Shown: in pieces, positions 1 through 4,538 of the stretch | Position numbering within the stretch: the first letter of the stretch is position 1 | How the letters are laid out: every line of letters starts with the position of its first letter | From: a virus | Lineage: Duplodnaviria > Heunggongvirae > Uroviricota > Caudoviricetes > Autographiviridae | IMG/VR virus record: IMGVR_UViG_2541047861_000003 | Reading direction: 5' to 3' (one strand) | DNA: 4,538 bases | The notes under the pieces: model-generated | Told to the model about the DNA's origin: nothing | Database searches by the model: none | Seen by the model: the letters and a program-made list of their open reading frames with translations, nothing else | Program-made: the position numbers and the translations under genes

Positions 1-98
1 GAGTCTTGAGTCTTGAGTCTTGAGTCTTGAGTCTTGAGTCTTGAGTCTTGAGTCTTGAGTCTTGAGTCTTGAGTCTTGAGTCTTGAGTCTTGAGTCTT
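1..98 (-). repeat. Heptanucleotide VNTR: 14 perfect tandem copies of GAGTCTT (+ strand), i.e. AAGACTC on the coding (-) strand; array is cut by the window start so total copy number is unknown
   Basis: Direct reading: positions 1-98 are exactly 14 x GAGTCTT with no interruption. On the - strand all three frames are open through the array; on the + strand every frame hits TGA (GAG TCT TGA). Confidence 0.98.
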
Positions 99-103
99 AA
101 CAT
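1..103 (-). CDS. neuO: Polysialic acid O-acetyltransferase NeuO, 5' end only (start codon plus repeat-encoded N-terminus); partial, continues beyond window start
   Basis: ATG at 103..101 with AGGA at 114..111 (7-nt spacing). Frame reads ATG TTA then (AAGACTC)n, giving M-L-(RLKTQDS)n. This matches the recalled neuO 5' heptad-repeat architecture of prophage CUS-3. Gene body is not in the window, so identity rests on the repeat signature and genomic context (directly downstream of an endosialidase tailspike). Confidence 0.75.
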   Translation of the reverse strand, partial: MLRLKTQDSRLKTQDSRLKTQDSRLKTQDSRLKT

Positions 104-110
104 ATTAGTA

Positions 111-191
111 TCCTACGTTATTTTACCACTAGTTACTTTTCTTGTCATTAAAAAGCATTTAAATTTTTATATTTAATTTCGTTGACGTCAA
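111..191 (-). promoter_or_regulatory. neuO upstream region: Shine-Dalgarno AGGA (114..111) and candidate sigma70 elements (ATGACA 148..143, 17-bp spacer, TAAAAT 125..120; alternative TTGACG 191..186 with AAAAAT/TAAAAA about 16-17 bp downstream)
   Basis: Hexamer matching by eye on the reverse complement of an AT-rich spacer. The proximal candidate would place the transcript start inside the SD, so the distal candidate may be the real one. No experimental support. Confidence 0.3.
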
Positions 192-256
192 TGTTTTTTG
201 CCAATGTACTTACTTCTTTATGTGATCAGTTCATATTTTTGACGCCAACGAAACAT

Positions 257-3202
257 TTAGTGCTTCCCTTCTATTAAGTCTAACCTAGCTTTTATTCTTT
301 CTATTTCTCTGCGCTGCCATGCTGCCTCGATATAGAATAAGAGATCAGGTCTGACCCCCCATCTAGATCCTGCTGGCGTTATTTCAACGCGCTCAATGAT
401 GTCTTCCATTACCATCACTGGATTATCATCCTCATCAACAATGATGCTCCCGTCATTATCAGTCAGCGGCATTTCCCTTTGGCCAGTAATGACGTCATCA
501 TATACTGCGGGATAATCGTCATAGCAAAGAAAGGCATAGCGGCATGTTGTGCTTTCTTCTTCCATGAGTCCGTGAGAAATAAGAACATCACGAAGTTGCT
601 GCGCGATTACACCATGATGTATCCTCGCCCCTTCTTCCCCCTTTATAGCGACAGCGTTCAGCCATTTATAAGCGATATACCTGACGTCACCCCAGGCATC
701 CAGCAATGTTTCGTCAGGAGAGACCGGCTCTGTCTTTAATGTTCCGTCACTGGTAACCACAGGATTGGAGCCAAGATAAACTATCGAGAACCTGTTTCCC
801 GGACCACCAAGAGCATTTACATTATCAAGATAAGGTTTAACATCTCCGTTCTCAAAAAGATGTTCGAGTGCGTTATATACCGCGCGACGTGGAGTACTGC
901 TTCTGGAACCATGCAACGTTATCATTGCACCATCTGCTGAAGACGTTGTTTCACCGCCGCTAACGATTAATCTCTGAGCGGTAACATCATCAGACGGTAC
1001 TTTCTTCGCAATAATGGCGTAATTACCCTCAAGTTTGACTTCCGCGCGAACTTGTCCTGATGTACCTGCATGGACAGTCAGTGACTGGACGGCAACATCA
1101 TCTGTGAAATCAACGGGTACAGGAACCGTCCTCACGCCTGACGTCGACATAAAAGTAGGAAGCGTTCTGTTAGGAGTGGCTCCGTAGACAAAATCCCTTG
1201 AAACAAATTCTTCCTGTTTAATTTTCACCCTGAAACAATACAAATCAGCCGGGTGACCATCGTGAACATAAGGATATTTTCTGTTGTTATCCCCTATGCT
1301 CCATGGGTTTAGAAAGTCTTCCCCACCGAAAATGTAGTACAGCCAGTTGTCTTTGATACAAACTGAACCAACACCAACCGCAGAGTTAACTATTCCGCCC
1401 TGATAAATCTGATCAGTAACATTAACCCACTCTACATTATCCAGACTCCACTCATTGACGTTAACTCTGGTCATAAATGTTCTTGGATAGTTTCCTGCAT
1501 AACGGTTATCAGGTTCTCCTCCTTCCCACTCACCAAATGCGCGCTCACTGCCAAAAATAATCAGCTCATCGCCAACTTTGGCAAAAGGAAGGTTTGAGTG
1601 ATGAACATTATTTGGGAAGCGAAGAGAATTCCATGATGTACCTAAATCAGAGCTTCTGTGCAATGAACTACCGGGTTGAGTACTTAATGTCCCCCTGGTC
1701 GTCAGATACAGAATGCCATCATAATATTTTACACATGGCTCAGATGCATTCGCCTCATATTCTGCAGGTATGCGTCTGCGAACAAAGCTACCAGGAGAAC
1801 CGAAAGCATCAGAGAAATAGAGTATCCCAAGCTCGCGTGGACCAATATCACCATTATGGTAGCCAACAGCAAAACTGTTATCGCTAATCGTCGCAAAACT
1901 GTGAATCTCAGTAACAGGAGTGCTTCCGTCAACAAAAGAAGGAATAGTTCCAAGACTGGTTTTTCTCCATGGTGACGAGTGAAATGATGTACCAAAACTC
2001 CAGTATCTACCCTCGTTATTCTGATCCACATCCTGGGTATTTTGCGTCGTAACTGTAAAAGTATTTTTATCAATAACAGTAGTCACCGTCATATTCCCGG
2101 TAACACCTGTAACACCAGAGTTTGAGAAGTTGACAAAATCACCAGCAAATAATCCGTGATCAGTAATGCGAATATAAGCGACTTGCTGATTTGCTGCTTT
2201 CGTTATACCACCATAAACGCGAAGGCTGCGACTCATTGGGCGATCCCACAACTCTGCAACCTGCAGTTTATTTCCGCTCACGGTCCGCGTCTCAATTACA
2301 GCAAAAAGGCGATTTCTGACAACCCCCATACTCATGCAGTGATAGTTAACTGTGGGATAGTTTTCATGTAAATCTGTAAGCCATTCCGGCGTTGTCCAGG
2401 TCTTCCCGTCATCTCCTGAGCGAACCCATGCAACATGGAGGTTATTTACACCATGGCGGTCTCCAGCCATAAAAGGCGCATAGATGACATTGTCATATAC
2501 AAACGTTTTATCCTGCGTCCAGGCGTTGTACCACGGTGTATCTGTAATTTTAAATAACTCTCCCTGGATAAAATCTTCAGAAACATAAAAAAGAGGCTGA
2601 CCCGGTATTCTCTCAAATAAAAAACGAGCATTTTTAAATCGACTGACATCTGGAAGAGTTGATACTTTAAAAGTAAGCCCTCGCCCATCTATCTTTTCAC
2701 CACCTGTTGCAACAGAAAGTAATTCTGATAGAGCTGATGTATCATCATGAACACCATCACCAATAGCCCCCCAACCTCTTACATCATAACTGTCTCTCCA
2801 TCTTGCTATCTGAAGTTTTGGGTATTTATTCGCTCCATCTGGGTCTTCTAATTGCTGCCGTAGTTGATCAGGATCATACTTCAGCACATTCTGGAAATAG
2901 AACTGCTGTACGCCATACGCATCGTACACAGCCATAGAATGGCCTTGCACAGTTACGAACTTGGCAATCCGTCCGTTATATACAGGGTAACCAGCAGCGT
3001 TAATGATGATTGGTTGCGAAACAGGAACGTGAGAGCCGTCTTCGTTCTCTACATAAACCTGAATCCGGTTTTCAGGATTTACCGGGTCAGTGTCAATTTT
3101 ACCGATATAAATTTTGCCATTGGCTACGGCTTTAAAAGAACGCGCCATAGTGAAGAGTTGCGAAGGCATCGATACAATCACATTGGCTGTAATGTCTGTC
3201 AT
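257..3202 (-). CDS. Tailspike protein, endo-N-acetylneuraminidase (endosialidase) type, with P22 gp9-like N-terminal head-binding domain and C-terminal intramolecular chaperone domain
   Basis: 981-codon ORF, ATG 3202..3200 with GGAG 8 nt upstream, stop TAA 259..257. N-terminal ~113 aa (MTDITANV...VLKYDPDQ) closely resemble the recalled P22 tailspike N-terminus. Two bacterial-sialidase Asp-box motifs S-x-D-x-G-x-T/S-W are present: SGDDGKTW (aa 262-269, nt 2396..2419) and SSDLGTSW (aa 517-524, nt 1631..1654), both verified against the nucleotide sequence. C-terminal region resembles endosialidase chaperone domains. Confidence 0.92.
260..790 (-). other. Tailspike C-terminal intramolecular chaperone-like domain; predicted autoproteolytic Ser818 (nt 749..751) with Lys823 as partner
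   Basis: Motif [13 protein letters not shown] with Ser and Lys 5 residues apart, followed by ...[10 protein letters not shown]...[13 protein letters not shown]..., resembling the recalled serine-lysine dyad region of endosialidase/tail-fibre chaperone domains. Exact domain boundary is approximate. Confidence 0.55.
2864..3202 (-). other. Tailspike N-terminal head-binding (virion attachment) domain, P22 gp9-like; module junction at the YDPDQ motif (nt about 2864..2881)
   Basis: Similarity to the recalled P22 gp9 N-terminus ends right after ...NVLKYDPDQ; the sequence downstream is unrelated to the P22 receptor-binding domain. Confidence 0.8.
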
Positions 3203-3260
3203 TTAATTTGCTCCAGATGCAAAGAATCGCCGCAGCATGGCCACGGTGAATTTTGGGCAT

Positions 3261-3283
3261 AAAAAAACCCAGCCGAAGCTGGG
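3261..3283 (-). terminator. Rho-independent terminator downstream of ant (between ant and the tailspike gene)
   Basis: On the - strand: CCCAGC-UUCG-GCUGGG (6-bp GC-rich stem, UUCG tetraloop) followed immediately by seven U (+ strand 3261-3267 is AAAAAAA). Lies 19 bp after the ant stop codon. Confidence 0.75.
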
Positions 3284-3302
3284 TCGTTGCGTTGGTTATC
3301 TG

Positions 3303-4205
3303 TCAGTAATTATGTACTGAAGGAGGTAATTCTTTATTCTTAAGTCTCATCCATGCGGAAAGATTCGTTGGTCCGTCTGGCTCATTGATATCAACATCTC
3401 GTGTGTGATTGATTAAAACGTCTCTCGCCATATCGATAATACGGGAGAACTCATAACCGCAGTCATGACATCTGCCGGAATAGTTCGATTGAATTTGTTT
3501 TAGCGCCGGATACAGTTCGCGGAATAATGCCTGTGAGCGGTTGGCATAATCCCATAGCCATACAAGGCTGTTTGCTTCTTTTGCAGAAAGCTCGTTGGTT
3601 TTCTTCTCTTGTTTGCCGATGAACTCACCTTCAAGCACTACCCTGTGGATGTACTCTACTGCTTGTGGTATCTGAGATGCATCAAGCTCTTCAATACTTT
3701 CCACATTGAAACGCTGATGAATCATTGCATAAGCTTCTGGGTACATTAGATGCTTTTTGCTGACTAGCATATTTACAGCATCACGAAGCGGAGTCCTGTC
3801 ATCAACAGATGTTTTCTTCCGTGCATTTGCTGCCTCTCCCTTTGTCCAGTAGTCATGCAGCACAGTAAAGCATTCTTCCTGGTACTGAATCAGTTTATCG
3901 CGGATGTCAGCACGAACTTTCTCAGGGTTGATGCTGAACAGCCATCCATTTAACTTCTTCAAAGGAAGGCAGAGTAGCTTACGAAGCTTACCATCAGCGG
4001 CAACCATGTTCATATGAACACAGTTGAATTTGCTAATCTGCTTCATGAGTTTTGTTTGCTGCGTTGACCAGCTCATTCCGAGGTTTTCAACGATTGGCTT
4101 CATCGCAACATATGCAACTCCGGCAGCCATGGCGGTGATAATTTGCTGACCGTTGAATGGCACGTAAGAGGTGTTCACTGCTTCTAAAATTGCTATACTA
4201 TTCAT
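3303..4205 (-). CDS. ant: Antirepressor Ant (P22 immI-type), 300 aa
   Basis: ORF in the supplied track runs 3303..4271 from a GTG. Preferred start is the internal ATG at 4205..4203 ([21 protein letters not shown]...), with GGAG at 4219..4216, giving 300 aa, which matches my recollection of P22 Ant length and N-terminus. Stop TGA at 3305..3303. Confidence 0.8.
4191..4199 (+). promoter_or_regulatory. Candidate extended -10 promoter (TGcTATACT) on + strand inside the first codons of ant, oriented antisense to ant (Psar-like)
   Basis: TG-n-TATACT at 4191-4199; no good -35, consistent with an extended -10 promoter. Predicted start about 4205-4208, opposite the ant start codon and SD. Confidence 0.35.
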
Positions 4206-4287
4206 GTTGGTTTTTCTCCACGGATTTACCGACAACCGAAGCCCTGACTGTTCCAGCAGTTGGGGCTTCACTGTTTTGATTTCTTTG
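4206..4287 (+). ncRNA. sar: Predicted sar-like small antisense RNA complementary to the ant translation initiation region
   Basis: Candidate promoter at 4191-4199 and a strong terminator-like hairpin 4238-4269 followed by a U-rich tract, delimiting a transcript of roughly 70-80 nt antisense to the ant SD. Matches the recalled arrangement of P22 sar RNA. Prediction only. Confidence 0.4.
4238..4287 (+). terminator. Intrinsic terminator-like hairpin for the antisense (sar-like) transcript
   Basis: + strand RNA GAAGCCCUGACUG-UUCCAG-CAGUUGGGGCUUC forms a 13-bp stem including two G.U wobble pairs, followed by ACUGUUUUGAUUUCUUUG. On the - strand the two wobble pairs become C.A mismatches, so the structure is stronger on the + strand. 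Confidence 0.45.
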
Positions 4288-4443
4288 CCGCATCAAGCAT
4301 CACTTCTGAAAACGTGCGCTTGCCACTGAATACTCTTTCTCTTCTCAATTTTTCGTTCGTGCCAAATGATTCGCCATGAACAAAATTTGGTCTTAAAATG
4401 GTAATCGCAATCTCTTTGACTACTGCATCCAAGCGAATCACAC
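4268..4443 (-). pseudogene. Possible 3' remnant of a gene upstream of ant, truncated by the IS insertion (58 codons open to the IS boundary, no usable start codon)
   Basis: - strand frame reads ...[56 protein letters not shown], with stop TGA 4270..4268 overlapping a GTG (GTGA) in the ant frame. Does not match recalled P22 Arc. An open stretch of this length could also arise by chance (about 6-7 percent expectation). Confidence 0.25.
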
Positions 4444-4538
4444 TGAACCGCCCCGGGAATCCTGGAGACTAAACTTCCTGAGAAAGAGGTAAACAGGATG
4501 ACTAAAAATACTCGTTTTTCCCCCGAAGTCCGTCAACG
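4444..4538 (+). mobile_element. IS3-family insertion sequence (IS629/IS1203/IS3411-like), left terminal region; partial, continues beyond window end
   Basis: Sequence from 4444 begins TGAACCGCCCCGGGAATCCTGGAGAC..., a typical IS3-family terminal inverted repeat starting with TG, followed 54 bp later by an orfA start whose product begins MTKNTRFSPEVRQ, which I recall as the IS629-group OrfA N-terminus. Confidence 0.7.
4498..4538 (+). CDS. IS3-family transposase OrfA, first 13 codons only (partial)
   Basis: ATG at 4498 with GAGG 8 nt upstream; translation MTKNTRFSPEVRQ runs off the window end. Confidence 0.7.
   Translation, partial: MTKNTRFSPEVRQ

Follow-up and report, generated by a model that had tools for sequence, protein, structure and literature searches.

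The window analyzed here (the whole stretch of 4,538 nucleotides) begins with a heptanucleotide tandem repeat. Tandem Repeats Finder reports a single array at positions 1-98, with period 7, unit GAGTCTT, 14.0 copies, 100% matches, and 0 indels; on the minus strand, the unit reads AAGACTC. A 14-mer probe consisting of two units (AAGACTCAAGACTC) has 13 matches in the window, compared to 0 expected from 200 dinucleotide-preserving shuffles. On the minus strand, a start codon ATG (103..101) is followed by the two bases TT (100..99) and then at once by the array (98..1). Translation from position 103 to position 1 yields MLRLKTQDSRLKTQDS..., which is free of stop codons up to the window edge and has the form M-L-(RLKTQDS)n (MLRLKTQDS...), with one RLKTQDS heptad encoded per three AAGACTC units. 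Because the array runs past the left window edge, the 14 units are a lower bound. A motif resembling a Shine-Dalgarno sequence (AGGA, 111..114, minus strand) is found 7 nt upstream of the ATG and may function in translation initiation.

The array and its start context are thus confirmed. A preliminary description of this DNA had placed at least 14 perfect AAGACTC copies directly after the neuO start, preceded by ATG TTA. The copies are indeed perfect, but the leader is ATG TT; the A already belongs to the first unit as its base 1, and only two bases separate the array from the ATG. We agree with the further statement that the expression state cannot be called, since the array leaves the window at its left edge.

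Directly upstream of this start, and on the same strand, the window codes for an endosialidase tailspike of 981 aa (257..3202, minus strand), a K1-capsule-degrading protein corresponding to siaK1 of phage CUS-3. Its Pfam set consists of Head_binding, End_N_terminal, End_beta_propel, End_beta_barrel, End_tail_spike, and Peptidase_S74. A P22-type antirepressor Ant follows (3303..4205, minus strand; Pfam P22_AR_N and P22_AR_C, also called by PGAP). The leader of ant is overlapped by a sar antisense RNA of the P22-type immI region (4206..4272, plus strand), which is intact according to Rfam (RF00262, 83.9 bits, E = 2.7e-17). On its right side, the window closes with an IS3-family element, of which it contains the left end and the first transposase codons (MTKNTRFSPEVRQ...; 4444..4538, plus strand). 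Thousands of IS3-family copies in E. coli genomes match this end, and in strain E10 it is annotated as IS3 family transposase.

Positions 1-4443 show 100% sequence identity to many E. coli K1/ExPEC chromosomes which carry CUS-3-type P22-like prophages, and 98.5% identity to phage CUS-3. The gene order in the window matches that of CUS-3, a P22-like prophage in which the neuO array is located beside the endosialidase tailspike. In the CUS-3 GenBank record (CP000711), the homologous array, adjacent to siaK1, is labeled [quoted passage not shown]. In strain E10, the coding sequence annotated by PGAP as "acyltransferase" begins at the base that matches window position 103. Both annotations bear out the earlier assignment of the array to the 5' end of neuO. 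The poly-psi VNTR of CUS-3 neuO (Deszo et al. 2005, PNAS, as cited in PMC3046976; CP000711) agrees with that of the window in its unit, in its position two bases after the ATG, in the encoded RLKTQDS heptad, and in having the endosialidase tailspike gene as its neighbor. Over the 158 nt upstream, the two sequences do not differ. This is the same locus, with 19 copies in CUS-3 of strain RS218 and at least 14 in the window.

The acetyltransferase body is located outside the window; we infer its presence and integrity in this genome from relatives with identical flanks. A NeuO body follows the array in all 25 relatives having the same start context. The E10 protein (265 aa, encoded by a 21-copy allele) matches Pfam Hexapep above the cut-off (E = 1.3e-10), and its residues 24-265 are identical to PDB entry 3jqy, "polysialic acid O-acetyltransferase" (E = 1e-160). 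This agrees with the hexapeptide-repeat acetyltransferase that had been proposed to lie downstream. Matches of the E10 allele to NCBIfam models for galactoside and maltose O-acetyltransferases are, without exception, below the equivalog cut-off. After NeuO itself, the closest solved homolog of the NeuO body is OatWY from Neisseria meningitidis W-135/Y (PDB 2wlc, E = 5e-31), which aligns to the catalytic body alone (query residues 74-257) and thus outside the heptad region. To our knowledge, OatWY is not carried on a prophage. It is a sialate O-acetyltransferase with a left-handed beta-helix (PMC3046976).

The AAGACTC array is open in all three sense frames, each of which encodes the same cyclic heptad RLKTQDS, while TGA occurs in all three antisense frames. 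As all sense frames are open, the array itself never terminates translation; it sets the register in which the acetyltransferase body is entered. Synthetic alleles were generated in silico by inserting 0-45 units between the natural flanks. They give a full-length product (216 + 7n/3 aa) solely when the number of units (n) is a multiple of three. With n = 1 mod 3, a stop codon is reached 5 codons past the array (after ...LVFR), and with n = 2 mod 3, it is reached 17 codons past the array (after ...MGQVMFLYVEIL). No alternative ATG, GTG, or TTG start codon that would rescue these two frames was found; going upstream from the ATG, they close after 14 and 1 nt.

Complete natural alleles, with copies counted directly, were available from 17 genome loci and from 8 CUS-3-like IMG/VR contigs. 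The genome loci have 19, 21, 27, 8, 22, 29, 33, 16, 30, 28, 11, 60, 10, 30, 26, 34, and 21 copies; the IMG/VR contigs have 12, 11, 8, 8, 9, 32, 18, and 11 copies. Each of the 25 arrays is perfect, with copy numbers ranging from 8 to 60. The number of copies is a multiple of three in 10 of the 25 alleles, which have open reading frames of 237-356 aa. The other 15 stop after 28-94 aa. The share of alleles in the "on" state (10/25, 40%) is near the 34% that was found among 64 complete genomes (PMC13001214). For strain MS7163, our direct count of 21 copies equals the value obtained by long reads, Sanger sequencing, and fragment analysis (PMC13001214). Copy numbers derived from BLAST coordinates agree with the direct counts for strains S88, PU-1, E10, ATCC 11775, and JCM 20135. 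In eight further strains, the copy numbers 5, 10, 10, 18, 24, 30, 38, and 38 were derived from BLAST coordinates rather than counted.

The expectation that only multiples of three give full-length NeuO thus held in the 25 natural alleles and in the synthetic alleles with 0-45 copies. A repeat unit with a length indivisible by three is located within an open reading frame, and its copy number sets the frame, as is characteristic of a contingency locus. We consider it practically certain that positions 1-103 (minus strand) represent the 5' end of neuO, the gene for polysialic-acid O-acetyltransferase on CUS-3-type P22-like prophages of E. coli K1, and that the repeat acts as a frame switch dependent on copy number.

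Several peculiarities were encountered among the alleles. In many CUS-3-like contigs (loci L138, L142, L144, L145, L148, and L156), ATGTC replaces ATGTT before the array. With this leader, codon 2 specifies Ser instead of Leu, and the TC adds two bases to the repeat register without altering the frame rule. The CUS-3-like allele of IMGVR_UViG_3300007747_000060 (locus L141, about 984-1074) is devoid of 12 nt (TACTAATATGT[T/C]) which include the neuO start codon, so that GTAGGA directly adjoins a 13-unit array. This deletion is either a locked-off allele or a metagenome assembly error. On out-of-frame neuO genes (JCM 20135 and S88; loci L015 and L016, 857-1192), PGAP annotates an "acyltransferase" of 111 aa (WP_011478229.1) that starts from the internal Met155. 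As this C-terminal fragment is called without a flag for a frameshift or for phase variation, the "off" state is invisible in the annotation.

A different role for the repeat would be in transcription, with the array acting on promoter spacing or as an upstream regulatory array, like some other heptanucleotide repeats, rather than on the reading frame. A consensus scan reveals a candidate sigma-70 promoter for neuO (120..148, minus strand; ATGACA-17-TAAAAT with an extended TG, 10/12 matches), about 17-45 nt upstream of the ATG, and AAGACTC arrays are located directly upstream of start codons in some unrelated genomes. However, the array in the window is downstream of both the ATG and the Shine-Dalgarno-like AGGA, the frame rule accounts for all natural alleles, and the encoded heptads are present in a protein that has been expressed and crystallized (PDB 3jqy; PMC3046976). 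We thus attach next to no probability to a transcriptional role and retain the reading frame as the target of the switch. The candidate promoter is contained in the spacer that separates the neuO start from the stop codon of the tailspike gene (104..256, minus strand). This spacer is identical in 17/17 genome loci, as is the whole 158-nt stretch reaching from the ATG to that stop codon. No terminator-like site was detected in this spacer. Neither a promoter nor a transcription start of neuO was found in the literature searched; DsdC has been described as a regulator of neuO and is reported to bind near its promoter (PMC9659370).

Six loci that do not show any mismatch to the window over their flanks (0/4,345) have 8, 22, 29, 11, 60, and 10 copies, respectively. 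As loci with identical flanks differ in their copy number, the array must mutate far faster than its surroundings. A further case is provided by strains ATCC 11775 (NZ_CP033092.2), with 30 copies and neuO in frame, and JCM 20135 (NZ_AP043894.1), with 26 copies and neuO out of frame. Their assemblies (4,903,501 and 4,903,600 bp) are only 99 bp apart and their neuO flanks are identical. They are probably stocks of one strain, and the difference between 30 and 26 copies could reflect laboratory slippage or an assembly error. The source note of JCM 20135 reads "feces from diphtheria convalescent", and its assembly size matches that of the type strain ATCC 11775. This wording is the classic description of K-12, and the source note may be a metadata mix-up. 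Copy number also varies within a single culture: in fragment analysis, MS7163 was a mixture of alleles with 21 (93%), 20 (1.9%), and 22 repeats (5.4%), and mass spectrometry confirmed O-acetylation (PMC13001214).

The position of the array at the window edge raises the question of whether its length is an assembly product, generated from short reads at a collapsed or chimeric contig end. Both window ends are repeats, 98 bases belonging to the VNTR and 95 bases to the IS3 element, and 7 of the 17 CUS-3-like IMG/VR contigs likewise end within this array. These two observations make it most likely that the window is a complete short-read contig. Its left edge is probably a contig end, the assembly having broken off in the array on one side and in an IS3 copy on the other, and the number 14 was probably set by the assembler rather than by biology. 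Yet all complete long-read or finished genomes that were examined have the array at the same place and in the same register, with 8-60 copies. It is thus the copy number of the window alone that is unreliable, not the feature itself, and we consider it highly improbable that the array is a product of assembly. The neuO array is accordingly taken as genuine. As short-read contigs break in this array, the on/off state of neuO cannot be read from them.

The window prophage differs from CUS-3 in that an IS3 end abuts the ant region. At the junction (4443/4444), the left end of the IS3-family element adjoins a 57-aa open reading frame located upstream of ant. Compared to E10, 538 bp are missing beside the IS element (a 239-nt query spans 777 nt in E10); in that strain, the repressor genes arc and mnt are located there. 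The junction is absent from all 5,426 complete RefSeq E. coli genomes, from IMG/VR, and from JGI metagenome contigs, and a search with the exact Ant protein led to long contigs of other strains only. The prophage is rearranged here and may have suffered other damage outside the window. The intact sar RNA shows that the P22-type immI region is preserved on its ant side, despite the IS3 end located past the small open reading frame upstream of ant.

IS elements (IS3/ISEc52, IS21/ISEc12, and IS66) are often found in the tailspike gene or in ant among CUS-3-type prophages from complete genomes, and neuO is kept. Two loci with an IS-split tailspike gene (L003 and L007) have neuO in frame, with 27 and 33 copies. 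These observations suggest that neuO outlasts prophage decay.

The heptamer itself is not restricted to neuO. Exact (AAGACTC)x4 or longer runs occur in at least 120 stretches from species-representative genomes of other phyla (loci L018-L137), often on many contigs per genome. Carriers are the Acidobacteriota MAG SZAS-13, a Methylococcales symbiont of Iophon, Planctomycetota, Balneolaceae, and others. These arrays mostly consist of 4-15 units, are accompanied by variant heptamers, and occur at many loci per genome. They are variously intergenic, directly upstream of start codons, or within mechanically called open reading frames; in SZAS-13, arrays of 4-5 units are found directly upstream of ATG codons. 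In the Iophon sponge symbiont, the arrays have a common, conserved downstream flank and hence belong to a dispersed element. Over 835 kb of array-bearing loci, we found 186 period-7 arrays in 27 unit classes, with at most 3 arrays for each of the other periods from 4 to 12.

Given such a distribution, the array of the window might be a copy of a generic heptamer element of many unrelated bacteria that is unlinked to neuO. However, the arrays from other phyla have unrelated flanks and mixed variant units and are devoid of a neuO context, whereas the flank of the window corresponds base for base to the neuO start and the CUS-3 tailspike region. The latter already refutes a generic element, and the probability that we would still assign to it is vanishingly small; the array of the window belongs to neuO. 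Conversely, the arrays from other phyla were considered as neuO-like loci and rejected, having unrelated flanks and no acetyltransferase context and representing one of 27 unit classes. They have the identical 7-mer in tandem in common with neuO, and there is no evidence of a relation. Since AAGACTC arrays occur in unrelated genomes, the 7-mer alone is not diagnostic of neuO. One might speculate that frame-neutral heptamers are a recurrent, independently selected switching or tuning module reaching well beyond E. coli, with neuO as its sole characterized example, but we consider this very unlikely. The window itself gives no pointer beyond the known neuO system.

The tetranucleotide repeats of lic1 and lgtC from Haemophilus and Neisseria are examples of simple-sequence contingency loci. 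They have their logic in common with neuO: an intragenic repeat, with a unit length that is not a multiple of three, is located near the 5' end, and slippage toggles translation. The neuO locus differs in its 7-nt unit, in being carried on a mobile prophage, and in that the repeat length also grades the activity of the enzyme in the "on" state.

The sequence anatomy, the frame logic, the identity of NeuO, and the copy-number polymorphism on identical flanks are derived from the current analysis, while switching in culture, capsule O-acetylation, and phenotypes are taken from the literature. The VNTR has been described as starting two nucleotides after the start codon, with 2-93 copies and with active NeuO at multiples of three alone (PMC3046976). 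Three units correspond to one RLKTQDS heptad, and a linear rise in catalytic efficiency accompanies a growing number of heptads (PMC3046976), so that the repeat number also tunes enzyme activity. The gene neuO is reported to be present in 43.5% of 8,659 K1 genomes, with 3-53 repeats in complete genomes, 65.6% of which are phase off (PMC13001214).

Combining these reports with the frame logic, the following sequence of events may be proposed. Units would be gained or lost in replication by slipped-strand mispairing, resulting in a change of register. Whenever the number of units is a multiple of three, NeuO would be produced at full length and the K1 capsule would be O-acetylated; with any other number, translation would stop 5 or 17 codons past the array. 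Among "on" alleles, a longer array would provide more N-terminal heptads and, as judged from published work, a higher catalytic efficiency. The on/off switching of K1 capsule O-acetylation that the preliminary description had invoked is the mechanism stated in PMC3046976 and PMC13001214. The neuO locus thus works as a dial as well as a switch. It is already known in detail, and the window adds no new biology to it.

O-acetylation by NeuO is reported to protect against K1 phage and neutrophils (PMC13001214). More generally, O-acetylation of the K1 capsule alters antigenicity, resistance to K1 phage and neutrophils, and serum sensitivity (PMC13001214, PMC9659370). In view of these effects, the on/off state of neuO has a bearing on the phenotype of K1 isolates responsible for neonatal meningitis and urinary tract infection.

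Follow-up and report, generated by a model that had tools for sequence, protein, structure and literature searches.

The stretch of prophage DNA analysed here carries, on the same strand, an endosialidase tailspike gene and, directly downstream of it, the start of neuO, a capsule O-acetyltransferase gene whose start codon is followed by a heptanucleotide repeat. We consider it very probable that the phase-variable neuO cassette, next to the CUS-3 endosialidase gene, provides the lysogen with partial superinfection exclusion. The pairing of tailspike and neuO is real and was correctly interpreted in the original prediction, and it is already known; gene arrangement, switch and protection against phages have all been published, so that the finding raises no new question.

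The window, by which we mean the whole stretch of 4,538 nucleotides, is 98.5% identical at the nucleotide level to CUS-3 (CP000711) over positions 1-3635, and positions 99-4443 are 100% identical to the chromosomes of S88, APEC O1, MS7163 and other K1 ExPEC strains. The integration region, which in prophages of the CUS-3 type is beside int at the argW tRNA, lies outside the window; in the genomes with these identical flanks, the gene order is yfdC, tRNA-Arg, intS, neuO, tailspike. Besides the near-identical DNA, the CUS-3-type P22-like features present are the head-binding domain, ant and sar, while arc lies beyond an insertion sequence and outside the window. Judged from its sequence, the window belongs to a P22-like prophage (Lederbergvirus) of the CUS-3 type in E. 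coli K1, of which it covers the end near the integrase, with the following features:

1..98, minus strand: neuO poly-psi array, 14 perfect AAGACTC heptamers, a minimum count as the array reaches the window edge
1..103, minus strand: 5' part of neuO, which encodes a polysialic acid O-acetyltransferase, with ATG and array
104..142, minus strand: neuO leader, part of the cassette, in which AGGA at 114-111 resembles a Shine-Dalgarno sequence and TAAAAT at 125-120 a -10 element
143..256, minus strand: tailspike-proximal part of the spacer, present with or without neuO
257..3202, minus strand: endosialidase tailspike gene siaK1, assigned from Pfam and PDB matches and from identity to CUS-3 SiaK1
3266..3285, minus strand: intrinsic terminator in the ant/tailspike gap, with a GC-rich stem of 8 bp ahead of a run of T
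3303..4205, minus strand: ant antirepressor gene (Pfam P22_AR_N and P22_AR_C), part of the P22-type immI region
4206..4272, plus strand: sar antisense RNA (Rfam RF00262, scoring 83.9 bits where the gathering cut-off is 43)
4444..4538, plus strand: left end of an insertion sequence of the IS3 family, with the first codon of its transposase at 4498

The siaK1-neuO region of CUS-3 has the same genes in the same order and on the same strand, with the same ATGTT start before the AAGACTC array. The differences concern the number of heptamers (19 in RS218 and at least 14 here, where the array meets the window edge), six amino-acid changes in the head-binding region of the tailspike, and the IS3-family element that is found here at the arc/orf57 junction. 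Alignment to S88 and to the IS3-family element carried by strain E10 places the insertion, which breaks the prophage, a single codon ahead of the arc stop. This junction was absent from 5,426 complete genomes, and the three genomes that seem to span the whole window have the same insertion sequence elsewhere. The same 903-nt ant gene is annotated by PGAP in S88 and in other genomes. In epsilon34, a terminator is annotated at the place equivalent to 3266-3285.

The siaK1 open reading frame (3202-257) is intact and encodes 981 amino acids, as seen from the ORF call and its translation. Its domain organization is as follows (all on the minus strand):

nt 3202-2864: P22-type head-binding domain (Pfam), with Head_binding at aa 1-113
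nt 2767-752: catalytic propeller, barrel and stalk (Pfam/PDB), with End_N_terminal at aa 146-212, End_beta_propel at aa 213-662 (E = 1e-233), End_beta_barrel at aa 324-406 and End_tail_spike at aa 663-817 (all Pfam)
nt 751-260: C-terminal intramolecular chaperone domain, beginning at Ser818, with Peptidase_S74 at aa 818-878 (Pfam)

The complete endosialidase set of propeller, inserted barrel, stalk and chaperone was recovered above cut-offs (PF12217, PF12195, PF12219, PF12218 and PF13884), and PF09008 (E = 4e-64) identified the head-binding domain as P22-type. The crystal structures of endoNF, the endosialidase of phage K1F (1V0E and 3GVL), match the tailspike with E = 0, and the catalytic architecture corresponds to aa 145-817. 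In contrast, the N-terminal adaptor of endoNF is T7-type, whereas that of the tailspike is the P22 head-binding domain, and the tailspike has a 7-residue insertion at aa 422-428 relative to endoNF. The catalytic residues of endoNF are E581, R596 and R647, and its chaperone-release serine is S911. E488, R503, R554 and S818 of the tailspike align with these positions, so that the E/R/R-aligned positions and the chaperone-cleavage serine are conserved. Moreover, 975 of the 981 residues are identical to CUS-3 SiaK1, and the six differences all fall within aa 43-121. The GenBank record of CUS-3 cites direct-assay evidence for the endosialidase activity of this protein, which is 99% identical to the tailspike studied here (PMID 16689790). 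The aligned catalytic residues and the identity to the CUS-3 endosialidase support polysialic acid as the predicted substrate, as had been proposed, with the activity read across from the 99%-identical CUS-3 enzyme.

On the other side of a 153-nt spacer, the start codon of neuO (ATG at 103-101) is followed by TT and then by (AAGACTC)n at 98-1, for which Tandem Repeats Finder (TRF) reported 14.0 copies with 100% matches and a score of 196; the same repeat is annotated in the CUS-3 record. The array is translated as MLRLKTQDS(RLKTQDS)n. The window contains no more of neuO than these 103 nt, the acetyltransferase body of ∼650 nt lying beyond its left edge, and the identity of the gene is taken from the genomes that are 100% identical across 99-4443. 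In those genomes the open reading frame encodes a protein with Pfam Hexapep repeats that matches the NeuO structure 3JQY (E = 1e-160), as expected for a left-handed beta-helix acetyltransferase. The open reading frames, the short spacer and the ATG with its heptamer array bear out the claim that neuO lies directly downstream of the tailspike on the same strand, and confirm it as the predicted lysogenic-conversion gene adjoining the tailspike. Because the array runs into position 1, 14 copies is a minimum and the phase state is not readable from the window.

Repeat numbers were compared among 16 related prophage loci, whose AAGACTC counts were 5, 8, 9, 10, 11, 15, 16, 19, 21, 21, 24, 27, 30, 34, 39 and 60. 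A full NeuO open reading frame (237-356 aa) accompanied each of the nine counts that are divisible by 3, while the seven other loci had none; full-length NeuO is thus predicted for multiples of 3 alone. In the repeat-count scan of related prophages, phiv205-1 gave no match to the repeat pattern. The variation among the 16 loci agrees with the range of 3-53 neuO repeats described across 64 genomes (PMC13001214). The earlier statement that NeuO acetylates the polymer recognized by the tailspike and is switched by the repeat is borne out by the literature, and its second part also by the divisible-by-3 rule.

neuO also shows features of a moron, a cargo cassette in a phage genome. A cassette of ∼850 bp comprising neuO is precisely missing from 12 complete genomes as well as from one phage record, and the flanks of these empty slots are 98.6-100% identical to those of neuO-bearing phages. 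Two different junctions were found, CUS-3 positions 1562-2411 being gone in class B and 1592-2444 in class A. In class B neuO-less prophages the leader (104-142) is missing together with neuO, so that the class B boundary of the cassette lies at 142/143. A direct repeat of 11 nt, TTTTATATTTA, is located at 165-175, and its partner overlaps the neuO stop codon. The GC content is 36.1% for the neuO body and 27.5% for the spacer, as compared with 44.2% for the tailspike gene, 43.6% for ant and 47.8% for int. At the sequence level, these clean boundaries and the distinct base composition show that neuO is a cassette.

The spacer also bears on a possible coupling of neuO to its own tailspike, through read-through from the late/tailspike transcript, through tolerance of the acetylated polymer by the CUS-3 endosialidase, or through both. 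The two genes are co-directional, whereas gtrABC and oac of other P22-like phages converge on the tailspike behind an annotated terminator, and an intrinsic terminator was looked for but not detected in the 153-nt spacer, where we found only a long-loop hairpin. On induction, the late/tailspike transcript could thus continue into neuO. However, the cassette has its own Shine-Dalgarno and -10-like elements, and DsdC-dependent transcription of neuO has been reported in lysogens (PMC9659370). Moreover, the catalytic module of the tailspike shares 99.5% nucleotide identity with its counterpart in a phage without neuO, and therefore gives no sign of a special adaptation. We regard such coupling as improbable. 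Its joint form, in which read-through is combined with a CUS-3 endosialidase that copes better with acetylated polymer than the enzymes of competing K1 phages, also seems quite unlikely. If true, the locus would create a phase-variable 'private receptor' that excludes rival phages and not CUS-3 itself. In the literature, we found no tests of CUS-3's own enzyme on acetylated polymer.

The hairpin in the spacer is formed by an inverted repeat at 177-191/239-253 and has a fold z-score of -3.9. It was rejected as a canonical tailspike/neuO terminator, given its 47-nt loop and the lack of a U tract. As it is kept in phages without neuO, it belongs to the tailspike side. Matches to the promoter consensus occur at 148-120 and 191-163, in a window whose total of promoter-like sites is no higher than that of shuffled sequence.

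According to the explanation that we favour, the tailspike would bind and cleave the alpha-2,8 polysialic acid capsule, allowing the virion to get to the cell surface. The neighbouring neuO, an AT-rich and self-contained lysogenic-conversion cassette, would provide a soluble hexapeptide-repeat acetyltransferase that O-acetylates the polymer used by the tailspike. Slipped-strand changes in the number of AAGACTC units at the 5' end of neuO would shift the reading frame and, since the frame depends on the heptamer number, NeuO would be made only at a copy number that is a multiple of three. Capsule acetylation would then be turned ON and OFF in a reversible and stochastic manner by the repeat. 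The acetylated capsule would be a poorer receptor for K1-specific phages, and the prophage would therefore give its host partial, phase-variable superinfection exclusion. We infer that protection takes effect when the endosialidase binds or cleaves its substrate.

Two published studies bear directly on the effect of acetylation. Deletion of neuO led to larger plaques of a K1 phage (∼3.8 versus 1.15 mm) and to complete lysis, and the effect was complemented (PNAS 2022, PMC9659370). In the second study, loss of neuO raised susceptibility to a lytic K1 phage above that of the wild type (93% ON) and of a locked-ON strain, and mass spectrometry confirmed acetylation (J Bacteriol 2026, PMC13001214). 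In both studies O-acetylation thus lowered killing by lytic K1 phages, which the second one terms superinfection exclusion. The proposal that O-acetylation modulates phage susceptibility is therefore supported for lytic K1 phages, in the second study with the locked-ON design that the original prediction had put forward. The published protection is partial and concerns two heterologous lytic phages, not CUS-3 itself (PMC9659370, PMC13001214). When the K1F tailspike was studied by deep mutational scanning, neuO carriage did not account for host discrimination among the strains used (PMC12632334). The literature, excluding King 2007, Deszo 2005 and Kwiatkowski 1983, yielded no adsorption data and no endosialidase kinetics on acetylated polysialic acid; the two studies above give neither adsorption nor enzyme kinetics, and the words 'adsorption' and 'endosialidase' do not occur in the text of the J Bacteriol study (PMC13001214).

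The position of neuO had been likened to that of the conversion genes of P22-type phages. This is true for P22, epsilon34 and Sf6, in which the slot between integrase and tailspike is occupied by gtrABC, gtr and oac, respectively. However, the conversion genes of these three phages are on the opposite strand and converge on the tailspike gene, whereas neuO is co-directional and downstream, and NeuO is not homologous to their products (Hexapep for NeuO, PF01757 for Sf6 Oac). neuO is therefore analogous in function to gtrABC and oac but is not a member of their families. Its closest functional analogue is oac of the P22-like phage Sf6, which lies between tailspike gene 14 and the integrase gene and O-acetylates the polysaccharide that the Sf6 tailspike cleaves. 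The two systems differ in several respects: Sf6 Oac is a membrane protein of the Acyl_transf_3 type acting on the O-antigen, while NeuO is a soluble hexapeptide-repeat enzyme acting on the capsule, and oac is separated from the convergent tailspike gene by a terminator. No repeat feature is annotated at oac in the Sf6 record, and a Pfam scan of Oac gave only the acyltransferase domain. In P22 and epsilon34, gtrABC also modify the receptor of the tailspike from the same slot, although by glucosylation rather than acetylation, and through three membrane-associated Gtr proteins where neuO encodes a single soluble acetyltransferase.

These comparisons raise the question of whether the adjacency is simply positional. 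The integrase-tailspike junction would then be a permissive cargo slot of P22-like phages, neuO would be kept mainly for the gain of the bacterium (evasion of Siglecs and neutrophils, resistance to desiccation), and phage resistance would be a side effect. The slot does hold unrelated cargo in P22, epsilon34 and Sf6, and 12 genomes and a Uetakevirus have the same endosialidase but no neuO. Of the 40 best-matching genomes, at least 9 keep neuO although IS3, ISEc52, IS66 or ISEc12 breaks the tailspike gene or ant. Decaying CUS-3-like prophages that retain neuO have been described in the literature, as have effects of acetylation on macrophages, neutrophils and serum. On the other hand, the phage-protection phenotype was reproducible in two independent studies (PMC9659370, PMC13001214), and in Sf6, P22 and epsilon34 the cargo of the slot likewise modifies the substrate of the phage's own tailspike. 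As this pairing of cargo and substrate recurs across phages, pure chance is unlikely. We hold the positional account to be tenable but rather doubtful, and it is not mutually exclusive with superinfection exclusion. Considering the retention of neuO beside broken tailspikes and its several host-interaction phenotypes, phage exclusion may not be what the gene is mainly selected for.

The boundaries of the cassette and its recurrent loss are small additions to what has been published, and could help to type gain and loss of neuO across K1 lineages. More broadly, the locus ties together a major virulence capsule, its phase-variable modification and phage predation in E. coli strains causing neonatal meningitis and urosepsis, and it bears on K1-phage therapy.

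The minus strand carries all the relevant genes of the window.

Features of the window and of the neuO cassette
4444-4538, plus strand: IS3-family element, left end only (its transposase starts at 4498)
4441-4268, minus strand: 57-aa ORF between arc and ant, without Pfam match
4206-4272, plus strand: P22-type sar antisense RNA opposite the ant start (Rfam RF00262, 83.9 bits)
4205-3303, minus strand: ant antirepressor gene (Pfam P22_AR_N and P22_AR_C)
3285-3266, minus strand: intrinsic terminator between ant and the tailspike ORF
3202-257, minus strand: tailspike ORF, 981 aa
Between the tailspike ORF and the neuO ATG: spacer, 153 nt, 27.5% GC
103-101, minus strand: neuO start ATG, then TT, then the AAGACTC array down to position 1
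Window 104-175, and 1562-2444 in phage CUS-3 (CP000711): cassette region
Empty-slot junction sites: 3500/3501 (record L021), 4560/4561 (record L023), 4580-4590 (record L024)

Unlike the window, P22 has no gene in the arc-ant interval where the 57-aa ORF lies. The IS3-family element is inserted one codon short of the arc stop and splits the arc/Pant side from orf57-ant; a search of 5,426 complete E. coli genomes did not find this exact junction.

The tailspike ORF is intact. Its first 113 residues form a P22 head-binding domain, followed by the full endosialidase domain set (N-terminal extension, beta-propeller, inserted beta-barrel and stalk) and a Peptidase_S74 chaperone domain, all far above the Pfam cut-offs. 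Residues E488, R503 and R554 align with the catalytic positions of endoNF, the phage K1F endosialidase, and S818 with its chaperone-release serine. Residues 145-817 match the endoNF crystal structures (1V0E/3GVL) with E = 0, and 975 of the 981 residues are identical to the CUS-3 tailspike SiaK1, the six changes all falling within residues 43-121. For SiaK1, the GenBank record lists a direct assay as evidence of endo-alpha-sialidase activity. The original prediction that the substrate is polysialic acid is thus supported.

Only the first 103 nt of neuO are in the window. The start and array translate as MLRLKTQDS..., and the array is perfect (100% matches, TRF), its 14.0 copies being a minimum count since it runs into the window edge. 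Many K1 extraintestinal E. coli, among them S88, APEC O1, MS7163 and ATCC 11775, are 100% identical to the window over positions 99-4443, and positions 1-3635 are 98.5% identical to CUS-3. In the matching genomes, the reading frame extends to encode a hexapeptide-repeat acetyltransferase that matches the NeuO structure 3JQY at E = 1e-160, and intS, tRNA-Arg and yfdC follow downstream. The AAGACTC counts at 16 loci of these genomes were 5, 8, 9, 10, 11, 15, 16, 19, 21, 21, 24, 27, 30, 34, 39 and 60, in agreement with the 3-53 repeats reported for 64 genomes (PMC13001214). A full neuO ORF (237-356 aa) was found at all nine loci with a count divisible by three and at none of the seven others. Because the flanks are essentially identical, this pattern is direct sequence evidence of a hypermutable frame switch, as had been proposed for the array.

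The proposal that O-acetylation modulates susceptibility to K1 phages is supported, for lytic K1 phages, by published neuO deletions. Yang et al. 2021 (PMC8653822) had placed neuO between the endosialidase gene and int, and Connolly et al. 2022 (PMC9659370) argued that prophages modify the receptor they themselves use. In the latter study, deletion of neuO in strain CE10 enlarged K1-phage plaques to ~3.8 mm, from 1.15 mm, and led to complete lysis; the deletion was complemented. Working with MS7163, Walker et al. 2026 (PMC13001214) set a neuO deletion strain against the wild type (21 repeats, 93% ON) and a recoded strain locked ON, and used mass spectrometry to confirm acetylation. Loss of neuO increased susceptibility to a lytic K1 phage, a phenomenon that they termed superinfection exclusion. 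This is essentially the experiment suggested with the original prediction. In deep mutational scanning of the K1F tailspike, the host-specific patterns were reportedly not explained by neuO carriage. Our literature search found no adsorption measurements on the effect of O-acetylation, no endosialidase kinetics on acetylated polymer and no test of the virion or enzyme of CUS-3 itself. The observation is real, its interpretation is correct and the hypothesis is sensible but not new: earlier publications cover the arrangement, the switch and the protection against phages.

The parallel drawn with P22-type conversion genes holds for the position. Since gtrABC in P22 and epsilon34 and the O-antigen acetylase gene oac in Sf6 lie between int and the tailspike, their slot is the same as that of neuO, and in all these phages, as at the neuO locus, the cargo modifies the substrate of the tailspike. 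The parallel does not extend to orientation or protein family: gtrABC and oac are convergent with the tailspike gene, whereas neuO is co-directional with it, and Sf6 Oac (Acyl_transf_3) is unrelated to NeuO, a Hexapep enzyme. neuO functions like the P22-type conversion modules but lies outside their protein families. In epsilon34 and Sf6 an annotated terminator separates the conversion gene(s) from the tailspike; no intrinsic terminator was found in the 153-nt spacer between tailspike and neuO.

The spacer also contains an inverted repeat (177-191/239-253; 15-16 bp, 93% complementary, 47-nt loop) beginning 4 nt past the tailspike stop codon, which is conserved in neuO-less phages. The RNA fold of the spacer beats 200 of 200 shuffles (z = -3.9). 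The repeat was rejected as a canonical terminator.

neuO is a discrete presence/absence cassette. In seven genomes (class A), CUS-3 position 1591 is joined to 2445 via a single copy of TTTTATATTTA, an 11-nt direct repeat of which neuO-plus phages have two copies, one at window 165-175 and the other at the stop codon of neuO. In phage vB_EcoP-720R6 and five complete genomes (class B), 1561 is joined directly to 2412 (window 143), with TTG at both edges and flank identities of 99.7% and 98.6-99.0%. As each empty form retains sequence missing from the other, at least one arose by independent deletion of neuO from a neuO-plus ancestor. Class representatives (two genomes and a phage record) are located at the bioA-ybhB site and carry an intact tailspike, 968/981 identical to that of the window, with conserved catalytic residues. 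The GC content of the neuO body (36%, versus 44% for the tailspike) is compatible with a foreign cassette.

The endosialidase module is also found apart from neuO. Window 289-2681 shares 99.5% nucleotide identity with vB_EcoP_ZX5 (MW722083), an epsilon15-like Uetakevirus, where the module is part of a tail protein of 1,039 aa whose N-terminus differs, and is followed by lysis genes, with no neuO beside it. This indicates a very recent exchange of the module between temperate podophage genera. Among the 40 best-matching genomes, at least nine keep neuO with a tailspike broken by insertion sequences of four or more kinds (IS3 family, ISEc52, IS66, ISEc12); the sites differ among genomes, ant is sometimes hit too (FY26, ATCC 11775 and phiv205-1 were among those compared), and FY26 retains neuO with 27 in-frame repeats. 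These disruptions fit the reported decay of CUS-3-like prophages, and could be ordinary prophage decay or reflect selection against an enzyme stripping the host's own capsule. Taken together, the empty slots, the ZX5 module without neuO and the broken tailspikes with neuO show that tailspike and neuO are commonly, though not necessarily, paired.

Follow-up and report, generated by a model that had tools for sequence, protein, structure and literature searches.

A CUS-3-type prophage tailspike with a P22-type head-binding domain and a predicted K1F-type endosialidase cassette

Main finding

The gene at positions 257..3202 of the window (the whole 4,538-nt stretch of DNA analysed here) is the tailspike gene of a CUS-3-type prophage (P22-like, Lederbergvirus) of K1-capsulated Escherichia coli; it has already been described and is not new. 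Taken as a whole, the locus is almost certainly best explained as a CUS-3-type P22-like tailspike in which a P22 head-binding adaptor is followed by an endo-α-2,8-sialidase cassette, and none of the results spoke against this. The domain composition, the position of the junction, the conservation of the catalytic and cleavage residues and the identity to known prophages were established here; the endosialidase activity was shown by others on the CUS-3 protein SiaK1, and would extend by analogy to the window protein, which is equal to SiaK1 from residue 146 to the end.

Gene layout and identity of the locus

The window holds the following genes and signals:

1..103, minus strand: 5′ part of neuO (polysialic acid O-acetyltransferase), truncated at the limit of the window
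257..3202, minus strand: tailspike gene, a siaK1 homologue (ORF, Pfam, PDB, RefSeq WP_000129907.1)
3266..3285, minus strand: intrinsic-terminator-like hairpin (GACCCAGC-TTCG-GCTGGGTT plus T7), separating ant from the tailspike gene
3303..4205, minus strand: antirepressor gene ant, 300 aa per RefSeq (Pfam P22_AR_N and P22_AR_C)

Regarding the tailspike ORF, it starts with ATG, preceded by GGAG 10 bases 5′, and encodes 981 aa with zero internal stops up to the stop codon at 257–259; its product is an exact match to RefSeq WP_000129907.1. The calculated mass of the precursor is 109.5 kDa, and the CUS-3 enzyme is listed at 109 kDa (PMC5380687).

Window nucleotides 1–3635 were 98.5% identical to phage CUS-3, and the nearest phage records belonged to Lederbergvirus. 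In the CUS-3 GenBank record, siaK1 is annotated as ‘endosialidase tailspike protein’, and its activity carries the evidence code IDA (PMID 16689790). SiaK1 has the same length as the window protein (981 aa), the same architecture and the same neighbours, with neuO and its AAGACTC repeats downstream and ant upstream. Its endosialidase activity was reportedly described by Stummeyer et al. 2006 (Mol Microbiol 60:1123), and a further reference for CUS-3 SiaK1 (CP000711, ABQ88383) is King et al. 2007 (J Bacteriol 189:6447).

The match to chromosomal prophages extended further, since nt 1–4443 were 100% identical to prophages of K1 ExPEC/APEC strains (MS7163, S88 and APEC O1). In MS7163, tRNA-Arg is followed by intS, the acyltransferase gene (neuO), the tailspike gene, ant, a 57-aa ORF and arc; genomes identical over 1–4443 have tRNA-Arg, intS, neuO and tailspike in this order, the attachment site itself lying outside the window. 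The tRNA-Arg gene next to intS at which prophages of the CUS-3 group integrate is called argW in PMC9659370. The first-pass annotation, made from the letters alone, had proposed a P22-like particle directed to the K1 capsule by an endosialidase acquired through domain swapping; it is borne out by these identities, together with the E = 0 match of the cassette to the endosialidase of phage K1F (endoNF) described below.

As for the flanking genes, ant lies immediately upstream of the tailspike gene and is an immI gene in P22-like phages; P22, epsilon34 and CUS-3 share the order from ant to the tailspike gene, and the hairpin between them has the same position as the terminator annotated in epsilon34. 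Downstream, the tailspike gene is adjoined by neuO, a cargo gene of CUS-3, in the layout found in CUS-3 and MS7163. The neuO reading frame opens with ATG at 103–101, followed by TT and by at least 14 AAGACTC repeats (98–1) that run to the window edge, and this start fits the published phase-variable poly-psi tract (PMC3046976). A consensus promoter scan of the window returned 12 sites, against 9.7 expected from shuffled sequence, and was thus not enriched. One of the sites, 5′ of neuO at 148–120, has 10/12 matches and a TG extension; coming from a non-enriched scan, it is a lead.

These neighbours bear on the possibility that the DNA comes from a lytic K1 phage of the K1F, K1E or K1-5 type, and that its resemblance to P22 gp9 is superficial. 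Lytic K1 phages do carry homologous endosialidases; against this, the tailspike gene is flanked by ant, the end of arc and neuO, the window is identical to chromosomal prophages at tRNA-Arg, its nearest records are Lederbergvirus, and the N-terminus of the protein is a full-length P22-type domain (next section). The prophage identity and the P22-like neighbours rule out a lytic origin, to which we give next to no credence.

Unlike CUS-3, the window has an IS3-family element at arc. It is inserted after nt 4443 (window 4444–4538), in the immunity region and upstream of the tailspike gene, and leaves only the last codon and the stop of arc on the window side; ant is thereby cut off from the arc side, the expected place of its P22-type promoter. 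This insertion is relevant to another reading, in which the gene would be an intact but stranded remnant, the prophage copy being defective, its spike never reaching a virion, and the locus being kept only for its useful neighbour neuO. Besides the separation of ant from the arc side, such a fate agrees with the IS insertions found inside the tailspike gene in phiv205-1, FY26, NCTC11151 and DSM 30083, and with the proneness of CUS-3-like prophages to decay (PMC9659370); given this frequent decay and the upstream IS3 insertion, the copy analysed here may not yield phage. However, all 981 codons of the ORF are intact, with the same sequence in many strains, and the element sits in the immunity region without hitting a structural gene, the remainder of the prophage lying beyond the window. 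A stranded remnant is a conceivable but rather doubtful explanation, and one that concerns the fate of this prophage copy, not the nature of the protein, which we continue to read as a CUS-3-type tailspike.

Head-binding domain and junction

The tailspike was divided into these segments:

2864..3202, minus strand: P22-type head-binding (virion attachment) domain, aa 1–113 (Pfam PF09008, PDB, blastn)
2567..2863, minus strand: linker (aa 114–145) and endosialidase N-terminal extension (aa 146–212; Pfam End_N_terminal PF12218, E 2.9e-37; K1F alignment)
1217..2566, minus strand: catalytic six-bladed β-propeller, aa 213–662 (Pfam End_beta_propel PF12217, positions 1–367 of the 367 of the model, E 1.2e-233; PDB 1v0e/3gvl, E = 0)
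1985..2233, minus strand: β-barrel (polysialic-acid-binding) inserted in the propeller, aa 324–406 (PF12195 End_beta_barrel, E 1.2e-46)
752..1216, minus strand: stalk or tail-spike domain, aa 663–817 (PF12219 End_tail_spike, E 6.7e-78)
260..751, minus strand: C-terminal intramolecular chaperone domain, aa 818–981, 18.7 kDa (Pfam Peptidase_S74 PF13884, aa 818–878, E 2.8e-10; PDB 3gw6)

The first ~113 residues had been likened to P22 gp9, and the comparison proved sound: Pfam Head_binding (PF09008) covers aa 1–113 with 113/113 model positions (E 3.8e-64), and the N-termini of P22 gp9 and Sf6 gp14 in the PDB match aa 1–118/126 with E between 1e-45 and 3e-64; the PDB entries 1lkt, 2xc1 and 7sg7 were among the matches, and HK620-type N-termini were matched as well. 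The identity of the domain is 88% to epsilon34 and 74% to P22. Residues 1–113 would thus be the P22 gp9-type module that joins the spike to the virion, the docking of the trimer being inferred from domain homology. The tailspikes P22 gp9, epsilon34 gp19, Sf6 gp14 and HK620 share with the window protein this domain, the YDPDQ motif and the location of the gene directly after ant and a terminator; their receptor parts, instead, are right-handed β-helix O-antigen endoglycosidases unrelated to endosialidase, and P22 gp9 is not known to have a cleaved C-terminal chaperone.

YDPDQ occupies aa 109–113 (nt 2864–2878) and is the end of the head-binding domain. By blastn, homology to epsilon34 covers 2865–4270 (94%) and that to P22 covers 2864–3268 (71%), while at the protein level the local alignment with K1F endoNF opens at aa 114, which corresponds to K1F 214. 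As DNA homology stops at 2864/2865 and the K1F alignment begins at aa 114, the switch is placed at nt 2863/2864, with Q113 the last residue before it and L114 the first one after it. Mapping the breakpoint against P22 gp9 and the K1 endosialidase hence places it directly after YDPDQ, as anticipated in the initial reading; only the range assigned there to the motif, 2864–2881, was too wide, because nt 2879–2881 encode K108.

The same point recurs in other tailspikes. Of the 5,426 complete E. coli genomes searched, 1,166 had DNA matching the tailspike gene, and only 181 had 80% or more of the gene; when 33 partial matches were sampled at even spacing, 25 of them ended within nt 2862–2871, which indicates that many unrelated tailspikes have the head-binding segment in common as far as this position. 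An example is the IMG/VR contig L073, with the same ant gene and a head-binding segment 95% identical to that of the window, followed after YDPDQLR by a different, 853-residue receptor-binding protein. Past the junction, the linker L-R-x-Q-x-x-(D/N)-P-x-G-A is common to the window protein, K1F and L059, and the linker of epsilon34 is similar (LQVKLADPDGA). The head-binding and endosialidase modules are joined at a conserved junction that is used by many other tailspikes.

Endosialidase part

Residues 145–817 match the crystallised endoNF (PDB 1v0e and 3gvl) with E = 0, and residues 698–979 match its C-terminal chaperone domain (PDB 3gw6) with E 2e-93; the endoNF crystal chains stop at the residue aligned to T817. 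K1F endoNF (PDB 1V0E, 3GVL and 3GW6; Kayfunavirus, T7-like) corresponds to the window protein from the linker to the C-terminus, with 64% identity over 851 residues, and the six-bladed propeller fold would follow from the 64–70% identity to solved structures. K1F differs in having a T7 tail-fibre-type N-terminus (aa 1–213) in place of the P22 head-binding domain, and 7 residues (FVDGSTP) are inserted at aa 423–429 of the window protein. In addition, endoNF Q853, a sugar-binding residue of the stalk, is aligned to Met760 in the stalk of the window protein.

Alignment to full-length K1F endoNF also located the functional residues. His350, Glu581, Arg596 and Arg647, reported as the catalytic residues of endoNF (Stummeyer et al. 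2005; Schulz et al. 2010), correspond to H250, E488, R503 and R554 in the window protein and are all conserved; the R647A substitution is seen in the PDB chain 3gvj. Likewise, endoNF S911 and K916, the Ser/Lys pair of the autocleavage, correspond to the conserved S818 and K823. Autocleavage is accordingly predicted before S818, at Thr817/Ser818.

The two sialidase Asp-boxes announced by the first-pass annotation were located at aa 262–269 (SGDDGKTW, nt 2396–2419) and aa 517–524 (SSDLGTSW, nt 1631–1654); they are the only matches to S-x-D-x-G-x-x-(W/F/Y) in the whole protein, and both fall within the catalytic propeller. The endosialidase-like C-terminus that it had also recognised is now resolved into End_tail_spike at aa 663–817 and Peptidase_S74 at aa 818–878, along with the match to 3gw6.

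The Asp-boxes could in principle be coincidental motifs in another β-propeller or β-helix depolymerase, so that the central domain would not be a sialidase. The one datum leaning this way is the generic sialidase model BNR_2, which stayed under threshold in the Pfam scan of the tailspike (17.4 vs 31.4 bits); this low score was attributed to the divergence of the GH58 family and was not counted against a sialidase, and no support for a different fold was found. Coincidence is excluded by the four endosialidase Pfam models matched end to end, by the match to crystallised endoNF with its catalytic residues conserved, and by the identity from aa 146 onwards to the assayed CUS-3 enzyme, and we judge it vanishingly improbable. 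Residues 114–981 therefore read as a complete GH58-type endosialidase cassette of the K1F endoNF type. The published view of CUS-3 is the same, since CUS-3, HK620, Sf6 and P22 are described as having a common N-terminal domain, and CUS-3's catalytic domain as the endosialidase also present in K1F (PMC5380687).

Divergence across the junction and traffic of the cassette

The comparison with CUS-3 divides sharply in two. There are 0 nucleotide differences over nt 1–2841 and 54 over the 794 nt from 2842 to 3635, with the step at the YDPDQ junction (Fisher p = 5e-37); SiaK1 is 100% identical at the protein level over aa 146–981, while over the head-binding domain and the initial third of ant the window has another allele. 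Homology to CUS-3 stops at 3635, and the epsilon34-like sequence of the window runs on to 4270. The head-binding domain of the window allele differs from that of the RS218 CUS-3 at 5 of 113 residues.

A similar contrast is found in ~35 IMG/VR contigs with the full chimera: their 339-nt head-binding segment is 5–16% off the window, and their 2607-nt endosialidase segment only 0.1–1.0%. The same cassette (~99.3–99.5% identical) is found from residue 175 on, behind another N-terminus, in Uetakevirus-type temperate phages (ZX5 and ~25 contigs). In the epsilon15-like vB_EcoP_ZX5, the cassette DNA is 99.5% identical over window 289–2681 (aa 175–971); the N-terminus of the ZX5-type tail protein has ~190 aa and no Pfam match, and its junction differs, being at aa 174/175, inside the N-terminal extension. 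Finally, a cassette version 91% identical lies behind Tail_spike_N (PF18668), joined as ...GDAS/LRSQVSDPDGA, where the slash marks the joint, with the shared linker LR(S/Q)Q-x-x-DP-x-GA. A one-genome-per-species contig scan with the full protein gave 37 pattern matches, none confirmed by tblastn, and it is uninformative on the occurrence outside E. coli.

On balance, we lean towards the view that the endosialidase cassette is young and has spread recently, having been put several times onto virion-attachment modules that are older and have diverged, in prophages of K1 E. coli, and the YDPDQ junction seems to have been used repeatedly among related prophages. The same divergence pattern would arise if the head-binding segment underwent gene conversion from other P22-like prophages resident in the host. 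The pattern is consistent with existing knowledge on mosaic tailspikes and leaves the verdict on the gene unchanged.

Proposed mechanism

In the established CUS-3-type scheme, the trimeric spike would be docked on a P22-like tail through residues 1–113. The catalytic β-propeller, the sugar-binding β-barrel and the stalk would then bind and cut the K1 capsule's α-2,8 polysialic acid, and by cutting it the spike would give the phage access to the cell surface. The 164 residues at the C-terminus would act as an intramolecular chaperone for the folding of the trimer and then remove themselves before Ser818, to leave a mature chain of ~91 kDa. After lysogeny, the phase-variable neuO may O-acetylate the same polymer, with a lower susceptibility to K1 phages as the outcome; O-acetylation by neuO lowers killing by K1 phages (PMC13001214, PMC9659370).

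Implications

The CUS-3 tailspike is a textbook example of module exchange in the review literature (PMC5380687), and CUS-3 is the standard example of phages that change their capsule specificity through exchange of the enzymatic tailspike part on a conserved virion adaptor; the adjacent neuO affects how ST95 ExPEC O-acetylate the K1 capsule, resist phages and cause disease. What is added here is quantitative, namely the step in divergence seen at the junction and the finding that the cassette is nearly identical on different attachment modules, both of which are useful for dating and tracing the exchange and for choosing fusion points in tailspike engineering. If the cassette is indeed a recently spread unit, a single capsule-depolymerase cassette would still be moving, through defined junctions, between three or more phage lineages, temperate or lytic.

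Head-Binding Segment, ant and Endosialidase Cassette

Regarding the relation to phage CUS-3 (strain RS218), the window has no differences from it in nt 1-2841 vs 54 in nt 2842-3635; CUS-3 homology ends at 3635, and epsilon34-like sequence runs on to 4270. The distribution of differences and the end of homology show that the head-binding segment and ant, the antirepressor gene, represent an allele distinct from that of CUS-3, and that ant is a mosaic in its own right. A closely similar head-binding segment also occurs with another receptor-binding region: record L073 (3001-5562) has ant as in the window and a segment 95% identical to that of the window, and past YDPDQLR it continues into a differing receptor-binding region of 853 aa that ends with a Peptidase_S74 chaperone domain.

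As for the endosialidase cassette, the window type is borne by temperate phages of Uetakevirus type (epsilon15-like), namely phage vB_EcoP_ZX5 (L003, 2472-5591) and about 25 IMG/VR contigs (L035-L065); in these phages, it has ∼99.3-99.5% DNA identity to the window from aa 175 on, it is preceded by an unrelated N-terminus of ∼190 aa with no Pfam match, and the junction lies within the endosialidase N-terminal extension. In L059 (2578-5577) and L063, the endosialidase has 999 aa and matches the cassette of the window at 91% identity in DNA; its N-terminus is a Tail_spike_N domain (PF18668, TSP1/Gp66-type), joined at GDAS|LRSQVSDPDGA, and its C-terminal chaperone domain is nearer the K1F type. 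Compared with endoNF, the K1F endosialidase, the window protein has a 7-residue insertion, FVDGSTP, in the propeller region (aa 423-429, window 1916-1936), and Met760 at the position of the stalk residue Q853.

neuO and Its Upstream Region

Two features lie at the neuO end of the window:
1-103, minus strand, neuO 5' end with the AAGACTC repeat tract, cut by the window edge
120-148, minus strand, top-scoring promoter-like site (ATGACA, 17 nt, TAAAAT, TG extension; 10/12 matches)

At related loci, the repeat is present in 18 copies in phiv205-1, 19 in CUS-3, and 21 in both MS7163 and E10. The promoter-like site is 17 nt 5' of the neuO ATG and is a consensus match only; the promoter scan of the window overall gave no enrichment vs shuffles.

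immI Region and Insertion Sequences

The other end of the window holds two further features:
4268-4441, minus strand, 57-aa ORF between arc and ant (RefSeq WP_000620145.1, hypothetical)
4444-4538, plus strand, IS3-family insertion sequence (left end only), with orfA beginning MTKNTRFSPEVRQ at about nt 4498

The 57-aa ORF has no Pfam match; since P22 and epsilon34 homology to the window stops at nt 4270, it is an additional module in the immI region of the CUS-3-type prophage group. The IS3-family element is inserted after nt 4443, so that, on the window side, arc is reduced to its last codon and stop. This insertion, absent from most genomes otherwise 100% identical to the window, may uncouple ant from its promoter.

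IS elements, either IS3-family or the IS21-like ISEc12, also interrupt the tailspike gene in phiv205-1 (L002, 5033-7354) and in the genomes FY26, NCTC11151, SF-088 and DSM 30083; these split genes are consistent with decay of CUS-3-like prophages in which neuO is retained.

Follow-up and report, generated by a model that had tools for sequence, protein, structure and literature searches.

The tailspike gene and its prophage setting

The DNA analyzed here is a stretch of 4,538 bases (the window), which showed 98.5% identity to phage CUS-3 (CP000711.1) over positions 1–3635 and 100% identity over positions 1–4443 to many E. coli K1 chromosomes (S88, APEC O1, MS7163). At least 80% of the window was found to be present in 109 genomes. 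The window belongs to an E. coli K1 prophage that is P22-like and of the CUS-3 type. Its minus strand carries, in order, a 57-codon ORF, the antirepressor gene ant, a tailspike gene and the start of neuO, and the same gene order is annotated in the CUS-3 record and in RefSeq. The tailspike gene, identified from the ORF list and the Pfam domains of its product as an endosialidase gene of the siaK1 type, is positioned at 257..3202 on the minus strand and consists of 981 codons and a stop codon. An IS3-family element was observed in the immunity region, at the right end of the window. Two short ORFs overlapping the tailspike gene in other frames, 463..591 (minus) and 479..739 (plus), were without support and were taken as spurious.

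The 981-aa tailspike is identical to RefSeq WP_000129907.1 (strain MS7163), which is labeled only as "phage tailspike protein." Compared with SiaK1 of CUS-3 (ABQ88383.1), 6 of the 981 residues differ, all of them within residues 43–121. The CUS-3 record annotates the gene as an endosialidase tailspike and cites direct-assay evidence of endosialidase activity (PMID 16689790); this is the enzyme with which CUS-3 degrades the K1 capsule. In some K1 genomes (H16, H17, H26), the annotation gives the tailspike as two parts with an IS between them.

At the domain level, Pfam analysis revealed the features of an endosialidase tailspike, namely, a beta-propeller catalytic domain, a nested beta-barrel, an N-terminal extension, and a stalk, preceded by a P22-type particle-binding N-terminal domain. 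The last of these, Head_binding (PF09008), covers residues 1–113 (E 3.8e-64), and among solved structures the chains of P22, Sf6, and related tailspikes matched residues 1 to about 120. It is followed by End_N_terminal at residues 146–212 and by End_beta_propel at residues 213–662, within which End_beta_barrel is nested at residues 324–406; the endosialidase profiles PF12217, PF12195, and PF12218 matched with E-values of 1.2e-233, 1.2e-46, and 2.9e-37, respectively. The stalk, End_tail_spike (PF12219, E 6.7e-78), occupies residues 663–817 (752..1216, minus strand) and aligned in 1V0E, 3GVL, and 3GW6 with the stalk of endoNF. The mature K1F endosialidase chains 1V0E and 3GVL aligned with the protein at more than 1,040 bits. 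Directly after the stalk, at the extreme C-terminus, lies the domain considered in the following, residues 818–981. It extends from S818 to H981 (260..751, minus strand) and comprises 164 aa with a mass of 18.7 kDa. The interval 260..790, which had been singled out in an earlier note on this DNA, codes for residues 805–981 and so takes in the final 13 stalk residues together with the entire domain.

A Peptidase S74 domain at the C-terminus

The earlier note had pointed to the motif LGSNPVVTS(818)DGTLK(823)TEP, followed by a conserved C-terminal part of about 160 aa, as the mark of an intramolecular chaperone domain of the endosialidase kind, with Ser818 and Lys823 as its catalytic dyad. The translation of the ORF contains the 17-residue motif at residues 810–826 with exactly this numbering, and 163 residues follow S818. 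The profile search that the note had proposed was run, and PF13884 ("Chaperone of endosialidase," the Peptidase_S74 profile) matched with 40.8 bits (E 2.8e-10), above its curated cut-off of 22 bits. The match covered profile positions 1–57 of 58 and residues 818–878 (569..751, minus strand), the first matched residue being exactly 818. In NCBIfam, no match was obtained to the whole protein or to the domain. The PHROG tail-spike families matched the domain with their C-terminal ends.

The likeness to the endosialidase chaperone domains was borne out by PDB 3GW6, the uncleaved S911A precursor of the K1F endosialidase, which aligned over residues 786–979 with an E-value of 4.8e-66. In this alignment, NPIVT-A911-NGER-K916-TEP of 3GW6 lies on NPVVT-S818-DGTL-K823-TEP, so that the dyad falls in the columns of A911, where the Ser had been mutated, and of K916; R897 of 3GW6 belongs to an NRF motif that lies on N803-R804-F805. 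The mature chains 1V0E and 3GVL have their last residue in the column of T817. Weaker structure matches were to members of the same domain family, i.e., the GA-1 neck appendage protein 3GUD and the tail spikes 9VVR, 7Y5S, and 6EU4.

The key codons, all on the minus strand, were placed as follows. S818 (749..751), aligned with position 911 of 3GW6, is the predicted nucleophile and would be the first residue of the fragment after release, and K823 (734..736), aligned with K916, is the predicted general base. T817 (752..754), with which the mature tailspike is predicted to end, aligned with the last residue of 1V0E/3GVL and with T910 of 3GW6. In the stalk, R804 (791..793) is the counterpart of endoNF R897 according to the NRF motif, and D793 (824..826), judged by its distance from the scissile Thr, corresponds to D1239 of T5 pb1, which positions the Arg. 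G864 (611..613) is the counterpart of endoNF G956, HHGVIAQQ being aligned with HFGVIAQQ of 3GW6. A conserved segment at residues about 943–979 (beginning AGSRWGVRP; 266..376) aligned with the C-terminal segment of 3GW6 and, by analogy with the T5 and MyRF homologues, is expected to end in a helix forming a trimeric coiled coil. A single-sequence AlphaFold2 model of residues 698–981 gave a mean pLDDT of 37, too poor for fold comparison, as expected for an intertwined trimer modeled without an alignment. From the identity of about 53% to the solved domain, we infer the fold of 3GW6, with its tentacle hairpins and C-terminal trimeric coiled coil.

Conservation of these residues was evaluated among relatives. 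A word-indexed protein search with residues 797–981 returned three matches, too few for this purpose, and an exhaustive HMMER search with residues 790–981, at a threshold of E ≤ 1e-3, returned 4,701 cluster representatives; taken with the PF13884 and 3GW6 matches, this is far beyond what chance would give. The best 150 of the 4,701 representatives, a diverse set, were aligned to the query, and all counts given here refer to them. Lys was found at the position of K823 in 146 of 147 relatives and Ser at that of S818 in 142 of 147, with Cys in four more, so the dyad is near-invariant. The sole relative seemingly without both Ser and Lys has them at the S-x4-K spacing after a shift of two residues. 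The count was 142 of 147 for Thr at 817 and likewise for Asp at 819, 133 of 135 for Asp at 793, 138 of 145 for Arg at 804, and 146 of 148 for Gly at 864. Among these best 150 representatives, each of D793, R804, T817, S818, D819, K823, and G864 is therefore 95–99% conserved. Further conserved positions were G799 (142/145), K854, R860, and Q868 (148/148 each), H862 (147/148), R951 (149/150), and R964 and R965 (148/150 each), and the C-terminal segment as a whole showed conservation at A944, G945, R947, W948, G949, R951, E959, R964, and R965. The domain match ended no more than 10 residues from the C-terminus in 130 of the best 150 relatives. Alignment coverage was lower in the middle of the domain, at roughly residues 880–940, a dip that fits the variable "tentacle" hairpins of the solved homologues (PMC3742443, PMC4690869, PMC8326128).

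A tblastn search of phage genomes showed 100% identity of the domain with its CUS-3 counterpart and 52.8% identity over 163 aa with that of K1F-type phages. The domain was found on endosialidases of the K1F, phi92/phAPEC8, K1E/K1-5, and 63D types and likewise on K5 lyases and the gp12 protein of Bacillus phage GA-1. With all the defining features examined at the sequence level present, the domain is a true member of the Peptidase S74 family and not a mere functional analogue. A separately encoded chaperone was considered and rejected, as no such gene follows the tailspike gene and the next gene is neuO.

Predicted maturation and alternative readings

In the homologues, the domain drives the trimerization and folding of the upstream triple beta-helix and then removes itself, acting as a folding sensor in that the Ser-Lys dyad and an Arg are correctly placed only in the folded trimer (PMC3742443). 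S911 and K916 of endoNF are indispensable, and R897 of the stalk, which is supplied by the neighboring subunit, is crucial (PMC8326128); N912 and G956 have also been reported as essential (PMC3742443). The scissile bond of T5 pb1 is Thr1263-Ser1264, and the Ser departs with the chaperone, as in K1F. In pb1, Arg1250 of the neighboring chain is located between Asp1239 and Thr1263, and Lys1269 activates the Ser (PMC4690869).

Every residue for which a catalytic role has been assigned in the homologues, i.e., D793, R804, T817, S818, and K823, has its counterpart in the translated tailspike. Residues 818–981 are thus very probably a Peptidase S74 intramolecular chaperone that folds the trimer and then cleaves itself off at T817|S818; the sequence itself shows where the domain lies and that it is complete, and its chaperone function and cleavage are deduced from homology. 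Following translation, three chains would associate through the C-terminal domain, which would end in a helical coiled coil, and this association would nucleate the folding of the intertwined beta-helical stalk (residues 663–817). Correct folding of the stalk would bring R804 of a neighboring chain, held by D793, to the T817-S818 junction, and K823 would then activate the hydroxyl of S818, resulting in a cut of the T817|S818 peptide bond. According to the computed masses, each 109.5-kDa precursor would yield a 90.8-kDa mature chain ending at T817 and an 18.7-kDa fragment. The cut is predicted at T817|S818 because a Thr-Ser bond is the one cleaved in the characterized homologues, because the catalytic offsets are the same as in T5, and because mature endoNF stops at the Thr corresponding to T817. 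The mature end had been placed earlier "at or near residue 818"; the neighborhood holds, and by homology the terminal residue would be T817 and not S818 itself.

Residue 819 is Asp in place of the essential Asn912 of endoNF, and this was counted against the assignment, but Asp is the consensus of the family (142 of 147 among the best 150 relatives). It has also been reported that the Asp equivalent to N912 is needed for processing in MYRF (PMC3742443).

The domain could be a genuine S74-type chaperone that aids trimerization and yet stays on the mature spike, uncleaved, in a tailspike of the P22 type. Such a reading, which we consider very unlikely, would be consistent with a review table in which only the full-length mass of 109 kDa is given for the CUS-3 enzyme (PMC5380687) and with PDB 9VVR, an 843-residue tail spike chain that matches residues 786–911 of the query and so contains the junction. 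It is opposed by the presence of all the catalytic-role residues (D793, R804, T817, S818, and K823), by the finding that non-cleaving homologues needed a mutation of the Ser or the Lys (PMC3742443, PMC4690869, PMC8326128), and by the identity of about 53% between the stalk and domain and those of endoNF, a cleaving enzyme. A slim chance, somewhat below that of plain retention, was allowed for a second role of the released 18.7-kDa trimeric fragment or for cleavage that is conditional in the P22-type context. If cleavage were conditional, some spikes would keep the domain and would differ in polysialic acid binding or in the processivity of degradation.

Whether the domain is at work in the source strain is a separate matter, since the gene might be a relic in a decaying prophage and the domain, intact in sequence, might be idle there. 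The IS3-family insertion in the immunity region and the IS-split tailspikes of H16, H17, and H26 would speak for such decay, but the ORF is of full length and many independent K1 genomes encode the very same protein; this reading, to which a smaller chance still was given, bears on expression and not on the identity of the domain. That the S-x4-K motif arose by chance in an unrelated C-terminal extension has a negligible probability. A Ser and a Lys five residues apart do commonly arise by chance, but the explanation is refuted by the homology of the whole domain to 3GW6 (E 4.8e-66), which places the dyad in homologous columns, by the PF13884 score above the curated threshold, and by the near-invariance of Ser and Lys across 147 relatives.

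The assignment of a self-cleaving chaperone domain is correct but was already known. Endosialidases of this kind are the enzymes from which the domain family was defined, so the biology is not new. The gain is one of annotation: the protein can be described as an endosialidase precursor of 109.5 kDa with predicted maturation to 90.8 kDa at T817|S818. Such a description is of practical use where the enzyme is to be produced, be it as a reagent for polysialic acid or as an anti-K1 agent. In expression constructs, the C-terminal domain is to be kept for folding, and the predicted mature product would be without it.

Comparison with known self-cleaving domains

A close counterpart is SiaK1 of CUS-3, the product of the same gene with the same neighbors (neuO–siaK1–ant), whose chaperone domain is 100% identical. 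The two differ only in the six N-terminal substitutions and in the IS3-family element that the source of the window carries in its immunity region. The CUS-3 tailspike has been described as a modular protein that joins a head-binding part of the P22 type to a catalytic part of the K1F type (PMC5380687).

In endoNF of K1F (3GW6; MEROPS/Pfam Peptidase S74, PF13884), the domain is likewise placed after the same kind of stalk and can be aligned to within two residues of the C-terminus. The spacing of the dyad is the same (S818/K823 versus S911/K916), R804 corresponds to R897 and G864 to G956, and a Thr precedes the Ser in both. The two proteins differ at the residue after the Ser, which is Asp819 here and Asn912 in endoNF, and the domain in 3GW6 has about nine residues fewer than that of the CUS-3-type protein in the variable mid-domain. 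The particle-binding N-terminus also differs, being of the T7-fibre type in K1F (PMC5380687) and of the P22 type (Head_binding) in the present protein.

The more distant pb1 of T5 shares the catalytic offsets: relative to the Thr, the Arg lies at −13 and the Asp at −24, and the Lys follows the Ser at +5 (PMC4690869). Its domain is reported as 18% identical to the K1F domain, has shorter beta-hairpin "tentacles," and is carried on a fibre, whereas here it is carried on an enzymatic spike (PMC4690869). Outside phages, the ICA domain of MYRF/MyRF has a Ser-Lys dyad of the same spacing with an Asp after the Ser, and its self-cleavage depends on trimerization (PMC3742443, PMC8326128). Unlike the phage domain, it cleaves independently of stalk residues, and it stays membrane-bound and releases a transcription factor, whereas cleavage of the tailspike would serve the maturation of a virion protein (PMC8326128).

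Sequences flanking the tailspike gene

The 5′ end of neuO lies downstream of the tailspike gene. On the minus strand between positions 1 and 103, the heptamer AAGACTC (plus-strand reading GAGTCTT) is repeated in tandem 14 times without a mismatch, just inside an ORF that has its ATG at 103..101 and reads MLRLKTQDSRLKTQDS... on the same strand. This array, which corresponds to the 'poly(psi)' tract at the 5′ end of neuO, is cut by the window start and continues beyond it, the 14 copies being those inside the window. The neuO gene of CUS-3 encodes a phase-variable O-acetyltransferase of the K1 capsule, of which the full-length protein is produced only when the number of heptamers is a multiple of three. 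Just upstream of the neuO start, a promoter-like site was found at 120-148 (minus strand), consisting of ATGACA and TAAAAT separated by 17 nt, with a TG before the second hexamer and 10 of 12 positions matching, its designation being based on this consensus match only.

On the other side of the tailspike gene, between the end of ant, the antirepressor gene, and the tailspike start, the minus strand at 3266-3285 contains a GC-rich stem-loop that runs into a stretch of T (GACCCAGC-TTCG-GCTGGGTT TTTTT). From its sequence, this element looks like an intrinsic terminator, and it falls inside the region designated 'boundary sequence bsq1' in the CUS-3 record. On the plus strand at 4206-4272, facing the 5′ end of ant, the antisense RNA sar of the P22 immunity I region (Rfam RF00262) was matched over its full length, scoring 83.9 bits where the gathering threshold is 43.

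At its right end (4444-4538, plus strand), the window runs into an insertion sequence of the IS3 family, of which it contains the left end. This element starts TGAACCGCCCCGGG... and has the ATG of its transposase orfA at 4498 (MTKNTRFSPEVRQ). Comparison with strain E10 placed the junction within arc, the repressor gene, a single sense codon ahead of its stop, and in most K1 genomes the match to the window stops at position 4443.

Variants in relatives and in other K1 genomes

Among the best 150 of 4,701 cluster representatives matching the chaperone domain, which were aligned to it, the nucleophile Ser was replaced by Cys in 4 of 147 (P0018, P0026, P0031, and P0032, all outside the window). 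The motif in these proteins is ...T-C-D-G-x-E-K, and Asp, Arg, Thr, and Lys are retained along with the other invariant residues. The four may represent a variant of the self-cleaving domain that uses a Cys-Lys pair.

In three E. coli K1 genomes matching the window (H16, H17, and H26), the tailspike region carries two separate annotations, one as 'endosialidase catalytic beta-propeller domain-containing protein' and the other as 'phage tailspike protein', flanking an IS3-family transposase. This arrangement suggests that the tailspike gene is disrupted by an insertion sequence in the prophages of these strains.

Mosaic composition of the tailspike gene

By sequence comparison, the tailspike gene is a mosaic. 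The segment at 289-2681 (approximately residues 175-971), covering the catalytic part and the chaperone domain, is 99.5% identical to the tail fibre gene (1,039 aa) of the Uetakevirus vB_EcoP_ZX5, and the segment at 2871-4270, comprising the head-binding part and ant, shares 94% identity with Salmonella phage epsilon34. The six differences from the CUS-3 tailspike were all found to be located in the head-binding part.

Follow-up and report, generated by a model that had tools for sequence, protein, structure and literature searches.

The 4,538-nt stretch of DNA analysed here, called the window in the following, holds a sar gene beside the antirepressor gene ant. Judged by its sequence, the element at 4206-4276 is sar itself, a regulator that is already known, and not a new sar-like candidate. 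We consider it very probable that the locus as a whole is the sar of immI in a P22-like (Lederbergvirus) prophage of E. coli K1, with the action against Ant that is proposed below. Our analysis establishes the family membership of the element, its position, its complementarity to the ant leader, its structure and a strand asymmetry that is conserved among homologues. The features of the window are collected in Table 1.

Table 1. Features of the window (positions counted from its first letter)
Feature	Position	Strand	Basis and remarks
Tailspike, 981 aa	3202-257	-	ORF
ant, antirepressor, 300 aa	3303..4205	-	ORF list; Pfam P22_AR_N E 4e-45, P22_AR_C E 2e-28
Psar (candidate promoter)	4171..4199	+	Extended -10 TGcTATACT 4191-4199, weak -35 GTGTTC 4171-4176; within the first ant codons, opposite strand
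sar antisense RNA	4206..4276	+	Start G4206 as in the Rfam model; predicted 3' end in the U tract, ~4273-4278
sar stem-loop I	4206..4233	+	6-bp stem 4206-4211/4228-4233; MFE fold and Rfam consensus structure
ant Shine-Dalgarno GGAG	4216..4219	-	10 nt upstream of the ATG; read from the sequence
sar stem-loop II, intrinsic terminator hairpin	4238..4269	+	14 pairs, 4-nt loop; fold and terminator scan
Terminator U-rich tail ACUGUUUUGAUUUCUUUG	4270..4287	+	Alignment; identity drop after 4270
orf57, 57 aa	4268..4441	-	ORF list; PHROG 17642 E 1e-43
IS3-family element, left end	4444..4538	+	Collinearity with S88, APEC O1 and other genomes ends at 4443

Identity of the element

When the whole window was scanned against Rfam at a permissive threshold, RF00262 (sar RNA) was the sole match. 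It lies at 4206-4272 on the plus strand and scores 83.9 bits (E 2.7e-17; gathering score of the family 43) over model positions 1-68 of 68, i.e. at full length. With the same covariance model, homologues span 57.8-97.8 bits: P22 sar reached 97.8, epsilon34 sar 95.6 and L076, the most divergent homologue found, whose Ant is 72% identical, 57.8. The match abuts the ATG of ant (4205-4203, minus strand) and spans the GGAG of its Shine-Dalgarno sequence; the gene is labelled 'phage antirepressor Ant' on an identical RefSeq sequence. An earlier sequence-only reading of this DNA had proposed a sar-like antisense RNA across the ribosome-binding site of ant. Given the full-length RF00262 match, the alignment with P22 and epsilon34 and the agreement of its position with the Psar and sar annotated in epsilon34, this interpretation was correct.

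From the promoter region to A4270 (4169-4270), the alignment contains five differences from P22 and two from epsilon34. The element shares with P22 sar the covariance family, the promoter -10, a start one base past the ant ATG, two stem-loops, the anti-Shine-Dalgarno in loop I and a terminator stem with identical wobble pairs. The substitutions are C4176 in the -35 and C4221 in loop I (both A in P22), two bases in loop II, and C4230 (T in P22), which makes a stem-I G.U into G-C. Similarity to both phages ends at A4270, the base after the stem. Past the stem, ACUGUUUUGAUUUC is found here and the unrelated AACUUUACGCG in P22, where the tail runs into arc, whereas here it runs into a 57-aa ORF between arc and ant. 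In X01916, the immI record of P22, the match to sar occupies 532-599, which is the exact gap from the arc stop (531) to the ant ATG (600), and a ribosome-binding site is annotated at aligned 586-589. The epsilon34 record (EU570103) is 98.2% identical over window positions 4100-4270, including the C at 4176, and annotates Psar, a sar misc_RNA, arc, mnt and ant. Its sar ('small antisense regulatory RNA') maps to 4207-4274, starting one base after the start in the Rfam model. Epsilon34 differs from the window in its P22-type tail and in having arc directly upstream.

P22 sar was reportedly the subject of Liao et al. 1987 and Wu et al. 1987 (Genes Dev) and of Schaefer and McClure 1997 (RNA). Its experimental characterisation is covered by reviews (PMC12197685, PMC2629481). 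The locus is thus a textbook cis-antisense regulator rediscovered, which an Rfam scan annotates automatically, and its discovery value is little; Psar, the terminator and the strand-specific wobble design can be recovered by a reader from the sequence alone.

Promoter, fold and strand asymmetry of sar

An extended -10 in antisense orientation, TGcTATACT, had been read at 4191-4199 and is indeed present there, within ant codons 3-5 (Ser-Ile-Ala). The earlier placement of the promoter stood as far as this -10 on the plus strand is concerned, but the beginning of the promoter region had to be corrected to about 4171. At a spacing of 17 bp, the -35 hexamer GTGTTC agrees with the consensus at two of six positions, and for this reason we class Psar as an extended -10 promoter. 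Its location in the first ant codons, convergent with Pant, is what the family leads one to expect of a candidate promoter. Because of the weak -35, a generic sigma-70 scan, which reported 2 promoter-like sites versus 2.4 expected, missed Psar; P22 has the very same extended -10, and we therefore do not count this against it. Over 4171-4199 the alignment with P22 shows C4176 as the single difference, and TGcTATACT is the same in the window, P22 and epsilon34. The -10 is intact in L076 too, though the neighbouring codons differ there. The epsilon34 record carries a 'promoter, located by similarity with P22 Psar' at the positions aligned to 4171-4199.

The Rfam model puts the most likely first base of the RNA at G4206, one base beyond the ATG of ant; for the 3' end we predict a position in the U tract, at about 4273-4278. 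By homology, the length of the RNA would be about 68-73 nt, rather than the 70-80 nt expected by the sequence-only reading. P22 sar measures 68/69 nt (PMC12197685). Both the MFE and the centroid fold match the two stem-loops of the Rfam consensus structure. The loop of stem-loop I bears the anti-Shine-Dalgarno CUCC (4216-4219). For stem-loop II, a 13-bp hairpin with a U-rich tract had been described at 4238-4287; both are present, and folding gives 14 pairs, i.e. the 13 plus a closing U.G. Three pairs of this stem are G.U wobbles (4245.4262, 4246.4261 and 4251.4256). The hairpin is followed by ACTGTTTTGATTTCTTTG, which is more U-rich than the P22 tail, AACUUUACG. As the 3' tail differs from that of P22, the RNA length may differ as well, with the 3' end possibly lying a few bases further. 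In the terminator scan, the sar hairpin was the lone plus-strand terminator-like site near here. Peptides from the plus-strand ORFs at 4157-4279 and 4171-4329 were considered as another reading of this interval and rejected because conservation stops at 4270.

The two strands of this DNA do not encode equally stable structures. The pairs U4245.G4262 and G4246.U4261 are wobbles on the plus strand and C.A mismatches on the minus strand, as had been claimed, and the closing pair U4251.G4256 and the stem-I pair U4208.G4231 likewise become C.A on the minus strand. Folding of both strands, which had been suggested as a check, found the difference in stability: the hairpin alone reaches -23.5 kcal/mol (z -6.35) on the plus strand versus -17.7 (z -3.1) on the minus strand, and the 82-nt stretch 4206-4287 reaches -32.4 kcal/mol (z -5.1) versus -22.4 (z -2.35). 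The ant-sense copy of the hairpin is followed by GGTTGTCGGTAAATCC, which contains no U tract, and the terminator scan reported no minus-strand terminator at the sar hairpin.

We extended this comparison to 80 IMG/VR loci encoding relatives of Ant, from which 29 distinct sar sequences were folded. The sar strand was the more stable one in 29/29 variants, with means of -23.1 versus -17.7 kcal/mol for the hairpin and -30.1 versus -20.6 for the full RNA (sar versus ant strand). The selective stability of the structure in the antisense transcript, claimed for one sequence, therefore holds for the window and recurs in every folded variant, and the strand-specific design is worth about 5.4 (hairpin) and about 9.5 kcal/mol (full RNA) across natural variants. 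Among 24 distinct sequences, three pairs (alignment columns U40.G58 and U46.G52 in stem II, U3.G26 in stem I) are wobbles in all 24 and G41.U57 is one in 23, whereas the fourth stem-I pair is G.U in 13, G-C in 10 and A-U in 1. A wobble confined to the ant strand occurred at none of the pairs of these 24 sequences. Variation falls mainly in the two loops and the linker; pairing is kept in 99.3% of cells for stem I and 99.4% for stem II (24 variants), and L076 carries one compensatory change, G-C to A-U in stem II. In a covariation test on the 24 distinct homologues, 12-17 of 500 shuffles reached the observed values. Covariation support is weak because these homologues are on average 94% identical, and with the test thus underpowered the structure is supported by thermodynamics, the Rfam model and the published P22 work. 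When 44 distinct sequences were compared with the window, identity amounted to 0.95-0.98 over 4170-4270 and to about 0.3 thereafter. Nevertheless, a U tract follows the hairpin on the plus strand in every flank class, despite the unrelated flanks.

These data bear on two other ways to explain the motifs. First, the hairpin could act chiefly in the ant mRNA as a stabiliser, a processing site or an element of translational coupling, the Psar-like sequence being a by-product of the ant codons. The minus strand does still fold at -17.7 kcal/mol, and the -10 overlaps coding sequence, so that its conservation is confounded with constraint on the protein. However, every wobble favours the plus strand and no G.U exists solely on the ant strand; the plus-strand U tract recurs in all flank classes, and the -10 is kept in L076 where the codons around it have changed. 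Moreover, P22 sar is experimentally established (PMC12197685), and small-RNA sequencing of P22-infected cells recovered sar reads (PMC13397905). We therefore regard a role chiefly in the mRNA as highly improbable. Second, promoter-like and terminator-like motifs could co-occur by chance in an intercistronic region, an idea to which the background rate of the consensus promoter scan lends some support. It deserves next to no credence, being refuted by the Rfam E-value, by fold z-scores of -5.1 to -6.35 and by a block that is 95-98% conserved in 44 distinct sequences beside unrelated flanks.

Proposed control of Ant synthesis

As an antisense regulator, sar would act as follows. RNA polymerase would start at Psar, in ant codons 3-5 and pointing against ant, and the transcript from about G4206 would end at the hairpin 4238-4269 and its U tract, yielding the RNA of about 68-73 nt with two stem-loops. 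This RNA would pair with the leader of the ant mRNA, to which its complementarity is complete because sar is cis-encoded, cover the GGAG and block translation initiation, and Ant synthesis would thereby be limited. Pairing would presumably begin by loop-loop contacts. Transcripts from Pant need passage in the opposite direction to reach ant, and since the same DNA must let them through, the terminator would be active on one strand only. Such one-way termination could be achieved by the wobbles that turn into C.A on the ant strand together with the absence of a U tract from the ant-sense copy.

In P22, sar pairs with ant mRNA, interferes with translation initiation and limits antirepressor synthesis while lysogeny is established (PMC12197685, PMC11016777, PMC2629481). 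Repression of Ant by sar pairing in the present prophage is predicted from P22, the one phage from which it is known. Transcription and the exact RNA ends, too, are what we would carry over from P22 or infer.

Two other phage RNAs invite comparison. The c4 RNA is processed from the transcript of its own target, has no convergent promoter and pairs via short segments, not over its whole length. Like sar, c4 of P1 and P7 is a small RNA that blocks ant synthesis around the ribosome-binding site, and its complementary sequences likely lie in RNA loops (PMC12197685). In sequence and family it is unrelated to sar. OOP RNA pairs with the 3' end of the cII mRNA and leads to RNase III cleavage, not to occlusion of a ribosome-binding site. 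Like sar, the OOP RNA of lambdoid phages is short and cis-antisense, has a promoter of its own as well as an intrinsic terminator, and acts on a regulator of the lysis-lysogeny decision (PMC12197685). Its sequence is unrelated to the sar of the window, in which Rfam finds sar alone.

Gene slot, insertion element and prophage context

Across the 80 related loci, the 'ant moron' contains a gene slot of variable content, and the sar terminator forms its fixed edge. This moron has been described for P22-like phages (PMC2629481). Beyond 4270, no fewer than ten unrelated flanks occur among the 44 distinct sequences. In four flank types sar borders directly on an Arc-family gene, whereas in seven others arc is followed by a small ORF (57-89 aa) that differs from type to type, is unrelated to the others and has a start overlapping the arc stop. 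These slot ORFs were seen in loci L005-L084 at about 1050-1438. All seven end at the same TGA inside the sar terminator stem, and their final residues are encoded across the U tract of the terminator.

In the window, the ORF between arc and sar is orf57, which matched neither Pfam nor NCBIfam. Read on the minus strand, A4270 and the two final bases of the stem form its TGA stop (4270-4268), and the last one or two codons of orf57 are covered by sar in antisense. In S88 and phiv205-1, which are free of the IS described below, orf57 is annotated as a hypothetical protein and lies between arc and sar, its GTG start overlapping the stop of the Arc-family gene; a divergent 82-aa Arc/RHH-family gene is also present. 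Among 50,697 phage records, orf57 occurs in one, phiv205-1, and it belongs to a stretch common to 127 complete E. coli genomes, mostly K1 ExPEC/APEC.

One could go further and view the sar terminator as the fixed right-hand joint of the arc-ant slot, with sar being antisense also to the 3' ends of the cargo ORFs and splitting ant from cargo expression. Pairing with a polycistronic arc-cargo-ant mRNA, and possibly its cleavage, would then set ant apart from the cargo. We think this unlikely. If true, slot cargo such as orf57 or a ClpX zinc-finger look-alike would represent new small phage proteins under immI control. The variable slot, together with the IS that cuts off Pant, may be of modest value for work on phage mosaicism.

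A few slot ORFs have recognisable features. The ORF at 1256-1438 (plus strand) of L050 encodes a homologue of the C4 zinc finger from the N-terminus of ClpX, here as a stand-alone protein (PF06689, 42.2 bits versus a gathering score of 27), and that at 1214-1438 of L026 shows a weaker likeness to the same domain. Similar CxxC...CxxC motifs are found in L007 and L064, without a Pfam match. The S88 region contains a gene for a ClpP-like protease beside an mnt-like gene.

In the window itself, the immI region is cut at 4444 by the IS3-family element, and arc and mnt lie outside the view. The insertion point of the IS lies one codon ahead of the arc stop, with Pant and arc on one side of the element and orf57, sar and ant on the other. 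The transposase gene of the IS begins MTKNTRFSPEVRQR at 4498 and points away from ant. We take the element to resemble IS629/IS1203. Two pieces of the junction query are 99% identical to strain E10, where they are part of an annotated IS3-family transposase; E10 carries the same IS about 0.5 kb away, beside an mnt-like gene. A search for the identical junction in 5,426 complete E. coli genomes found none, and the insertion therefore seems to have occurred recently and in one lineage. The IS probably blocks Pant transcripts from reaching ant, as the whole element would need to be crossed. With Pant cut off in this way, this lysogen may contain little target RNA for sar, and the regulator may stand idle.

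Hence sar could here be a relic, intact in sequence but silent and with no regulatory effect, since the IS uncouples ant from Pant. The position of the insertion, the transposase pointing away from ant and the apparently recent, single-lineage junction all fit this idea, which we regard as a doubtful but serious possibility. On the other hand, the sar-ant region is 100% identical (3150-4443) to that of at least 24 IS-free E. coli genomes, e.g. S88 and APEC O1, among the 127 complete genomes that hold at least 80% of 3150-4443, so the sar gene itself has not decayed. Read-through or outward transcription borne by the IS could also still supply ant mRNA. A silent sar would in any case concern activity in one host and not the identity of the element, which we continue to read as the sar of immI.

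Taken as a whole, the window covers the 'ant moron' at the end of the late operon of a P22-like E. coli K1 prophage, with an ant region of the 'APEC-1' type. The CUS-3 reference genome (CP000711) was considered as the source of the sar region and ruled out, as it matches window positions 1-3635 only. This match ends at about 3635, within ant; sar and the two-thirds of ant nearest the promoter therefore constitute a different mosaic module, which is 94-98% identical to epsilon34. CUS-3 appears to be without arc, according to the epsilon34 paper (PMC2629481).

At the other end of the window, bases 1-98 consist of at least 14 tandem copies of GAGTCTT (AAGACTC on the minus strand), clipped by the window start. 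They correspond to the neuO heptanucleotide region of the CUS-3 record, which has 19 copies, and we take them to be a phase-variation tract. Between ant and the tailspike gene, two terminator-like hairpins were found on the minus strand: GACCCAGCTTCGGCTGGGTT followed by TTTTTAT at 3285-3266, and a second, weaker one at 3246-3230. The former aligns with a rho-independent terminator that the epsilon34 record places after ant.

Follow-up and report, generated by a model that had tools for sequence, protein, structure and literature searches.

An IS629 left terminus adjoining the antirepressor side of immI in a CUS-3-like prophage of Escherichia coli K1

INTRODUCTION

When an insertion sequence comes to lie directly upstream of a prophage antirepressor gene, has the gene been silenced, has it been set free, or has the region been taken apart altogether? 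The question is raised by a 4,538-nucleotide stretch of viral DNA (here called the window) that carries a P22-type ant gene and, a short way upstream of it, the left end of an IS3-family element. An earlier reading made from the letters of the window (the original prediction) placed the IS where arc/mnt-type regulators would be expected, found only a start-less open frame between the IS and ant, regarded the control region as truncated, and proposed that ant is either silenced by loss of its promoter or derepressed by transcription issuing from the IS. In P22, the logic of the immI region, to which these genes belong, has been described (PMC2629481, PMC11016777). In the current study, we compared the window with IS-free relatives, searched sequence collections for the junctions, and rebuilt the locus in silico.

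RESULTS

Over positions 1 to 4443, the window shows 0 mismatches (100% identity) with the prophage of E. coli S88. Phage CUS-3 (E. coli RS218; CP000711) is 98.5% identical to positions 1 to 3635, a shared region that consists of the start of neuO, the endosialidase tailspike gene and the 3' end of ant; the 5' end of ant and all sequence upstream of it are unlike CUS-3 proper. Because the identity to S88 is full and the CUS-3 match stops within ant, the window is assigned by these alignments to a CUS-3-like, P22-type K1 prophage of the S88 / APEC O1 kind. From ant downstream, it carries the following features.

3303..4205, minus strand: ant, an intact P22-type antirepressor gene of 300 aa, identical to WP_001350929.1
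3266..3285, minus strand: intrinsic-terminator-like hairpin with a T-run, in the t_ant position between ant and the tailspike gene (terminator scan)
257..3202, minus strand: K1-specific endosialidase tailspike gene (981 aa), located downstream of ant and codirectional with it
103..101, minus strand: ATG of neuO, followed by 14 copies of AAGACTC that run off the window

The ant product contains both P22_AR_N (153 bits; cut-off, 30.7) and P22_AR_C (98.5 bits; cut-off, 22.4), while the tailspike has the Pfam domains Head_binding, End_N_terminal, End_beta_propel, End_beta_barrel, End_tail_spike and Peptidase_S74. In phage epsilon34, a terminator is annotated at the position equivalent to that of the 3266..3285 hairpin.

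The heptanucleotide array at the other extremity (positions 1 to 103, minus strand) is perfect, reads GAGTCTT in the window as written, and has its first copy two bases past the neuO ATG. It corresponds to the phase-variable VNTR known as poly-psi, which lies in the 5' end of neuO (the gene for the K1 capsule O-acetyltransferase; PMC3046976) and which CUS-3 shares. S88 has 34 copies, and the 14 seen here represent an array that the start of the window truncates. At either end, the window thus terminates inside a repeat, namely the 7-bp VNTR (1-98) and 95 bp of the multicopy element IS629, which suggests that the window is a complete short-read contig. This pattern explains why the other end of the IS is missing.

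4444..4538, plus strand: left end of IS629 (IS3 family), with the terminal inverted repeat TGAACCGCCCCGGG... and the start of orfA at 4497; IS629 is cut by the window end

The identity of the element and the position of its terminus are clear. All 95 of the 95 bases from 4444 to 4538 align with the annotated IS629 copy in LC567824, with one mismatch (94/95 identical), and the curated feature in that record ("insertion sequence: IS3 family IS629"; 1,310 bp, with a 4-bp duplication) begins at the base aligned to 4444. A terminal inverted repeat that starts with 5'-TG and matches the IS629 left end is present. In the IS3 family, orfA (HTH) is followed by orfB (DDE/rve), made by a -1 programmed frameshift. 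Here, the orfA ATG lies at 4497, after which the window reads MTKNTRFSPEVRQ and stops; the first 14 codons are included, and their DNA is that of IS629 OrfA save for one mismatch at a silent position. The transposase genes of IS629 are antiparallel to the arc-to-ant direction and point away from ant. When positions 3900 to 4538 were compared by BLAST with 5,426 complete E. coli genomes, 57 matched at 100% up to 4443 and no further. Since the IS629 feature starts at 4444 and these 57 genomes diverge after 4443, we conclude that 4444 is a true IS terminus beside an otherwise unaltered prophage. The original prediction was thus correct to the base in its boundary and correct in the family that it named. 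Its distance from the IS to ant also held (238 intervening bases, 4206 to 4443), the ant ATG occupying 4205 to 4203 rather than beginning at 4206.

In S88 and all of the other IS-free relatives examined, what comes after 4443 is a gene of the Arc family that encodes 50 aa (PF03869; 45.9 bits). Beyond it, they likewise have an arc-mnt intergenic region of 114 bp that holds a promoter-like site. The features below are given in coordinates of the S88 locus (L001; window offset, 2101) or of the window.

L001 6691..6539 (CDS 6539-6691): arc
L001 6756..6728: promoter-like site facing arc, TTGACT-17-TATCTT with TG in front
L001 6806-7054: Arc/RHH gene of 82 aa, divergently oriented, at the place of mnt (mnt)
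Window 4443..4438, minus strand: end of arc, with the last sense codon GTG (Val50) at 4443..4441 and the stop TGA at 4440..4438, coordinates transferred from S88
Window 4438..4443 region: CAC or ACAC, probable target-site duplication

The window's own share of arc and mnt amounts to the last codon and stop of arc, and both genes adjoin 4443 in the IS-free relatives. This comparison places the insertion point between codons 49 and 50 of arc, within immI and between arc and ant. That the IS lies inside immI follows because the arc/mnt pair and promoter begin beyond 4443 and are not contained in the IS-free homologue of 4206-4443; the regulators that the original prediction expected at this spot are indeed found directly past 4443 in IS-free CUS-3-like prophages, as arc, a promoter-like site and the divergent mnt. 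The comparison also supports a physical separation of ant from its normal control region, although the region appears to have been displaced and not, as had been proposed, truncated.

The 238 bases that remain between the IS and ant contain two features.

4268..4441, minus strand: orf57, a complete gene of 57 aa that starts with GTG (RefSeq WP_000620145.1) and overlaps the arc stop
4206..4272, plus strand: gene for the antisense RNA sar (Rfam RF00262), whose sequence is complementary to the leader and ribosome-binding region of ant

Hence what lies upstream of ant here should be annotated as a real small gene plus the sar RNA and not as debris. The 58-codon frame noticed earlier exists (4441..4268; 57 codons plus stop), but it is not start-less, the GTG at 4441 being the annotated RefSeq start; this start overlaps the arc stop as GTGTGA. 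The orf57 product matches phrog_17642, a family without assigned function, over its full length (E = 1.3e-43); it has no Pfam family at E<=1 and gives no BLASTP alignment with Arc at E<=100. Given the RefSeq and phrog_17642 matches, together with the lack of a Pfam family and of similarity to Arc, orf57 has a start of its own, and the idea that it is what remains of arc was ruled out (PF03869, the Arc-family domain, is absent from it). The native Shine-Dalgarno region of orf57 (GAGGGGG, inside arc) is now replaced by the IS end.

The intact sar, which the earlier reading of the 238-bp region had missed, matches the full RF00262 model with 83.9 bits (gathering threshold, 43; E = 2.7e-17). It folds into two hairpins (-32.4 kcal/mol; z, -5.7), and a terminator scan places its terminator hairpin at 4238-4269. 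By analogy with phage epsilon34, its promoter, Psar, would be expected at about 4170-4198, inside ant. The GTGA overlap noted between the upstream frame and the ant frame proved to be a coincidence of frame, the ant frame being merely open for 22 codons before the ATG at 4205. A 322-codon, GTG-started "long ant" was set aside as spurious, since its 22 additional codons cover sar and since both the annotation and the Pfam domains run from the ATG at 4205. Finally, a promoter-like site (TCGCCA-17-TAAAAT) was seen inside orf57 at 4371-4399 on the plus strand, directed toward the IS and arc; promoter-like sites in this region occur at the level of chance (2 found versus 2.4 expected).

IS629 is reported to make duplications of 3 to 4 bp and to have no strong target preference (PMC3271280). 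We rebuilt the locus in silico from the IS629 sequence with duplications of 3, 4 and 5 bp. Because the insertion falls at codon 49/50, a simple insertion would leave all 50 codons of Arc in place. In the 3-bp model (CAC), arc reads ...ACG GTG | TGA, such that the terminal TGA of the IS becomes the stop and the native 50-aa Arc is encoded. The 4-bp model yields the 50 Arc residues plus a 53-residue IS-encoded tail, and the 5-bp model yields Arc with a 13-residue tail. A consensus scan found no sigma-70-like site on the ant-ward strand, either in 4444-4538 and the junction or in the whole of IS629; the scan is crude, and weak or noncanonical outward promoters could be missed by it. The antisense RNA of IS629 has stops in all frames and is richer in C than in G (389 versus 318), with many windows in which C/G exceeds 1.5 in a heuristic scan.

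For a simple insertion, the predicted right junction consists of the IS629 right end, CAC/ACAC and CGTTACCCCCTCTC... (the 3' end of arc), and the expected far flank reads IS629 right end, CAC or ACAC, then CGTTACCCC.... The left IS629-prophage junction occurred in none of the 5,426 complete E. coli genomes (BLAST, window 3900-4538), and exact left-junction patterns occurred in none of the genome, viral and metagenome contigs. Similarly, the predicted right-junction patterns, with 3 to 5 bp of duplication allowed, were absent from the metagenome and viral contigs, and the prophages encoding orf57 that a contig search recovered were all either IS-free or otherwise rearranged. At the protein level, exact look-up in a 15-billion-protein collection found neither the Arc::IS629 fusions of the 4- and 5-bp models nor contig-end-truncated versions of the 4-bp fusion, while native Arc is abundant there. 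The absence of these fusions is a weak result and, at most, compatible with a 3-bp duplication.

DISCUSSION

Our data make a simple insertion the explanation that we favor, albeit with some reserve: IS629 would have split arc from ant and left an ant-down prophage in which Arc is kept. The element would have transposed into the 4-base overlap between the arc stop and the orf57 start, within the immI region (the "ant moron"). The genes on the ant side are unaltered and adjoin the IS left terminus, in the order orf57, sar with its terminator, the ant leader, ant, t_ant and the tailspike gene. To judge from the IS-free relatives, the promoter side (mnt, a Pant/Pmnt-like promoter and arc) would now lie some 1.3 kb off, across the IS.

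What would such an arrangement mean for ant? In elements of the IS3 family, the known outward-facing -35 sits in the right end, and it is the left end that faces ant here. Given this, and since no ant-ward promoter-like site was found in IS629, ant would be reachable only by read-through, whether from an arc-side or from a late promoter, over 1.31 kb of untranslated antisense IS RNA. Rho-dependent polarity, which we favor because that RNA is C rich and has stops in all frames, would sharply cut the expression of ant and orf57. In addition, orf57 would be without its native ribosome-binding context, and translation of any remaining ant mRNA would still be blocked by sar, which is intact together with its promoter region. 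Going by the general behavior of insertion sequences and of Rho, the most likely outcome is an ant-down prophage with Arc retained and a polar loss of ant expression. Lysogeny would then no longer need Mnt to hold Ant off, and the antirepressor functions would be lost. Of the two branches left by the original prediction, silencing is thus the one to which these considerations point, whereas derepression, with no ant-ward promoter-like site to drive it, finds no support.

The tailspike gene may fare differently. Late transcripts of P22 run through the ant moron to the tailspike gene (PMC2629481), and the annotation of CUS-3 proper includes a Q-type antiterminator gene. By analogy, therefore, the tailspike gene is probably still served by Q-antiterminated late transcription, and its expression would be kept.

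A more specific version of the simple insertion is that it was seamless for Arc, with a 3-bp duplication and the TGA of the IS serving as the arc stop. This is a tentative suggestion, and on balance a doubtful one; it would make the locus a natural arc+ ant-down allele with Pant-arc autoregulation intact. If it is true, lysogeny of this neuO- and endosialidase-carrying prophage would be locked, in that a failure of Mnt would be unable to break it, and late transcription into the tailspike gene might be throttled.

The most serious competitor to the simple insertion is a rearrangement at IS629 (an adjacent deletion, an inversion or recombination between IS629 copies) by which arc, the promoter and mnt were deleted or moved, leaving a decaying remnant with ant, tailspike and neuO. 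We consider this unlikely on the whole, yet a real alternative, because IS629-associated deletion is seen in a related prophage, L011 (where the IS629 copies have nonmatching flanks and a deletion reaches from ant into the 3' portion of the tailspike gene), and because matching duplications flank under half of the IS629 copies in O157 genomes (21/47; PMC3271280). An IS-bounded truncation in a further prophage of the same type (L008) points the same way. Against this, the position of the break fully fits a clean insertion, and everything that can be seen on the prophage side shows 100% identity to intact prophages. The fact that the partner junction was found nowhere in the collections searched might be thought to favor a rearrangement, but it carries no information, given that none of those collections has the left junction either.

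That outward transcription from the IS left end drives orf57 and ant constitutively, derepressing Ant and destabilizing lysogeny, strikes us as improbable. IS3-family elements are able to activate neighboring genes, as is generally known, and the G-rich IS end (GGGGCGG), located 6 nt upstream of the orf57 GTG, could replace the lost Shine-Dalgarno sequence. However, the minus strand of 4444-4538 and of the whole IS629 holds no promoter-like site, the outward -35 of the family belongs to the right inverted repeat, and translation of ant would still be repressed by the intact sar. Moreover, constitutive Ant would induce the prophage, and such a lysogen should therefore be counterselected. Least probable of all is an assembly artefact in which a contig end was misjoined to a repeat: the repeats at both ends (7-bp VNTR, 1-98; 95 bp of multicopy IS) are a signature of short-read contigs, but the break coincides with the IS629 terminus to the base, as a true insertion demands and as would be rare for a chimeric join.

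A simple insertion would have precedents. IS629 is found in E. coli prophages (Stx and lambdoid, O157:H7); the element here is the same, with 1 mismatch in 95 bp, and the type of event is the same, the annotated example in LC567824 interrupting a regulatory gene of a phage and being flanked by a 4-bp duplication. What sets the present case apart from known IS629 insertions is the site, at arc codon 49/50 of a CUS-3-like K1 prophage, which is absent from the collections searched and of which only the left end is seen here. Likewise, transposon insertions in immI of P22 are classical (e.g., Tn1 in or near ant, giving ant- phages), but those are laboratory isolates of a Salmonella phage, whereas this is a natural IS629 copy in an E. 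coli K1 prophage that lies between arc and ant and not inside ant.

The locus itself has the gene order and strands of immI in P22 and epsilon34 (mnt, Pant/Pmnt, arc, sar and ant, upstream of the tailspike gene). As in P22-like phages, ant has both antirepressor domains, a full-length sar lies opposite the ant leader, and Arc-family arc and mnt genes are carried by the IS-free relatives; epsilon34, in which sar and Psar are annotated, shares 98% DNA identity over the 5' end of ant and sar. Unlike P22 and epsilon34, the locus has an extra 57-aa gene (phrog_17642) between arc and sar and an operon split by IS629, and its Arc and Mnt are divergent from those of P22. CUS-3 proper differs in its ant moron and in the 5' region of ant: it has two mnt-like genes, a different, Cys-rich 67-aa ORF where orf57 would stand, and a sar that is only about 81% identical.

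All of the components are already known (IS629, P22-type ant, sar, Arc/Mnt-family repressors, the endosialidase tailspike and the neuO VNTR), and mobile-element insertions in prophage regulatory regions, P22 immI included, are classical. The allele is absent from the collections searched, yet it is no new kind of system, and its consequence beyond this strain is small. If it is confirmed, the antirepressor would be uncoupled, and the neuO-carrying prophage may be more stably resident or less superinfection inducible; this would be one further case of IS-driven prophage domestication in ExPEC.

Several other, independent IS events were seen in this arm of the prophage in other strains, whose IS-driven decay looks recurrent from the sequences at hand. 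In strain E10 (L002 7137-8350), an IS3-family element lies between mnt and a ClpP-like gene; in L011, IS629 copies occupy 973-2282 and 6707-8013, one of them tied to the ant-tailspike deletion described above; and in phiv205-1 (L003 1484-3805), the tailspike gene is split by transposase genes.

The S88-type ant moron also carries cargo outside the window (L001 7054-8663). A ClpP-family protease gene comes directly after mnt, and there is a YafO-family toxin gene that has a partner ORF upstream of it. In a second variant of the prophage, a SocA/Panacea-domain gene is found instead. One possibility is that these genes beside immI serve in defense or addiction.

CUS-3-type ant morons have been described as apparently lacking arc (PMC2629481). 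Yet in CUS-3 itself (L016, CP000711), the unannotated "bsq2 boundary sequence" at 6505-6986 (minus strand) encodes an Arc-like ORF, MKVKTLRMPEKLEKILEEKAKEECRSFSAEVIKRVLDSLKREGVMV, which contradicts that description. Arc-family genes thus do occur in ant morons of the CUS-3 type.
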